Positions 1-58,820 are shown, numbered from the stretch's first letter. The stretch: DNA of 58,820 nt from Candidatus Limnocylindrales bacterium (GCA_035559535.1 DATMBG010000043.1:124001-182820); one strand, 5' to 3'. Numbers and translations: made by a program. The notes: generated from the sequence alone by a model not told the origin.

Positions 1-696
1 ATTTTTTAATAAATTGGCGATGATGGCTTCGGCGGTTACATCCTCCTCGGTTTCATGCCAGCAATCATAATCGGTTACCAGAGCCATAGTTGCGTAGCAA
101 ATTTCTGCTTCCCTGGCCAGCTTGGCTTCTGGAATATTGGTCATTCCGATAACATCTACTCCCCATTGCCGATATATTCTGGATTCTGCCCGGGTAGAAA
201 ACTGTGGCCCTTCAATGCAGAGATAGGTACCTCCCTGATGCATGGTGGCCCCGGCTTCTATCCCGGCCTCATATAAGATCTTGCTTAGAACCGGACATAC
301 AGGGTCTGCAAAGGCAATATGTGCCACGAACCCCTCTCCAAAAAAAGTACTAACCCGACTTTTGGTTCGATCAAAAAACTGGTCTGGAATGACAATGTCA
401 AGGGGTTTAATATCTTCCCGCATACTTCCCACGGCACTGGCCGAAAGTAACCACTCTACCCCTAATTTTTTAAAACCGTAAATATTAGCCCGAAAATTCA
501 GTTCGCTGGGAAGAATTCGATGCCCCCGTCCATGTCTTGGAAGGAAAGCAATTCGAATCCCATCCAAAGTTCCCAGAACATATTCATCCGAGGGGTTTCC
601 AAAGGGAGTATCTATCTCTACCGACTCGATATCGGTAAGTCCTTCCATTTCATATAAACCACTTCCTCCAATAACACCTATTTTGACTTCAGCCAT
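1..696 (-). CDS. mtnP: S-methyl-5'-thioadenosine phosphorylase (runs off the window start)
   Basis: Manual minus-strand translation from ATG at 696 gives [20 protein letters not shown]...DTPFGKPSD...[29 protein letters not shown], the MTAP/PNP-family motifs. It is absent from the ORF track because its stop lies outside the window. Confidence 0.93.
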
Positions 697-770
697 ATTC
701 TTTTCTCCTTTTCTAAATATACCTATACTTTGCCTTTTCTCGTAAGTTATTGATTTTATGTATCCACGAA

Positions 771-923
771 GGGATAGGAAAGTATGGGGGTGTGGGAGTA
801 TGGGAGTGTGGAAGTATGGGAGTATAGGAGTATATACTTCCATACTTCCATACTTCCATACTCCCCTACCCCCCTACTCCCATACTCCCATACCTCCATA
901 CCCCCACCCTCCCATACTCCCAC
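771..923. repeat. Imperfect palindrome built of 8-nt units (GGGAGTAT ... ATACTCCC)
   Basis: Purine-rich octamer array at 771-833, then its pyrimidine-rich complement array at 834-923, between divergent mtnP and ligA. Confidence 0.85.
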
Positions 924-1028
924 TTTTTTGAGACTCTATTTAATTTAAAATGGATTGTCAAGGGTAGAGGTGAACGAATTCCACAGATAGGATTTAATTA
1001 ATTCAGGTTATAAAATTATTGACTCTGA

Positions 1029-3089
<2,061 letters not shown>

Positions 3090-3289
3090 ACTGGAAATTT
3101 GCAAGAATTTTCTTGACAGTTTCAGCAGTTTGTTTTATAGACGCACAAAATAAAATCAAAGGGATTGTTACTTAACCGATACCTGAGGAAGAGCGTCTTA
3201 CCGTTTACACATCTATCATAGTTAACCAGCCCAAATAACATAGAAGGTTTCAAGCCGAGATCTGTTGTCGGCAGAGATCCCCGTTAAAA

Positions 3290-3610
3290 GTAGTTCTGAT
3301 TTTGCCCTGTCCTGGCCAATAGATCCTGAAACAGGCTGCTGTTCAACAGAAGGCGGGAGGGAGAAAATGATGTTACCTACCGCAGGAGTTACACCTGGCA
3401 TATTCACAATCCCGCATACTGGTAAGATCATCTACCCGGTGTTAGTGTGTCAGACTTTACGGGGTACCTGGTTTACGATGGGGATGGGAAAGCAGATCTG
3501 GCGGTCTTTCGATCCTTTGAAGGAACCCGGCATATGCTGAATTCCTCCGGTGAAACCAAATCCTATTCCTGGGAAGATTCTAGCGATATACCGGTTCCCG
3601 GAGATTATTC
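3290..3610 (+). pseudogene. Eroded FG-GAP/VCBS-like repeat protein fragment
   Basis: One frame reads YDGDGKADLAVFR...LNSSG...W...DIPVPGDY, the DxDGDG/PVPGDY repeat signature. There is no intact long ORF. Confidence 0.65.
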
Positions 3611-3670
3611 TATGAGCTTTCACTTTTGAGAAGTAGTCAGGGTTTTCCCTAATTTTTGGTTTTTTTTAAC

Positions 3671-3699
3671 TTGACAAGGCTAACCCTATATGCTCTAAT
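3671..3699 (+). promoter_or_regulatory. Putative sigma70 promoter of the pil operon
   Basis: TTGACA-17 nt-TCTAAT with an extended TG at 3691-3692. Confidence 0.5.
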
Positions 3700-3872
3700 T
3701 GCAATAAGTTAAAGGGCAGTTATGATAACCCTTTAATAATCAATAACTTACATAGAATTCGCCAGACTAACCTTTCTGGTGGGTAGGTCGAGGGTAACAC
3801 CAAAAAGTTTAAATTTTAGGTTTCTAAAATGAAAACTTGAGGTTGTTGTCATCACCCTCAGGGAGTTTATCC

Positions 3873-4940
3873 ATGTTGTTCGGTTCTAAAAATAAAATCG
3901 CCGGCCTTGATATTGGAGCCAGTTCCATTAAGGCCGCTGAGTTGAATCTGAGTTCAAAAGGTGCTGAGCTTAAGAGTTTTGGGGTCGTTCCTCTACAACC
4001 GGAAGTGATTGTGGATGGAGCGATTATGGATGCAGAGGTTGTTAAAGAGTCCATCCGGCAAGTTTTTAAAGAGGCCAGGATTAGCAGCAAAAATGTAGCT
4101 ATTTCCGTTTCCGGACATTCGGTGATTGTGAAAAAAATTGTAGTCCCGGAGATGACCCCGCAAGACCTGGAGAAATCCATCGAAACAGAGGCCCAGCAAT
4201 ATATACCCTTTGACATTGGGGATGTCAATGTGGACTTTCAAATTCTAGAACGCTCGCAATCCGCTCAACCCGGAGAAATGGAAGTTCTCCTGGTTGCCGT
4301 CAAGAAGGAAAAAGTCAATGAGCATATCAACCTGGTCCGGGAAGCCGGTTTAAATCCGGTCATCATTGATGTAGATGCCTTTGCCTTTGAAAATGCCTTT
4401 GAACTCAACTATGAAGTGGAGCCTGGCTCGGTAGCCCTGATCGATATTGGTGCCAGTACTATGAAAATCAACATTATGCAGGATGGGGCTTCCACCTTTG
4501 TACGGGACATCTCGGTAGGTGGGAATCAGTATACCGAAGCCTTACAGAAGGAATTTAATGTGAACTATGAAACCGCCGAAAAAATGAAGAGAAACCAGTT
4601 ACCCGATAATATTAGCCCGGACAGTGTCTTTTCGGTTATCAATGCGGTTTCGGAGGATATCGTCGTGGAAGTTCAACGGTCTTTTGATTTCTTTAGGGCT
4701 TCGGCACCCGATGTCAATATTAACAAAGTCGTCCTGGGTGGGGGTTGTTCGTTGATCGAGAATATCGATAAATTTTTTGAGGAAAAATTAGGTATTCCGG
4801 TAGAAAAGATTAATCCGTTCCGGAATATAAAGGTTAATCAGAAAAAGTTTGACATGGAGTACATGGAAAGTATTGCTCCCAGGGCATCGGTAGTTGTAGG
4901 CCTAGGATTAAGGAGGGTGGGTGACAAATGGTCAAAATAA
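3873..4940 (+). CDS. pilM: Type IV pilus assembly protein PilM
   Basis: Actin-like GLDIGASSIK and LIDIGAS motifs, AQQYIPF. First gene of pilMNOPQ. ATG at 3873 follows GGGAG. Confidence 0.96.
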   Translation: MLFGSKNKIAGLDIGASSIKAAELNLSSKGAELKSFGVVPLQPEVIVDGAIMDAEVVKESIRQVFKEARISSKNVAISVSGHSVIVKKIVVPEMTPQDLEKSIETEAQQYIPFDIGDVNVDFQILERSQSAQPGEMEVLLVAVKKEKVNEHINLVREAGLNPVIIDVDAFAFENAFELNYEVEPGSVALIDIGASTMKINIMQDGASTFVRDISVGGNQYTEALQKEFNVNYETAEKMKRNQLPDNISPDSVFSVINAVSEDIVVEVQRSFDFFRASAPDVNINKVVLGGGCSLIENIDKFFEEKLGIPVEKINPFRNIKVNQKKFDMEYMESIAPRASVVVGLGLRRVGDKWSK

Positions 4941-5497
4941 ATTTATTACCTAAAGAAGATCAAAAACGAACCGGAGCTCTCGGGCAGCTTGTTCTATTTA
5001 TTTTCATTGGGATCCTTTCTGTTTTAGCATTTGTAGGAGGATGGATCTATCTCGGTAATCAGATTGATAGTCTAAAGAAGGATATTCGGAGATTGGAGGC
5101 CCGACTCGAGGAACTTAAGCCCAAAATCGCGGAGATCGAGAAATTTAAGGCGGATAAGAAAGATTTGGAAGGGAAACGCGAAGCCATCCTTAAACTGGAA
5201 AAGGATCAAAAGGTTCCGGTTCGACTTTTAGATGAAATTTATAAAACCCTTGAGAAAGAAGAAGTATGGCTGACGGCTTTTAATAAGGCCGGAGACAAAC
5301 TCAGCATATCCGGTGTAGCCCTTTCTAACCCGGCTATTTCTAATTACTTACGTAAACTAGAGGAGTCTCCTTATATAAAAAATGTAGAGTTAATTATCAG
5401 TACCGAAAGTAAAATGTTTGATCGGACGGTAAGGAATTTCCAGATTAGTTGCGAACTCGAGAGTCCGGGTGAGACCAAAGAGGCCAAAGCCAAATAG
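4928..5497 (+). CDS. pilN: Type IV pilus assembly protein PilN
   Basis: N-terminal INLLP motif, one TM helix, coiled coil. Operon position. Confidence 0.94.
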   Translation: MVKINLLPKEDQKRTGALGQLVLFIFIGILSVLAFVGGWIYLGNQIDSLKKDIRRLEARLEELKPKIAEIEKFKADKKDLEGKREAILKLEKDQKVPVRLLDEIYKTLEKEEVWLTAFNKAGDKLSISGVALSNPAISNYLRKLEESPYIKNVELIISTESKMFDRTVRNFQISCELESPGETKEAKAK

Positions 5498-5515
5498 AGG
5501 TTCAGGAGGCAAGTT

Positions 5516-6079
5516 ATGGCAGGAACTTTGGATAAATTTGCAGAAATCCCCAATAACTACAAATACATAGGTCTGATAGCCTTTGTGGCCATTTTAGGAG
5601 GCGTTTTCTGGTACTTTATTTATGATCCTTCGATGCAACAAATAAAAAGATTGCAGAACGAGCGGAAAGAGAAAAGTGCCAAGGTGGCAGAGGCCGAAGA
5701 AATTGTCAAGAACTACGATAAGTTTAAACAGGAAAAAGAGAAAGTGGAGGCTGAACTCAATGAGGCGCTTAAAAAACTTCCGAAAGGGCGAGAAATTCCC
5801 TCTCTATTGGAGAAAATCAACGAGTCGGTTATAACGGCTGGATTAAACATTTCCACCTTTCAACCCGGGGCCTTGAGCGATAAAGGGCTTTACAGTGAAT
5901 TTCCTGTTAATATTACCATGACCGGTGGATATCACGAGTTTGCCCGCTTTACAGATACGGTCAGTAAACTGGATCGGATTGTAACGATTGGTACTATTAA
6001 TATGACGCCCATTAAAACCCCGACCGGTGAGGATAGTTTATCTATTGTTGCTCAGGCTATGACCTATACTTCTAAGTGA
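5516..6079 (+). CDS. pilO: Type IV pilus assembly protein PilO
   Basis: TM helix and coiled coil, LPKGREIPSLL, GGYHEFARF...LDRIV. Operon position. Confidence 0.94.
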   Translation: MAGTLDKFAEIPNNYKYIGLIAFVAILGGVFWYFIYDPSMQQIKRLQNERKEKSAKVAEAEEIVKNYDKFKQEKEKVEAELNEALKKLPKGREIPSLLEKINESVITAGLNISTFQPGALSDKGLYSEFPVNITMTGGYHEFARFTDTVSKLDRIVTIGTINMTPIKTPTGEDSLSIVAQAMTYTSK

Positions 6080-6285
6080 TATTTAAGTTTCTGAATAGGC
6101 TTCCAAAGACCCGGTAAGAAAAGTGCTTGAAAGTCCCCGGGTGACTTTGGGCAGAAAAGTTTATTGAAGGCTTTGAACAAGGGCTGGTGGAAAATGATAT
6201 TTACGGGATTTTCAAATCCTGGAGATATTCCAAAAAGGATTGTTTTTATCGCCGGTTCCTGTTCATAAGCTGGGAGCAGTTGGTT

Positions 6286-6831
6286 ATGATTAAGCAACGT
6301 GTCTGTGGTTTATTACTTCTGGCTATGGTTGGTTTAATGGGTTGCAATGAAGAACCGTTGGAATCTGAACAGCCTGTTAATCCACCGAAAAAGAAGGAGG
6401 TGGCTCAGGAAGAAAATAAAGATGTGAAACCCACGCCAGCAGAGCAGGAAGTAGCCTTTACGTATAATGCTGAAAATCGCCGCAATCCTTTTAAACCTTT
6501 AATCAGTCCAAAAATTGAACCCAAAGAGGTCGTGGCAGTCTCCCGTCCCCAGGCTGTTCTTACTCCTTTGGAGCGGTATGATACCCATGAATATAAGTTG
6601 GTGGGTGTAATTGCTGGACGTGGTGGAGATTATGCTATGGTGGAATCTCCCGATGGCAAAACCTATAACTTTAAGGTCGGAACCCGTATAGGTAAGAGAG
6701 AGGGTGTGGTTCAAAAGATAACAGACGGTGAGGTTGTAATCAAAGAGATTATTCGCTATGATACGGGTGATACCAAAGAAGTCGAAACCACCCTGTCTCT
6801 GAACAAACCTAATGAACAAGGAGCCCGATAA
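6286..6831 (+). CDS. pilP: Type IV pilus assembly lipoprotein PilP
   Basis: Lipobox LMGC, RRNPFKP, PLERY...YKLVGVI. The stop overlaps the pilQ start. Confidence 0.92.
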   Translation: MIKQRVCGLLLLAMVGLMGCNEEPLESEQPVNPPKKKEVAQEENKDVKPTPAEQEVAFTYNAENRRNPFKPLISPKIEPKEVVAVSRPQAVLTPLERYDTHEYKLVGVIAGRGGDYAMVESPDGKTYNFKVGTRIGKREGVVQKITDGEVVIKEIIRYDTGDTKEVETTLSLNKPNEQGAR

Positions 6832-9329
6832 TGAGCAATTATCCCCTAAGGTGTGTCTCATCTATCTTTTTTGTCTCTGTTGTTCTATGGATTTTAAGCG
6901 GTTGTGGTGGGCCTAAGGAGACTATTAAAACTCCGAAGGCTGTCTCGGAGGGAGAAGTTCCCGGGTCTGTGAAAATAACCCATATCAGTAGTGAAGCTCT
7001 TGAAGGAAAGGTTCGGGTAACAATTGAATCTTCCGATAATCTAAGTTATACGGCTTTCACCCTGAGCGATCCTTTACGACTGGTTCTTGATCTACCCAAT
7101 GCGCAATTGAAATTTAAAGAGCCTATTGCGGTAAATAAAGGAGCGGTCCTCAGCATTAATCCCATTCAACTTCCTAAAGAAGGTAGCCGGATCAACTCCC
7201 GGATAGAAATCGAACTCTCTAAACAGGTACGTTACCAGGTATTTCCCGATCAGAATAAGTTATATGTGGACTTACAAGATGGTATCGAAGAGGTTGCGGC
7301 ACGTCCATCCGAAGAAGTCGTACAACTTCCTGAAGCGCCGCCCCCCCAGGAGGCTCCCGCAGAGGTAGCGCCTGCGGCTCCCGAGACCGAACCTCCCAAA
7401 GGTCAACCTGTTGAAGTCGAGCCCTCCCAAGGCAAGCCGGCTGAAACAGAACCTAAGGCTGCCAAGCCGGCTGAAACAGAACCCAAGGCCGCTCCGGCGA
7501 TTATGTCGAAACCCTCTGCTCCGGAAGTTAAGTTGTCTACCATTAAGGAGGTTGAAGTCTCTCAACTCCCCAAGGAAACCCGAGTTACTATTACCTCCGA
7601 TACTTTACCGGAATATGAGGTAAAAAAGGAGTCTGAGCCTCCTCGTATTGTTTTAGACTTGAAAAAAAGTAAAATCGTTCCGGAAGCCCAGAAGATTACA
7701 GATGTCCACTTAACGCCCAGCGTCCTCAAGCGAATCTCCTCTTTTCAGCTAAAACGGAGTCCGGAAGGAGCCGATAATCTCGTTCGGGTTATTCTCAACC
7801 TTACTCAGGCCGTGGATCCTCAGATCAAAACCGAGGATGGCAAAATTATTATAGATATGGCCCATCCCACTCAAGTTGCTGAGGCTCCTTCAACCGCTAA
7901 ACCTGAAGGGGAAAAAGTTGAAGAACTCGAAGCCCCTGCTTCAGAGTTGCCTGCCGCTCAGGCTCCCTCTATTCGAACTCCCCAAACAACTGAAGAGGCC
8001 AAATACCGGGGCCAACCTATTACGTTGGATTTCAAAGATGCAGACATTCGGGATGTATTGCGTATTATTGCCGAGATCAATGATTTTAATCTGGTTTTAC
8101 ATCCCGAAGTCAGCGGTCGTGTAACCGTCAGGCTGATCAACGTTCCTTGGGATCAGGCCCTGGATATTATCCTTAAGCTGAATAATCTGGCCGTTGAGAT
8201 AGAAGGCAATATCATGCGGGTGGGATCCAGCACTTCCTTCCAAAGGGAAATTGAAGCCAAACGCCTGGAACAAGAACAACGACTGGCGGCCCTTGAAACT
8301 CAGAAAAAACTGGAGCCTTTGCGAACCGAGATTATTACCCTCAACTTTGCAGATCCTGCTCAAATTGTTACCGTTATAGAAGGGGTGATTGCAGGTCGTC
8401 GAGAAGGGCAACCGGCAGGTCCTCGCAGAGGAACCATTACCGTAGATGCCAGAACGAAAACTCTCATCGTTCAAGACACCGAAGAAAATATCCGACTCAT
8501 CCGGGAGTTGGTGGCCAAATTGGATAAGCGAACCCCGCAGATTCTCATCGAAGCCCGCATTGTTACGGTCAGTAAACAATTCAGTAAATCCCTGGGAATC
8601 AACTGGGCCGGTTCCTTTAATGCCGATGCTGCCCACGGTAATACAACGGGATTTCGATTCCCCAACTCCATTAACGGTAACTTTGCCGTCAACCTCCCAC
8701 TGGGGGCGAGTGTGGGGTCAACGGGAATCCGGCTGGGAAGTATTGATGATGTATTTTCTCTGGATTTGAATCTGGCCGCTGCCGAAACCGAGGGACTGGC
8801 TACTATCCTGTCTCAACCGAAGGTGGTTACCGTGGATAATAAAGCAGCCTCTATCCAGACCGGCGTGACCTTTACCCTGGCAACCACGATCCTGGTTAAT
8901 AACACAACCCAGACCACCCTCCAGCAAGTTAATGCCACGCTTTCTTTAAACGTCACTCCCAGGGTTTCAGCCGATGGGCATATCCTCATGACGGTTAGTG
9001 CCCAGAATAATTCGCCTGATTTTGCCTCTCCCATTACAACCGCCGGAGGGGTTCCACCGATCAATACTCAAAGCGTTAATACCGAGGTTCTGGTTAAAGA
9101 TGGAGAGACGGTGGTTTTGGGTGGGATTTTGCAAACCGACTCCAGAAGGAATCTTACAGCAGTACCTTATCTTTATAAGATCCCTGTAATAGGAAGAGTT
9201 TTCAGATCTACTATTCCGGATAGCAAAAATCAAACTGAATTACTTATCTTCATAACCCCGAAACTTTTAAACGCCGCTACCGTTGAACAAAGCGAAGCAG
9301 GGAATATTAGACAACTATCCGCTCAGTGA
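6831..9329 (+). CDS. pilQ: Type IV pilus secretin PilQ with N-terminal AMIN-like domains
   Basis: Lipobox LSGC, AMIN-like P(L/P)R(L/I)VLDL segments, ITLDFKDADIRDVL, VPWDQALDIIL and a secretin C-terminus (VKDGETVVLGG...ELLIFITP). Confidence 0.97.
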   Translation: MSNYPLRCVSSIFFVSVVLWILSGCGGPKETIKTPKAVSEGEVPGSVKITHISSEALEGKVRVTIESSDNLSYTAFTLSDPLRLVLDLPNAQLKFKEPIAVNKGAVLSINPIQLPKEGSRINSRIEIELSKQVRYQVFPDQNKLYVDLQDGIEEVAARPSEEVVQLPEAPPPQEAPAEVAPAAPETEPPKGQPVEVEPSQGKPAETEPKAAKPAETEPKAAPAIMSKPSAPEVKLSTIKEVEVSQLPKETRVTITSDTLPEYEVKKESEPPRIVLDLKKSKIVPEAQKITDVHLTPSVLKRISSFQLKRSPEGADNLVRVILNLTQAVDPQIKTEDGKIIIDMAHPTQVAEAPSTAKPEGEKVEELEAPASELPAAQAPSIRTPQTTEEAKYRGQPITLDFKDADIRDVLRIIAEINDFNLVLHPEVSGRVTVRLINVPWDQALDIILKLNNLAVEIEGNIMRVGSSTSFQREIEAKRLEQEQRLAALETQKKLEPLRTEIITLNFADPAQIVTVIEGVIAGRREGQPAGPRRGTITVDARTKTLIVQDTEENIRLIRELVAKLDKRTPQILIEARIVTVSKQFSKSLGINWAGSFNADAAHGNTTGFRFPNSINGNFAVNLPLGASVGSTGIRLGSIDDVFSLDLNLAAAETEGLATILSQPKVVTVDNKAASIQTGVTFTLATTILVNNTTQTTLQQVNATLSLNVTPRVSADGHILMTVSAQNNSPDFASPITTAGGVPPINTQSVNTEVLVKDGETVVLGGILQTDSRRNLTAVPYLYKIPVIGRVFRSTIPDSKNQTELLIFITPKLLNAATVEQSEAGNIRQLSAQ
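7434..7493 (+). repeat. 30-nt in-frame tandem duplication in the pilQ linker (KPAETEPKAA x2)
   Basis: aagccggctgaaacagaacctaaggctgcc followed by aagccggctgaaacagaacccaaggccgct. Confidence 0.9.
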
Positions 9330-9408
9330 AGTACAAAAATGGGGTATGTGGGTGGAGGATGGGGAATGGAGAAGTGGGTGTTCTGCATTCCTCATTCCCC
9401 GATATCTG

Positions 9409-9975
9409 ATGGGCAAGATAAGTTGCAGTTCTGTAAGAATTTTTGTACTGATTACGGTAAGTTTGACTCTCCTGAATTCCTGTGGGGAGCCCTTTGGAGG
9501 TAATGGTAATTCACAAGTATTCCTGACCCTGACGGTCGGCTCGGGAAATCCGGTTAACATTGTGTCAGATGTCTTTGATCCCTCGGTTCCCGGTAACGTA
9601 ACCGATGATTTTGCCGACTTTGAGATTACTTCGGTTCCTAAAAATAGCCGGGCGACCTCTCCTGCTTCCGACGTTATTTTAAATCAGCAAAATGTTACCT
9701 ACTTTCGACCGGATGGCAATCCAGAGGTTCCGGCTCCATTTACCCGTTTTATTGGAAATATACTCGTTCCGGCAGGTGGAACGGTGACTCAAAATTTGTT
9801 GGTCCTGCCGGCTTCAGCTAAGTTAAAACCGCCTTTGAGTGACCTGGCTTTTGGGGGGGGCGAAGGCCAAATTTTTCTCACAGCCGTCATAGAACTCTTC
9901 GGTGAAGATCTGGCAGGTAACCCGGTATCGGTCAAAGGCACAATGGGAATAACTGCCAGGGATGTTTTCCCATAA
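9409..9975 (+). CDS. Hypothetical lipoprotein, beta-rich
   Basis: Hydrophobic signal ending LNSC when started at ATG 9409. Directly downstream of pilQ. Confidence 0.75.
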   Translation: MGKISCSSVRIFVLITVSLTLLNSCGEPFGGNGNSQVFLTLTVGSGNPVNIVSDVFDPSVPGNVTDDFADFEITSVPKNSRATSPASDVILNQQNVTYFRPDGNPEVPAPFTRFIGNILVPAGGTVTQNLLVLPASAKLKPPLSDLAFGGGEGQIFLTAVIELFGEDLAGNPVSVKGTMGITARDVFP

Positions 9976-9993
9976 TTAACTAAGGGGGGAGCC

Positions 9994-11256
9994 ATGAAGC
10001 CACATACTCTTGCGGTTTCTTTAGTAGGACTGTTGGGTTTTATTTTTGTGTTGTTTTCTGGGTGTGGAAAGCTTGAAGATCCGGAAAGGGCTGAACCGGT
10101 GGGTTCTTCGGGTGGAGGGATTCCGTTGCCTATCGGCCCCAGATCCCAGATTGGAACCTTCTCCTTAGAAGCCAATGCAACCCCATCTTCCGCACCTGCA
10201 GATGGAATTACTTCCATTTTAATCGTTGCAGCGCTCATCGATACCTCGGGAAGGCCGGTAAGTGGATTCGATATTTTCTTTCGATCTGAATTAGGCTCTT
10301 TCTCCGCATCCCCTTCACCTCCTTTAGGAAGTGTAACCACTACAACCCCGGGGGAAGGACGTGCCGTTACCGATGCCAACGGAAAAGCCTCTATCTTTCT
10401 GGTAAGTACCCAGCCCGGAAGTTCTCCCGTCACGGCCATAGCCGATATTAACCGGAACGGCTCGGTAGATACCTTCGGAGATCTATTTGCCACAACCTTT
10501 GTGGAATTCACGGCAGCTCCCGGTGCCCCAGGTCCAGGTGTGGCCGGTATCGTCCTTACCGCAGATCCCGTTTTTCAAACCGTCGAATTCACAGGCACCA
10601 CACCTCCTGAACCAGAGCCTGTGACCATCCTGGCAACAGTTTTTGATGAACTGGGTCAGAGAGCCGGTGCAGGAGTTACGGTGGAATTCTCCACCTCCTT
10701 TGGAGCCATTACACCCTTTAGTACCACCAATGAATCCGGTCAGGCCACCGCAACCCTGGTAATTCCTCCCATTACCAGTAGCACAGATATCGTGGTCACA
10801 GCAAGTACGGTCATCAACGGAAGAACCTTTACAAGTAGGGTTACGGTAAGTGTCGAAGTAACCGGACCCGGGACGTTTACACCTACGCCTTTTCCAGTAG
10901 CTCAAGCAATAGATCTGGAAATAAGTTCAAACATATTATCTCCAGGCAGTACATTTACCTTAACTGCCACGGTTACAGATGCAGCGGGTCGCCCAGTTCC
11001 TAACACAAGTGTAACTTTCAAAAGCAGTTCTGCAACATGTAGATTTTCAACTTCTCCAACTTTACCCCTAACAAGAGTAACCAATCAATCGGGCGTAGCA
11101 ACCAGTCCGTTTATTAGTATCAATGCTCCTTCAGGCTGTGAGATTACATTTATTGCGAGCTCTCCAGGTATCCCAGCCAGTAATACGGTAACCCTTCTTA
11201 TACAACAACCAACTCCGACACCGGGTCCATCACCTACGGCAACTCCAACACCCTAA
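9994..11256 (+). CDS. Lipoprotein with about three Big_1/invasin-like Ig domains and a Pro/Thr tail
   Basis: Lipobox FSGC. Repeated ADG.../A(T)V-D..G.PV...V.F.S...T(D/N)..G.A Big_1 pattern. GGGGGAG RBS. Confidence 0.8.
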   Translation: MKPHTLAVSLVGLLGFIFVLFSGCGKLEDPERAEPVGSSGGGIPLPIGPRSQIGTFSLEANATPSSAPADGITSILIVAALIDTSGRPVSGFDIFFRSELGSFSASPSPPLGSVTTTTPGEGRAVTDANGKASIFLVSTQPGSSPVTAIADINRNGSVDTFGDLFATTFVEFTAAPGAPGPGVAGIVLTADPVFQTVEFTGTTPPEPEPVTILATVFDELGQRAGAGVTVEFSTSFGAITPFSTTNESGQATATLVIPPITSSTDIVVTASTVINGRTFTSRVTVSVEVTGPGTFTPTPFPVAQAIDLEISSNILSPGSTFTLTATVTDAAGRPVPNTSVTFKSSSATCRFSTSPTLPLTRVTNQSGVATSPFISINAPSGCEITFIASSPGIPASNTVTLLIQQPTPTPGPSPTATPTP

Positions 11257-11287
11257 GAGAAGTAAGATAGCTTAGGGGAAGCAAATC

Positions 11288-11314
11288 ATAGGGCAGTTAT
11301 TCTAACTGCCCTAT
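11288..11314 (+). terminator. Hairpin after the pil/Ig-lipoprotein operon
   Basis: Perfect 12-bp inverted repeat ATAGGGCAGTTA-TTC-TAACTGCCCTAT. The U-tract is weak. Confidence 0.55.
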
Positions 11315-11499
11315 TCCCACTTTTGAAGCGAGAGGTCTACAAAACAATGATGATAAAACTTTTTAGTTGACTTTAGAGAATAAAAGGGTTTATCCTTTTA
11401 ATTAGTTATCTGAGGAGAAGAACTTCCTCCAGTTACTTGGATCAGTATGAGGGGTTCTTTAAAGTATTGTCTTTAAATATTAGTAAATTGTAAGTGCCT

Positions 11500-13281
11500 A
11501 TGGCCTTAGATCAAGAGCTGGTTGCTCAGATTGACAAATATAAAGCGATTTTACAGAAAGATCCCAACTCCAAGGAGTTTTTGAATCTGGCGGAGCTTTA
11601 TCGAAGGTTAGGGGTTGCCGAAGAGGCCCATAGGGTTCTTCGGGAGGGGCTTAAAAGGCATCCGAATTTCGTGGAAGCCAGGGTCGCTTTGGCCCGATTG
11701 TTATTGACCCAGGGAGATACGGCCAAGGCAGCCCAGGAGTTTGAGACGGTCGTTCGCCAGGATCCGGGAAATTTCCTGTCCTATAAGTTGCTGGGTGAAA
11801 TTGCCATGCAGAAAAACGACCTGGAGAAGGCGGCAGAACGATTTGGAGCTGCTTATAAAATCAAGCCCGATGATCAGGAATGCAAAGTCATGCTAGATTA
11901 TATAGGAAGCCTCCTGGGTCGAAATGTTTTCCCTCAGATAGCAACTTCCACAACCCCAACTAAGGAAAAAACTCCCCCACGAGAAAGCCCTAAACCTGCA
12001 GAAAAGACAACTCCCAGTAAACCACCTCCTCCACCTTCTAAACCCCAGAAGAAACCCATTGTGGAAGAGTTTGAGGAGTTGGATGAGCTGGGTATGGCCG
12101 AAGAAGCCCCGGTAATAGAAAAGTCCAAAGCTTCGGTGAAACCGGAAAAAGAAGCCCCTGAAATTACAGAAGAGTTGGAAGAGGCTGAAATCCTTGAAGA
12201 GGTGGAAGGGGTTGACGTGGAAGAGCTGGAAGAGTTTGAACCTGCTGAAGCAGAGGAGGGGTTCGACGAAATAACCGTTGGGGAGGAGCAAGAGGATTTT
12301 GAGTTTGAAGAATCTGAGCTTGAGACGGTGAGTTCCGATGAGGGTTTCGGTGAAGAGATGGAACCCCCTGAGGAAACTGAAGAAGGTGTAGCTGCTTCTG
12401 TTTCTGATCAAATAAAGGGATCGGGTAAGAAGGTTGCTGAAGAGGATATCGTCGCCGAGATCTTCCAGGACTTATCCGAAAGCGAGTATACGCAAAGGGA
12501 CGAAACAGATGAAGAAATTTCTGTCCCGGAAGGAGAGGATTTGGCCGAAACTCTGGGCTTGTTCAAAGAAGAATTGGATACCGAAGAAACTTCAGAAGTT
12601 GGTGAGATAGAAGAATTTGAAGAGGCAGAAGTATCGGAGCAGGCAGATTTCGAAGAGGAGATCGGAGTGATCGATGAGGTAGAAGAAGGGGAAGAGAGGG
12701 AAGAAATAGGTATCACCGAGGACCTGGAAGAAGTCGAACCTTTAGAAGAGGTAGAAGTTGAATCTTCTGGGGAATTGCAGGAAGAGGAAGAGACCTCTTC
12801 CATATTTAAGGACTTTGGGATCAGCCCGGAAGAGCAAGGGGAGTCCGTAACCTTGGAAGAGGGAGAGGGAGATGTATTTAAAGATTTTGATTTTGATGCC
12901 TTCGAAAAAGAGTTAATGGCGGAAAAAAGTGCTGCCAAACCCGCGTCGGCCAGGAAGTCTGAAATCGAAGAAGACACCCTAGAATCCTTTTCTGAAGAAG
13001 AGGAAATTGCCCGGGAAGAAGAGATTGAATCGACGGAGTTAGAAAAAGTGTTTGCAACCGATACAGAAGAAGAAAAGCCCGTCAGGAACTCCTTGAAGGG
13101 TTCCGGTACCGAAGAAATTCCGTCGGCTCCCCTGGCAGATCAGTATATAAAGCAAAATCTTTTAGAGAAAGCCATTCATATTTACAGGACTTTATTGAAA
13201 ACCTCTCCCGGCAATAAAACCATTCGACAACGTCTCGAAGAAACTCTGGCCCTTAAATCCTACTTGGAAGAAGAGAGTTAA
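11500..13281 (+). CDS. TPR protein with a long Glu-rich low-complexity region and a C-terminal TPR-like helix pair
   Basis: N-terminal TPRs (FLNLAELYR...HPNFVEARVALARL), about 350 aa of acidic sequence, C-terminal LADQYIKQ...AIHIYRTLL...P. Confidence 0.85.
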   Translation: MALDQELVAQIDKYKAILQKDPNSKEFLNLAELYRRLGVAEEAHRVLREGLKRHPNFVEARVALARLLLTQGDTAKAAQEFETVVRQDPGNFLSYKLLGEIAMQKNDLEKAAERFGAAYKIKPDDQECKVMLDYIGSLLGRNVFPQIATSTTPTKEKTPPRESPKPAEKTTPSKPPPPPSKPQKKPIVEEFEELDELGMAEEAPVIEKSKASVKPEKEAPEITEELEEAEILEEVEGVDVEELEEFEPAEAEEGFDEITVGEEQEDFEFEESELETVSSDEGFGEEMEPPEETEEGVAASVSDQIKGSGKKVAEEDIVAEIFQDLSESEYTQRDETDEEISVPEGEDLAETLGLFKEELDTEETSEVGEIEEFEEAEVSEQADFEEEIGVIDEVEEGEEREEIGITEDLEEVEPLEEVEVESSGELQEEEETSSIFKDFGISPEEQGESVTLEEGEGDVFKDFDFDAFEKELMAEKSAAKPASARKSEIEEDTLESFSEEEEIAREEEIESTELEKVFATDTEEEKPVRNSLKGSGTEEIPSAPLADQYIKQNLLEKAIHIYRTLLKTSPGNKTIRQRLEETLALKSYLEEES

Positions 13282-13283
13282 AA

Positions 13284-13727
13284 GTGCCTAATATCCTGGT
13301 TATTCATGGACCTAATCTCAATATGCTGGGGATCAGGGAGCCCGGCATCTATGGAAGCGAAACCCTTGAAGTGATTAATGATCAAATCCGTCGCCATGCG
13401 ACTTCTAAGGGTCTTTCCCTTCAAATTATCCAATCAAATCATGAAGGGGAAATTGTTGAGGCCATACAAAAAGCTTATCCTGCGGTAGATGTAATTATTC
13501 TTAATGCAGGGGCTTATACCCACACAAGCCTGGCCATTCGAGATGCAATTTCTGCGGTTAAAATTCCTGTTATAGAAGTTCACCTCTCGAATATCTACAG
13601 TCGTGAAGAATTTCGTCACAAATCCATGATATCACCGGTAGCCGTTGGGCAAATAAGCGGCTTCGGTTCCTATAGCTATATACTCGGTATTGAAGCGGCG
13701 GCTGAACTGATCAAGCGTAAAACATAA
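13284..13727 (+). CDS. aroQ: Type II 3-dehydroquinate dehydratase
   Basis: HGPNLNMLGIREPGIYG, QSNHEG, EVHLSNIYSREEFRH. Confidence 0.97.
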   Translation: MPNILVIHGPNLNMLGIREPGIYGSETLEVINDQIRRHATSKGLSLQIIQSNHEGEIVEAIQKAYPAVDVIILNAGAYTHTSLAIRDAISAVKIPVIEVHLSNIYSREEFRHKSMISPVAVGQISGFGSYSYILGIEAAAELIKRKT

Positions 13728-13787
13728 CTATACGGCTTGTTCACTACTTAGGTTGTTTACCACATCAATCGACACGATTAACCTACT

Positions 13788-14288
13788 ATGAATCTGGATA
13801 AGTTGCGTAAAATCTTAGAGATAGTAGATAAGATGAATCTAGCCGAGATTGAGCTGGAAATGGAGGATTTAAAACTTAAGCTTAAGAAACCTGCCGGTTT
13901 ATCGCCTTTACCGCCCTTGCCGACCCCCTCCATTTCTTCTACGCTATCCCCCGTAGGACAGCCTGCTTTCCCTGTAGCAGCTCCGGCAGGTTTGCAAACT
14001 CCGGTAGAACCTCCGGCGGAAAAAATTAAAATCGAGAGCAGGGATAAGCTTGTTACGGTTCGATCCCCGATTATTGGAACCTTTTATCGATCTCCTTCTC
14101 CCGACGCAGACCCCTATGTCAAGGTAGGAGATATGGTATCTAAAGGACAGGTTCTTTGCATCGTAGAAGCCATGAAGATCATGAACGAGATCGAAAGTGA
14201 ATACGATGGAAGGATCATATCCATCCTGGTTGAGAATGAACAACCTGTGGAGTATGATCAGGAGCTTTTTTTGATCGAACCAAAATAA
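13788..14288 (+). CDS. accB: Acetyl-CoA carboxylase biotin carboxyl carrier protein
   Basis: SPIIGTFYRSPSP and the biotinylation motif EAMKIMNEI. Confidence 0.97.
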   Translation: MNLDKLRKILEIVDKMNLAEIELEMEDLKLKLKKPAGLSPLPPLPTPSISSTLSPVGQPAFPVAAPAGLQTPVEPPAEKIKIESRDKLVTVRSPIIGTFYRSPSPDADPYVKVGDMVSKGQVLCIVEAMKIMNEIESEYDGRIISILVENEQPVEYDQELFLIEPK

Positions 14289-14310
14289 ATACTCAGCCCT
14301 CAGTACTTAT

Positions 14311-16005
14311 TTACAATTCCATGATAAGGAGCGAGATCATGGGACGTTTCTCAATGCGTTTTGAGAAAAATTTGGTCAACCGGCTACGAATCCTGGCCTC
14401 GATTTCAGGGACTTCGAGTTTTAGTTCCGGGTTCATTTCCTGAATTTCTTTGATAATAAGTTGTTTGGCTTCTTCAATGAGTTCGGTGGATTCCTTGACG
14501 AACATAAAACCGCGGGAAGCGATTTCCGGCCCTGTAATGATTTTACCATCTTCCTTACTTAAAACCAGACCTATGATAACAATTCCCTCATCGGCCAACC
14601 GCTGCCGATCCCGGAGCAGAATATCACTGGCGGCTCCTATACCTTTTCCATCGACAAATACCCGTCCTGTATGAACTTTTCCGGCAATGGTGGCCGTCTC
14701 TTTGGTTATCCGAATGACGTCCCCATTTTCTGCCAATAAGATACGATCGGGGGGAATTCCCACGCTTTCGGCCAGTTGGGCATGCCAGGCGAGGTGGCGA
14801 TATTCCCCGTGGACCGGGACGAAATATTTGGGACGAACCAGGTTGATCATGAGCTTTAACTCTTCCTGGGAGGCATGTCCTGAAACATGGGTATTTGAGG
14901 CTTCTCCGTATAAAACGTCCACCTGCTTTCTAAAAAGGTGATTGACGACCCTGGCAATAGACCTTTCATTACCCGGAATGATGCGGGCCGAAATAATTAC
15001 GGTATCTCCCGGTTGTAATTTAAATTGTTTGTACTCATCTACGGCCATTCGGGATAAGGCGGACATAGGCTCGCCCTGACTTCCCGTGGTAAGGATCACC
15101 ACCCCATTGGGGGGATAATGATCAATTTCATGAAATTTAATCAGTGTTCCTTTTGGAATATGCAGGTATCCGAGTTCCAGGGCGATATTCACATTTGTAA
15201 TCATGCTTTTACCACTAATAATGACCTTTTTATTGAGGCGATGGGCGATATCGATGATATGTTGAATGCGATGAATATGAGAGGCAAAGCAGGCGATGAT
15301 AATACGTTTTTTGGCGTTCTGGAAGATATTTCCCAGGGCATCTCCTACCACCTTTTCCGAAGGTGTATAGCCCTTACGTCCTGCGTTGGTGCTATCCGAT
15401 AATAAGAGAAGAACCCCCTCTGCGCCATATAAAGCAAACCGATGAAACTGGGTAGATTCTCCATACATAGGGGTTTGATCTAGTTTGAAATCCCCGGTAT
15501 GAATGATGGGCCCAATGGGGGTCTGGATGGCAAGTCCTACGCCCCCGACAATACTGTGGGTAATCCCAATAAGCTCCACCTGAAAGTGTTCTGTTTTAAA
15601 ACTTTCCCCGGCCTCCAAGGGGATTAATTGCGCTTTTTTGGAAAGCTTATACTCCCGGAGTTTAGAGTCAACCAATCCGATGGTTAAGGGGGTTCCGTAT
15701 ACGGGAACCTCTATACTTCTTAATAAGAAAGGAAGTGCACCGATATGATCCTCATGTCCATGGGTTAAAACAACGGCTTTGACTCGCTCTTTGTTCTCCA
15801 GAAGGTAAGTCATATCCGGAATGACCAGATCGATACCGTGCATATCTTCTTCAGGGAACATGAGCCCTGCATCGATCACGATGATCTCATTCCGATGTTG
15901 CAGGAGCATCATATTTAGTCCGATTTCTCCCAGACCTCCCAGCGGAATTATAGAGACGGTCGATTCATCTCCTTGTAGTAACTGAATACTATTAAGCTCT
16001 AACAT
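14311..16005 (-). CDS. rnj: Ribonuclease J
   Basis: PLGGLGEIG, THGHEDHIG, HTGDFK, SDSTN, GSQGEP, HVSGH. ATG at 16005 follows GGAG. Confidence 0.97.
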   Translation of the reverse strand: MLELNSIQLLQGDESTVSIIPLGGLGEIGLNMMLLQHRNEIIVIDAGLMFPEEDMHGIDLVIPDMTYLLENKERVKAVVLTHGHEDHIGALPFLLRSIEVPVYGTPLTIGLVDSKLREYKLSKKAQLIPLEAGESFKTEHFQVELIGITHSIVGGVGLAIQTPIGPIIHTGDFKLDQTPMYGESTQFHRFALYGAEGVLLLLSDSTNAGRKGYTPSEKVVGDALGNIFQNAKKRIIIACFASHIHRIQHIIDIAHRLNKKVIISGKSMITNVNIALELGYLHIPKGTLIKFHEIDHYPPNGVVILTTGSQGEPMSALSRMAVDEYKQFKLQPGDTVIISARIIPGNERSIARVVNHLFRKQVDVLYGEASNTHVSGHASQEELKLMINLVRPKYFVPVHGEYRHLAWHAQLAESVGIPPDRILLAENGDVIRITKETATIAGKVHTGRVFVDGKGIGAASDILLRDRQRLADEGIVIIGLVLSKEDGKIITGPEIASRGFMFVKESTELIEEAKQLIIKEIQEMNPELKLEVPEIEARIRSRLTKFFSKRIEKRPMISLLIMEL

Positions 16006-16825
16006 GTATAGGGTCTCCGTATTCAAATTCCTTTCTCTGTTCTACTAGATAGTTACTGAGAAGGACGAATTTTTCAACGGATAAAGCTTCTGCTCGGAGG
16101 TGAGGTGAAATATGGAGTTCCTCTAAAGCCTTATCCAGTAAAAGGGGTGAATAAATCAGATTAAGATGCGACTTGAGAGTATTCCGGAGGGTCTTTCTCC
16201 TTTGGGAAAACGCCTGCTTAATTAACTTAAGAAGATGGTTTAGATCTTTAACTTTAAATCTCGGCTCATCCAATACGGTAAATTTAAGGACTGCCGAATC
16301 CACTTCAGGAGGTGGATTAAAGGCTTCCGGGGGGACCGTAAAACAGAATTTAACTTCACTCCATAACTGACATACGATGGATAAATATCCATACGCTTTT
16401 CCTCCCGGTTGGGCTATTACTCGTTCGGCCACCTCTTTCTGAAACATAAGGGTCATGGTGGAAAAAAAGGTTCTATTCTCCAAAAGATGAAGAAGAATAG
16501 GAGTAGCCACATAGTAGGGAAGGTTGGCTATGACTTTTACCTTTTTTTGAAGTCCCAATTTTTCATAGTCCATCTTGAGGGCATCTGCCTGGATGATTCG
16601 AACGTGGGGTACATCGGCGAAGATAGTTTTTAAATGTTGGTAAAGTGATTCATCCAACTCGATGGCTATTAAGTGGGATACTATTTTCGATAAAGGTTTC
16701 GTTAAGGCCCCCAAACCGGGACCTATCTCAAGAACAGTATCTTCGGGATGAACTTCGGAGGTTTGGATAATTTTTTGGATCACCCAGGGGTTGACCAAAA
16801 AGTGTTGTCCCAATCGTTTTCTCAT
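15992..16825 (-). CDS. rsmA: 16S rRNA A1518/A1519 dimethyltransferase
   Basis: LGQHFL, EIGPGLG, ANLPYY, PPPEVDSAV, QRRKTLRN. Confidence 0.97.
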   Translation of the reverse strand: MRKRLGQHFLVNPWVIQKIIQTSEVHPEDTVLEIGPGLGALTKPLSKIVSHLIAIELDESLYQHLKTIFADVPHVRIIQADALKMDYEKLGLQKKVKVIANLPYYVATPILLHLLENRTFFSTMTLMFQKEVAERVIAQPGGKAYGYLSIVCQLWSEVKFCFTVPPEAFNPPPEVDSAVLKFTVLDEPRFKVKDLNHLLKLIKQAFSQRRKTLRNTLKSHLNLIYSPLLLDKALEELHISPHLRAEALSVEKFVLLSNYLVEQRKEFEYGDPIHVRA

Positions 16826-18855
16826 TATTTAAGCTCGCTGACTAACCAGGGACTTTTAAAAAGCTTATCCTGGCATTGAGCTTCATATTTTTTGAGAACC
16901 CAGGTTCTTTTTTCATTTGGATTGTTCTTTTCTTGAAGCTCAACAAAGGCATTTCTTTTTACAGAAGAAAATATACATTTCGGATTTGTAGATAAATCCT
17001 GGAGATGCGCCGGGTTTTTAAAATAGAGCGGGAGATCTTTAAAAATTTTTTCTACTTCTTCGAGTTGTTTCTTCATAGAAGGTAAATCGACATTTAACTG
17101 GGCCATCTCAGCTTTTAACCGTTCCACGGGAGAGCGGGTCGGATCCTCGAGATCTGTGGCCAATTCGTATTGTTGTTCTAGTTCGGCTATTTTTTTTCTG
17201 AGTTCCTCGATCTGAGGATTATATTGATTCTCCAGATTATTGATATATTTCTGCTGTTCAATCTGTGCCGCTTTAAGGTCATCCTCATTCCTGGAGATTT
17301 GATCTAGCAATTTTTTCTCTTTTTGAACATTGGTCGTATAAAGAGATTTACCAAAAGGATCGGTTCGATCTATATTTTCCCTTTGGATCTGGATAGCTTT
17401 GGCCAGATCTTCGCGTAAAGCCTTCCCTTTCTCCTGGAAGGCCGCGACCTTTGCAAGACTTTCTTTCTTCTTACTCTCAAATTCAAGGAGTAGATCCCGG
17501 AGGTCTGCCCTTGCTTTTTCTAAAGAATCTTTAAGGATCTTTGAAGGGACTTTATTGGACTCATACTGTTTAATCTGAGCAGCTTTTAAGTTAAGTTGTT
17601 CTTCTATAGATCGGATGGTTTGTTGAAGTTCTGCCTTTCTCTGGATAAGGCTTCCCAGATTTTGCTGATCATAGGGGTTATCTATTTGCAACAGCTTACC
17701 TTCCTCTATTTTTGGAAAGTTGGGCGTGGTAGCTATCAACTTAAGAATTTCGTGATCCTCATATTTGGCAGCCGCCAAACCCAGATGGACGATTTCTTCT
17801 GGACCGGGTTCCTCTTGGGCGATAAGCTGAGAATATTGTTTTAAAAGTTTTTCATGGTTGGACGGCAAAATAACTTTAGCCAGTACCCCTAAACCCAAAA
17901 GTCCGACCAAGACCATCAAACCTTGAACCAGGATATTTTTTCGTTTTGCCAATTTCTTCTGTAAATCGGAACCAGGGCCTTTTTCGGTCAGGGCATCCAA
18001 AGCTTTTTCTAGATCAGAGAAATCTTCCGTTATTGAGCCTGGTACTGAAGGGTTTCTGATGGTTTTACCCGGTTCCTGGATGAGAGTTTTACCTGGCTCT
18101 TTTGAAGGGGTCACAGCATGGGTTGAGACTTTAGTTTTATCCCGTAGGGGTTGAACCTGAATTTTTTTCAATTCTTTCTCAACCTCTGGATCCTGGGGAT
18201 CCAGCCTTCGACCACAAATATAACAGGTATCCCTTCCCAACTTAAGACTTTGGATACAACACAAAGTCAGGGGTTGCCTTCTGGCTGTTCCTGTATCGGG
18301 AGTATCCTTCATAAGGGGCGGTTCTTTAGCTACGGGGTCCAGGGAAGTCTTGCGGAGGTCGAGTTCTTCCCCGGAAGAAATTCGGGGGGTCTCATCTTCA
18401 GAACGATCCATGTAAGTTTTGGTTGTCATTTCCATGGTTTGAGTAGTTAGAGGTACATCTTTATCAGGTCCTTCCAGGGGTTGGGTAGAGGATATCTCCT
18501 CATCCTTTGACGGGGAAGATTTATTCTCTTCTAGAGTTAACGGTCCCAAATTAAGATCCACCAGGGTTTCTTGAGGTTGAGTCAGCTCAAAATTTAGTTG
18601 GTCTAAAGAAGGTATATTTTCAGTTTTAGGTTCTCGACGATCCTTAGATTCTACTTTTTCTACAGATTCAGATGTTGAATTCTCCGGGGGTATAAGAAGC
18701 GCGTCTAAATCCATATCCAATTCAAAATGATTTTTGGTTTCCTGATCTGGTTTAAATAAAGTTCCACACTGGCTACATCGGATTGCCTTTTTCTGGTCAG
18801 CTTCACTTGCTTTTATAACCTGTGAGGCGTTACAACTTGGGCAATTGATTGTCAT
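16825..18855 (-). CDS. Zinc-ribbon (MJ0042-like) single-pass membrane protein with a long coiled coil
   Basis: CPSC...CSQC at the N-terminus, a second Cys cluster CC..CYIC, a TM helix near aa 310-330, then heptad-rich sequence. Confidence 0.8.
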   Translation of the reverse strand: MTINCPSCNASQVIKASEADQKKAIRCSQCGTLFKPDQETKNHFELDMDLDALLIPPENSTSESVEKVESKDRREPKTENIPSLDQLNFELTQPQETLVDLNLGPLTLEENKSSPSKDEEISSTQPLEGPDKDVPLTTQTMEMTTKTYMDRSEDETPRISSGEELDLRKTSLDPVAKEPPLMKDTPDTGTARRQPLTLCCIQSLKLGRDTCYICGRRLDPQDPEVEKELKKIQVQPLRDKTKVSTHAVTPSKEPGKTLIQEPGKTIRNPSVPGSITEDFSDLEKALDALTEKGPGSDLQKKLAKRKNILVQGLMVLVGLLGLGVLAKVILPSNHEKLLKQYSQLIAQEEPGPEEIVHLGLAAAKYEDHEILKLIATTPNFPKIEEGKLLQIDNPYDQQNLGSLIQRKAELQQTIRSIEEQLNLKAAQIKQYESNKVPSKILKDSLEKARADLRDLLLEFESKKKESLAKVAAFQEKGKALREDLAKAIQIQRENIDRTDPFGKSLYTTNVQKEKKLLDQISRNEDDLKAAQIEQQKYINNLENQYNPQIEELRKKIAELEQQYELATDLEDPTRSPVERLKAEMAQLNVDLPSMKKQLEEVEKIFKDLPLYFKNPAHLQDLSTNPKCIFSSVKRNAFVELQEKNNPNEKRTWVLKKYEAQCQDKLFKSPWLVSELK

Positions 18856-19064
18856 AACTAAGGCTCCTCAATAAGAAGATGGTTTTATTATAAGGTTTTA
18901 AATATAGATAAATGTGATTGACAATTCCCGGTGAATTAATTATATAACATTTCCATATTGTAATACTTTACGCAGTGATACAAAATTCATACCGGCGACT
19001 CAGGAAATAAAGCGGCCATTTATATAGTTTGGTCTGGGTTAATATCTTAATAATACTAAGTGTA

Positions 19065-19365
19065 ACAGGGTTTATTCTATTTGCAATCATTTTTTTAAAT
19101 GCAGAAGATGACTTTATATTCCCAGGGGGAAGAGGATCGAAGTTTTAAACAGAAAAGAGGAAGATATCCAGACGGTGGCTACAGATTTCTGATACTGGAT
19201 ATGGAATTCCTGAGAAGAGCCTAAACTAAAGTTTTCAATCCATTTTTTAAACGTATGCTTAGATTAACCCTTAGTCGTAAGATCATGATTTCTCTGGATG
19301 GAACTATAGAGGTTCCAGGTGAGGAAGGTAAAGGTACTGTTTTACAGTATTTCTTCCGGTCGTAT
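19065..19365 (+). pseudogene. Degraded sensor histidine kinase HATPase domain
   Basis: Fragments read LNAED (N box), LQISDTGYGIPE (G1), VFNPFF (F box) and LSRKIMISLDGTIEVPGEEGKGTV/FTVFLP, interrupted by a stop and frameshifts. Confidence 0.8.
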
Positions 19366-19387
19366 GGAAGAAAGGAGGCCAAGCCAT

Positions 19388-20761
19388 ATGCAGTATCAGA
19401 AAATACTTGTTGTTGATGACGAAGAGAGTATTCGGTATATGCTAAAGATGGCTCTTGAGGAGGCAGGTTATGAAGTGGAATTAGCTTCAGACGGTATTAC
19501 CGCACTGGCAAAGTTAACAGAGAGTGTTTTTGATTGTGTCATCAGTGATGTGCGAATGCCTGAGATGAGCGGACTCGAACTTTTAAAGGCCATTCAAGAG
19601 GTTCGTCCCGATCTTACCGTCATTGTGATGTCTGCCTTTGGGAGTTTAGATACCGCCATTGAGGCCATGAAGCTGGGAGCTTACGACTATGTCTCTAAGC
19701 CTTTTAAACAGGATGAAATCCTTTTAACTTTAAAAAAAGCCGAGGAGCGGGAACGACTTCGGAAGGAAAATCTTTTGCTTCGCCGCGAGGTTGAGAAAAA
19801 ATATAGTTTTGACAATATCATCGGAAAAAGTACCAAGATGCAGGAAATCTTTCGGAGAATAGAAAAGATCGCAGAGTATAAGAGTACGGTTTTAATTACT
19901 GGCGAGAGTGGAACCGGAAAAGAACTGGTTGCCAAGGCCATCCATTATAGTAGTCCCAGACGGGATCTTCCTTTTATCGCAGTAAATTGCGGAGCGATTC
20001 CTGGAGAGTTGTTGGAAAGCGAGCTCTTCGGTCATGTAAAAGGTGCCTTTACAGGAGCTATAGCGGCTAAGAAAGGTCTTTTTACAGAGGCGGATAAAGG
20101 AACCATTTTTTTAGACGAAATTGGAGACCTTCCCCTCAATTTACAGGTCAAGCTTTTACGGGTCTTGCAAGAAGGAGAAATTCGCCGGGTGGGGGATACA
20201 AGAACGTTTCAAGTCGATGTGCGGGTTATTGCGGCTACGGCTAAAGATTTATTAGAAGAGGTGCAAAAAGGTAATTTTCGTGAAGACCTGTACTATCGGC
20301 TTAACGTAGTTCCTTTTTATCTTCCCCCATTACGGGAGCGCCGAGAAGATATACCTTTGCTGGTCTGGCATTTCCTCAGGAAATACAGTGCAGAAACCGG
20401 CAAAGAGATCAAAGAGATAACCCCAGATGCTATGAATGCCCTGGTAGCATACGAATGGAAGGGCAACGTTAGAGAGCTGGAGAATGTTATCGAACGGGCT
20501 GTTGTAATGTCTGAAGGGCAGATTATCACAACAGAGTATCTTCCGGAGGGATTGGTTAAAAGCGCCTCGGATATCATCCTAAAAATTCCGGAATCTCGGA
20601 TCTCGATCAAGACAACGGTTAAAGAGCTTGTGGAGATGGCCGAAAAGGAGCTCATTGCCCGGGCATTGGCGAAGACAGGCAATAACCGTACCCGTGCAGC
20701 AGAACTTCTGGAGATCAGTCACCGGGCGTTGATGTATAAGCTAAAGGAATATCACCTGTAG
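19388..20761 (+). CDS. NtrC/AtoC/PilR-family sigma54-dependent response regulator
   Basis: Receiver domain (VVDDE, SDVRMP), GESGTGKE, GAFTGA, DEIGD, Fis-type HTH. ATG at 19388 follows AAGGAGG. Confidence 0.95.
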   Translation: MQYQKILVVDDEESIRYMLKMALEEAGYEVELASDGITALAKLTESVFDCVISDVRMPEMSGLELLKAIQEVRPDLTVIVMSAFGSLDTAIEAMKLGAYDYVSKPFKQDEILLTLKKAEERERLRKENLLLRREVEKKYSFDNIIGKSTKMQEIFRRIEKIAEYKSTVLITGESGTGKELVAKAIHYSSPRRDLPFIAVNCGAIPGELLESELFGHVKGAFTGAIAAKKGLFTEADKGTIFLDEIGDLPLNLQVKLLRVLQEGEIRRVGDTRTFQVDVRVIAATAKDLLEEVQKGNFREDLYYRLNVVPFYLPPLRERREDIPLLVWHFLRKYSAETGKEIKEITPDAMNALVAYEWKGNVRELENVIERAVVMSEGQIITTEYLPEGLVKSASDIILKIPESRISIKTTVKELVEMAEKELIARALAKTGNNRTRAAELLEISHRALMYKLKEYHL

Positions 20762-20914
20762 AAGTCAAAACTGGCATTGTTCTTAACCTTTAGACTTCTA
20801 CAAAGGACTTGACAATTTTAGGTTACGATTAAAATTACTCTTATCAAGAGGGTTATACTTCTCCCTGTAATTTAATCGTAATTTGATATTGTCAATATAA
20901 ACAGGAGGAGAACA

Positions 20915-21964
20915 ATGATAGATCTACAAGAATTATTAGGAACTGAAGCCAAGGATCTTTTAGAGTATAAATGTAAAGGTATTCCTAAAGAGCTCCTTCA
21001 TATCCCAGGACCCGATTTTGTAGATAGGGTTGTAGCTCTCAGTGATAGGCCTGCTCCCGTTCTGAGAAATCTTCAAACTGTGTTTGATCATGGAAGGCTC
21101 GCCCATACGGGTTATCTTTCTATTCTTCCCGTTGATCAGGGTATTGAACACTCGGGTGGAAGTGCCTTTGCCCCTAATCCTATTTATTTTGATCCCGAAA
21201 ATATTATGAAGCTGGCTATCGAAGGTGGATGTAATGCCGTAGCTTCTACCTTGGGGGTGATGGGGGCAGTGGCCAGGAAATATGCCCATAAAATTCCCTT
21301 TATCCTCAAGATAAATCACAATGAATTATTGACCTATCCCAATAAGTACGATCAGATTCTTTTTGCCAGTGTAGAGCAAGCCTTCGATATGGGGGCCGTA
21401 GCCGTTGGGGCCACGGTTTATTTCGGTTCTGAAGAATCGAGCCGACAAATTCAGGAAGTTAGAGAAGCTTTTGAATATGCCCATAGTCTGGGTATGTTTA
21501 CAGTATTATGGGCTTATTTGCGAAATAGTGCTTTTAAAACCAAAGAAGCCGATTATCATGTTTCAGCGGATTTAACCGGTCAGGCCAATCATCTATCGGT
21601 TACCCTGGAGGCAGATATTGTAAAACAAAAGCAGGCCGAAAATAATGGAGGATTTAAGGCCCTTAACTTTGGAAAAACCCATGAAAAAGTCTATACCGAG
21701 CTCACCACCAATCATCCCATTGATTTAACACGGTATCAGGTGGCCAATTGCTATATGGGTAGAGCCGGATTGATCAACTCCGGGGGCGAATCAGGTAAAA
21801 ACGATCTGGCTCAGGCGGTGAGAACTGCGATTATCAACAAAAGAGCCGGTGGAATGGGGCTCATTTCCGGACGAAAGGCTTTCCAGAAGCCTATGGAAGA
21901 GGGGGTTAAGCTCCTCAACGCTATTCAGGATGTTTATTTGAATAAGGATATTACCATAGCTTAG
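20915..21964 (+). CDS. fbaB: Class I fructose-bisphosphate aldolase
   Basis: [46 protein letters not shown]. Confidence 0.95.
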
Positions 21965-22001
21965 TACTCTATCTTAGAGTGGCCACTCCCGGTGAAGTAA
22001 T

Positions 22002-22101
22002 GCCATTAAGTTAAAAATGGAAGAAGACGCTCCACCCTTTCCCTTCCCCTGCAGTAGCAGAGGAAGGGACTGGGAAGGAGACCTTAACTTAACCTCATGG
22101 C
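22002..22101. repeat. Nested inverted repeat, MITE/REPIN-like
   Basis: Outer GCCATTAAGTTAA / TTAACTTAA...ATGGC. Inner stem TCCCTTCCCCTGC-AGTA-GCAGAGGAAGGGA (22040-22069). Confidence 0.6.
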
Positions 22102-22117
22102 TCGACGGGAAGGTTAG

Positions 22118-22144
22118 GTAGGGCGAAGGAACGCTTCGCCCTAC
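22118..22144. repeat. GTAG-type REP-like hairpin
   Basis: GTAGGGCGAAG-GAACG-CTTCGCCCTAC, a perfect 11-bp stem. Confidence 0.7.
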
Positions 22145-22173
22145 ACGTCTTTAGATAGAAGAATAACCTTACA

Positions 22174-22629
22174 ATGACTGAAGAGAATTCCCTTAGAAAA
22201 CGGTTAGACGAAGAAATAAAAGCTGCCATGAAAGCTCAAAATAAAACGCGACTTTCGGCGCTTCGATCTATTAAATCGGCTGTTAGAAACAAGGAAATCG
22301 ACCTCCACAAAGAATTATCCGATGTAGAAATCCAGGACGTCGTTGCCACCCTGGTTAAACAACGCAAAGATTCCATTGAGCAATTTTCTAAAGGAGGTCG
22401 TGGAGATCTGGTTGCGCAAGAAACCGGTGAACTGAATGTACTTTTAGAATTTCTTCCTCAACAATTAACCGAAGCAGAAGTAGAAGCTATCGTTGATAAA
22501 GCCCTTGCTGAGTTGGGTGCTTCTTCTATAAAGGATCTGGGCAAAGTCATGAAACATGTGATGTCCCGGGTAGCCGGTCGAGCGGAGGGCAGGATGGTAA
22601 ATGAGATTGTGAGAAGAAAGTTAGGCTGA
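22174..22629 (+). CDS. yqeY: GatB/YqeY domain protein
   Basis: AAMKA...KQRKDSIEQF...GR.DL...FLPQQL...DLGKVM. Confidence 0.92.
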   Translation: MTEENSLRKRLDEEIKAAMKAQNKTRLSALRSIKSAVRNKEIDLHKELSDVEIQDVVATLVKQRKDSIEQFSKGGRGDLVAQETGELNVLLEFLPQQLTEAEVEAIVDKALAELGASSIKDLGKVMKHVMSRVAGRAEGRMVNEIVRRKLG

Positions 22630-22646
22630 AGGGATAACAGGGTGAA

Positions 22647-22815
22647 ATGACCTTTCACCGCCAACATCACCCTATAAGCCTCTTTAAATCTCGACCTATT
22701 CTTTAGCTTATTGCACACACACTCCCTTCATTTCAGATATCACAGCATCGAGATAAACCCAATCAGGTTTCCCGGCCGGGATCATTTCCAGCACCACCAA
22801 CCATTACCTGTATCT
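22647..22815 (-). pseudogene. Degraded response-regulator receiver domain
   Basis: The minus strand reads TGNG / VLEMIPAGKPDWVYLDAVISEMKG / VCNKLKNRSRFKEAYRVMLAVKGH across frameshifts, matching the receiver consensus NG..ALE...PDLVLLD..MP.M.G..VC..LK......VIMLTAKG. Confidence 0.65.
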
Positions 22816-22846
22816 GGACCGGTCTGTTTTGACAGAATTAATCGGG

Positions 22847-22875
22847 TTGACAGAATGATTCTAGGGTAGTAAGCT
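22847..22875 (+). promoter_or_regulatory. Putative sigma70 promoter
   Basis: TTGACA-17 nt-TAAGCT upstream of the 22938 gene. Confidence 0.45.
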
Positions 22876-22937
22876 GTGATAGATTGAAAGAGTCTTTAAA
22901 ATCGATTTAATTTGATCCTAAAGAGGAAGATTCGCAG

Positions 22938-23732
22938 ATGGCTTTCACAGTTCAAGAGTATTTAGATTTGGTACGGCTCCTAGCCGAGCATCCAGAATGG
23001 CGCTCGGAGTTACGGCGTTTGCTTTTGTCTGAAGAGCTACTGGAGCTACCGCAGATTGTACGAGAGCTGGCTGAGGCTCAGCGGCGGGCTGAGGGGCGAT
23101 TGGAGCGACTGGAGGCTACTGTGGCCGAGTTAGCCGAGGCCCAACGACGGACCGAGGAGCGATTGGAAGCCTTAGCCGAGGCCCAACGACAGACCGAGGA
23201 GCAGCTAAGAGAGCTGATTGAGGCCCAGCGTCAGGCAGAAAGGAGGTTAGAGAAGCTGGAGTCTACTACTAAAACTTTGGTTGACAGGGTTGGTGATATC
23301 GCAGGGCGTTCCTTGGAAGCAGCCTATCGTGAAAAGGCTATGGCTTATTTTGGCCCTTTTCTACGAAAACCTAGAGTAATTGCGTTCCACACTTTGGAAG
23401 AGGTACTGGAAACCCAACTATCGTCCGAAGAGTTTAAGGACCTGTTGCAACTCGACCTATTGGTTAAGGGTAAACCTCGCTCTTATCCCCATATATCCGA
23501 GGTATTATTGGCTGTAGAAATCTCTACCGTTGTGGATCAAAAAGATTTGGATCGCGCTCAGCGGCGAGCTGCTCTGCTCCGTCGAGCTGGCTATCAGGTA
23601 ATTCCTGTAGTGGCTGGAGAACAGATTACTCCCGAAGCAGAAGATGAAGCCCGCCTTCATAAGATAGCCGTGCTGCAGGATGGAAGAATTTCCTTCTGGG
23701 ATGAAGCCCTACAGACCTGGATAACTCCCTGA
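22938..23732 (+). CDS. Coiled-coil repeat protein (LAEAQRR-type heptads) with a C-terminal PD-(D/E)xK-like domain
   Basis: Four L(A/I)EAQR repeats, then E...D-L-L-V...AVEIS, a restriction-endonuclease-like pattern. GAGGA RBS. Confidence 0.8.
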   Translation: MAFTVQEYLDLVRLLAEHPEWRSELRRLLLSEELLELPQIVRELAEAQRRAEGRLERLEATVAELAEAQRRTEERLEALAEAQRQTEEQLRELIEAQRQAERRLEKLESTTKTLVDRVGDIAGRSLEAAYREKAMAYFGPFLRKPRVIAFHTLEEVLETQLSSEEFKDLLQLDLLVKGKPRSYPHISEVLLAVEISTVVDQKDLDRAQRRAALLRRAGYQVIPVVAGEQITPEAEDEARLHKIAVLQDGRISFWDEALQTWITP

Positions 23733-23756
23733 GGACAGAACGAGGAGGAAACTTTA

Positions 23757-23830
23757 ATGGCTTTTACTATTCAAGAGCACTCAGATTTAGAAAGCTCTTG
23801 AGTGGGCATCTGCAGTGGCGTTCAGAATCA
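23757..23830 (+). pseudogene. Degenerate duplicate of the 5' end of the 22938 gene
   Basis: GAGGAGG RBS plus MAFTIQEHSDL-[frameshift]-KLLSGHLQWRSE, against MAFTVQEYLDLVRLLAEHPEWRSE. Confidence 0.75.
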
Positions 23831-24161
23831 GGTCAATTACTTCTATGTTTTCCTATAACCTTGTACTAAGCCTTATAAATCCCCCGAAGTTCATTAACCC
23901 TCCTTCAAGTGGTCCTGCACAAAACAAGAACTACGAATTTGCTTGTAATATCCTTCATAAATTTTTTTACCTTTTAAGTATTCTAAGTATTAAAAACCGA
24001 GACTATCTCTACGATCAAAAAATTCGCTGTATAACTCTATTTACCTATAGATAGGCGACTTTGTAAATATTTTCTGTCGAAAAATAAGAATTTTGAGGTT
24101 ATATTAAATAAGTTGAATGACCTGTTGGTGTTAGGACTTGCAAGTTTAAAAGTTTGAAATT

Positions 24162-26543
24162 ATGATCCAAAGTTTTTTATCAGATGCCCAGACATTTCGA
24201 GCCCTCGAATTCGATAAAGTTAAAAGTTACCTCGAAAATTTTGTAACTTCAGAGTTGGGAAGATCCTGGATACAGGCCCTGGAACCTTCCTCGGATAAGG
24301 GAGTCATAGAAACCCGGCTTACTGAGACCAGCGAGGTTAAGGAAATTCGATCCCTACACGGTCCCCTTCCCTTGGAAGGGCTGGAAGATATACGAGAATC
24401 CTTGTATAAAGTCAAAGTAGAGGGGTCCCTGCTGACTCCCTTGGAACTCCTGGGAATTTGTCGGGCCCTGGAGGTTGGAAAGCGGACCAAGAGGTTTATT
24501 ACAAGATTAACGACCCCCTATCCTCATCTCCTTAAAAAAGTCGAGCAGATTCACGTTCTGGAAAATCTTGAACAGATTATTCGGAGGGCCATTAACGATC
24601 AGGGGGAAATATTGGATAGTGCCAGCTTAAAACTCAAAAAGATCCGTCAAGATCTAAGGCTGACCCGGGATCGGATTCAGAATTCCCTCAAAGATCTATT
24701 TAAACGGAGCGATCTGCAAAAAATCATCCAGGAACCCCTTATAACCATCCGAAATAACCGGTATGTGATTCCGGTTAAGACCGGGTTTCAAAGTAAACTT
24801 CGCGGCATCATCCAGGATCAATCCCTGAGTGGAGCTACCGTCTTTCTGGAACCTATAGAGATAGTAGAACTGAACAATCGGCTCATCACTCTGGATGCCG
24901 AGGAACGGGAAGAAATTTATAAAATTCTCTTAGAACTTTCCACCAAAGTTCGAGAACATCTGGAAGCCATCCAAATAACGACCGATATCCTGGGAGAGAT
25001 TGACTTTATCCAGGCCAAAGCACGATTAAGTGAGAAATGGAAAGGAACTCAACCCAGGATCTGTGAAGATAAATGTATCAGTCTGATCCAGGCCAGACAT
25101 CCGTTATTGTTGATTCAACATGAGGGGGAAGAGCATAAGGTTGTTCCCATCGATGTTCGGATAGAAAACGAGATTAATATGCTCTTAATCACGGGTCCTA
25201 ACACCGGAGGTAAGACGGTATCCCTCAAAACGATTGGACTCCTTATTCTGATGACACAGGCAGGCCTTCATATTCCGGCGGATATCCACAGCGAACTTCC
25301 TTTATTTCAGAAGGTATTCGCAGATATCGGGGATCTACAAAGTATAGAGCAAAATCTGAGTACGTTTTCTTCCCATATCAGTCGAATAGTGCATATTCTA
25401 AGTCATGCCGATGCGCGAACTCTGGTTTTGTTGGATGAATTAGGGGCCGGGACCGATCCAGCAGAAGGAGCTGCTTTGGGCATCGCTATTCTGGAATACC
25501 TGGACCAGATTGGAGCTAAAGTGGTGGTAACCTCCCATCACGATTCCTTAAAAACCTTTGCTTATACCCATCCGCGAGCTTTAAACGCCAGTGTCGAATT
25601 TGATATCAACACCCTATCCCCCACTTATCGGTTGTTGTTTGGGTTGCCTGGAAAAAGCAATGCTTTTATCATTGCCTCTCGATTGGGTTTACCGGAGAAT
25701 ATCGTTCAAAGAGCCCGAAGCTTGATGGGTTCTGAATTTATTCGGCTTGAAAAGTTGATCCAGAAACTTACGACGGATAGTGAGTTTATTGAAAAAGCCC
25801 GGGAAGAGGCGGAGCAAAGCTACGCTCTGGCAAAACAAGCCCAGGAGAAATGGTTTACAACCGTCCAAACCCTTGAACGAGAACGTCAGGATATTTTAAA
25901 TCGAGCCACCACGGAGGCTAAAGAAATCGTTGACGCAGCCCGTAGGAAAGCAAAATATATTCTGACTCAAATGCAGACGGTAGAAGAACGGCAAGCGGTT
26001 AAACTCCTGGAAACCTTGAAGCAGGATTCCCAAAAACTAAAAAATCGCATTCAGCAGTCCTCGAAAGTTTTGCAAAATATTTCCCCATCCGGGGAGCTTC
26101 ATATTGGTCAGTTCGTTCAAATCCCTTCCTTAAATCAGAAAGGTACAATTCTTGGATTAAATAAAGATAAAAAGACGGCAGAAGTTCAGGTGGGTTCGGT
26201 TAAATTACAGATTTCTACTTCCCAATTGGTTCCCCTGAGCAAGCCGATCTCTCCTCCGGTAGAAGAGGTTCAGCCTACCCTGGGAATAGAACCTGTTAAA
26301 GATGAAATAGTCCGGGGAGAAATCACGTTAGCCGGAAAGCCGGTAGCTACTGCTTTAGAAGAACTGGATAAGTTTTTAGACGAAGCCGTTTTAGCCGGCT
26401 TGTCCAGTGTAGCTGTCATTCATGGCATTGGGACCGGTAAGCTAAAAGCGGCCGTTGAAAAAATGCTATCAACCCATCCCCATGTGGCGGCCTATAATAC
26501 AGCCGAACATTATGGGGGGATAACCCTCGTTAAGTTGAAGTAA
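24162..26543 (+). CDS. mutS2: Endonuclease MutS2
   Basis: ITGPNTGGKT, DIGDLQSIEQNLSTFSSH, LDELGAGTDP, coiled coil, KOW-like segment and Smr domain (IHGIGTG). Confidence 0.97.
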   Translation: MIQSFLSDAQTFRALEFDKVKSYLENFVTSELGRSWIQALEPSSDKGVIETRLTETSEVKEIRSLHGPLPLEGLEDIRESLYKVKVEGSLLTPLELLGICRALEVGKRTKRFITRLTTPYPHLLKKVEQIHVLENLEQIIRRAINDQGEILDSASLKLKKIRQDLRLTRDRIQNSLKDLFKRSDLQKIIQEPLITIRNNRYVIPVKTGFQSKLRGIIQDQSLSGATVFLEPIEIVELNNRLITLDAEEREEIYKILLELSTKVREHLEAIQITTDILGEIDFIQAKARLSEKWKGTQPRICEDKCISLIQARHPLLLIQHEGEEHKVVPIDVRIENEINMLLITGPNTGGKTVSLKTIGLLILMTQAGLHIPADIHSELPLFQKVFADIGDLQSIEQNLSTFSSHISRIVHILSHADARTLVLLDELGAGTDPAEGAALGIAILEYLDQIGAKVVVTSHHDSLKTFAYTHPRALNASVEFDINTLSPTYRLLFGLPGKSNAFIIASRLGLPENIVQRARSLMGSEFIRLEKLIQKLTTDSEFIEKAREEAEQSYALAKQAQEKWFTTVQTLERERQDILNRATTEAKEIVDAARRKAKYILTQMQTVEERQAVKLLETLKQDSQKLKNRIQQSSKVLQNISPSGELHIGQFVQIPSLNQKGTILGLNKDKKTAEVQVGSVKLQISTSQLVPLSKPISPPVEEVQPTLGIEPVKDEIVRGEITLAGKPVATALEELDKFLDEAVLAGLSSVAVIHGIGTGKLKAAVEKMLSTHPHVAAYNTAEHYGGITLVKLK

Positions 26544-26638
26544 TTTCAAGAAGTACCGAAAACTAAAATTCAGAAGGGAATGTGAAGGTGATCCTCACGT
26601 GAGTTCTTTTCGACTTCTGGTTCCCGATCTCTAAAGCC

Positions 26639-27076
26639 ATGAAAATCCTGGTTGATGCCGATGCCTGTCCGGTCAAAGACATTATTCTGGATCTGGCTAA
26701 GCAACGAAATCTGAAAGTTATCTGGGTGGTTTCCCTCAACCACTATTCCCGAAGAGAGGATCCTGTCCAGGTTGTGGTGGTTGATGCGCTTCCTCAAGCG
26801 GTAGATATAGCCCTTATCAATCGGGTTGAACCCATGGATATCGTTGTGACACAGGATTACGGTCTTGCGGCTTTGGTTCTGGGTAAAAAAGGAAAGGCCA
26901 TTTCTCCAGCCGGATATATTTTTACCGAGAGGACCATGGATTCGTTGCTGGAGAAAAGGCATCTACGGGCTACGGCCAGACGAGCCGGTTTTAAAATAAA
27001 AGGACCCAGGAAACGGGATCTAAAAGATGATCAACGATTCCGGAGGAATTTAATTAACCTGTTAGATGGAGAGTAA
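26639..27076 (+). CDS. YaiI/YqxD (UPF0178) family protein
   Basis: ILVDADACPVK, DIVVTQDYGLA. Directly upstream of dnaG, as yqxD is in Bacillus. Confidence 0.92.
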   Translation: MKILVDADACPVKDIILDLAKQRNLKVIWVVSLNHYSRREDPVQVVVVDALPQAVDIALINRVEPMDIVVTQDYGLAALVLGKKGKAISPAGYIFTERTMDSLLEKRHLRATARRAGFKIKGPRKRDLKDDQRFRRNLINLLDGE

Positions 27077-28865
27077 ATCTTATATTCCCGAAAATCTTAT
27101 CGAGGAAATCCGTCAGCGAGCCTCTATTGTAGAAGTCCTTTCCGAGTATGTACCCCTTAAAAAGGTGGGGGGGAATTATAAGGGGCTCTGCCCTTTCCAT
27201 CCTGAGAAAACCCCGTCTTTTACTGTTAATCCGCAAAAAGGGATTTTTCACTGCTTTGGTTGTGGCGTTGGGGGAAATGTTTTCTCCTTCCTCATGAAAC
27301 ATAAGCAGTACACTTTTCCTGAAGCCGTCGAATTACTGGCTAAAAAAACCGGCGTACGCTTACCTCCTGGTAGGGACCTGACGCGCCATGCTCCTACTAC
27401 CGATACGAAGGCCCTGGAGTTTCAGGAGAAACTTTATACCCTTCATAGAGAAGTGGCTTATCACTTTCATCATTATCTGGTGGGTTCCCAAGAAGGGATA
27501 GTGGCCCGTGAATATTTAAAGAAGCGAGGATTGGACGAGAACGTTATAAAAAGTTTTCTCCTGGGCTATGCCCCTCCGGGATGGGATCGACTCCGCCGGA
27601 AATTCTCCGAATATTCTGATGAAGTTCTCTTAGCAGCCGGCCTGGTTATTCAGCGAGAGAAAGGAGGAGGTTACTATGATCGATTTCGTCAGCGTTTGAT
27701 GATACCTATTTGCGATGATAAAGGTCGTGTGATTGCCTTTGGGGGACGTGCCCTTGGAGAAGAGGAACCTAAGTATTTAAATTCTCCGGAAACCCTCCTC
27801 TTCAGCAAGCGCAATACCTTATTTGGATTACATCTTTCCAAGGAAGAGATACGACGAGAAGGCTCTGCCATCCTGGTAGAAGGATACTTCGATTTCATAA
27901 TGCCCTTTAGTCGGGGGATCAAAAATGTGGTGGCTACCCTGGGAACTTCTCTAACTGCCGAGCATTTGAGGCTGCTACGTCCTTATACCCAGAAGGTATA
28001 TCTGGTATTTGATCCTGACGTGGCCGGGGTTAAAGCGGTTCAGAGAACCTTAGATTTATTTCTGAGCTCGGATATTCGAGCCTCTGTGGTTTCCCTTCCA
28101 GGAGGACGTGATCCCGATGTAGCCGTCCGGGAACTGGGTGTAGAGGGTTTTAAGGATTGCCTGAAAAGTGCTAAACCTTTGGTGGATTTTGTGATCGATC
28201 AAATAGTGGCCCGGTGGGATATAACGATTTTGGATAATCAAATTGCCTGTGTGAACGAAATTCTTCCTATTTTGAGTAAAATTTCCCATGAAGTGGAACG
28301 GATCGAATATCTTAAATTGGCTGCCACTAAGATCCAGATCTCAGATCAGGCCTTGCTGGAGGAACTGAAAAAAATTTCCTTTTCCCGTTCGGAAACTCCT
28401 AAAATTACCTCTAAAAAACGAAGAGCCCCTTCCCGGGAGGAATATCTGGTGGCCGCACTTCTTTGGAAACCGGATCTTATCGTTACTTTTAAAGATCAGT
28501 TAGATCCTGCTTATTTTACAGATCCCGTTTTGAAGAAAGTAATTTCGGAGGTCCTTGCCTTAGAGGATTATCCTTCCTCCCTTCAATCCAAAGCCCTGGA
28601 TCTTCTGGATCGAGAAGAGGACCGGAATTATCTTTCCAGCCTTTTCGTGAAGTTAAATCGGTCTTTTACAGATGAAAACGTCCAGATCATCGTTTCTGAT
28701 TGCCTTAAACGTTTGAAAGAGTTTCAGCTTCGAAGTAGTTGGCCGGCTCTAACCCGACAGATGTTAGATACCTATCAGAAAAAGGCTATCGAAGAAACCA
28801 TTTTGTTGCTCGAAAAGAAACGTGAGATTGTTAGGAAAACCAAGGAAATATTTTCAAAAGAGTGA
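27066..28865 (+). CDS. dnaG: DNA primase
   Basis: CPFH...CFGC zinc finger, YYDRFR, PKYLNSPET, TOPRIM VEGYFD and FDPDVAG. Confidence 0.98.
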   Translation: MESKSYIPENLIEEIRQRASIVEVLSEYVPLKKVGGNYKGLCPFHPEKTPSFTVNPQKGIFHCFGCGVGGNVFSFLMKHKQYTFPEAVELLAKKTGVRLPPGRDLTRHAPTTDTKALEFQEKLYTLHREVAYHFHHYLVGSQEGIVAREYLKKRGLDENVIKSFLLGYAPPGWDRLRRKFSEYSDEVLLAAGLVIQREKGGGYYDRFRQRLMIPICDDKGRVIAFGGRALGEEEPKYLNSPETLLFSKRNTLFGLHLSKEEIRREGSAILVEGYFDFIMPFSRGIKNVVATLGTSLTAEHLRLLRPYTQKVYLVFDPDVAGVKAVQRTLDLFLSSDIRASVVSLPGGRDPDVAVRELGVEGFKDCLKSAKPLVDFVIDQIVARWDITILDNQIACVNEILPILSKISHEVERIEYLKLAATKIQISDQALLEELKKISFSRSETPKITSKKRRAPSREEYLVAALLWKPDLIVTFKDQLDPAYFTDPVLKKVISEVLALEDYPSSLQSKALDLLDREEDRNYLSSLFVKLNRSFTDENVQIIVSDCLKRLKEFQLRSSWPALTRQMLDTYQKKAIEETILLLEKKREIVRKTKEIFSKE

Positions 28866-28962
28866 GACTACCTCTTGCAAATTAAAGATTTAGAGCTTAT
28901 ATTACGGTATATTTATTCCCCCCGGTAAGCGTAATCCCTCATAAACAGGAGGAAAACGTGCT

Positions 28963-30720
28963 ATGACTAAAGATGTACCCCTTGACGAGATAAAGCGACA
29001 GTTGATAAATCTTGGCAAGGAAAAAGGGTTTTTAACCTTCGAAGAAATTAATGATATTCTTCCCGCCGAAATTGTATCATCTGAGCAAATAGATGATATT
29101 CTGATCCTCTTAGAGAAATTTGACATCGATATCGTCGATGATCGACACCCTCGAGAACCGAAGTCCAACGGCATGGGTAAGAAGACCCGGGTGGTTGGCA
29201 AGATTGTAACCTCGGAGAATGTAGGTAAAACCGATGATCCGGTACGTATGTATCTCAGGGAAATGGGAGCGGTTCCTTTATTAACTCGAGAGGGTGAAGT
29301 TGAGATTGCCAAAAGAATCGAGAGCGGTCGAAAGGAAGTTCTTAAAGTGGTTACCGAGACCCGGATAGCGGTTAGGGAGATTTTAGCTTTAGCCAAGCGT
29401 TACATGGCCAATCGAATTAAAATCCGGGAGATTATTCAGGTTAGCGAGGGAGACGAACTGCAGGAGAATCGGATTGAGCAACTGGCAGAAAATTTTGTAG
29501 AATTGGCCAATCAGTTGAAAAAACATGAGAAAGAAATGACCCGGATTGAAGGCTTATTGATGGCCGGTGATTTGGATCCGGCTAAAAAGAAAGAGCTGGA
29601 AATGGCTAAAAAGGAGCAGTTGGCCAAAGCTGCCGAAGTGATGCAGCAGATGAATCTGCATCCCATGCAAATTAACCGAATCGTTAAGAAAATAGAAGTA
29701 CTCGTGGATCGTATTGAAAAAGGCGAAAGTGAAATCAAAGCCTGTGAAGAACAGGCTAAGATGAGCGTAAGTGAATTAAAGAAATACGCCCGCAAGTTGA
29801 GAAAGAGTAATGAAGCCGAACGAAAAGAATTGGAAAGGCAGACCAGCCTCTCTCTGGAGATGGTCGAAGAGCTTGAGCGGGTGATCCGTAATGGAAGAAG
29901 AAAAATTCGACGAGCGGAATTAGAAGCCTGTATGTCGGCAGCTAAGCTGAAACGTGCCCTCCAAAAAATTAGAACCGGAGAATTTAAGGCCGAAAGTGCT
30001 AAAAGTGAGCTTATTAAAGCCAATTTACGTTTGGTCGTCAGTATTGCTAAGAAATATACAAACCGTGGATTACAATTTCTGGATCTCATCCAGGAGGGGA
30101 ATATCGGCTTGATGAAAGCCGTAGATAAGTTCGAATACCGCCGGGGTTACAAGTTTAGTACCTATGCAACCTGGTGGATTCGTCAGGCTATTACCCGATC
30201 TATTGCTGATCAGGCCAGAACAATCCGAATTCCGGTTCATATGATCGAAACCATCAATAAGCTCATTAAAACTTCTCGATATTTAGTTCAAGAACTGGGA
30301 CGAAAACCGACTTCTGCAGAGATCGCCGAAAAGGTCGGGCTTCCGGTAGAGAAAGTTCGTAAGGTTATGAAAATAGCTCAGGAACCTATCTCTTTGGAAA
30401 CACCCATCGGTAAGGAAGAGGATAGTCACCTGGGAGATCTCATCGAGGATAAAGGGGTCATAGCCCCATCGGATGCAGTGGTAAGCATGGACCTCAAAGA
30501 GCAAACTCGCCAGGTATTAAGCACCTTAACCTACCGCGAGGAAAAAGTGCTGCGTATGAGATTTGGAATTGGAGAAAGTGGGGAACATACCCTGGAAGAA
30601 GTAGGCCAGGATTTCAATGTAACCCGAGAACGTATCCGCCAAATCGAAGCAAAAGCACTCCGAAAACTCCGCCATCCTACCCGAAGCCGAAAGTTAAGAG
30701 CTTTTCTGGATAGAACTTAG
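28963..30720 (+). CDS. rpoD: Primary sigma factor sigma70
   Basis: Region 1.1, [53 protein letters not shown]. Confidence 0.98.
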
Positions 30721-30772
30721 AATAAACTACCTGGTACAACGCTTAACATAAGTATATTTCTTAGATTTAAAA

Positions 30773-30846
30773 GGGCCGTTAGCTCAGCCTGGTAGAGCAG
30801 CGGACTCATAATCCGTAGGTCGAAGGTTCGAATCCTTCACGGCCCA
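30773..30846 (+). tRNA. tRNA with CAT anticodon, probably tRNA-Ile2 (lysidine). CCA not encoded.
   Basis: Acceptor stem GGGCCGT/ACGGCCC plus A discriminator, anticodon loop CT-CAT-AA, T loop TTCGAAT. It lacks initiator features and resembles ileX-type tRNAs found near rpoD. Confidence 0.92.
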
Positions 30847-30891
30847 TAACCATTGATCCCTCTCATTTAAACCCTCCCCTACCCTTTTAAA

Positions 30892-31734
30892 CTACCCAGA
30901 TGGGAAACTCCGGACCAAAGCGTGGATTTCTATCAGTTGTCGCAAGAGTCCTGGAAGTTCTGCCAGTTTGAAGGCTGTGGCTGCATCGGATAAAGCCTCA
31001 TGGGGTTCTGGATGGACTTCCATAAAAAGGGCTTCACATCCAAGGGCCGTCGCAGCCCGGGCAAGGTGGGGAATAAATTCCCGCTGTCCCCCAGAACTGG
31101 ATCCGGCTCCACCTGGGAGCTGAACACTGTGGGTGGCATCGAAAATAACCGGATAACCGAACTTCTGCAGGATGGGAATAGATCTCATATCTACCACCAG
31201 ATTGTTATAGCCGAAGGAAGTTCCCCGCTCCGTCAATAAAATTTTTCGATTCCCTGCAAATTCTATTTTTTTGACCACATGTTCCATATCCCAAGGAGCC
31301 AAAAACTGACCTTTCTTTACGTTTACGACCCGCCCACTTTCGGCTGCTGCCAAAACCAGATCCGTCTGCCGACATAAAAAAGCAGGAATTTGAATAACAT
31401 CCAAAACCTCTTTCGCTACCTCTACCTGATTCGTCTCATGGACATCCGACAAAACCGGTATCTTAAATTTATCTTTGACAGCCTGAAGCACTTCAAGCCC
31501 TCGAATTAATCCAGGACCTCTGAATGAATGGATCGAGGTTCGATTGGCCTTATCATAAGAGGCTTTAAAAATCAAAGGAATTCTCAAATCCGACGTGATT
31601 TCCTTGAGCTTCTCGGCTACTCGTAAAGTATGCTCGGGACTTTCTATCACACAAGGACCGGCTATAAGAACCAGAGGATTCCCACCACCTATTTTTATCG
31701 GACCTACCCTGACTTCTTGACTGAGGTTCATCAT
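30892..31734 (-). CDS. kdsA: KDO 8-phosphate synthase
   Basis: AGPCVIES, KASYDKANRTS, IPAFLCRQTDL, KKGQF, DATHSVQ. Confidence 0.97.
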   Translation of the reverse strand: MMNLSQEVRVGPIKIGGGNPLVLIAGPCVIESPEHTLRVAEKLKEITSDLRIPLIFKASYDKANRTSIHSFRGPGLIRGLEVLQAVKDKFKIPVLSDVHETNQVEVAKEVLDVIQIPAFLCRQTDLVLAAAESGRVVNVKKGQFLAPWDMEHVVKKIEFAGNRKILLTERGTSFGYNNLVVDMRSIPILQKFGYPVIFDATHSVQLPGGAGSSSGGQREFIPHLARAATALGCEALFMEVHPEPHEALSDAATAFKLAELPGLLRQLIEIHALVRSFPSG

Positions 31735-31827
31735 GGATTCTCTCCTTTCCTTATAAAGGACTAAATGACTTATCTTAAAAAAGAATTTTTAAAAGGGGTT
31801 TAAATAGGGTTCCAAACCATTTGCCAT

Positions 31828-32427
31828 TTACCTTAGAGTATTTAAATAATCCCAGCTACCCATATAACGTCTCAAAACCCTGGCAACCTCAAACAAAGGA
31901 AGTCCAACAATATTGGAGTAAGAGCCTTTGATAGACTCTACCAGAACAGCACCCATTCCTTGAATACCATAAGCTCCAGCCTTATCTAGAGGTTCTCCTG
32001 TTTCAACGTACCGGGTAATCAGATCCTCCGAAAGCACTCCAAAGGTTACATCGCTCGTGACCTCTAAAGATTCCTGAATTCCTCGCTCTACACAACGGAA
32101 GGCAACACCTGTAATAACCTGATGGGTGCGCCCACTTAATTGCCGTAACATTTCGGCAGCTTTTTCAGGGGAGTCGGGTTTACCTAAGATATTCCCGTCT
32201 AAATAAACAATCGTATCTGCTGCAATAATAAGGGCCTCAGGTCGGATTTGTGCCACTGCTGTAGCTTTCCGTTCAGCAAGTATTCTGACGGCTTCTCCAG
32301 GTGGTAAGGTTATTTCAAAGTCTTCCGATATATAACTCGGAATGACCTCAAACTTCACCCCGATTTGCCGGAGGAGCTCTTGACGTCTTGGGGAGGCAGA
32401 TGCGAGAATAATATTCAGATCCTTCAT
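31828..32427 (-). CDS. maf: Maf/YhdE nucleoside triphosphate pyrophosphatase
   Basis: LASASPRR, ADTIV, LSGRTH, DKAGAYGIQG, NIVGLP. Confidence 0.95.
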   Translation of the reverse strand: MKDLNIILASASPRRQELLRQIGVKFEVIPSYISEDFEITLPPGEAVRILAERKATAVAQIRPEALIIAADTIVYLDGNILGKPDSPEKAAEMLRQLSGRTHQVITGVAFRCVERGIQESLEVTSDVTFGVLSEDLITRYVETGEPLDKAGAYGIQGMGAVLVESIKGSYSNIVGLPLFEVARVLRRYMGSWDYLNTLR

Positions 32428-32504
32428 CTAAGAGAAATATAATCCACAAAGGCTACCAAGAAAACTCAGAAAATATAAAAACCGTGTAGAGGTTGCCAAT
32501 CCCT

Positions 32505-33737
32505 ATGCATAAAAAGGCGGACATTGTCATCATTGGAGCAGGGGCAGCGGGACTTATGGCCGGCATTTGGGCAGGACGGACAGATCCAAACCGCTCTATT
32601 ATCATCCTGGATGGAGCCCGTAAGCTCGGAGCAAAGATCCTTGTATCTGGTGGGGGACGGTGCAATGTAACCCATGATCAGGTCGACGAATATGCCTATG
32701 CAGGTTCCTCCCGCAATGCCATTAAGAAGGTGCTTCGTCGATTTGATGTCCCTCAAACCGTTGAATTCTTCCGAGAGTTGGGTGTTGATCTCAAACGAGA
32801 AGAAACCGGGAAACTCTTTCCTGTTACCGATAACGCAAAAACCGTTCTCCAGGCTTTACTCGTCGCGGTAGAGAAAGCTAATGTACAAATCAAATATCCT
32901 TACCGGGTAGAGAGGGTTGAGAAAACAAAGGAAGGTTTTTGCATCCGGGGGGTGTGGGGCCAGATCCATGCACGCTATGTAGTCCTGGCTACCGGAGGAA
33001 AAAGCCTTCCCCGATCGGGTTCTGATGGACACGGTTATGAAATCGCTAAATCTCTGGGTCACCGCCTCACACCCCATATCTTTCCGGCTCTCGTGCCTTT
33101 GACCTTACCAAAGGATCATTTTATCTGCGCCCTGAGTGGAATCACCGTACCGGCCACCCTGGATTTGTGGTCAGGAAGTGGCAAAAAGTTAATTTCGTTC
33201 ACCGACTCCACGCTTTGTACCCATTTTGGACTTTCCGGACCCTCCGTCCTCGATATAAGCCGATACTATATCGCAGCCAGGTATGAGGATCCTAAGACCA
33301 CACTGACCATTAATTGGCTACCTGGAAAGACTCCAGAACAGATGGATCAGGAGTTGCAAGCCTTGGGATCGACCCTTCTGCAAAGGTATCTTCATACCTA
33401 TTTACCCCAACGATTGGCACGTACTCTCTGTGAACAGGCCGGTGTTGAACCGGGTACCCCGGGTCATCAACTGACCCGAACCCAGCGGAAGGCCCTGGTT
33501 CATACGGTTACCCGATTACCGTTACCCCTTACCGGTCATCGTGGATACAACTTCGCCGAAGTTACAGCCGGTGGGGTACCCCTCGACGAACTGCACCTCA
33601 ATACCATGGCATCGAGAGTTTGTCCCGGGTTATATCTCTGTGGGGAAATTTGCGATGTAGACGGTCGCGTTGGTGGTTTCAATTTTCAATGGGCCTGGGC
33701 AAGCGGCTATACGGCCGGCATATCGGTGGGAAAATAA
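32505..33737 (+). CDS. HI0933/YhiN (BaiN-like) flavoprotein
   Basis: GAGAAG, KILVSGGGRCNVT, LATGGKS, THFGLSGP, VTAGGV, GGFNFQWAWASG. Confidence 0.93.
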   Translation: MHKKADIVIIGAGAAGLMAGIWAGRTDPNRSIIILDGARKLGAKILVSGGGRCNVTHDQVDEYAYAGSSRNAIKKVLRRFDVPQTVEFFRELGVDLKREETGKLFPVTDNAKTVLQALLVAVEKANVQIKYPYRVERVEKTKEGFCIRGVWGQIHARYVVLATGGKSLPRSGSDGHGYEIAKSLGHRLTPHIFPALVPLTLPKDHFICALSGITVPATLDLWSGSGKKLISFTDSTLCTHFGLSGPSVLDISRYYIAARYEDPKTTLTINWLPGKTPEQMDQELQALGSTLLQRYLHTYLPQRLARTLCEQAGVEPGTPGHQLTRTQRKALVHTVTRLPLPLTGHRGYNFAEVTAGGVPLDELHLNTMASRVCPGLYLCGEICDVDGRVGGFNFQWAWASGYTAGISVGK

Positions 33738-33874
33738 AATCTACTTAATCCCCGGGAACCAGGCATAGCGAAAAACCTGTCTCATCCAAACTCCTCCCCC
33801 TTCTCAATACAAAACCCGAATATCTACCCCCTTATAGGGGTTATCAAAAACGTGAATTCTTGCTGATTTTTATA

Positions 33875-33903
33875 TTGACAAGGGAACTGTTTATCGATAA
33901 AAG
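33875..33903 (+). promoter_or_regulatory. Putative sigma70 promoter of the nicotinate cluster with an overlapping palindromic operator
   Basis: TTGACA-17 nt-TAAAAG. Perfect palindrome TTTATCGATAAA at 33890-33901. Confidence 0.45.
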
Positions 33904-33974
33904 GAGTTAAATTCTTCCTACAGAGAAGTAAAAAATATAAAACAATTTACTGCCTAAGATAAGGCTTAAAAGTT

Positions 33975-35135
33975 ATGGCGAAGACGGTGATAAAAAATAT
34001 TGGGACGCTGATCTCGGGAGATTTTTCTAATCCTCTTTTGGAGGGGGATACGCTGGTGATTGAGAACGGTCGGATTCTCCAAACCGGATATTGGAAAGAT
34101 TGTCAGACGGAAGGTGCCCAGAAAATCATTGACGCCAAAGGAAGTACGGTAGCCCCGGGTTTAATAGATTCCCATGTCCATCCAGTTTTTGGAGATTTTA
34201 CGCCCAGGCAGAGAACGGTTGATTTCATCGATAGTGAGCTCCACGGTGGGGTAACGACCATGATTTCTGCCGGAGAAGTTCATTTACCGGGTCGGCCTAA
34301 GGATATTGTAGGTGTGAAGGCGCTGGCCATAGTAGCCGCCCGTTCTTTTAAAAATCTGAGACCCAGCGGAGTCAAAGTTCATGCGGGGGCTCCCATTCTG
34401 GAACTGGGGATGGTTGAGGAAGACTTTGCCGAAATGGCCCGGGCCGGGGTGAAACTTATCGGTGAGATCGGGCTGGGGAGTGTGAAAGAAGGGAAAGATG
34501 CTGCACCGATGGTACGGTGGGCCAAGAAATACGATATGACCGTTACGATCCATACCGGAGGCCCGTCCATTGCAGGAAGTAATGCGATCACTGCAGATAC
34601 CGTTATGGAAGCAAGCCCCCATATCGTGGGACACATCAACGGAGGCCATACTTCGATGCTTTTAAAAGATATTGAGAAGTTGGTGACTCAAACCGACATG
34701 GCCCTGGAGATAGTCCATTGTGGTAATATCAAAGCCGCTTTGCATACTTTAACCACGGCACGAGAGACGGGAAATTTGCACCGTATCATTATCGGAAATG
34801 ATGCCCCTTCCGGAACAGGTGTCATACCGTTGGGCATCTTACGGGTTCTGAGCTTTCTTTCGTCCTTTGAAGAGGTGGCTCCCGAACAGATCTTTGCTAT
34901 GGCCACGGGAAATACGGCTCGTGTCCATAACCTTCCGGTAGGATTTATCAAACCGGGTTACGAAGCAGACCTGATAATTATCGATGCTCCCATAGGCTCC
35001 GCCGGAAAAGATGCTCTTTCGGCCCTTAAAGCAGGCGACCTTCCCGGCATCTCCATGGTTCTCGTCGACGGCGAGATTAAGGTCCAGAAAAGTCGAAATA
35101 CTCCTCCAGCAGCTCGTATGGCGGAGGTATCTTAA
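33975..35135 (+). CDS. ena: Enamidase (amidohydrolase of nicotinate fermentation)
   Basis: DSHVH, PRQ..DFI...LHGGVTTMISAG..H.PGRP.D, HTGG, HINGG, GNDAPSGTG.IPLGILR and KSRNTPPA, as recalled for the Eubacterium barkeri enamidase. Confidence 0.88.
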   Translation: MAKTVIKNIGTLISGDFSNPLLEGDTLVIENGRILQTGYWKDCQTEGAQKIIDAKGSTVAPGLIDSHVHPVFGDFTPRQRTVDFIDSELHGGVTTMISAGEVHLPGRPKDIVGVKALAIVAARSFKNLRPSGVKVHAGAPILELGMVEEDFAEMARAGVKLIGEIGLGSVKEGKDAAPMVRWAKKYDMTVTIHTGGPSIAGSNAITADTVMEASPHIVGHINGGHTSMLLKDIEKLVTQTDMALEIVHCGNIKAALHTLTTARETGNLHRIIIGNDAPSGTGVIPLGILRVLSFLSSFEEVAPEQIFAMATGNTARVHNLPVGFIKPGYEADLIIIDAPIGSAGKDALSALKAGDLPGISMVLVDGEIKVQKSRNTPPAARMAEVS

Positions 35136-36023
35136 GTGTACATTCTGGCCAGGTCCCTTAAAGAAGCGACTGAATTTCTCTTTGCAGCATCGGAAAGGGT
35201 TATTATTCTGGCAGGTGGGACCGATTTGATGGTTTTCAATAGGGACCTGATCGCAGAGGCCGAACAACGGAAAAATCCGATTTTAGATGTTTCTCGGGTT
35301 GCGGAGATGCGAAACATCCGGCTGGAAAATCATCAACTGGTCATCGGAAGTGTGGTAACCTATCGAGATGTCTTGTTGAGTCGACCGGTCCAGCGTTATG
35401 GTTTAGCTCTGGTAGAAGCTTCCCAGAGAACCGGTTCCGCCCAGATTCGTAATGTGGGAACATTGGGGGGGAATGTGGTAAATGCTTCCCCGGCCGGAGA
35501 TGCTTTGACGGCCCTGATAGCCCTTAATGGGGAAGTTGAGATAGCTTATGGGCAGGAATATTATCGGCAAAATATCGAAACTTTCCTTAAAGGGCCTAAA
35601 AAAACAGGGCTGCCTGAAAATCACCTGGTTACGCGCCTTTTAGTTCCTGTTTACCAGGGTTATGTTGGAAGTTCGTTTTACAAGTTAGTTAACCGTGCTT
35701 CGAGTCAGCATGGTTTGGCTATTTCGGTGGTCAGTGCTACTGCAGTAGTTCAGTTAAGCAAGGATAAGTCCCGCATAGAACGGACCCGATTGGTATTGGG
35801 AGCTGTGGCTCCTACACCAGTTCGTGCCCGACCAAGCGAGGAAATCCTGCAGGAGCGTCCAATCTCCAGGGATCTTATCAAAGAAGCTGCGCTAGCCGCC
35901 GTTCAGGTTATCGCGCCTATCGACGATATCCGTGCCACGGCTACCTATCGCCGGGAAGTAGTCCCTGCGATTGTAGAAAATGTGTTGATCCATGCAATCA
36001 GAAAAGCTGCCTATTCATCCTGA
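35136..36023 (+). CDS. Molybdenum hydroxylase FAD-binding subunit (NdhF/CoxM-like)
   Basis: AGGTDL, QIRNVGTLGGN..NASPAGD, GAVAPTP, PIDDIRATATYR. The GTG start abuts the enamidase stop. Confidence 0.9.
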   Translation: MYILARSLKEATEFLFAASERVIILAGGTDLMVFNRDLIAEAEQRKNPILDVSRVAEMRNIRLENHQLVIGSVVTYRDVLLSRPVQRYGLALVEASQRTGSAQIRNVGTLGGNVVNASPAGDALTALIALNGEVEIAYGQEYYRQNIETFLKGPKKTGLPENHLVTRLLVPVYQGYVGSSFYKLVNRASSQHGLAISVVSATAVVQLSKDKSRIERTRLVLGAVAPTPVRARPSEEILQERPISRDLIKEAALAAVQVIAPIDDIRATATYRREVVPAIVENVLIHAIRKAAYSS

Positions 36024-36058
36024 CCGTCCCTATTTTAGCTTAACAACTGTAACCATCC

Positions 36059-38854
36059 ATGTTTGAAATCCGTTTTACCCTTAATGAACAGCCTGTCTGT
36101 GTTTTTTCGCATCCCGGCAAGTCATTGCTACAGGTCTTACGGGAAGATCTAAAATTAACAGGTACCAAAATGGGGTGCTTGGAAGGTGAATGTGGAGCTT
36201 GCAGTGTTTTTGTTAACGGAACTCTGGTTAATTCCTGTTTAATACCGGTAGGTAAAGTACAGGGGAGTACCGTGATAACCATCGAAGGATTGGCCGGGCA
36301 CCCGGACTTTCCCGTTATCCAACGGGCTTTCTTGGAAAAATGGGCGGTTCAATGTGGAATTTGTATTCCTGGGATGATCATGGCAACCAAGGCTCTGTTA
36401 GATAAAAATCCCAATCCTTCCCGACAAGAGATTAAAACCTTTTTATCCGGTAATCTTTGTCGATGTACAGGATACGTGAAGATCCTGGAAGCAGTGGAGT
36501 TTGCAGCGTTCCTCCTGCAGGGAGATCCAAAAAATGGAGATGCCCGGGTAGAAGAGCAGGGGAGTAGGGAAGATGGGGCAGTTGCCTTCTCCCCCTCCCC
36601 TATCCGCCTGGTTGGCCGCTCCATAACCCGGGTGGATGGTGCCGAGAAGATTTCAGGTACAGCCAAATATGCAGATGACTATCATCTGGAGGATATGCAT
36701 TACCTTCACCTGGTGCGGAGTCCCCATGCCCATGCCAGGATTTTGAGGATTCAAATGGAAGAGGCTCTCCTGGAACCGGGGGTTCTGGGGATTCTAACGG
36801 CTAAAGATATTCCCGGTCGTAATCGGTTTGGTATTATTGTTGAAGATCAGCCGGTTCTGGCCGAAGATCGGGTCCGGTTCAAAGGGGAAGCCGTGGCTAT
36901 GGTGGTTGCCTCTTCTCGAGAAAGAGCTCAAAAGGCTGCAGAAAAGGTCCGGGTGGACTATGAACTACTACCTGCCCTGTTCTCACCCTTTGAGGCTTTG
37001 AAACCGGATGCCCCCCAACTCCATGACTCCGGAAATATACTTTCGAATCCCATGGTAAAGCGAGGTGATGTAGAAGAAGGGTTCTCCCAATCTGAAATTA
37101 TTGTGGAGAATACCTTTGAGACTACCTTCATCGAGCATGCTTACCTTGAGACTGAAGCCGGAATTGCCTACCTGGATGAAAAGGGTCGCATTACCCTGCG
37201 GGTTTCGACCCAAACCCCCCACATGGATCAGGAAGCGACTGCCAGGATCCTGGGAGTACCGGGTCATCAGGTTCGGGTTATCCAGGCAACCACGGGGGGA
37301 GGATTTGGAGGTAAACTGGATATCTCCGTTCAGCCTTTCCTGGCTCTGGCCGTTCATAAGTTTGGAAAACCGGTTAAATTGACTTACAGCCGGGAGGAAT
37401 CCTTTCTCAGTACCACAAAACGCCATCCCTATGTCATGACTTGTAAACTGGGTGCTAAACGGGATGGTACCCTGGTTGCGGCTCAGGTAAACATTGTAGG
37501 AGATACCGGGGCTTATGCTTCGTGGGGTCCAACTGTCATTAAGCGTGCGGTTATCCACGGGAGTGGTCCTTACTCCCTCTCCCATTACCTGGGTGAGGGT
37601 AAGGTTGTGTACACCAACAATCCCATTGCCGGAGCCATGAGAGGATTCAGCACGCCGCAAATGGCCTTTGCAACCGAATCCCAGATGGATATCCTGGCGA
37701 CCAGATTGGGTATAGATCCTATCGCACTTCGGTTAAAAAACTGTTTGAAACCCGGCTCGGTTACAGCTACCGGACAGGTCTTGGGTGTGAGTGTCGGAAT
37801 GGAGGAAACCTTGCTGGCCGTCCGGAATAAATGGGAGGAGATCAAGGGAAGATATCCTCTGGGGCGGCAAGGAGATTTCGCCTATGGATTTGGGGTAGCG
37901 GGTATGTGGTATGGAATTGGAAATACGGCCATGAGCAACCCTTCCCGCGTGAGATTAGAACTGGAGCCCGATGGGAAAATCCATCTCTATACCGGTGCAG
38001 CCGATATTGGACAGGGTTCAAGCACGGTTCTTCTTCAAATTTTGGCCGATGAAATGGAAACCTCTATGGATCAACTTCGCCTGACTACAGCCGACACAGA
38101 AATTACCCCTGATTCCGGAAAAACCTCGGCCAGCCGCCAGGTTTTTATCACAGGAAATGCTATTCGGGATGCAGCAGGACAACTGAAGGAGACTTTGCTG
38201 AAACGAGGAGCAGAACTCTTGAAATGCCCAATAGATAGCTTAAACGTGGGTCGTGGGTATATCTTCTCTCAGGATCAACAACGATCTGTATCCTTTGCCG
38301 AAGTTGCCCGTTATCTTCGAGATACCCGGTCTCCCACCTCTTTTATGGGCTACTTTGATCCTCAAACAACCCCTCTCAGCGAGCTTGGACAGGGATCTCC
38401 TTACCAAACTTATGGTTTCGGAACCCATCTGGCCCATGTTCAAGTCCATACCCGTACGGGGGAAGTTAAGGTCCTTCAGTTTATCGCAGCCCACGATGTC
38501 GGCAGAGCGATCAATCCCAAAGGCGTCGAGGGTCAAATTGAAGGAGGGGTTGTAATGGGGTTAGGATTTGCCCTTACAGAACGGTTTGTTCCAGAGAAAA
38601 CCCACAATTTTTCCACTTATTTAATTCCAACCTTCGAGGAAACTCCCGAAATTTATCCCCTTATCATTGAAAGTGAAGAACCTGCAGGTCCTTTTGGTGC
38701 AAAGGGGGTAGGAGAATTGGCCATGATCGGCACGGCCCCGGCCATTATTAACGCCATTTATAATGCCACAGGGGCCCGGATTTATAGCCTTCCGGCAACT
38801 CCAGAGAAGGTTTTTAATGCCTTAAAAAATAGTTCGTTGTCCGGGGCCCGTTGA
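36059..38854 (+). CDS. Fused 2x[2Fe-2S] + molybdopterin subunit, probable nicotinate dehydrogenase
   Basis: GCLEGECGAC, QCGICIPG, NLCRCTGY, then GGGFGGK, MRGF..PQ, DIGQG, GQIEGG, AKGVGE. The substrate is inferred from the neighbouring genes. Confidence 0.88.
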   Translation: MFEIRFTLNEQPVCVFSHPGKSLLQVLREDLKLTGTKMGCLEGECGACSVFVNGTLVNSCLIPVGKVQGSTVITIEGLAGHPDFPVIQRAFLEKWAVQCGICIPGMIMATKALLDKNPNPSRQEIKTFLSGNLCRCTGYVKILEAVEFAAFLLQGDPKNGDARVEEQGSREDGAVAFSPSPIRLVGRSITRVDGAEKISGTAKYADDYHLEDMHYLHLVRSPHAHARILRIQMEEALLEPGVLGILTAKDIPGRNRFGIIVEDQPVLAEDRVRFKGEAVAMVVASSRERAQKAAEKVRVDYELLPALFSPFEALKPDAPQLHDSGNILSNPMVKRGDVEEGFSQSEIIVENTFETTFIEHAYLETEAGIAYLDEKGRITLRVSTQTPHMDQEATARILGVPGHQVRVIQATTGGGFGGKLDISVQPFLALAVHKFGKPVKLTYSREESFLSTTKRHPYVMTCKLGAKRDGTLVAAQVNIVGDTGAYASWGPTVIKRAVIHGSGPYSLSHYLGEGKVVYTNNPIAGAMRGFSTPQMAFATESQMDILATRLGIDPIALRLKNCLKPGSVTATGQVLGVSVGMEETLLAVRNKWEEIKGRYPLGRQGDFAYGFGVAGMWYGIGNTAMSNPSRVRLELEPDGKIHLYTGAADIGQGSSTVLLQILADEMETSMDQLRLTTADTEITPDSGKTSASRQVFITGNAIRDAAGQLKETLLKRGAELLKCPIDSLNVGRGYIFSQDQQRSVSFAEVARYLRDTRSPTSFMGYFDPQTTPLSELGQGSPYQTYGFGTHLAHVQVHTRTGEVKVLQFIAAHDVGRAINPKGVEGQIEGGVVMGLGFALTERFVPEKTHNFSTYLIPTFEETPEIYPLIIESEEPAGPFGAKGVGELAMIGTAPAIINAIYNATGARIYSLPATPEKVFNALKNSSLSGAR

Positions 38855-38962
38855 AACTCCGGATACAGAGAATCCGAAGACCATTTTTCTGGCTTATCTC
38901 TCTGGGTTCAGGGTTATGGAGGTCAAGAGAGCAACAGACCCCAGACAACGGACGGCGGACAG

Positions 38963-40333
38963 ATGTCCGAGGAAAATATTGTAACCTGCAAATGTTGCCC
39001 TGTTTTCTGCCGAATTCGGCCCGGCCAGAAGGGAGCCTGTTTACGGTATGAAAATTACAACGGTGAGGTTCGCCGGACGATCCCACTGGTACGTTATGAC
39101 GCTATCAAGGAGGTTGCGGCAGATAACGACCAGCCGATAACAAATCACGAACTACAACCGGAAATTACAGGGATCGGTTCGGGAACCACTTATCCGGATT
39201 ATAAAAGAGCTCCCTTTATCGTTCAATACGAGGAAAGTGGTGTCGAAGTGGTTACGGTGGTATCGGAAGTGCCGCTCAGTTATTGTGGGATGGAAATTAA
39301 ACTGGATACCGATGAGTATATCGGGGAGGAGTGTGCCAAGGTTCATAGCGAGGGAGTTCAGGTTGGGTTTGTAGCACAAGAACAGTATGGATCCAAGATG
39401 CTCAGCCTGGGGGGAATTAATTTCATCAAGGAGAAAAAATCCGGGTTGAAAACCGTTCTCCTCATGGAAGCCATTGCCAATCGAGAAAAGGTGGAGGTTC
39501 AAATAGAAAGGGGAGCCCATATTGAATTCCGGGTGGGGGAAGCTCCTGTTATCAATGGGAAAAAAATCCAAAAGATGCGGGTGGGTTGTGGAAGCGCAGC
39601 CATGGCTTTATTTGCGTATCCTTTCCGAGAAGCCGCAGATGAGGTCATTGTAATCGACTCAGATTTAACTGCGATCTATACAGAGCATCCCGTGGGTAAG
39701 GATTTAGCTTCGGGTTTTTCCGGTATTCATCTTAAATTCCGTCGAAGCTCTCCAGGTCGGTATTTTGGTGATGATGGAGAGGGTTGGGGAGGAACCTCCA
39801 TTCAGAATCCCGTAGACGTTATCAGTTATATCGAAAACATCCGGGATAAAGAAGGGATGACCATCTTGATCACGGAGGCTACCGGTGAGCGAAGCGCTTT
39901 ATTTCAGGTTCAGAGAGGCAAGCTGATAGAAATTCCATTGACTCCCCAGGCTTCCCGGGTTGTTCAACTCATTCAGGAAAACTGTGAACCTTCCCGGGTA
40001 TCGGCCCTTTTTATCGGAGGAGCCGGTGGAAGTGCCCGGGTAGGAGTTGCCTCTAAACCCTTGAAGTTTACCGAAGCAGTACATCAGGGTAGGGTTAAAA
40101 TGACCTCCGGAGGTGCTCCCGTATTCATTTATCCAGGGGGGGGAATTACCTACCTGGTAGATGTGGAGAAAATCATGAAGGGTTCCTTTGGTTGGATTCC
40201 CACACCGGCTATGGTAGCTCCTATTGAATATACCATGCCGCTGGATCTCTATTTAGAACTGGGAGGATTTGCAGACTCGATCGTACCTTTAAAGGAACTA
40301 AGGGATCCGGTAGTCTTTTACCAGAGACCTTAG
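38963..40333 (+). CDS. hnr: 6-hydroxynicotinate reductase
   Basis: N-terminal CKCCPVFC...GAC, GTTYPDYK.APFIV, QYGSKMLSLGG, MRVGCGSA, GGAGGSAR, PGGGIT, PTPA.VAPIE. Context between the Mo-hydroxylase and UPF0280. Confidence 0.82.
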   Translation: MSEENIVTCKCCPVFCRIRPGQKGACLRYENYNGEVRRTIPLVRYDAIKEVAADNDQPITNHELQPEITGIGSGTTYPDYKRAPFIVQYEESGVEVVTVVSEVPLSYCGMEIKLDTDEYIGEECAKVHSEGVQVGFVAQEQYGSKMLSLGGINFIKEKKSGLKTVLLMEAIANREKVEVQIERGAHIEFRVGEAPVINGKKIQKMRVGCGSAAMALFAYPFREAADEVIVIDSDLTAIYTEHPVGKDLASGFSGIHLKFRRSSPGRYFGDDGEGWGGTSIQNPVDVISYIENIRDKEGMTILITEATGERSALFQVQRGKLIEIPLTPQASRVVQLIQENCEPSRVSALFIGGAGGSARVGVASKPLKFTEAVHQGRVKMTSGGAPVFIYPGGGITYLVDVEKIMKGSFGWIPTPAMVAPIEYTMPLDLYLELGGFADSIVPLKELRDPVVFYQRP

Positions 40334-40446
40334 GGGAAACAAAATATGGCCCCTTCTTCTCCGGGTTTATGAACTTTCCCTTAGAGTTGTGGGGTCTGAC
40401 GGACGATGTTCCTATAACTGCTTGGGGTGGAAAGCAATTCCTTTCC

Positions 40447-41295
40447 ATGAAAGAGTTTCGATTGATAAAGGAAGGTCAGGCTTCTGTTCAGTATGGGCCG
40501 ATGTTTTTAGTGGTCACCGTCTACGATATCCATGGGCCCAATACCCCTCTGGCCCTGGAAGGTGTTAAAAAGGGGACTCAGGTATTCGATCAAGTTGCCC
40601 GTTATAAACAGGTGGTTTTCCAGAATATCTGCAAGGTTAGAGAGGGCCCGAATTATCCCGACGTCGTCAATCATATGATTCAGTCGGTAGCCAGATTGGA
40701 TGATCCGACCTTTACCCCCATGGCGGCGGTTGCCGGATGTATTGCGGATAAAGTGGCCGACTTTCTGGTAGAAAAAGGGGGACAGAAAGTGGTGGTGGAT
40801 AACGGAGGGGATATCGCCATTCGCTTGGGAAATAAGGAGAGTATCGTAGTTGGAATTCGAACCGCTCTGGCTTCCCACCATATACGCTGTAAAGTAACCC
40901 TTTTCAAATCCGATGGAATTGGTGGCGTAGCGACCAGTGGACTGGGAGGACACAGCTTTACCAAGGGAATTGCCACTGCCGCTACAGCGTTTGCGGAGAA
41001 TGCAGGTTATGCCGATGCGGCGGCAACATTCATTGGAAATAGAACAAATATCGAAGATCCGGCCATTGAACGCCGACCGGCTGAGCAGATAAATCCCTTA
41101 ACTGATATTCCGGGTCATCTGGTTACTTACAGGGTAGGAACTCTTAGCAGGGAAAAGAGACTCAGGGCTCTACAAAACGGATTGGAGGCAGCAGAACTCT
41201 TGAGAACCCGAAGAGCCATTCAAGATGCACTGATTGCCATTCAGGAGGATATCTTCATGACAGAGGGTTTACGAGAAAGAATAATTTACTGTTAA
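40447..41295 (+). CDS. UPF0280 / ApbE-like protein
   Basis: TPMAAVAG..AD, VDNGGDIA, GVATSG.GG.SFT.GIA, ADAAAT..GN. No signal peptide. Confidence 0.85.
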   Translation: MKEFRLIKEGQASVQYGPMFLVVTVYDIHGPNTPLALEGVKKGTQVFDQVARYKQVVFQNICKVREGPNYPDVVNHMIQSVARLDDPTFTPMAAVAGCIADKVADFLVEKGGQKVVVDNGGDIAIRLGNKESIVVGIRTALASHHIRCKVTLFKSDGIGGVATSGLGGHSFTKGIATAATAFAENAGYADAAATFIGNRTNIEDPAIERRPAEQINPLTDIPGHLVTYRVGTLSREKRLRALQNGLEAAELLRTRRAIQDALIAIQEDIFMTEGLRERIIYC

Positions 41296-41402
41296 CCTGT
41301 CTGTTGTTCGTTGTCCGTTACCGATGATAGAGTAGGTTAAACGTCTTTGTTTGACAGATGAGAAAGCAACAGGCAACGAATGATGGACAACAGATTCAAG
41401 AA

Positions 41403-41981
41403 ATGAAAATCAGAAAATTCGTTACCATCGTTGAGGAGGTTTTAAGCGAGTTAGGCCGGGAAGTTCCAAAACCGATCAAGAAAGCCGCGGCCATTGCTGT
41501 GATAGAAAATCCGTTTGCAGGAAAATATGTCGAAGATTTAACCGAACTCATTGAAATCGGGGCAGAACTGGGAGATCTATTGGGGAAGCGCGCAGTGGAG
41601 GCTCTGGGGATTTCTCCAGATAAGGTAGAGAGCTATGGTAAAGCAGCTGTCGTGGGAATATTTGGAGAACTGGAGCATGCGGCAGCTATCCTCCATCCCA
41701 AGTTTGGAGATCCTTTTCGAAAACAGGTAGGAGGAGGAAAGGCAATTATTCCTTCAGCCAAAAAGGTCGGACCTCCGGCTACTCCTATTGATATTCCTCT
41801 CCATTACAAAGATGCCGCCTTTGTCCGTTCCCACTTCGATGCCATGGAGGTGCGGGTAGCGGATTCTCCAAGGCCTACAGAAATTTTGGTGGCCCTGGCT
41901 GTGACCGATGGAGGAAGACCTCTGGCCCGAATTGGAGGTTTAAGGAAAGAAGAGGCCAGGAAAGAAGACGGTCTGAGATAA
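41403..41981 (+). CDS. Amino acid synthesis family (DUF1185) protein
   Basis: AVIENPFAG.YVEDL, ESYGKAA.VG..GELEH, D.P...EI.VALA...GGRP..RIGG. Confidence 0.88.
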   Translation: MKIRKFVTIVEEVLSELGREVPKPIKKAAAIAVIENPFAGKYVEDLTELIEIGAELGDLLGKRAVEALGISPDKVESYGKAAVVGIFGELEHAAAILHPKFGDPFRKQVGGGKAIIPSAKKVGPPATPIDIPLHYKDAAFVRSHFDAMEVRVADSPRPTEILVALAVTDGGRPLARIGGLRKEEARKEDGLR

Positions 41982-42048
41982 AAAGGGATGGGTAAAAAAG
42001 GATGGACCCTTACCCCCCGGTCCCCATAGCTGCCAGGATAAGCTGAAA

Positions 42049-42137
42049 AGCCCCGTCAGAGGCGAACGGTCGGTAGCCCCTGACGTAAGTCAGGGGATCC
42101 AGTCATTCAGAATTTTTTCAAGTTCTGGAGGAGCGAC
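42049..42137. repeat. REP-like palindromic element (AGCCCC...GGCGA / CCCCTGAC-GTAA-GTCAGGGG)
   Basis: Perfect hairpin CCCCTGAC-GTAA-GTCAGGGG preceded by GTAG and flanked by two related AGCCCCGTCAGAGGCGA / AGTTCTGGAGGAGCGA motifs. Confidence 0.55.
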
Positions 42138-42151
42138 CTGGGATATTTGTG

Positions 42152-43678
42152 ATGGAAAAGCAAAGATTTTACAAAAGAAGTAAAGTATCTTACGTTTTGT
42201 TTTTTATCATTTGCGTTGGATCTTTCACCTGCTCCCTTTTGCCTGTTGCCTTGGAAGTCTTTCTTTTACCCTCTATTTCGCAGGCTCAGGAAAGGTCTCC
42301 AACTTCTCGGGTCCAAAAGCCAAAGTATGTTCCCGGTGAGGTTATTATCAAATTGAAGTCGGAGGCCGTGGTTTCAAAGCAAAAGATGATGGAACGGCCA
42401 ACCGAAACGGGGAACAGAATGTTAGATTTCCTCAATAGCAAGTATCAGGTACGTGCCGTTGAACCTGTATTTAAGCAGAGAGCCCAGGAGTCCAGAACCC
42501 TGATAGCAGATGAACTTTCCAATGTTTTAAAACTGAAAATTGATGAGAGCAAGGATGTAGAAGCGGCTGCCCGGGAATATGCGGGATTGGAAGAGGTAGA
42601 ATATGCCGAGCCGAACTATTTTTATTTTATTTCGGCTATTCCAGATGATGCCTTCTTTTCCCTCCAATATGGTCTCCAAACAACTGATAAGAATGGAATT
42701 GATGCCGTGGAAGCCTGGGATCTGGAAAGGGGAAGTTCTAACGTAATTATCGGAATTGTGGATTCCGGTGTGGATTATAATCACGAAGACCTGGCAGGTA
42801 AAGTCCTCAAAGGTTCTGATTTTGTAAATAACGATGAAGATCCCATGGATGATAACGGACATGGAACCCATGTCAGTGGGATTGCAGCGGCTATTTCCAA
42901 TAATCATAAGGGAATTGCAGGGGTTTGCTGGAATTGCAAGATTTTAGCAGTCAAGTCGGTAGATATGGATGGTTCAGGTGCCAATACCTGGATTGCCAAC
43001 GGTATTACTTATGCCGTCGATCACGGAGCCCGGGTCATTAATCTAAGCTTAGGAGGATCCAATCCGTCGAGGACTATGGAGCTATCCATTCAAGATGCCT
43101 ATCGTCGTGGTGCCGTGATTGTAGCTGCAAGTGGGAATGATAATTCAAATACGGTGGAATATCCGGCGGCATTTCCTGAGGTTATTGCCGTTGGAGCTAC
43201 CAATCAACAAGGCATAAAGGCCGGTTTTTCCAATTACGGAGCTTATCTCAGCGTAGTCGCTCCCGGTCAGGCCATTTATAGCTCTCTTCCCAACAATAGA
43301 TATCAGGCCTGGAGCGGGACTTCCATGGCAACCCCCCACGTTGCAGGCCTGGTAGGTTTGATTCTTTCCAAAAATCCCTCTTTATCTAATACTCAGGTAC
43401 GGTCTATCTTAACTTCCACGGCAGACGATCTGGGAGATCCGGGAAGAGACGATTTTTTTGGCTTCGGTCGAATCAATGCCTTTAGAGCCCTCACAGAAGC
43501 TACCAAACCAGGTTCGGGGGGTTCTCCGACTCCTACACCGCCTTCCTCTTCCCTTCCGCCACCTCCCGGTAAAACGACCCCTGGGATCTGTGGGCCCTTT
43601 CTTCATACCCTGGGGGCTATATTTTTTTTGATCGCCGGCTGGAAATTTTGGAATCGAGACCGTCGGTGTAAGAGGTAA
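42152..43678 (+). CDS. Exported subtilisin-like S8 serine protease with propeptide, Pro-rich linker and a Cys-containing C-terminal sorting signal
   Basis: Catalytic motifs DSG, HGTHVSG and GTSMATPHVAG. YVPGEVIIK and YAEPNY propeptide. Tail GICGPFLHTLGAIFFLIAGWKFWNRDRRCKR. Confidence 0.93.
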   Translation: MEKQRFYKRSKVSYVLFFIICVGSFTCSLLPVALEVFLLPSISQAQERSPTSRVQKPKYVPGEVIIKLKSEAVVSKQKMMERPTETGNRMLDFLNSKYQVRAVEPVFKQRAQESRTLIADELSNVLKLKIDESKDVEAAAREYAGLEEVEYAEPNYFYFISAIPDDAFFSLQYGLQTTDKNGIDAVEAWDLERGSSNVIIGIVDSGVDYNHEDLAGKVLKGSDFVNNDEDPMDDNGHGTHVSGIAAAISNNHKGIAGVCWNCKILAVKSVDMDGSGANTWIANGITYAVDHGARVINLSLGGSNPSRTMELSIQDAYRRGAVIVAASGNDNSNTVEYPAAFPEVIAVGATNQQGIKAGFSNYGAYLSVVAPGQAIYSSLPNNRYQAWSGTSMATPHVAGLVGLILSKNPSLSNTQVRSILTSTADDLGDPGRDDFFGFGRINAFRALTEATKPGSGGSPTPTPPSSSLPPPPGKTTPGICGPFLHTLGAIFFLIAGWKFWNRDRRCKR

Positions 43679-44388
43679 AACAAGGCTATCATCATAATTC
43701 CCAGAGAGATCAATTGGGGGATTGTAAAACCTAGGGGAAGTTTTTCCTCTGAAGGTCTATAGAAATCTACACCGAAACGGATGAGGGAAGATAAAAAGAG
43801 GTAAGTGAGAAGCAGGGAACCGGAAGGGATGGACAATTGCCGATAATTGCTTGCCATGTAGGATAGTAATGGAAGGAGGAGAAGGTTAAGACCTGCCTCA
43901 TAAAGTTGAATAGGATGTCGAACAGCGCCGTTTATTGTAATCCCCCAGGGAACCGTTGTGATAATTCCGGAATCGCACCCATTCATCAGGCATCCTATGC
44001 GCATAATGGGTAAAGCTAAAGCCAGACCCGGGGCCAGGGTATCCCCTACCTTCCAGATATCCAAACCACGCCTTCGAGCCAGGTATAAAACTGTCACTCC
44101 AGAAGCTATCAGTCCGCCCTGAAAGGATAGTCCTCCCCCCTCCAGGGTTAAAATCTGGGTGGGATAAAGGCGGTAGTAGGACCAATTTAAAAGGACAAAA
44201 AGCAAGCGAGCCCCTAAAACGGCAATCAAAAATCCCCAGAAGGTTGCATCCACAACCACATCTCGAGGAATCGATAATCTCCTCGCATACCGGAGTGCCA
44301 ACCAGAGTCCGGCCAGACAAGCAACGACCAGCAATACCGTTTGGGTATATAAAGCAAAGCCTCCTATGTTGAATAAAACAGGATACAT
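43603..44388 (-). CDS. lgt: Divergent prolipoprotein diacylglyceryl transferase (Lgt family)
   Basis: MYPVLF, GARL, GGLSFQGG, RIGC..NGC..G, PWG, HPIQLYE, RF.VDFYR. Confidence 0.88.
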   Translation of the reverse strand: MYPVLFNIGGFALYTQTVLLVVACLAGLWLALRYARRLSIPRDVVVDATFWGFLIAVLGARLLFVLLNWSYYRLYPTQILTLEGGGLSFQGGLIASGVTVLYLARRRGLDIWKVGDTLAPGLALALPIMRIGCLMNGCDSGIITTVPWGITINGAVRHPIQLYEAGLNLLLLPLLSYMASNYRQLSIPSGSLLLTYLFLSSLIRFGVDFYRPSEEKLPLGFTIPQLISLGIMMIALFYLLHRRSRFQNFQPAIKKNIAPRV

Positions 44389-44419
44389 GAAGAGAATCCT
44401 GAACTATACTTTTTTGGAC

Positions 44420-44580
44420 AGGGGGACGCGGAGACGCGGGGGATAATGGGGTATGGTAAGATGGTAAGACAGAGAATTCTGTCTCCATATCTCCCACTCT
44501 CCGTGTCTCCCACTCCCCACATCTCCGTGTCCCCGCGTCCCCGCGTTCCCCCCCCCCCGTGTCTTCCACCCCCCGTGTCA
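44420..44580. repeat. Octamer-based imperfect palindrome (GGAGACGC / GCGTCCCC-type units)
   Basis: G-rich units, a GACAGAGAATTCTGTC centre, then C-rich CC(G/C)(T/C)GTC units. Confidence 0.75.
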
Positions 44581-44601
44581 CTGTCTACTGCCCACGATCC
44601 A

Positions 44602-46005
44602 TTACCTATTGTTTTTGATTCGGTGCCGTATAAATACCCGGAAGGGAACTAAAACACCGGCCAGTACTATCAGATTGGCTCCGGTAGAATAAGTGGTATT
44701 ACTGCTTAAAAATGGACCGAAGCAGGTAGAGCCTTGATAAGGTCGGGTTTCAGGTCTTTCTAACTCCTGGGCTAAAGCGTTGGCCTCTCCTATTAAAGGA
44801 GCACCTTCTGTGATATGATAAATATAGCTTTGAATGGCAAACTCCGAGAAACCCTTTTCATTTCCTACGCGAATAACCCGCTCCAGACGCCTGTCATGAT
44901 TCACAACGTTGGTATAAACTGTATTTTGTGTTGGATTGGGACCGGCACTACGGGTACGGTAAACCCGAATAAATTGGGTAAAATTGGTTGTGTTAGGGTC
45001 GACAAAAAAGGAAATATCTTCACCCATAACAACCTGGGGGGCCTGACGGTCCAAAGATTCTAAAATATCTCCGGCACTCAGGGTTACTTCACGCGGTACA
45101 ACCGTTGGATTAGAGGTAGAAAAGGTGACAATCAGTGCACCTCCGCCGCCGCCTGGGAGTGGGGTAGCACTTGGTGGAATGAGCTCAGGAAAAGAAGCTT
45201 CCCAAATAGGTTGGGCACCTGCACTCAAGGTAGATACCCTCTGAAAGAGATAGAACAGAGCATCCTGGACATCGGTGTAAAGGGAATTTAACTTTTGTCC
45301 GGTTCGAATTAACTGCTCCGCATCGTACTCATGATCTATTACCTTACGGTAGATAAGGGAAGGAATTCTCGAATCTCGCGGAGTAACCACAAGATCTCGG
45401 GTCGTAACTCCGCCCTGAACTTGAGGGGAAGATGAATAGGTACCGGAATAGGGTGGATAGGTTCCCCCCGGATAGGATCCCGGGGGAGAAGACGGATAAG
45501 TTCCGGGGGGATAAGGTTGATAACCCGGATAAGGCTGATAAATTCCTCCTGGATAGGACCCCGGAGGAGGAGGTAAAGAAGAAGTACCCCCTAAAGCGGC
45601 AGTGTCGATCACATAGACTGTTACATCGATCTTGGACCTTCGGTTATGGGGGGGTAACTTAAACCGCACATCTTCTCCGATGAGTAAATCAAAAGTTTTT
45701 ACAAGATCATCCAGGATGACCCCTTCAATGGCAAGATTGAGGGCATTAATATTATCTAATCTAACCCGATCTCCGGTTTCTAAAACAAAAGATTGCTCCC
45801 TGGGTTCCGGATTAAATACAAAAAGCTGGGCATGGTCATTCCCCCGGATCCATTCCAGATGCCAGTCTATGACAGCATGAGCCCGGGATGGGAGTAAAGT
45901 TATTCCTATCAGGAGACCTGTTAAACCGAAGTAAAAACAATGGCGGAATCTACCAGGAATTTTAATTGAGAATAGCTTAAAAATTTTTATATGGCAGGCC
46001 CTCAT
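44602..46005 (-). CDS. Exported hypothetical protein with an internally duplicated domain, a Pro/Tyr/Gly-rich insert and a Cys-containing C-terminal sorting signal
   Basis: Signal peptide ending SRAHA. PGSYPGG repeats. Tail GSTCFGPFLSSNTTYSTGANLIVLAGVLVPFRVFIRHRIKNNR. Confidence 0.8.
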   Translation of the reverse strand: MRACHIKIFKLFSIKIPGRFRHCFYFGLTGLLIGITLLPSRAHAVIDWHLEWIRGNDHAQLFVFNPEPREQSFVLETGDRVRLDNINALNLAIEGVILDDLVKTFDLLIGEDVRFKLPPHNRRSKIDVTVYVIDTAALGGTSSLPPPPGSYPGGIYQPYPGYQPYPPGTYPSSPPGSYPGGTYPPYSGTYSSSPQVQGGVTTRDLVVTPRDSRIPSLIYRKVIDHEYDAEQLIRTGQKLNSLYTDVQDALFYLFQRVSTLSAGAQPIWEASFPELIPPSATPLPGGGGGALIVTFSTSNPTVVPREVTLSAGDILESLDRQAPQVVMGEDISFFVDPNTTNFTQFIRVYRTRSAGPNPTQNTVYTNVVNHDRRLERVIRVGNEKGFSEFAIQSYIYHITEGAPLIGEANALAQELERPETRPYQGSTCFGPFLSSNTTYSTGANLIVLAGVLVPFRVFIRHRIKNNR

Positions 46006-46191
46006 GCGCTTTCTCCTTTATTTTAAATAGGTTGCAAAGTATAAGCAAAACTATAGATATTATGATAAGTTGAGGCGATAACTTAACAATGAAAGACCTT
46101 AAAGTCAAGCAAAAATTACTGTAAATTGTTTGACAATCTCCTTATTTTGCGTAAAAATTTTATATATTATCCTGTTTCTCACGGAAACTAT

Positions 46192-46746
46192 ATGACCTTC
46201 TTACTGCTTACCTTGGGAATTCTCCAGAGTGTTCTTTTGCAAATTCCCTTTTCTCAGAGGGTTTTGGTCGATAAAATTGTAGCTATCGTTCAAAATACTG
46301 ACATTATCACCTGGAGTGAATTGAGAGAAGCGGCAAATTCTAAATCTTTAGGATTTTTACTCGATCTTCAGGGAACTCCCGATGAAAAGAAGGTTCTTGA
46401 ATATTTGATAGAAAATAGGTTGATATTACATGAAATTGGTTATCTTTCCCATCGGAATGTGGAACCTATCGAGCTAGAGGTTGCTTTGAGATGGATAATA
46501 AAAGCCTATATTCAGCCGGGTCATTCTCTTCTTACCCGGGAGGAATTCCAAAAAGCCTTAGAAGAAAAAGGCATTTCCACCCAGGAACTGAAGCAATTAC
46601 TGGAACCTCAACTCCGTGGAATAGAGTATATCCGAAGAAAAAATCGCTTTACAGCGGATATTCAAGATCCCGAAAAGGTTTTAGAACTCTTTGAAAACTG
46701 GATCGAGGAACTTAAAAAGCAAGGAGAGATCCAGTATCCTGAGTAA
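46192..46746 (+). CDS. SurA N-terminal-like periplasmic chaperone, no PPIase domain
   Basis: Signal-like N-terminus, VLVDKIVAIV...IITWSEL, LEYLIENRLIL, EEFQKALEEKGIS. Confidence 0.65.
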   Translation: MTFLLLTLGILQSVLLQIPFSQRVLVDKIVAIVQNTDIITWSELREAANSKSLGFLLDLQGTPDEKKVLEYLIENRLILHEIGYLSHRNVEPIELEVALRWIIKAYIQPGHSLLTREEFQKALEEKGISTQELKQLLEPQLRGIEYIRRKNRFTADIQDPEKVLELFENWIEELKKQGEIQYPE

Positions 46747-47895
46747 ATGATACCTGAATCTTTAAAGAAAGGGTTTAACCTGACTCTACAAAATTGGCCT
46801 TTGATTTTAATTCAGATCCTTCTCAATGGCGCTCTAACCTTAGCCATTGGGATCCCGGCTCAACTGGGTAAGGCTTATTTCCTTAATGAATGGGAGAAAG
46901 TTTTTAACCAGGCAAGTATAAATTTGCTGAAGGCTCTACAAGAACTTCTGGTATTCTTAAAAGAACGTTTAGATGTCTTTCTTGCCCTGGGGTTTTATCT
47001 TTTCTCCATGCTTTTAATCTGGAGTATTTTGTTATTTTTCATTCAAGGTGGAATTCGAGGAATTCTTAAAGATGCCCTGTTTGCGGGGATGGGAATGAAT
47101 CCCCGGGATCGGTTAAGTCCCTTTTCTACAAAAAGTGAGTCGCCTACTTATCCGGAGGGCTTTATTCAGGAGAACCGCCAGGAAGTTTTTCCATTTTTAA
47201 AAGAGCTTGAACGTTCGGAGTCGTCTCTATCGGGCTATTCCTCAGACGGCCTGGAAAAAATTCGGTTATCTGGCCAGCCAGCCTTTAAAATGAGGCGCTT
47301 TATAAGATATGGAGTTTATTTCCTCCTCCGGATGCTGGCCTTACAAGCCTGGTTAGGTCTCATCTTAATTCTCTCATTGGGAATTCTGCTGGCTTCATCC
47401 TCTCTGGCCTTTTATCTTTTGAATCAATCCACAGAATTTGAACAAGGGGTTGGGATGATGATTCTAGGATCTGCCTCATTTTTGTTCTTTTTACTGTTCA
47501 TAGGGATCATACTGGCTCAGCCTTACGCCAGCATTATTATTGTTCTAAAAGACCTCCGGAGTTTTAGAGGTCTCAGGCAGGGTATCCGGTTTGTAATGGA
47601 TCATCTGGAAGGGGTTTTAGGATTATTTTTCATATTTTTAGGGCTTCTGGGAGTACTCACGTTGATGCTGGAACTGGGAGACGTGACGGTAACCTATGTG
47701 GTGGGATCCATTCTTTCAGAGAAAAACCCGTTATTTAAGGTGATCTTTTTAATCCTGACGTACCTGATCTGGAACTTTTTCCAATCGTTCATACAGCTCT
47801 TTGCTTTAGGTTCCCAGATGAGTTATTATGCCCTGAGTCAACGGGCTTATACGAATCCCTCTCATCTTGTTTCTTCGGATCAAACAGAGCTTTAG
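46747..47895 (+). CDS. Multi-pass membrane protein of unknown function
   Basis: About 6 hydrophobic segments with a hydrophilic loop near aa 115-180. Confidence 0.75.
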   Translation: MIPESLKKGFNLTLQNWPLILIQILLNGALTLAIGIPAQLGKAYFLNEWEKVFNQASINLLKALQELLVFLKERLDVFLALGFYLFSMLLIWSILLFFIQGGIRGILKDALFAGMGMNPRDRLSPFSTKSESPTYPEGFIQENRQEVFPFLKELERSESSLSGYSSDGLEKIRLSGQPAFKMRRFIRYGVYFLLRMLALQAWLGLILILSLGILLASSSLAFYLLNQSTEFEQGVGMMILGSASFLFFLLFIGIILAQPYASIIIVLKDLRSFRGLRQGIRFVMDHLEGVLGLFFIFLGLLGVLTLMLELGDVTVTYVVGSILSEKNPLFKVIFLILTYLIWNFFQSFIQLFALGSQMSYYALSQRAYTNPSHLVSSDQTEL

Positions 47896-47900
47896 TATCG

Positions 47901-48043
47901 GTATCCATTTGGTAGGTGGAAGAAGAAACATCCCCTGGCTCCCCTCCAGGGGGGATTCAGCAGCAGCCACCCCACGTCAGTCCCCCCTGGAGGGGAGCCA
48001 GGGGGTGTTCAGACAGAAAAAGTGACACCTACTAAATGGTTAC
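47901..48043. repeat. Nested inverted repeat, MITE/REPIN-like
   Basis: Inner 29-bp IR (47927-47955 / 47981-48009) with one mismatch. Outer IR GTATCCATTTGGTAGGTG / CACCTACTAAATGGTTAC. Confidence 0.85.
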
Positions 48044-48066
48044 AGTTACCAATCTTTAAAACCACC

Positions 48067-48095
48067 TTGACAGTCAAATTACTTTAGTGTATACA
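48067..48095 (+). promoter_or_regulatory. Putative sigma70 promoter
   Basis: TTGACA-17 nt-TATACA upstream of the TonB-domain gene. Confidence 0.5.
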
Positions 48096-48145
48096 GAGTT
48101 AAGGAAGGTTTTTCATTATTAATTGAATCGACAGGAGTTGATAGT

Positions 48146-50416
48146 TTGAAGTCTTTTCTTCAAAATCACTTATTCGGTGTGGCTTTACTCATCTCTCTGG
48201 CTCTACATGTCGCCTTTATCCTGGCTATTCCCAGTGTTCAGGTAGTTCCTTCCACTTCGGAGGAATATACAGAAGTCCGGTTGATAGAGTCGGAAGAGGT
48301 CCGGGAGCCTGCTTCTTCTCAGCAAGATCTGTTAATAGGTGTTCAGGGTGTGACTGGTCCCATAACCCGGGAGGTACCCACCGATCTGGATGTAAAAGAG
48401 CCGGAGGGGCCCGTACCTGTTAGAAAACCAGATCTTTTGGCTAAAACTGAAGAAGCTCAGCCCCCAGATATCCAGCGAAGGGCTTCCGAAGATACTCCGA
48501 GAGAAAAACAACTTTCTCCTTCTCTGCCATTGAAGTCTTTACCCGAACAACCCTCTCTATCTGAAAGGTTTACACAAAAGTCCCAAAAAGATTCTGTAGC
48601 TGGTCTGGAAGAATCCACAGATAAAGAAATACCTCCCTTGAAGGATTCTGTTTCTACAGTACCGGAACAAAACCTAAAGCCTGATCTCAAACGGCCGGGT
48701 TTAGTCCTTCCTACTCAAGATCCTGTTCCGGCTGTTTCGGCACCAGAATTGATCACGAATCTTGCGGAGAAGGTACCCACACCCCAAAAGGAAGAGGGTG
48801 CTAAAGCACAAATATCGGACAATCCCGTATCGAACTCTGAGTTGGCCCAATCAAAATCCGAAAGTAAAGTGACCCGGGATGAAGTCTTACAGAGTCAGGC
48901 ATCGGACAAAGAAATTCCTCAACTCAAAGACATGGCCTCGATCCAATTAGAAAAAACGGCCTTGAAGCAAGAAACCCTGAGATCTCCGAAACCAGAGTCG
49001 AGTTTGGAGGATATTTTGCCTCCGGTCCGTTTACCTTCAGAAACCGTTTCCCGGCCGACCAGGAACGAGCCTGTTCTGAAACGGGAAAGCTTGGAGCAAA
49101 TTCAAATTGCGCAAAGTGCTACCCAACTGGAAAATAAGTCGGATATTCAGGTCAACAAGGAAGATCCTTCCTCAAAATCTGTAGAAGAGACCAAAGAAAC
49201 CCCTACTTCTAAAGACAGAACTCCTGTTAAATCAGAAGATTCTCTAACCCAGAAACTTTTGAAATCTCCGGAGGTTAAATCAAAACCGGAAGAGTTACTA
49301 TCTCCTGCTACCCGGTCGGTTAAGGTACCTCCTCCGGTAACAGGAAAAGAGCCGGTTCTAGAGCAGGAAGACTCAAAGCAAGCCCAGATCAAACAGAACT
49401 CTCTGGAACCAGAAAAGAAAGTAGACATTCAAATCAACAGAGATAGCCTCGATTTAAAGCCTGGGGAAGGGAGTAAGGAAACCCCAACGGTTAAAGATAA
49501 AAATTTAGTGGTGGCAGAAACTGTCCCTGCTATTTCTGCGGAGATAAATTTGAAAGGAGGGCCGCAGACTTTACTTAAAGAACCCGCACCGGTTACGCAA
49601 CCTCCCTCTAAGATTCCTGATTTGATTAAAGATCCCCGGGCTCCGGCCCAGATTCCGGAAGGTCCCCAAAAGCAAAAGATGGTTGAGACCCTTGAAGGAT
49701 CTCAAGGGATCAGGCCAGAATCCGGATGGGAACGTAAATCTCCCCTATCAGAACCCGGCGAGAATTCCAAAGAAGTTCCCGATACCCAAGATTCCACGAA
49801 TTCGATTCCATCGGTTCCTATCGCCAAGAAAATAACCCCTGCTCCTCCAGCAATTTCAGATAAGTTACCCCTCGGGGAAACTACCGTATCCCGTGCAGAG
49901 TCTAAGATTACATCCTTTCCCAATCAGGGCTTACCTTCTGATTCCGGCCTCTCTAAGCGAGCTTTAGAGGTGCAGGTCTTTAATTCCGGCGAGTTTAATA
50001 AAAGTTCCTTTGGAATTCCAGTACCTAAAGAAGAAGCTAAGCGGCTGGATTCTTTGGAAAAAAAGGAGCCGGATTCCCTTCCTCAACTTACGGAAGATTT
50101 ACAGCATCGGGAAGTTCCTTTACCTAAAGGGTTTCCTATTAAATCCCAGATTCAGGGTCCGGCCGGGTCTCGGGAGATTATTTACCAGCCTCCTCCACCT
50201 AAAGTAAATATCGATGTGGAAGGAGAAGTGGTGTTACAGTTCTGGATTCAACCGGATGGAAGTGTCGGTAGGGTCATTCCACGTCAGAAAGTAGATACCC
50301 GGTTAGAACAGGCGGCAATCAGTTATATTCAAAAATGGAGATTTGCCCCCTTGCCGGAAAATGTCGCCCAGGAAGAGCAATGGGGCACTATTTCTATTAA
50401 ATATAAGCTCCGGTAG
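48146..50416 (+). CDS. TonB-family energy transducer with a very long repetitive spacer
   Basis: N-terminal TM ISLALH (SxxxH), about 620 aa P/E/K/S-rich spacer, TonB_C (EGEVVLQFWIQPDGSV...AAISYIQKWRFAP). TTG start after AGGAG. Confidence 0.85.
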   Translation: MKSFLQNHLFGVALLISLALHVAFILAIPSVQVVPSTSEEYTEVRLIESEEVREPASSQQDLLIGVQGVTGPITREVPTDLDVKEPEGPVPVRKPDLLAKTEEAQPPDIQRRASEDTPREKQLSPSLPLKSLPEQPSLSERFTQKSQKDSVAGLEESTDKEIPPLKDSVSTVPEQNLKPDLKRPGLVLPTQDPVPAVSAPELITNLAEKVPTPQKEEGAKAQISDNPVSNSELAQSKSESKVTRDEVLQSQASDKEIPQLKDMASIQLEKTALKQETLRSPKPESSLEDILPPVRLPSETVSRPTRNEPVLKRESLEQIQIAQSATQLENKSDIQVNKEDPSSKSVEETKETPTSKDRTPVKSEDSLTQKLLKSPEVKSKPEELLSPATRSVKVPPPVTGKEPVLEQEDSKQAQIKQNSLEPEKKVDIQINRDSLDLKPGEGSKETPTVKDKNLVVAETVPAISAEINLKGGPQTLLKEPAPVTQPPSKIPDLIKDPRAPAQIPEGPQKQKMVETLEGSQGIRPESGWERKSPLSEPGENSKEVPDTQDSTNSIPSVPIAKKITPAPPAISDKLPLGETTVSRAESKITSFPNQGLPSDSGLSKRALEVQVFNSGEFNKSSFGIPVPKEEAKRLDSLEKKEPDSLPQLTEDLQHREVPLPKGFPIKSQIQGPAGSREIIYQPPPPKVNIDVEGEVVLQFWIQPDGSVGRVIPRQKVDTRLEQAAISYIQKWRFAPLPENVAQEEQWGTISIKYKLR

Positions 50417-50420
50417 GAGC

Positions 50421-51404
50421 TTAAAACTTCCGCATTCTCGGTTTTACCTCAGGATTAACCCAGTATTTGGGATAGCCGTAGGTTAAGACATGAACGGCAT
50501 TTTCTGCTACTTTGACCTTGACCTCGTGGTAAGCTTCTTCTGTATAGGAAGCATAATGGGGGGTCACAACGATATTATCCAAAGTTAACAGAGGATCCTC
50601 GGGGTCAGGAGGTTCTTTTTCCATGACATCGAGTCCGGCACCGGCTATCCAGCCTTCTTTAAGGGCTTTATAAAGAGCTTTTCCGTTAACTACAGGACCT
50701 CGACCGGTATTAATGAGATAGGCGGTTGGTTTCATCTTTCTTAACTCGGCTTCTCCGATCAATCCACGGGTTTCAGGAGTCAACGGAGTATGGATAGAAA
50801 TAATGTCCGAGGTCCTCAATAGCTGATCCAGTGAAACCAACTCTACGGCATAACCGTGAAGGGATTCTTTAAAAACATAAGGATCATAAGCAATTACCTT
50901 AAAACCAAAGGCGATTGCCCGTTTATAAAAAGTTCGCCCGATATGACCGAATCCGATGATTCCCAGGGTTTGTCCCCTGAATTTATAAATAGGCTTAGCC
51001 GGTAACCGGCTCCAGACGCCTTTTTTTACCAGATTATTGAGCAGAACGACCTTTCGAGCTACTGCCAGGAGGAGGGACATGGCCGTGTCTGCGACCTCAT
51101 CCCAGCAGAAGTCTGGTACATTGGCTACACAGATCCCGGCTTCTGTAGCTGCTGGAATATCTACAGTATCTACCCCAATTCCATAGCGAACGATGGCCCG
51201 ACATTTCTTTAAGGCTTCCATTACCCGCCGAGTAGTAGGAATTCCAACACATAGAAGAACATCTGCATCTTGACAACGTGCAAGGATGTCATCTTCGGTT
51301 TCACAGGTTTCTGCCACAAATTTTGCACCGGCTTTTTCTATAATTTCTCGCTCGATATCCACACTTTCTAACCGCTGAGAATCGGTCATAATCACCTTGA
51401 ACAT
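50421..51404 (-). CDS. D-isomer-specific 2-hydroxyacid dehydrogenase (CtBP-like)
   Basis: RYGIGVD, GIIGFGHIG, HTPLTPET, INTGRG, LDVMEKEP, TPHYA. ATG at 51404 follows GAGGGG. Confidence 0.92.
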   Translation of the reverse strand: MFKVIMTDSQRLESVDIEREIIEKAGAKFVAETCETEDDILARCQDADVLLCVGIPTTRRVMEALKKCRAIVRYGIGVDTVDIPAATEAGICVANVPDFCWDEVADTAMSLLLAVARKVVLLNNLVKKGVWSRLPAKPIYKFRGQTLGIIGFGHIGRTFYKRAIAFGFKVIAYDPYVFKESLHGYAVELVSLDQLLRTSDIISIHTPLTPETRGLIGEAELRKMKPTAYLINTGRGPVVNGKALYKALKEGWIAGAGLDVMEKEPPDPEDPLLTLDNIVVTPHYASYTEEAYHEVKVKVAENAVHVLTYGYPKYWVNPEVKPRMRKF

Positions 51405-51471
51405 AGAACCCCTCATCATAACCCCTGAAGATCCATTATCCTTTAACATAAAAGAATCCCGGATCCCTGGG

Positions 51472-52677
51472 TTAAATCTTCTCCCACACCCACCAGATAA
51501 ATCTTGTTATAAAACTCCCCACGGGGACATCTTCATCTATAATTAAATCCGTTTTGGTCAATATCTGATCTTGAAGCTTAACGACGATTTCTCCAACCTT
51601 TTGTCCTTTTTGGACAGGGGCTTCAACACTATCCACGAGATTGGCATATTCGGTCTTTAGAAGGTTTTCCTGACCTTTTTTAATTAAAACGCCTACGTCC
51701 TGAGCAGGAACCGGCTTCACCTTGTAGGTTTTTCCCTTTAAAACGGTAACTTCTTTATCAATGGTAAAACCTTTTTTAAATAAATTGACCTTCTTATAGG
51801 TATTAAAACCCATGGAAAGGAGCTTGGTCGTTTCCGCAAATCGATCCCTTGAATTGGACCCTCCCATAACAACGGAAATAAGCCTTAGATCGTCTCGTTT
51901 AGCCGTGGCACAAAGATTAAAACCGGCTTCTGCGGTATATCCCGTTTTAAGGCCGTCGAGTCCGGGGAAGACCCCAAGCAGTTTGTTGGTATTGGTTAAA
52001 GTGAACGTGCCATTTCGGAAGGTATCTTCTTTTGTTGAAGACCAATGAAGAACCTCCGGGTGTTTCAATAGTTCCTTGGCTAAAATAGCCATATCATAAG
52101 CACTGGTATAATTCTCCTCCTGACCCTTACCGGCAGGTAAACCGTGAACATTGGCAAAGGTTGTATCGTTCATGCCTAATTCTTTAGCCCGCTCATTCAT
52201 GAGCTGCACGAAAGCTTCTGTACTACCGGCAATGTGTTCTGCCAGTGCAGTAGCCGCATCATTTGCCGAGGAAATAGCAACGGCTTTTAAAAGTTCTTCT
52301 ACCGGGAAAACTTCCCCTTCCTTTAAATAAACCTGATGACCTCCTATTTTGCTGGCCCAGGCGGATGCTGTAACCGGATCGGTAAAGTTAAGTAATCCCT
52401 GTTGAATTCTTTCCATAACCAGAAGGATCACCATCATTTTAACAAGGGAAGCGGGAACTAATCTTTGATGGATATTATATTCAAAAAGGATTTGTCCGGT
52501 GTCTGCATCCATAAGAATAGCAGATTTATAGGGTGGTGGATTGCCATTTTGGGAATTTGCCTCTTGTTGTGAAGAAGGACGTTTTTTGGCTGCATCGGCC
52601 AAATCGGAATGAAAAAATAAAAGTAAATAATTTATTATTAAAATATAACAAAGGCCTTTGGTGAAAATAGATTTCAT
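51472..52677 (-). CDS. D-alanyl-D-alanine carboxypeptidase (PBP5/DacA family)
   Basis: SLVK (SxxK), SAND (SxN), KTG motifs and a PBP5_C domain. Confidence 0.94.
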   Translation of the reverse strand: MKSIFTKGLCYILIINYLLLFFHSDLADAAKKRPSSQQEANSQNGNPPPYKSAILMDADTGQILFEYNIHQRLVPASLVKMMVILLVMERIQQGLLNFTDPVTASAWASKIGGHQVYLKEGEVFPVEELLKAVAISSANDAATALAEHIAGSTEAFVQLMNERAKELGMNDTTFANVHGLPAGKGQEENYTSAYDMAILAKELLKHPEVLHWSSTKEDTFRNGTFTLTNTNKLLGVFPGLDGLKTGYTAEAGFNLCATAKRDDLRLISVVMGGSNSRDRFAETTKLLSMGFNTYKKVNLFKKGFTIDKEVTVLKGKTYKVKPVPAQDVGVLIKKGQENLLKTEYANLVDSVEAPVQKGQKVGEIVVKLQDQILTKTDLIIDEDVPVGSFITRFIWWVWEKI

Positions 52678-52708
52678 AACTTATTCCATTTGTAATCAAC
52701 CCTGGCAA

Positions 52709-52743
52709 AAACCAGAAGTGGAATAAATTCTGACTTCTGGTTT
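52709..52743 (-). terminator. Intergenic hairpin between rocF and the DD-carboxypeptidase gene
   Basis: Perfect 11-bp IR AAACCAGAAGT / ACTTCTGGTTT. Confidence 0.4.
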
Positions 52744-52748
52744 CTGCT

Positions 52749-53663
52749 TTATAAAATAGACTTACCCATGGCTGAGGAAATTATTTCAACTCCCAGTTCT
52801 GCGGTAGCGTTCATATGGTCCAGGATTGGATTAACTTCCATGAGTTCCAGAGAGATGAGCTTTTTTGAATCTGCTATCAATTCCATAGCCAGATGTATTT
52901 CCCGGTATGTTAATCCTCCTCGGACGGGTGTTCCCACTCCTGTTGCGATACCAGGGTCTACCACATCCATGTCGATACTCACGTGAATCCCGCTGGTACC
53001 TCGACCAGCAAACTTTAGAGCTTCGAGTATCACCTGTTTCATTCCCAGTTCGTCGATATCCCGCATGGTAAAAACTTTAATTCCCGTATCATGCACAAGC
53101 TTTTTCTCATAAGGATCTAAGTTACGAACCCCTATGAGAACCGTATGCTCACTGAAAACTTTGGGGGAATATCCCCCCAGTTCCACCAACTGAGGAGGTC
53201 CGTATCCCAGACAGGCGGCCAACGGCATTCCATGAATGTTACCGCTGGGAGTAGTCTCTGGAGTATTCATATCTCCGTGGGCATCAAACCAGAGTAAACC
53301 TATTTTTTCCGACCGCTCGCGATAATAGGAGGACACTCCGGAAATGGTTCCCACGGCAACGCTATGATCACCTCCCAGAACAATGGGGAAATATTGCTGG
53401 CTTAAACAAGTTTTGACCGTTTCATAAAGGGTCTTACAAGTCGCCGCAATTTCTGACAGGTATTTGGCTCGAGGATCTCCGGGATCTCGGGTCTCAGGAA
53501 TCGGAACCCTGATGTCTCCATGGTCGACGACTTTATACCCCAGCCGCTCGAGTTCTCTACTAATTCCGGCTATTCTAAGAGCGCTAGGCCCCATATCGAC
53601 CCCCCGTCGTCCGGAACCCAGATCCATAGGAACCCCTATAATCTTAACCTGCTTTAAAAACAT
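52749..53663 (-). CDS. rocF: Arginase
   Basis: GGDHS, DAHGDMNT, SGNIHGMP, SIDMDVVDP, EVNP. Confidence 0.95.
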   Translation of the reverse strand: MFLKQVKIIGVPMDLGSGRRGVDMGPSALRIAGISRELERLGYKVVDHGDIRVPIPETRDPGDPRAKYLSEIAATCKTLYETVKTCLSQQYFPIVLGGDHSVAVGTISGVSSYYRERSEKIGLLWFDAHGDMNTPETTPSGNIHGMPLAACLGYGPPQLVELGGYSPKVFSEHTVLIGVRNLDPYEKKLVHDTGIKVFTMRDIDELGMKQVILEALKFAGRGTSGIHVSIDMDVVDPGIATGVGTPVRGGLTYREIHLAMELIADSKKLISLELMEVNPILDHMNATAELGVEIISSAMGKSIL

Positions 53664-53736
53664 AAGAACTCAGGAGTCGGAAGCCAGAAGTCTAAGCATC
53701 TTTTGACCTCGGATTCTGGCCTTTAAATTCAAATTT

Positions 53737-54291
53737 TTAAAGATAAAGCCGATGCTCCCGAATATACTTTTCAACGGATTTTGGAACCAAATGGCTGATA
53801 GAAAGACCTTTCTTGATTCTATTACGAATCAGGGTACTGCTGATATTCGGGAAAAAAATATTGGGAGTTCCGTCCTTGATATCTTCTAAATAACCACTCC
53901 TTGGAATAACTCGAAAAGTAATCATTTTTTGAAGGAGATCAAAATCCTTCCAGGAGGTAAATTCCCGGGTTACGTCGGAACCTACAATCCACTCGAATTC
54001 CACATCTGGATAGAGTCCTTTTAGGTGACGAACGGTATCTATTGTCCAGCTTATTCCTTTTTGCTCTTCTTCTACAGTAGAAACCTCAACCCGTTTATTA
54101 AAGATTTCCACAGCCAGAGAACACATGTTGAATCGATGATGAAAGGCAACCAATTCTTTATCAAAGGCATGCTGATAACAGGGAACCAGCCAGACCTTAT
54201 CTACATCCGTCGTTTCCAGAACATAATAGCAAATCATCAGGTGACAAACATGGGGAGGATTAAAACTTCCTCCAAAGAGGGCTATTTTCAT
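53737..54291 (-). CDS. nadD: Nicotinate-nucleotide adenylyltransferase
   Basis: GGSFNPPHVCH, VGSD..W, ISSTLIR, YIREHRLY. Confidence 0.9.
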   Translation of the reverse strand: MKIALFGGSFNPPHVCHLMICYYVLETTDVDKVWLVPCYQHAFDKELVAFHHRFNMCSLAVEIFNKRVEVSTVEEEQKGISWTIDTVRHLKGLYPDVEFEWIVGSDVTREFTSWKDFDLLQKMITFRVIPRSGYLEDIKDGTPNIFFPNISSTLIRNRIKKGLSISHLVPKSVEKYIREHRLYL

Positions 54292-55040
54292 GGGCCAATT
54301 CTTTTTTTTAATGAAGCCAATAGCGCTTCGTCTTCTTCTAAATGAGAATATCCTAAGCTCCGTTTAACGGCTAAAGACCTTTCCATTAACTCCAGGGCCT
54401 CAGGATATTTTTTCTGCTCACCATAAAGCAATCCTTTACGCCACCAGATCTGGCCCATTCCCAAGAGATCTCCTAAATCTTCCTGGATTTGGAGACTATA
54501 GTTATAAAATTGATGCGCTTTCTCCCAATCCCCTTGAAGATCAAACAGCAGAGCCATGTTATTATAGGTTACCACCTTCCCGGCCAGGTCTTCAAGATTT
54601 TCTTTTATCTCTAAACTGAGAGAAAACCACTTCAGAGCTTCTTCCCAATGACCTAACCTGGCATGAACGGTTCCCATGTTGTTATAAACCTTTGCGATAC
54701 CGGCCAGGTCTTCGAGTTCTTTTTTCAATTCCAGACTCTTCTCATGGAACTTCAGCGAGTCTTTCCATAAAGATTTAAAATAAAAAATACTCCCTATAGC
54801 CAGGTAAAGACTCCCCAGTTCTTTTTTGTTATTCAATTCCTCATAGATTTTACAACTCCGTTGGAGAGCCTCTAAAGCTTCATCCCATTCCTGGGTTACT
54901 ATATAAGATTGGGCAATCCTCTTATAAGTTTCAGCGACCCTGGGCCAATCTTTATGAGTTTTAAGTTTGATGATGTGTAGTTTGTGCTGGGCTATAACTT
55001 TATGGATTTCTTGCCTTCTCTCTTCTTTTGTGGATTTCAT
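54288..55040 (-). CDS. Tetratricopeptide repeat protein
   Basis: Repeated ~40-aa SLE..EDL.G....YNN TPR units. ATGA overlap with nadD. Confidence 0.88.
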   Translation of the reverse strand: MKSTKEERRQEIHKVIAQHKLHIIKLKTHKDWPRVAETYKRIAQSYIVTQEWDEALEALQRSCKIYEELNNKKELGSLYLAIGSIFYFKSLWKDSLKFHEKSLELKKELEDLAGIAKVYNNMGTVHARLGHWEEALKWFSLSLEIKENLEDLAGKVVTYNNMALLFDLQGDWEKAHQFYNYSLQIQEDLGDLLGMGQIWWRKGLLYGEQKKYPEALELMERSLAVKRSLGYSHLEEDEALLASLKKRIGP

Positions 55041-55271
55041 CGCACCTATAGCTAGTCTGAATTTAAAAAAATGTCAAGGAGTTTGTTCTAAAAACTATTT
55101 AAAATTAATTGGCCTGGGTCAGGAAGCTACTTTTATCAAAATCCATAAAAACAGCAGACCAAATCAGGGTTGGAAAATCTTGATAAAATTCAGATACTGC
55201 CTGGAGGGCTTGAGGAAAGAAGTTTATTCCTACCTACCTAAGGTTAGGTTCCACAATCCACATAAAAGAAT

Positions 55272-56774
55272 CTAACGGTCTGTTCCGAATATTTTATTAT
55301 ACAAATCTTCTCCATAACTGGTTGGTAAGGGCTCGCCCTGGACTATTTTAAAAGTTCGTCTCCCATCGGTTTGCCTTTCAGCTCGAAGAAAAATGGTATT
55401 TTCCATTTTTTTGTCATAAAAACCACGGGCAAATTCATATAAGTGCGTAACGAAGAAAACCTTAATACGTTTTTCCAGCAATGCGCAGATAATCTGCTTG
55501 GCAATCTCCGAACCTTCTCTTTCGTTTGTAGCCGCAAAGGATTCATTGAGCAGCACCAGGGAATTTGATGTGATATGGTCTATGATCTCGCTCATTCTGC
55601 TAAGTTCTTCATCGAGTTTACCGCTTTTCAGGGTAATGTCTTCTTTCCGTTTATAGTGTGTGAAAAGACCCTTGCAGATATTGGCACAGAAAAACTCAGC
55701 CGGTACAAACATGCCGCATTGCATCATCAATTGGGCCAAACCCAGGCTTCGCAAAAAAGTCGATTTACCGCCCCGATTGGCACCGGTGAGGATTACCAGG
55801 TCTTTATGATCGGCATCCAAATCGTTGCCCACAATTTTTTGTTTCATACTTAAAGCCAGGCAGACGTCATAGAGTCCTTTAAAAGAATGTCTGCGTTCCT
55901 CAGGAGTCACAGGCAAGGGAAAGGATATAGGTTCTCCCATTTGGGCAAGTTGCCCATGTAGATTCAAACAACCCACGTAAAAGGCCAATTCGGTCCGCAA
56001 CATGGTAAAAAAACTGAGAATATGATCGGCGGATTGAGCGAGGGCATTGGCAACAAGATTGATCCCCCGGTCCTTTAATTCCGACAGGGCCCTGAAGCCG
56101 CTTTCATCGCGATCGGCGATATAAAAGGTGTAAACGGGTGATTTTTGGGCAAAGATTCGCTGCATCCAACTCTGCTTTTTGTCGTGGGGTTTACGAAGTA
56201 TGGGATGGGTCACTTCATTGCCTTTTCCCAATTCGGCACTAATCAGAACTCCATGGCGGAATTTCAATTCCCTTAGATGCTCTTGGACGCTGGCGAAATA
56301 TTCCTCCGGGAGCTCCCTCTTAAGCATCCCAAAAAATGCTGTAAATCCCTCTGACTCAAATTTATCAGCCTGTTCATCGGCAATACTTTTTAGTTTTTTA
56401 AGCAGGCCCATAAACCTCTGCAGCATCTCTATGGAACTGGAAAGTATGGAACTGGGATAATGGCTGAAAATACCATAATAATGCTTTTTCTTGTTTTCAA
56501 TTGCTTCTACCGCAATATGGTAGATATCCCGGACAATGGAAGGATTTTTCAGGCAATCTTTAAGGATATGTTGGCGATAAAATAGGGTATCCAGATCATT
56601 ACTTAGCCCACACAATACAGCCTTCTTTGCCACTTCAAATAAAAATTTATCCCCCAACGCCATGGCGTCGAACAGTACGTTTAATTCCAGGTCTTGTATC
56701 AGGACCTGTTCATTCCAGGGTAATTCCTGTTGAAGGTCAAAATCCTGATTTTTATACATGAGAAAAGCTTTCAT
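55272..56774 (-). CDS. Short MutS-related ATPase (second of a pair, MutS4B-like)
   Basis: TGANRGGKSTF, SGKLDEEL, LLNESFAATN..EG, FVTH. No mismatch-binding or Smr domain. Confidence 0.85.
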   Translation of the reverse strand: MKAFLMYKNQDFDLQQELPWNEQVLIQDLELNVLFDAMALGDKFLFEVAKKAVLCGLSNDLDTLFYRQHILKDCLKNPSIVRDIYHIAVEAIENKKKHYYGIFSHYPSSILSSSIEMLQRFMGLLKKLKSIADEQADKFESEGFTAFFGMLKRELPEEYFASVQEHLRELKFRHGVLISAELGKGNEVTHPILRKPHDKKQSWMQRIFAQKSPVYTFYIADRDESGFRALSELKDRGINLVANALAQSADHILSFFTMLRTELAFYVGCLNLHGQLAQMGEPISFPLPVTPEERRHSFKGLYDVCLALSMKQKIVGNDLDADHKDLVILTGANRGGKSTFLRSLGLAQLMMQCGMFVPAEFFCANICKGLFTHYKRKEDITLKSGKLDEELSRMSEIIDHITSNSLVLLNESFAATNEREGSEIAKQIICALLEKRIKVFFVTHLYEFARGFYDKKMENTIFLRAERQTDGRRTFKIVQGEPLPTSYGEDLYNKIFGTDR

Positions 56775-58306
56775 AATTTCAGGCGCTCCATTAGACGGTT
56801 ATAAGTAAGTCGATATTTATCGGCAATGGCAATGGCATAGGCAAGTCCGTCGGCAGGTCCTCTTACAATTTTATAGGTTCGTAATGCCGGATTTTCGGGA
56901 ACTACCGTGCTGACCATGCTGACGGTTTTTTCATTGAACGAAGCCAGTTCATCCAGGAATGTTACCCAAACGCACAGCAAATCCAATTGTATGATTTTTT
57001 CCATAATCTTTTTGCTTAAAAAAACACCGTCCCTTAATGTGGTGGAAGTAAAAATTTCATTCATGATGAGAATACTGTTGGATGTGGCTTGATCCAGAAT
57101 ATGGTAAATTCTGATCAGATCGTCCTCTAACTTGCCACGGAGATTTTGGATATTCTCTTCCTTTTCAAAATGGGTAAAGAGGGAGTCGAACAGAAAGAGT
57201 TGCGCTTCTCTGCCCGGGACGGGACAACCTAAGCTGGCCAGATAATGCAACTGTCCAAAGGTGCGGGCGAAGGTGGTTTTACCACCCTGGTTTGGACCGG
57301 TTACCACCAATATGCGCTCCGGGTCTTTCAGGTAAAAATCGTTGCAGACAACAGATGAATTTTCATTAATGAGTTTATAGGCCAGAGCCAAATCAAATCC
57401 TTCATAATTATAAACTTCCTTACAGGTATTGGAGACTTGTGGATAACAGAATTTCAATCCTGCTCGTTTGAAGGTTTCAAGGTATTCCAGATAGGCTATG
57501 TAAAATTGTATCTCCCGGTCAAAGACGGCTATTGTTTCATCCACGAAGTGGCCGTTTTTCGCACAAAAATCGTCAAGATTTAAAAATATCTCAGGATACA
57601 ATCTGGCTACCAGGTCCAGTATTTGTGCTTCCACATGGTTCATGCTTGATCCGATGGGCAGTTTAACCCGGTAGTCTTTCACTACGCCCTGTTTGAACTT
57701 CTCGAATGTTTTTTCCACTTCGGCGCTGTAGTCCATTTCAGATTCATATTTGCGAACCCTGACGCTGTTACCCTTTATGAGCAGGCAATATTTGACTGTG
57801 GCCAAATCGGCTTTAAGCTTTTTTGTTTCTGCCAGAAGCAGCGTAAAACGGTCAGATTTGGCATAGTTCATCAGATATTCGCGAAAGGCCAGGAAGCCAC
57901 GGGATTTTAAATCTGCGAGGGATAAGTCATGAGTCAGGCCATTAACAGCGTCGCAATAAATGTTCACCGCCTCCAAAAACCACCCTTCTTTGTGATACTT
58001 GTAGTAAAGCTTATCTACCAGGGCCAGACATCGACGCATTGCGCGCATTTTTTGCGCAAAGGACTCTATCTTCTCCACTAGGGTTTCGTTTTCAAGATCC
58101 CGCATCACTTCCTGGCGGTACTTGATGGTGTCCATATCCTTCAAGGAAGTGTAAAAGAATGGTTTTAGATTATATTCTTCCTTGCGGGCTGTGATAACCT
58201 CTATAACCTGATCAAGATTTAAATCGACAAAAAAGACAGGCGCTTCAGGTGTTTCTTTTTTTACGCCGCCTTCGGTTTTTTCAAAGAGTATACTGCGGAA
58301 AGTCAT
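56771..58306 (-). CDS. Short MutS-related ATPase (first of a pair, MutS4A-like)
   Basis: DLNLDQV, TGPNQGGKTTF, GKLEDDL, MNEIFTSTT, AYAIAIA.KY.L. ATGA overlaps with both neighbours. Confidence 0.85.
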   Translation of the reverse strand: MTFRSILFEKTEGGVKKETPEAPVFFVDLNLDQVIEVITARKEEYNLKPFFYTSLKDMDTIKYRQEVMRDLENETLVEKIESFAQKMRAMRRCLALVDKLYYKYHKEGWFLEAVNIYCDAVNGLTHDLSLADLKSRGFLAFREYLMNYAKSDRFTLLLAETKKLKADLATVKYCLLIKGNSVRVRKYESEMDYSAEVEKTFEKFKQGVVKDYRVKLPIGSSMNHVEAQILDLVARLYPEIFLNLDDFCAKNGHFVDETIAVFDREIQFYIAYLEYLETFKRAGLKFCYPQVSNTCKEVYNYEGFDLALAYKLINENSSVVCNDFYLKDPERILVVTGPNQGGKTTFARTFGQLHYLASLGCPVPGREAQLFLFDSLFTHFEKEENIQNLRGKLEDDLIRIYHILDQATSNSILIMNEIFTSTTLRDGVFLSKKIMEKIIQLDLLCVWVTFLDELASFNEKTVSMVSTVVPENPALRTYKIVRGPADGLAYAIAIADKYRLTYNRLMERLKL

Positions 58307-58716
58307 GGGAAAAGGGTCGGATCGGTTTTATTTTCTTCCGGGTCTATCGGTTTCCAGGATTCTGAAGTAGCCCGGCTTTGGGTCCGGGCCGTATACTTAA
58401 TTACTTCCACTTCAGAGAGTACAATCAGACCATCATGAATCATCTCATCCAAAACAGGCAAAATCCGATTTATTTTCTCTTCCAGGTCAACGATGGTAAT
58501 CATGATGGGGAGGTCGCTGGAAAGGGAAAATATCTTCTCTTTCCGGAGACCGTGACTTCCGGCACCATACCCTAAAGCCCCTCGATAGACGGTTGCTCCC
58601 GCAATATGTAATTCTTTACACCTGTTGATAATAGCTTCATATAGGGGCATCCCTTCCCATTTATCATCTTCCCCTATATAGATCCGTACCATTTTAGCTT
58701 TACCTGTTAATTTCAT
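58303..58716 (-). CDS. DUF190 (PII-like fold) protein
   Basis: RIYIGEDDKW...LYEAI...IAGATVYRG..GYG, LSSDLPI.I.IVD. Confidence 0.9.
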   Translation of the reverse strand: MKLTGKAKMVRIYIGEDDKWEGMPLYEAIINRCKELHIAGATVYRGALGYGAGSHGLRKEKIFSLSSDLPIMITIVDLEEKINRILPVLDEMIHDGLIVLSEVEVIKYTARTQSRATSESWKPIDPEENKTDPTLFP

Positions 58717-58778
58717 AAGAATACAGTGTTTACTTAATTTTGTCCTATAGTGCGGCTTTCACTTCCCAACTCCTCTCT

Positions 58779-58820
58779 CCCCTCACCCCCTGTCCCCCTC
58801 TCCTGTGTAGGGGCGGGGGG
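58779..58820. repeat. CCCCTCACCCCC..CCCCTCTCC...GGGG palindromic intergenic repeat, truncated at the window end
   Basis: C-rich arm followed by a G-rich arm, in the same style as the 22040 and 47927 elements. Confidence 0.5.

What the first reader, a model, noticed from the sequence alone, without database searches (positions are those of the whole stretch)
42152..46005. Candidate new C-terminal lipidation/sorting system: an Lgt paralog flanked by two Cys-GPFL-tailed exported proteins
Seen: two unrelated proteins with N-terminal signal peptides flank an Lgt-family gene. Both end in linker-Cys-(F)-G-P-F-L, a hydrophobic stretch and a basic cluster: GICGPFL...GAIFFLIAGWKFWNRDRRCKR (Cys codon 43589-43591) and STCFGPFL...ANLIVLAGVLVPFRVFIRHRIKNNR (Cys codon 44722-44724). 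Known: Lgt adds diacylglycerol to the N-terminal lipobox Cys. Cys-containing C-terminal sorting signals exist (MYXO-CTERM, Synerg-CTERM, JDVT-CTERM, and CGP-CTERM of Thermococcales) and are linked to intramembrane proteases. Inference: this Lgt paralog lipidates the C-terminal Cys to anchor surface proteins. I know of no described Lgt dedicated to C-terminal signals.
Basis: partly seen in the sequence, partly recalled or inferred. Interest (0 to 1): 0.85.

Follow-up and report, generated by a model that had tools for sequence, protein, structure and literature searches.

The report
Extra Lgt enzyme paired with Cys-tailed proteins
A second, divergent copy of the bacterial lipoprotein-making enzyme Lgt always sits next to a secreted protein whose C-terminal membrane tail carries an invariant cysteine, making it a testable candidate for the still-unknown enzyme that lipidates cysteine-containing C-terminal sorting signals.

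Summary
At 42149-46005 lie an S8 subtilisin (+), an Lgt-family gene (-) and an orphan 467-aa exported protein, "p3" (-). Both flanking proteins end in linker-Cys-(F)GPFL, a hydrophobic helix and a basic cluster.

The genome also has a canonical lgt elsewhere (TIGR00544 244 bits, against 101 for this copy; cut-off 118.9).

The paralog belongs to a monophyletic clade found once in each of the 9 genomes of its small phylum. In 10 of 10 contexts with upstream DNA, p3 lies directly upstream on the same strand. In p3 tails the only invariant residues are the Cys and a Pro in the helix. Orthologues of the subtilisin in all 9 genomes carry a Cys-Gly + helix + basic tail, even where they are unlinked to the paralog.

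The clade keeps the catalytic arginines (R143, R239, R246 in E. coli numbering). It replaces Y26, G27 and Y235, and each of these replacements inactivates E. coli Lgt.

Most likely this is an Lgt-type transferase specialised for a C-terminal, inverted-topology Cys signal. No chemistry has been shown. The idea of an "Lgt-like" enzyme for such signals is in print; a dedicated paralog is not. Verdict: new variant of a known kind, interest about 0.75.

The parts
42149..43678 (+). S8 subtilisin-like protease, 509 aa, with a signal-peptide-like N-terminus, a prodomain, a catalytic domain, a Pro-rich linker and a C-terminal Cys tail. Candidate client 2.
   Evidence: PF00082 230.6 bits; TIGR03921 mycosin 236.6 bits, below its 278.75 cut-off. 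Orthologues at 50-57% identity occur in all 9 genomes.
43550..43675 (+). C-terminal tail of the S8 protease: Pro-rich linker, G-I-C-G-P-F-L (Cys codon 43589-43591), hydrophobic helix, basic end RDRRCKR. Its last 76 nt overlap the 3' end of the Lgt paralog on the opposite strand.
   Evidence: In alignment A4 of 8 orthologous tails only C and the following G are invariant. An HMM of A4 finds one strong hit per genome in 9 of 9 (51-77 bits; next best at most 16.7 bits). 7 of 7 substitutions before the overlap are synonymous.
43603..44388 (-). Divergent Lgt-family paralog ('Lgt2'), 261 aa, a predicted multi-helix membrane protein with the Lgt fold.
   Evidence: PF01790 162.9 bits; TIGR00544 100.7 bits, below 118.9. 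The AF2 model has pLDDT 84.6 and matches 5azb with Foldseek E 1.5e-8, TM 0.70. The clade is monophyletic with support 0.98. Clade-specific residues are Q16, T17, S200, D208; R130, R204, R211 are retained.
44389..44601 (-). 213-nt spacer between p3 and Lgt2 holding a G-rich 8/16-nt repeat and its inverted copy. It is predicted to form a long hairpin. No terminator-like site was called in it.
   Evidence: RNA fold -100.6 kcal/mol. The spacer is only 72 nt in the congeneric genome, so the element is not part of the conserved system.
44602..46005 (-). p3: orphan exported protein, 467 aa. It has a signal-peptide-like N-terminus, two beta-sandwich-plus-helices modules separated by a Pro/Tyr/Gly-rich low-complexity linker, and a C-terminal Cys tail. 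Candidate client 1.
   Evidence: No Pfam or NCBIfam family. AF2 pLDDT 66.1. No significant fold match. Only 7 representatives among 1.84 billion proteins. It lies directly upstream of Lgt2 in 10 of 10 contexts.
44605..44760 (-). C-terminal tail of p3: ..G-S-T-C-F-G-P-F-L (Cys codon 44722-44724), a 14-residue Ser/Thr-rich spacer, a hydrophobic helix with an invariant Pro, and a basic end.
   Evidence: In alignment A2 of 10 tails only C13 and P39 are invariant. The Cys is present in 12 of 12 full-length family members (one row is shifted by one column). An HMM of A2 finds exactly one strong hit per genome in 9 of 9.
46126..46746 (+). SurA_N-like protein, 206 aa, a putative periplasmic chaperone, transcribed divergently from p3. 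It is a conserved neighbour.
   Evidence: PF09312 24.4 bits, E 3.5e-5, below the 30.8 cut-off. A homologous ORF lies beside p3 in 9 of 10 contexts, judged by inspection; it is absent in L012.

Best explanation
Lgt2 is a neofunctionalised member of the prolipoprotein diacylglyceryl transferase family. It works beside the housekeeping Lgt and serves a small, fixed set of exported clients: the orphan protein p3, encoded directly upstream, and an S8 protease.

Proposed pathway:
1. Each client is exported through an N-terminal signal peptide.
2. It is held in the inner membrane by a C-terminal tripartite tail: Cys-containing motif, hydrophobic helix, basic cluster.
3. Lgt2 transfers a lipid to the thiol of the invariant tail Cys at the outer face of the membrane. 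By homology the lipid is most likely a diacylglyceryl group from phosphatidylglycerol.
4. The client then has a C-terminal lipid anchor.
5. The helix may afterwards be cut off by an unidentified protease. Candidates are an unlinked CPBP-family protease or, speculatively, the co-conserved S8 protease itself.

Shown here: the gene pairing, the invariant Cys, the second lgt, the retained catalytic arginines and the altered pocket residues. Inferred: the transfer reaction, the lipid donor and any cleavage.
For: (1) A second, canonical lgt exists in the genome: TIGR00544 244.3 bits against 100.7 for this copy, cut-off 118.9. All 4 clade members tested fall below the cut-off, at 96.2-107.3 bits.

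(2) The paralog defines a distinct clade.
- HMM scores are bimodal: at least 283.9 bits for clade members and at most 185.8 bits for all other Lgts in hand.
- The clade is monophyletic with support 0.98, and the phylum's canonical Lgts form a separate clade with support 1.0.
- Each of the 9 genomes of the phylum has exactly one of each type.

(3) p3 lies directly upstream on the same strand in 10 of 10 distinct contexts with upstream DNA, with gaps of 25-213 nt. Four further clade loci are cut at contig ends and cannot be judged.

(4) Control: 35 non-clade Lgt loci have at least 1.5 kb on both sides. Five have a neighbour with a helix-plus-basic end, all of which look like multi-pass membrane proteins. 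One of those has a Cys upstream. None resembles an exported Cys-tailed protein.

(5) In p3 tails that are only 21-29% identical between the two families, just the Cys and a Pro in the helix are invariant.

(6) The unrelated S8 protease carries a Cys-Gly + helix + basic tail in all 9 genomes. In f2 genomes its gene is 171-670 kb from Lgt2 or on another contig. It is adjacent to Lgt2 in this genus and in metagenome locus L012. A tail-less S8 paralog exists in the same genome.

(7) The clade keeps R143, R239, R246, G154 and D129 (E. coli numbering) and has the Lgt fold. Its changes fall at residues lining the lipid and peptide pocket.

(8) Literature: the enzyme that modifies the invariant Cys of MYXO-CTERM-type signals is unknown. 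An 'Lgt-like acyl-transferase' is the stated working model, with Lgt as leading candidate (passages of 10.1101/2023.06.07.544157; passages of PMC11980579).
Against: - No biochemical or expression data exist.
- Y26Q, Y235S and H103Q (H103Q occurs in this window and its closest relatives) each abolish complementation by E. coli Lgt, as do other replacements of G27. E243A/Q/R are also inactive; the D found here was not tested there (passages of PMC4728403). Lgt2 could therefore use another donor or acceptor, or be inactive.
- The substrate helix would have the opposite topology to a signal peptide, and there is no lipobox.
- In p3 the Cys lies 14-25 residues before the helix. In the described Cys-containing signals the motif abuts the helix.
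- No protease gene is linked. No myxosortase-family protein passes its cut-off in any of the 9 genomes. LspA is single-copy in 8 of 9.
- All evidence comes from one small lineage: 9 species, 4 genera, one order. Conserved synteny among kin is not independent replication.
- The tails match no curated sorting-signal model. The best results are 2 of 10 p3 tails to CoaP_CTERM at E 0.0039 and 1 of 10 to Synerg-CTERM at E 0.076; 0 of 8 S8 tails match anything.
Confidence: 0.45

Rival explanations
1. Lgt2 has a job other than modifying the tails. It might lipidate a subset of ordinary N-terminal lipoproteins, or transfer a lipid or head group to a non-protein acceptor. On this reading p3 and the S8 protease are simply C-terminally helix-anchored envelope proteins, as mycosins are. 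Their conserved Cys would serve another purpose, such as a disulfide, metal binding or another modification, and the p3-Lgt2 operon would reflect a different functional link.
For: - Second Lgt copies that act on N-terminal lipoboxes, or have presumed low activity, are known. An example is M. smegmatis MSMEG_5408 with Y26H and N146C (passage of PMC13251419).
- The best NCBIfam hit of the S8 protease is mycosin, 236.6 bits. That mycosins are helix-anchored is my recollection, not a result here.
- The p3 Cys is 14-25 residues from the helix.
- Two p3 orthologues (G003, G004) have lipobox-like I-V-G-C or L-I-G-C in their signal peptides.
Against: - The N-terminal Cys is not conserved in the p3 family. 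The conserved A-x-A before (A/V)(L/I)DW points to signal peptidase I.
- The tail Cys is one of only two invariant tail positions in each of two unrelated families.
- The loss of Y26, G27 and Y235 argues against ordinary Lgt activity.
- The adjacency holds in 10 of 10 contexts, with no comparable neighbour at the 35 control loci.
Confidence: 0.3
2. Lgt2 is a catalytically dead or weak pseudo-enzyme. It kept the Lgt fold and now binds the tail helices, for example as a membrane receptor, chaperone or retention factor for p3 and the protease. No lipid is transferred.
For: Four positions essential in E. coli Lgt are changed: Y26, G27, Y235 and, in this window, H103.
Against: R143, R239, R246, G154 and D129 and the HP-QLYE motif are invariant in the clade. 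Such conservation of catalytic arginines is not expected in a dead enzyme. N146C and E151C/D variants occur in canonical Lgts (passage of PMC13251419).
Confidence: 0.12
3. The association is inherited synteny without functional meaning, and the similar tails are coincidental membrane anchors.
For: All contexts come from one order. Kin share gene order by descent.
Against: - Apart from the SurA_N-like gene (9 of 10), gene order around the pair is not conserved between the two families, yet p3-Lgt2 stays together.
- The S8 gene has moved relative to Lgt2, yet keeps its Cys tail.
- Only 2 tail-bearing proteins exist per genome, and in this genus both flank the same gene.
Confidence: 0.08

Closest known systems
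Housekeeping Lgt (phosphatidylglycerol:prolipoprotein diacylglyceryl transferase; E. coli Lgt, PDB 5azb/5azc; TIGR00544)
   Same: Pfam family PF01790. Same fold (Foldseek E 1.5e-8, TM 0.70). Conserved R143, R239, R246, G154, D129 and the HP-QLYE motif.
   Different: - It is a second copy, below the TIGR00544 equivalog cut-off.
- It carries Y26Q, G27T, Y235S, E243D, and H103Q in this window.
- It forms its own clade.
- It is encoded with proteins that lack a lipobox but carry a C-terminal Cys tail.
- The presumed substrate helix has inverted topology.
MYXO-CTERM, JDVT-CTERM and Synerg-CTERM signals with their CPBP-family myxosortases (MrtX, MrtJ, MrtS)
   Same: Tripartite C-terminal signal with an invariant Cys. 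Few-client or single-client systems sit next to their enzyme (the JDVT-CTERM/MrtJ two-gene neighbourhood). Synerg-CTERM also has an invariant Pro in the helix. Lipidation of the Cys by an unidentified enzyme is proposed (passages read).
   Different: - The linked enzyme here is an Lgt-family transferase, not a CPBP protease.
- No Mrt-family protein passes its cut-off in any of the 9 genomes.
- The tails match none of the curated models.
- p3 tails have a spacer between the Cys and the helix.
CGP-CTERM (TIGR04288) with archaeomyxosortase MrtA of Thermococcales
   Same: A Cys-Gly-Pro signature directly before the helix resembles the S8 tail of this window (C-G-P-F-L) (passage read).
   Different: CGP-CTERM is archaeal, has many clients and is paired with a CPBP protease. 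The window's tails do not hit TIGR04288 at E up to 10. The GP is not conserved in orthologues here.
Second Lgt copies in Actinobacteria (for example M. smegmatis MSMEG_5408)
   Same: An extra Lgt homologue beside the main one, with changes at Y26 and N146 (passage of PMC13251419).
   Different: The passages I read describe no link between those copies and C-terminal Cys tails. The clade here has its own signature (Q16, T17, S200) and a fixed client gene next to it.

Membership tests
Lgt family (Pfam PF01790) | Domain match above the gathering threshold | tested here: met
   162.9 bits against 24.9
Lgt family (Pfam PF01790) | Multi-helix membrane fold of E. coli Lgt | tested here: met
   AF2 model pLDDT 84.6, pTM 0.82. 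Foldseek hit to 5azb at E 1.5e-8, TM 0.70, rmsd 4.1; it is the only hit at E up to 0.001.
Canonical Lgt (NCBIfam TIGR00544 equivalog) | Score above the curated cut-off of 118.9 bits | tested here: not met
   Window 100.7 bits; three other clade members 96.2, 100.2 and 107.3. The same genome's other lgt scores 244.3.
Canonical Lgt (NCBIfam TIGR00544 equivalog) | Catalytic and essential residues R143, R239, R246, G154 | tested here: met
   R130, R204, R211 and G141 are invariant in the clade.
Canonical Lgt (NCBIfam TIGR00544 equivalog) | Y26, G27 and Y235, essential in E. coli and present in 90-96% of 107 canonical sequences | tested here: not met
   Q16 and S200 occur in 23 of 23 alignment rows and T17 in 96%. 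Among clade members read from loci and the window, Q16 occurs in 13 of 13 assessable and S200 in 13 of 14. The E. coli mutants Y26A/F/Q, G27L/Q/W and Y235F/L/S are inactive (PMC4728403 passages).
Canonical Lgt (NCBIfam TIGR00544 equivalog) | H103 of the HGGL motif | tested here: not met
   Q90 in the window, G001 and L012; H in the other clade members. H103Q is inactive in E. coli. H103 is not universal among Lgts (PMC13251419 passage).
Canonical Lgt (NCBIfam TIGR00544 equivalog) | Transfers diacylglyceryl to the Cys of an N-terminal lipobox | not testable with these tools
   Needs a biochemical or complementation assay.
[quoted passage not shown] | Signature motif with an invariant Cys, then a hydrophobic helix, then a basic cluster at the extreme C-terminus of exported proteins | tested here: met
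   Met in two unrelated families. p3: Cys in 12 of 12. S8: Cys-Gly in 8 of 8 aligned tails, and a tail HMM hit in 9 of 9 genomes.
[quoted passage not shown] | Match to a curated model (TIGR03901, TIGR04288, TIGR04564, the JDVT model) | tested here: not met
   No hit for the window's tails at E up to 10. 1 of 10 p3 tails hits Synerg-CTERM at E 0.076. 0 of 8 S8 tails hit anything.
[quoted passage not shown] | Cognate myxosortase-family CPBP protease in the genome | tested here: not met
   NF040914 Mrt_core passes its cut-off in 0 of 9 genomes; the best score is 38.9 bits against 100. The two CPBP proteins of this genome are below every Mrt cut-off.
[quoted passage not shown] | Signature motif abuts the helix without a spacer | tested here: inconclusive
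   True for the S8 tails. p3 tails have a 14-25-residue polar spacer (AF2 places the helix at 442-465 and the Cys at 428).
Mycosin (TIGR03921) | Score above the curated cut-off | tested here: not met
   236.6 bits against 278.75

The most novel reading that the evidence does not exclude
Lgt2 is the first example of an Lgt-family enzyme dedicated to lipidating the invariant Cys of a C-terminal, inverted-topology sorting signal. That would make it the missing 'step one' enzyme of Cys-containing C-terminal sorting pathways, here in a minimal form: one enzyme with two fixed clients. The co-conserved, tail-bearing S8 protease might supply the cleavage step.
Probability: 0.4. Interest if true: 0.85.

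Novelty: new variant of a known kind. Interest (0 to 1): 0.75.

Why it matters
Cys-containing C-terminal sorting signals (MYXO-CTERM and relatives) are thought to be lipidated on the Cys before a CPBP protease cuts them. The authors who defined them state that the modifying enzyme is unknown, and they name housekeeping Lgt only as a candidate (passages read).

Housekeeping Lgt is essential in many bacteria and has many substrates, so it is hard to test. This locus offers a non-essential-looking paralog that is genetically tied to one or two clients with a single invariant Cys. A co-expression and mass-spectrometry experiment could therefore settle directly whether an Lgt-fold enzyme can act on a C-terminal, inverted-topology substrate.

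The clade-specific residues at Y26, G27 and Y235 also point to positions that may set substrate orientation or lipid choice in the Lgt family.

Tried and rejected
- Complex prediction of Lgt2 (alignment A1) with the p3 tail (A2): no verdict, score 0.01 against a mark of 0.32; controls were not run. This is not used as evidence either way.
- RNA evidence for co-transcription: no RNA holder listed among 16 runs.
- Function of p3: no family. Foldseek against the PDB gave nothing at E up to 0.001. The best VIA wide Z was 6.0, over 59 residues, with weak Z of about 4 to thioester-domain adhesins; all are below the tool's noise guide of 8. The ESM Atlas best score was 0.81, to an unnamed cluster.
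- Earlier notes of this scan: nothing near this place.
- Linked protease: Pfam scans of the neighbours found none other than the S8 protease. The two CPBP genes lie on other contigs and are not Mrt members.
- A larger client set: HMMs of both tail types find only one strong hit each per genome. More divergent tails could be missed, since the p3-tail HMM does not detect the S8 tail.
- An extra Lgt in a lineage known for Synerg-CTERM: the one Synergistaceae genome reachable (through L010) has a single Lgt. One genome is no test.
- The genome-contig scan used patterns from the window protein only. It found one close relative (L003, 90%), so it is not a survey of the clade's range.
- Literature: searches returned no paper describing an Lgt paralog dedicated to C-terminal signals. 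The KSB3 genome paper (PMC4312070) has no occurrence of 'lipoprotein', 'diacylglyceryl', 'subtilisin' or 'sortase' in its main text. Supplements of all papers were not seen; Fig. S8 of PMC13251419 (Lgt phylogeny) might already show this clade.

Full report
**Observation**

The region holds three genes.
- An S8 subtilisin-like protease at 42149..43678 (+, 509 aa). PF00082 scores 230.6 bits. The nearest NCBIfam model is mycosin TIGR03921 at 236.6 bits, below its 278.75 cut-off.
- An Lgt-family gene at 43603..44388 (-, 261 aa; PF01790 162.9 bits).
- A 467-aa protein at 44602..46005 (-), here called p3, with no Pfam or NCBIfam family.

Both flanking proteins begin with signal-peptide-like segments, judged by inspection. 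The last 76 nt of the protease gene overlap the 3' end of the Lgt gene on the opposite strand.

Against the congeneric genome, 7 of 7 substitutions in the 83 nt of the protease tail region before the overlap are synonymous. One of them is in the Cys codon. Inside the overlap, wobble positions of the two frames coincide, and both frames show a mix of silent and replacement changes.

**Is it more than chance?**

In the whole 5.6-Mb genome, 137 of 14,203 six-frame ORFs of at least 80 aa have C-x(0-2)-GP in the last 55 residues. Only these two follow it with a hydrophobic stretch and a basic end, by inspection.

Of 41 ORFs of at least 200 aa that end in a helix plus a basic cluster, 5 have a Cys in the preceding segment. 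Only the two beside the Lgt gene look like exported proteins with a Pro/Ser/Thr linker.

**A second lgt**

The genome has two PF01790 genes. The one on another contig scores 269.9 bits for Pfam and 244.3 bits for the TIGR00544 equivalog (cut-off 118.9). The window's copy scores 100.7 bits on TIGR00544.

A search of 5.8 billion proteins gave 23 clusters at 180-503 bits, then a drop to 151 bits or less, where ordinary Lgts begin. One of the 23 is named 'prolipoprotein diacylglyceryl transferase 3 [Candidatus Vecturithrix granuli]' by its source, so the clade occurs in the candidate phylum KSB3.

Further support for a distinct clade:
- An HMM of the clade (alignment A1) separates all Lgt ORFs in hand cleanly: at least 283.9 bits against at most 185.8 bits.
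- In a maximum-likelihood tree of 24 clade and 107 other Lgts, the clade is monophyletic with support 0.98. It takes in one fragment (P0034) that I had first placed among the others.
- The phylum's canonical Lgts form their own clade with support 1.0.
- All 9 genomes held for the phylum (4 genera, 2 families, one order) have exactly one of each type: 296-407 bits and 140-170 bits.

**Conserved partner 1: p3**

I fetched up to 20 kb around the paralog in the 8 other genomes and read the ORFs. With the window and metagenome locus L012, that gives 10 distinct contexts with upstream DNA.

In 10 of 10, the gene directly upstream on the same strand is a p3 homologue. The gaps are 25-213 nt (the values for G006, 53 nt, and G004, 87 nt, I worked out by hand). 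Four further clade loci (L013, L014, L018, L034) are cut at contig ends and cannot be judged.

In the window no terminator-like site was called in the gap.

The p3 family is tiny: 5 clusters by word search and 7 representatives among 1.84 billion by profile search. Three of the clusters come from contigs whose listed lengths equal those of clade Lgt clusters. That suggests the two genes share a contig there too, but does not prove it.

In the 52-residue tails, which are 21-29% identical between the two families, only the Cys and a Pro inside the helix are invariant. The Cys is present in 12 of 12 full-length members (one row is shifted by a column). An HMM of these tails finds exactly one strong hit per genome in 9 of 9, at 75-87 bits, with the next best at 16.7 bits or less.

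**Control**

Of 35 non-clade Lgt loci with at least 1.5 kb on both sides, 5 have a neighbour ending in a helix plus a basic cluster. All 5 look like multi-pass membrane proteins. One has a Cys upstream, and none resembles an exported Cys-tailed protein. The same automatic rule missed the weakly hydrophobic protease tail of L012, so it is conservative.

**Conserved partner 2: the S8 protease**

The protease is adjacent to the paralog only in this genus and in L012. However, orthologues at 50-57% identity exist in all 7 genomes of the other family. There they lie 171-670 kb away or on other contigs.

The six whose C-termini I could read all end in a Pro-rich linker, then [I/L/S]-C-G, a hydrophobic helix and a basic end. 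In the alignment of 8 tails only C and the following G are invariant. An HMM of these tails finds one strong hit per genome in 9 of 9, at 51-77 bits, including the genome whose ORF I could not read.

A 52%-identical S8 paralog in the window's own genome has no such tail.

The general feature is an invariant Cys, usually as C-x(0,1)-G. No curated sorting-signal model matches these tails.

**The enzyme**

The AF2 model (pLDDT 84.6) matches E. coli Lgt (5azb) at Foldseek E 1.5e-8 and TM 0.70.

Mapping onto E. coli numbering through the alignment shows two patterns.
- Retained, invariant in the clade: R143, R239, R246, G154, D129 and the HP-QLYE motif.
- Clade-specific, present in 100% of clade rows and at most 2% of 107 other Lgts: Q at Y26, S at Y235, D at E243, D one residue after the second Cys of the signature motif. 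T at G27 is present in 96% of clade rows.

The window, its congener and L012 also have Q at H103.

In E. coli, Y26A/F/Q, G27L/Q/W, H103A/N/Q/R/Y, Y235F/L/S and E243A/Q/R all fail to complement. Y26 and Y235 hydrogen-bond the lipid in its two binding sites (PMC4728403, passages read).

The Cys-for-Asn and Cys-for-Glu variants of the signature motif are shared with many canonical Lgts. One example sits in an ileS-lspA-lgt arrangement, and the variants are noted in PMC13251419. The phylum's own canonical Lgts are of the Asn/Asp type. Together with the tree, this argues against a recent in-phylum duplication.

**Interpretation**

The pattern is the one used to pair sorting enzymes with their signals: a distinct enzyme subfamily, a short C-terminal tripartite signal with one invariant residue in unrelated exported proteins, matching species distribution, and adjacency in a low-copy system.

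The most economical reading is that Lgt2 attaches a lipid to the tail Cys. The altered Y26, G27 and Y235 would then reflect a different way of holding the lipid or a peptide that enters in the opposite orientation.

This fits an open question. The definers of MYXO-, JDVT-, Synerg- and CGP-CTERM wrote that they do not know what protein modifies the Cys (10.1101/2023.06.07.544157, passages). [quoted passage not shown] It names Lgt as leading candidate and notes the missing lipobox and inverted topology (PMC11980579, passages).

My literature searches found no description of a dedicated Lgt paralog. Supplements were closed.

**What argues against it**

- Nothing chemical is shown.
- The changed residues could equally mean a different reaction or loss of activity.
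- The p3 Cys is 14-25 residues from the helix.
- No protease is linked. No myxosortase-family protein passes its cut-off in any of the 9 genomes, the genome's two CPBP proteins are unlinked and below all Mrt cut-offs, and LspA is single-copy in 8 of 9.
- The evidence comes from one small lineage, whose members are not independent.

A conserved CPBP protein of about 330 aa, or the tail-bearing S8 protease itself, could do the cleavage. That is speculation.

**Other parts of the locus**

A SurA_N-like gene (46126..46746; PF09312 at E 3.5e-5, below threshold) lies divergently beside p3 in 9 of 10 contexts, by inspection. It may be a chaperone for p3.

p3 itself folds, at moderate confidence (pLDDT 66.1), into two beta-sandwich-plus-helices modules, a disordered stretch holding the Cys, and a terminal helix at 442-465. 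It has no convincing structural relative.

**Verdict**

This is a new variant of known kinds: the Lgt family and the Cys-containing C-terminal signals. It is of high interest because it turns an open question into a simple experiment.

Noticed in passing
window 44389-44601 (- strand): The p3-Lgt2 spacer holds a G-rich 8/16-nt tandem repeat followed by its inverted copy. It is predicted to fold into one long hairpin (-100.6 kcal/mol). The spacer is only 72 nt in the congeneric genome, so this looks like an inserted element. Only two short partial copies were found elsewhere in the genome.
   Followed up: partly
window 43603-43678: There is a 76-nt convergent overlap between the protease tail and the 3' end of Lgt2. 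The third codon positions of the two frames coincide, so several substitutions against the congener are silent in both frames. L012 has a similar overlap of about 104 nt.
   Followed up: partly
window 38963-41981 (+): A conserved trio lies upstream of the protease: a 456-aa protein with no Pfam family, an ApbE-like protein (25.5 bits, just under its cut-off) and an AA_synth protein (PF06684, 252 bits). The trio is also present in L003 and L012, downstream of a large ORF of more than 400 aa whose family I did not test.
   Followed up: no
window 46747-47895 (+) and 48146-50416 (+): A 382-aa multi-pass membrane protein without any Pfam family follows the SurA_N-like gene. After it comes a 756-aa protein with a long Pro/Glu/Lys/Ser-rich repetitive region and a TonB_C domain at its end (39.7 bits).
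   Followed up: no
L093 12653-13849 (-) and equivalents in L094, L096-L100: In the other family of the phylum, a conserved protein of about 400-430 aa with no Pfam family lies beyond the SurA_N-like gene. It is not present at that position in the window.
   Followed up: no
L097 and L100 (p3 orthologues of G003, G004): Two p3 orthologues have lipobox-like I-V-G-C or L-I-G-C inside their signal peptides. The Cys is not conserved in the family, and the conserved A-x-A site suggests signal peptidase I.
   Followed up: partly
protein P0023: One metagenomic clade member has its first helix replaced by a type IV pilin-like N-terminal methylation motif (PF07963 in the precomputed domains). This may be a chimeric or misassembled gene.
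   Followed up: no
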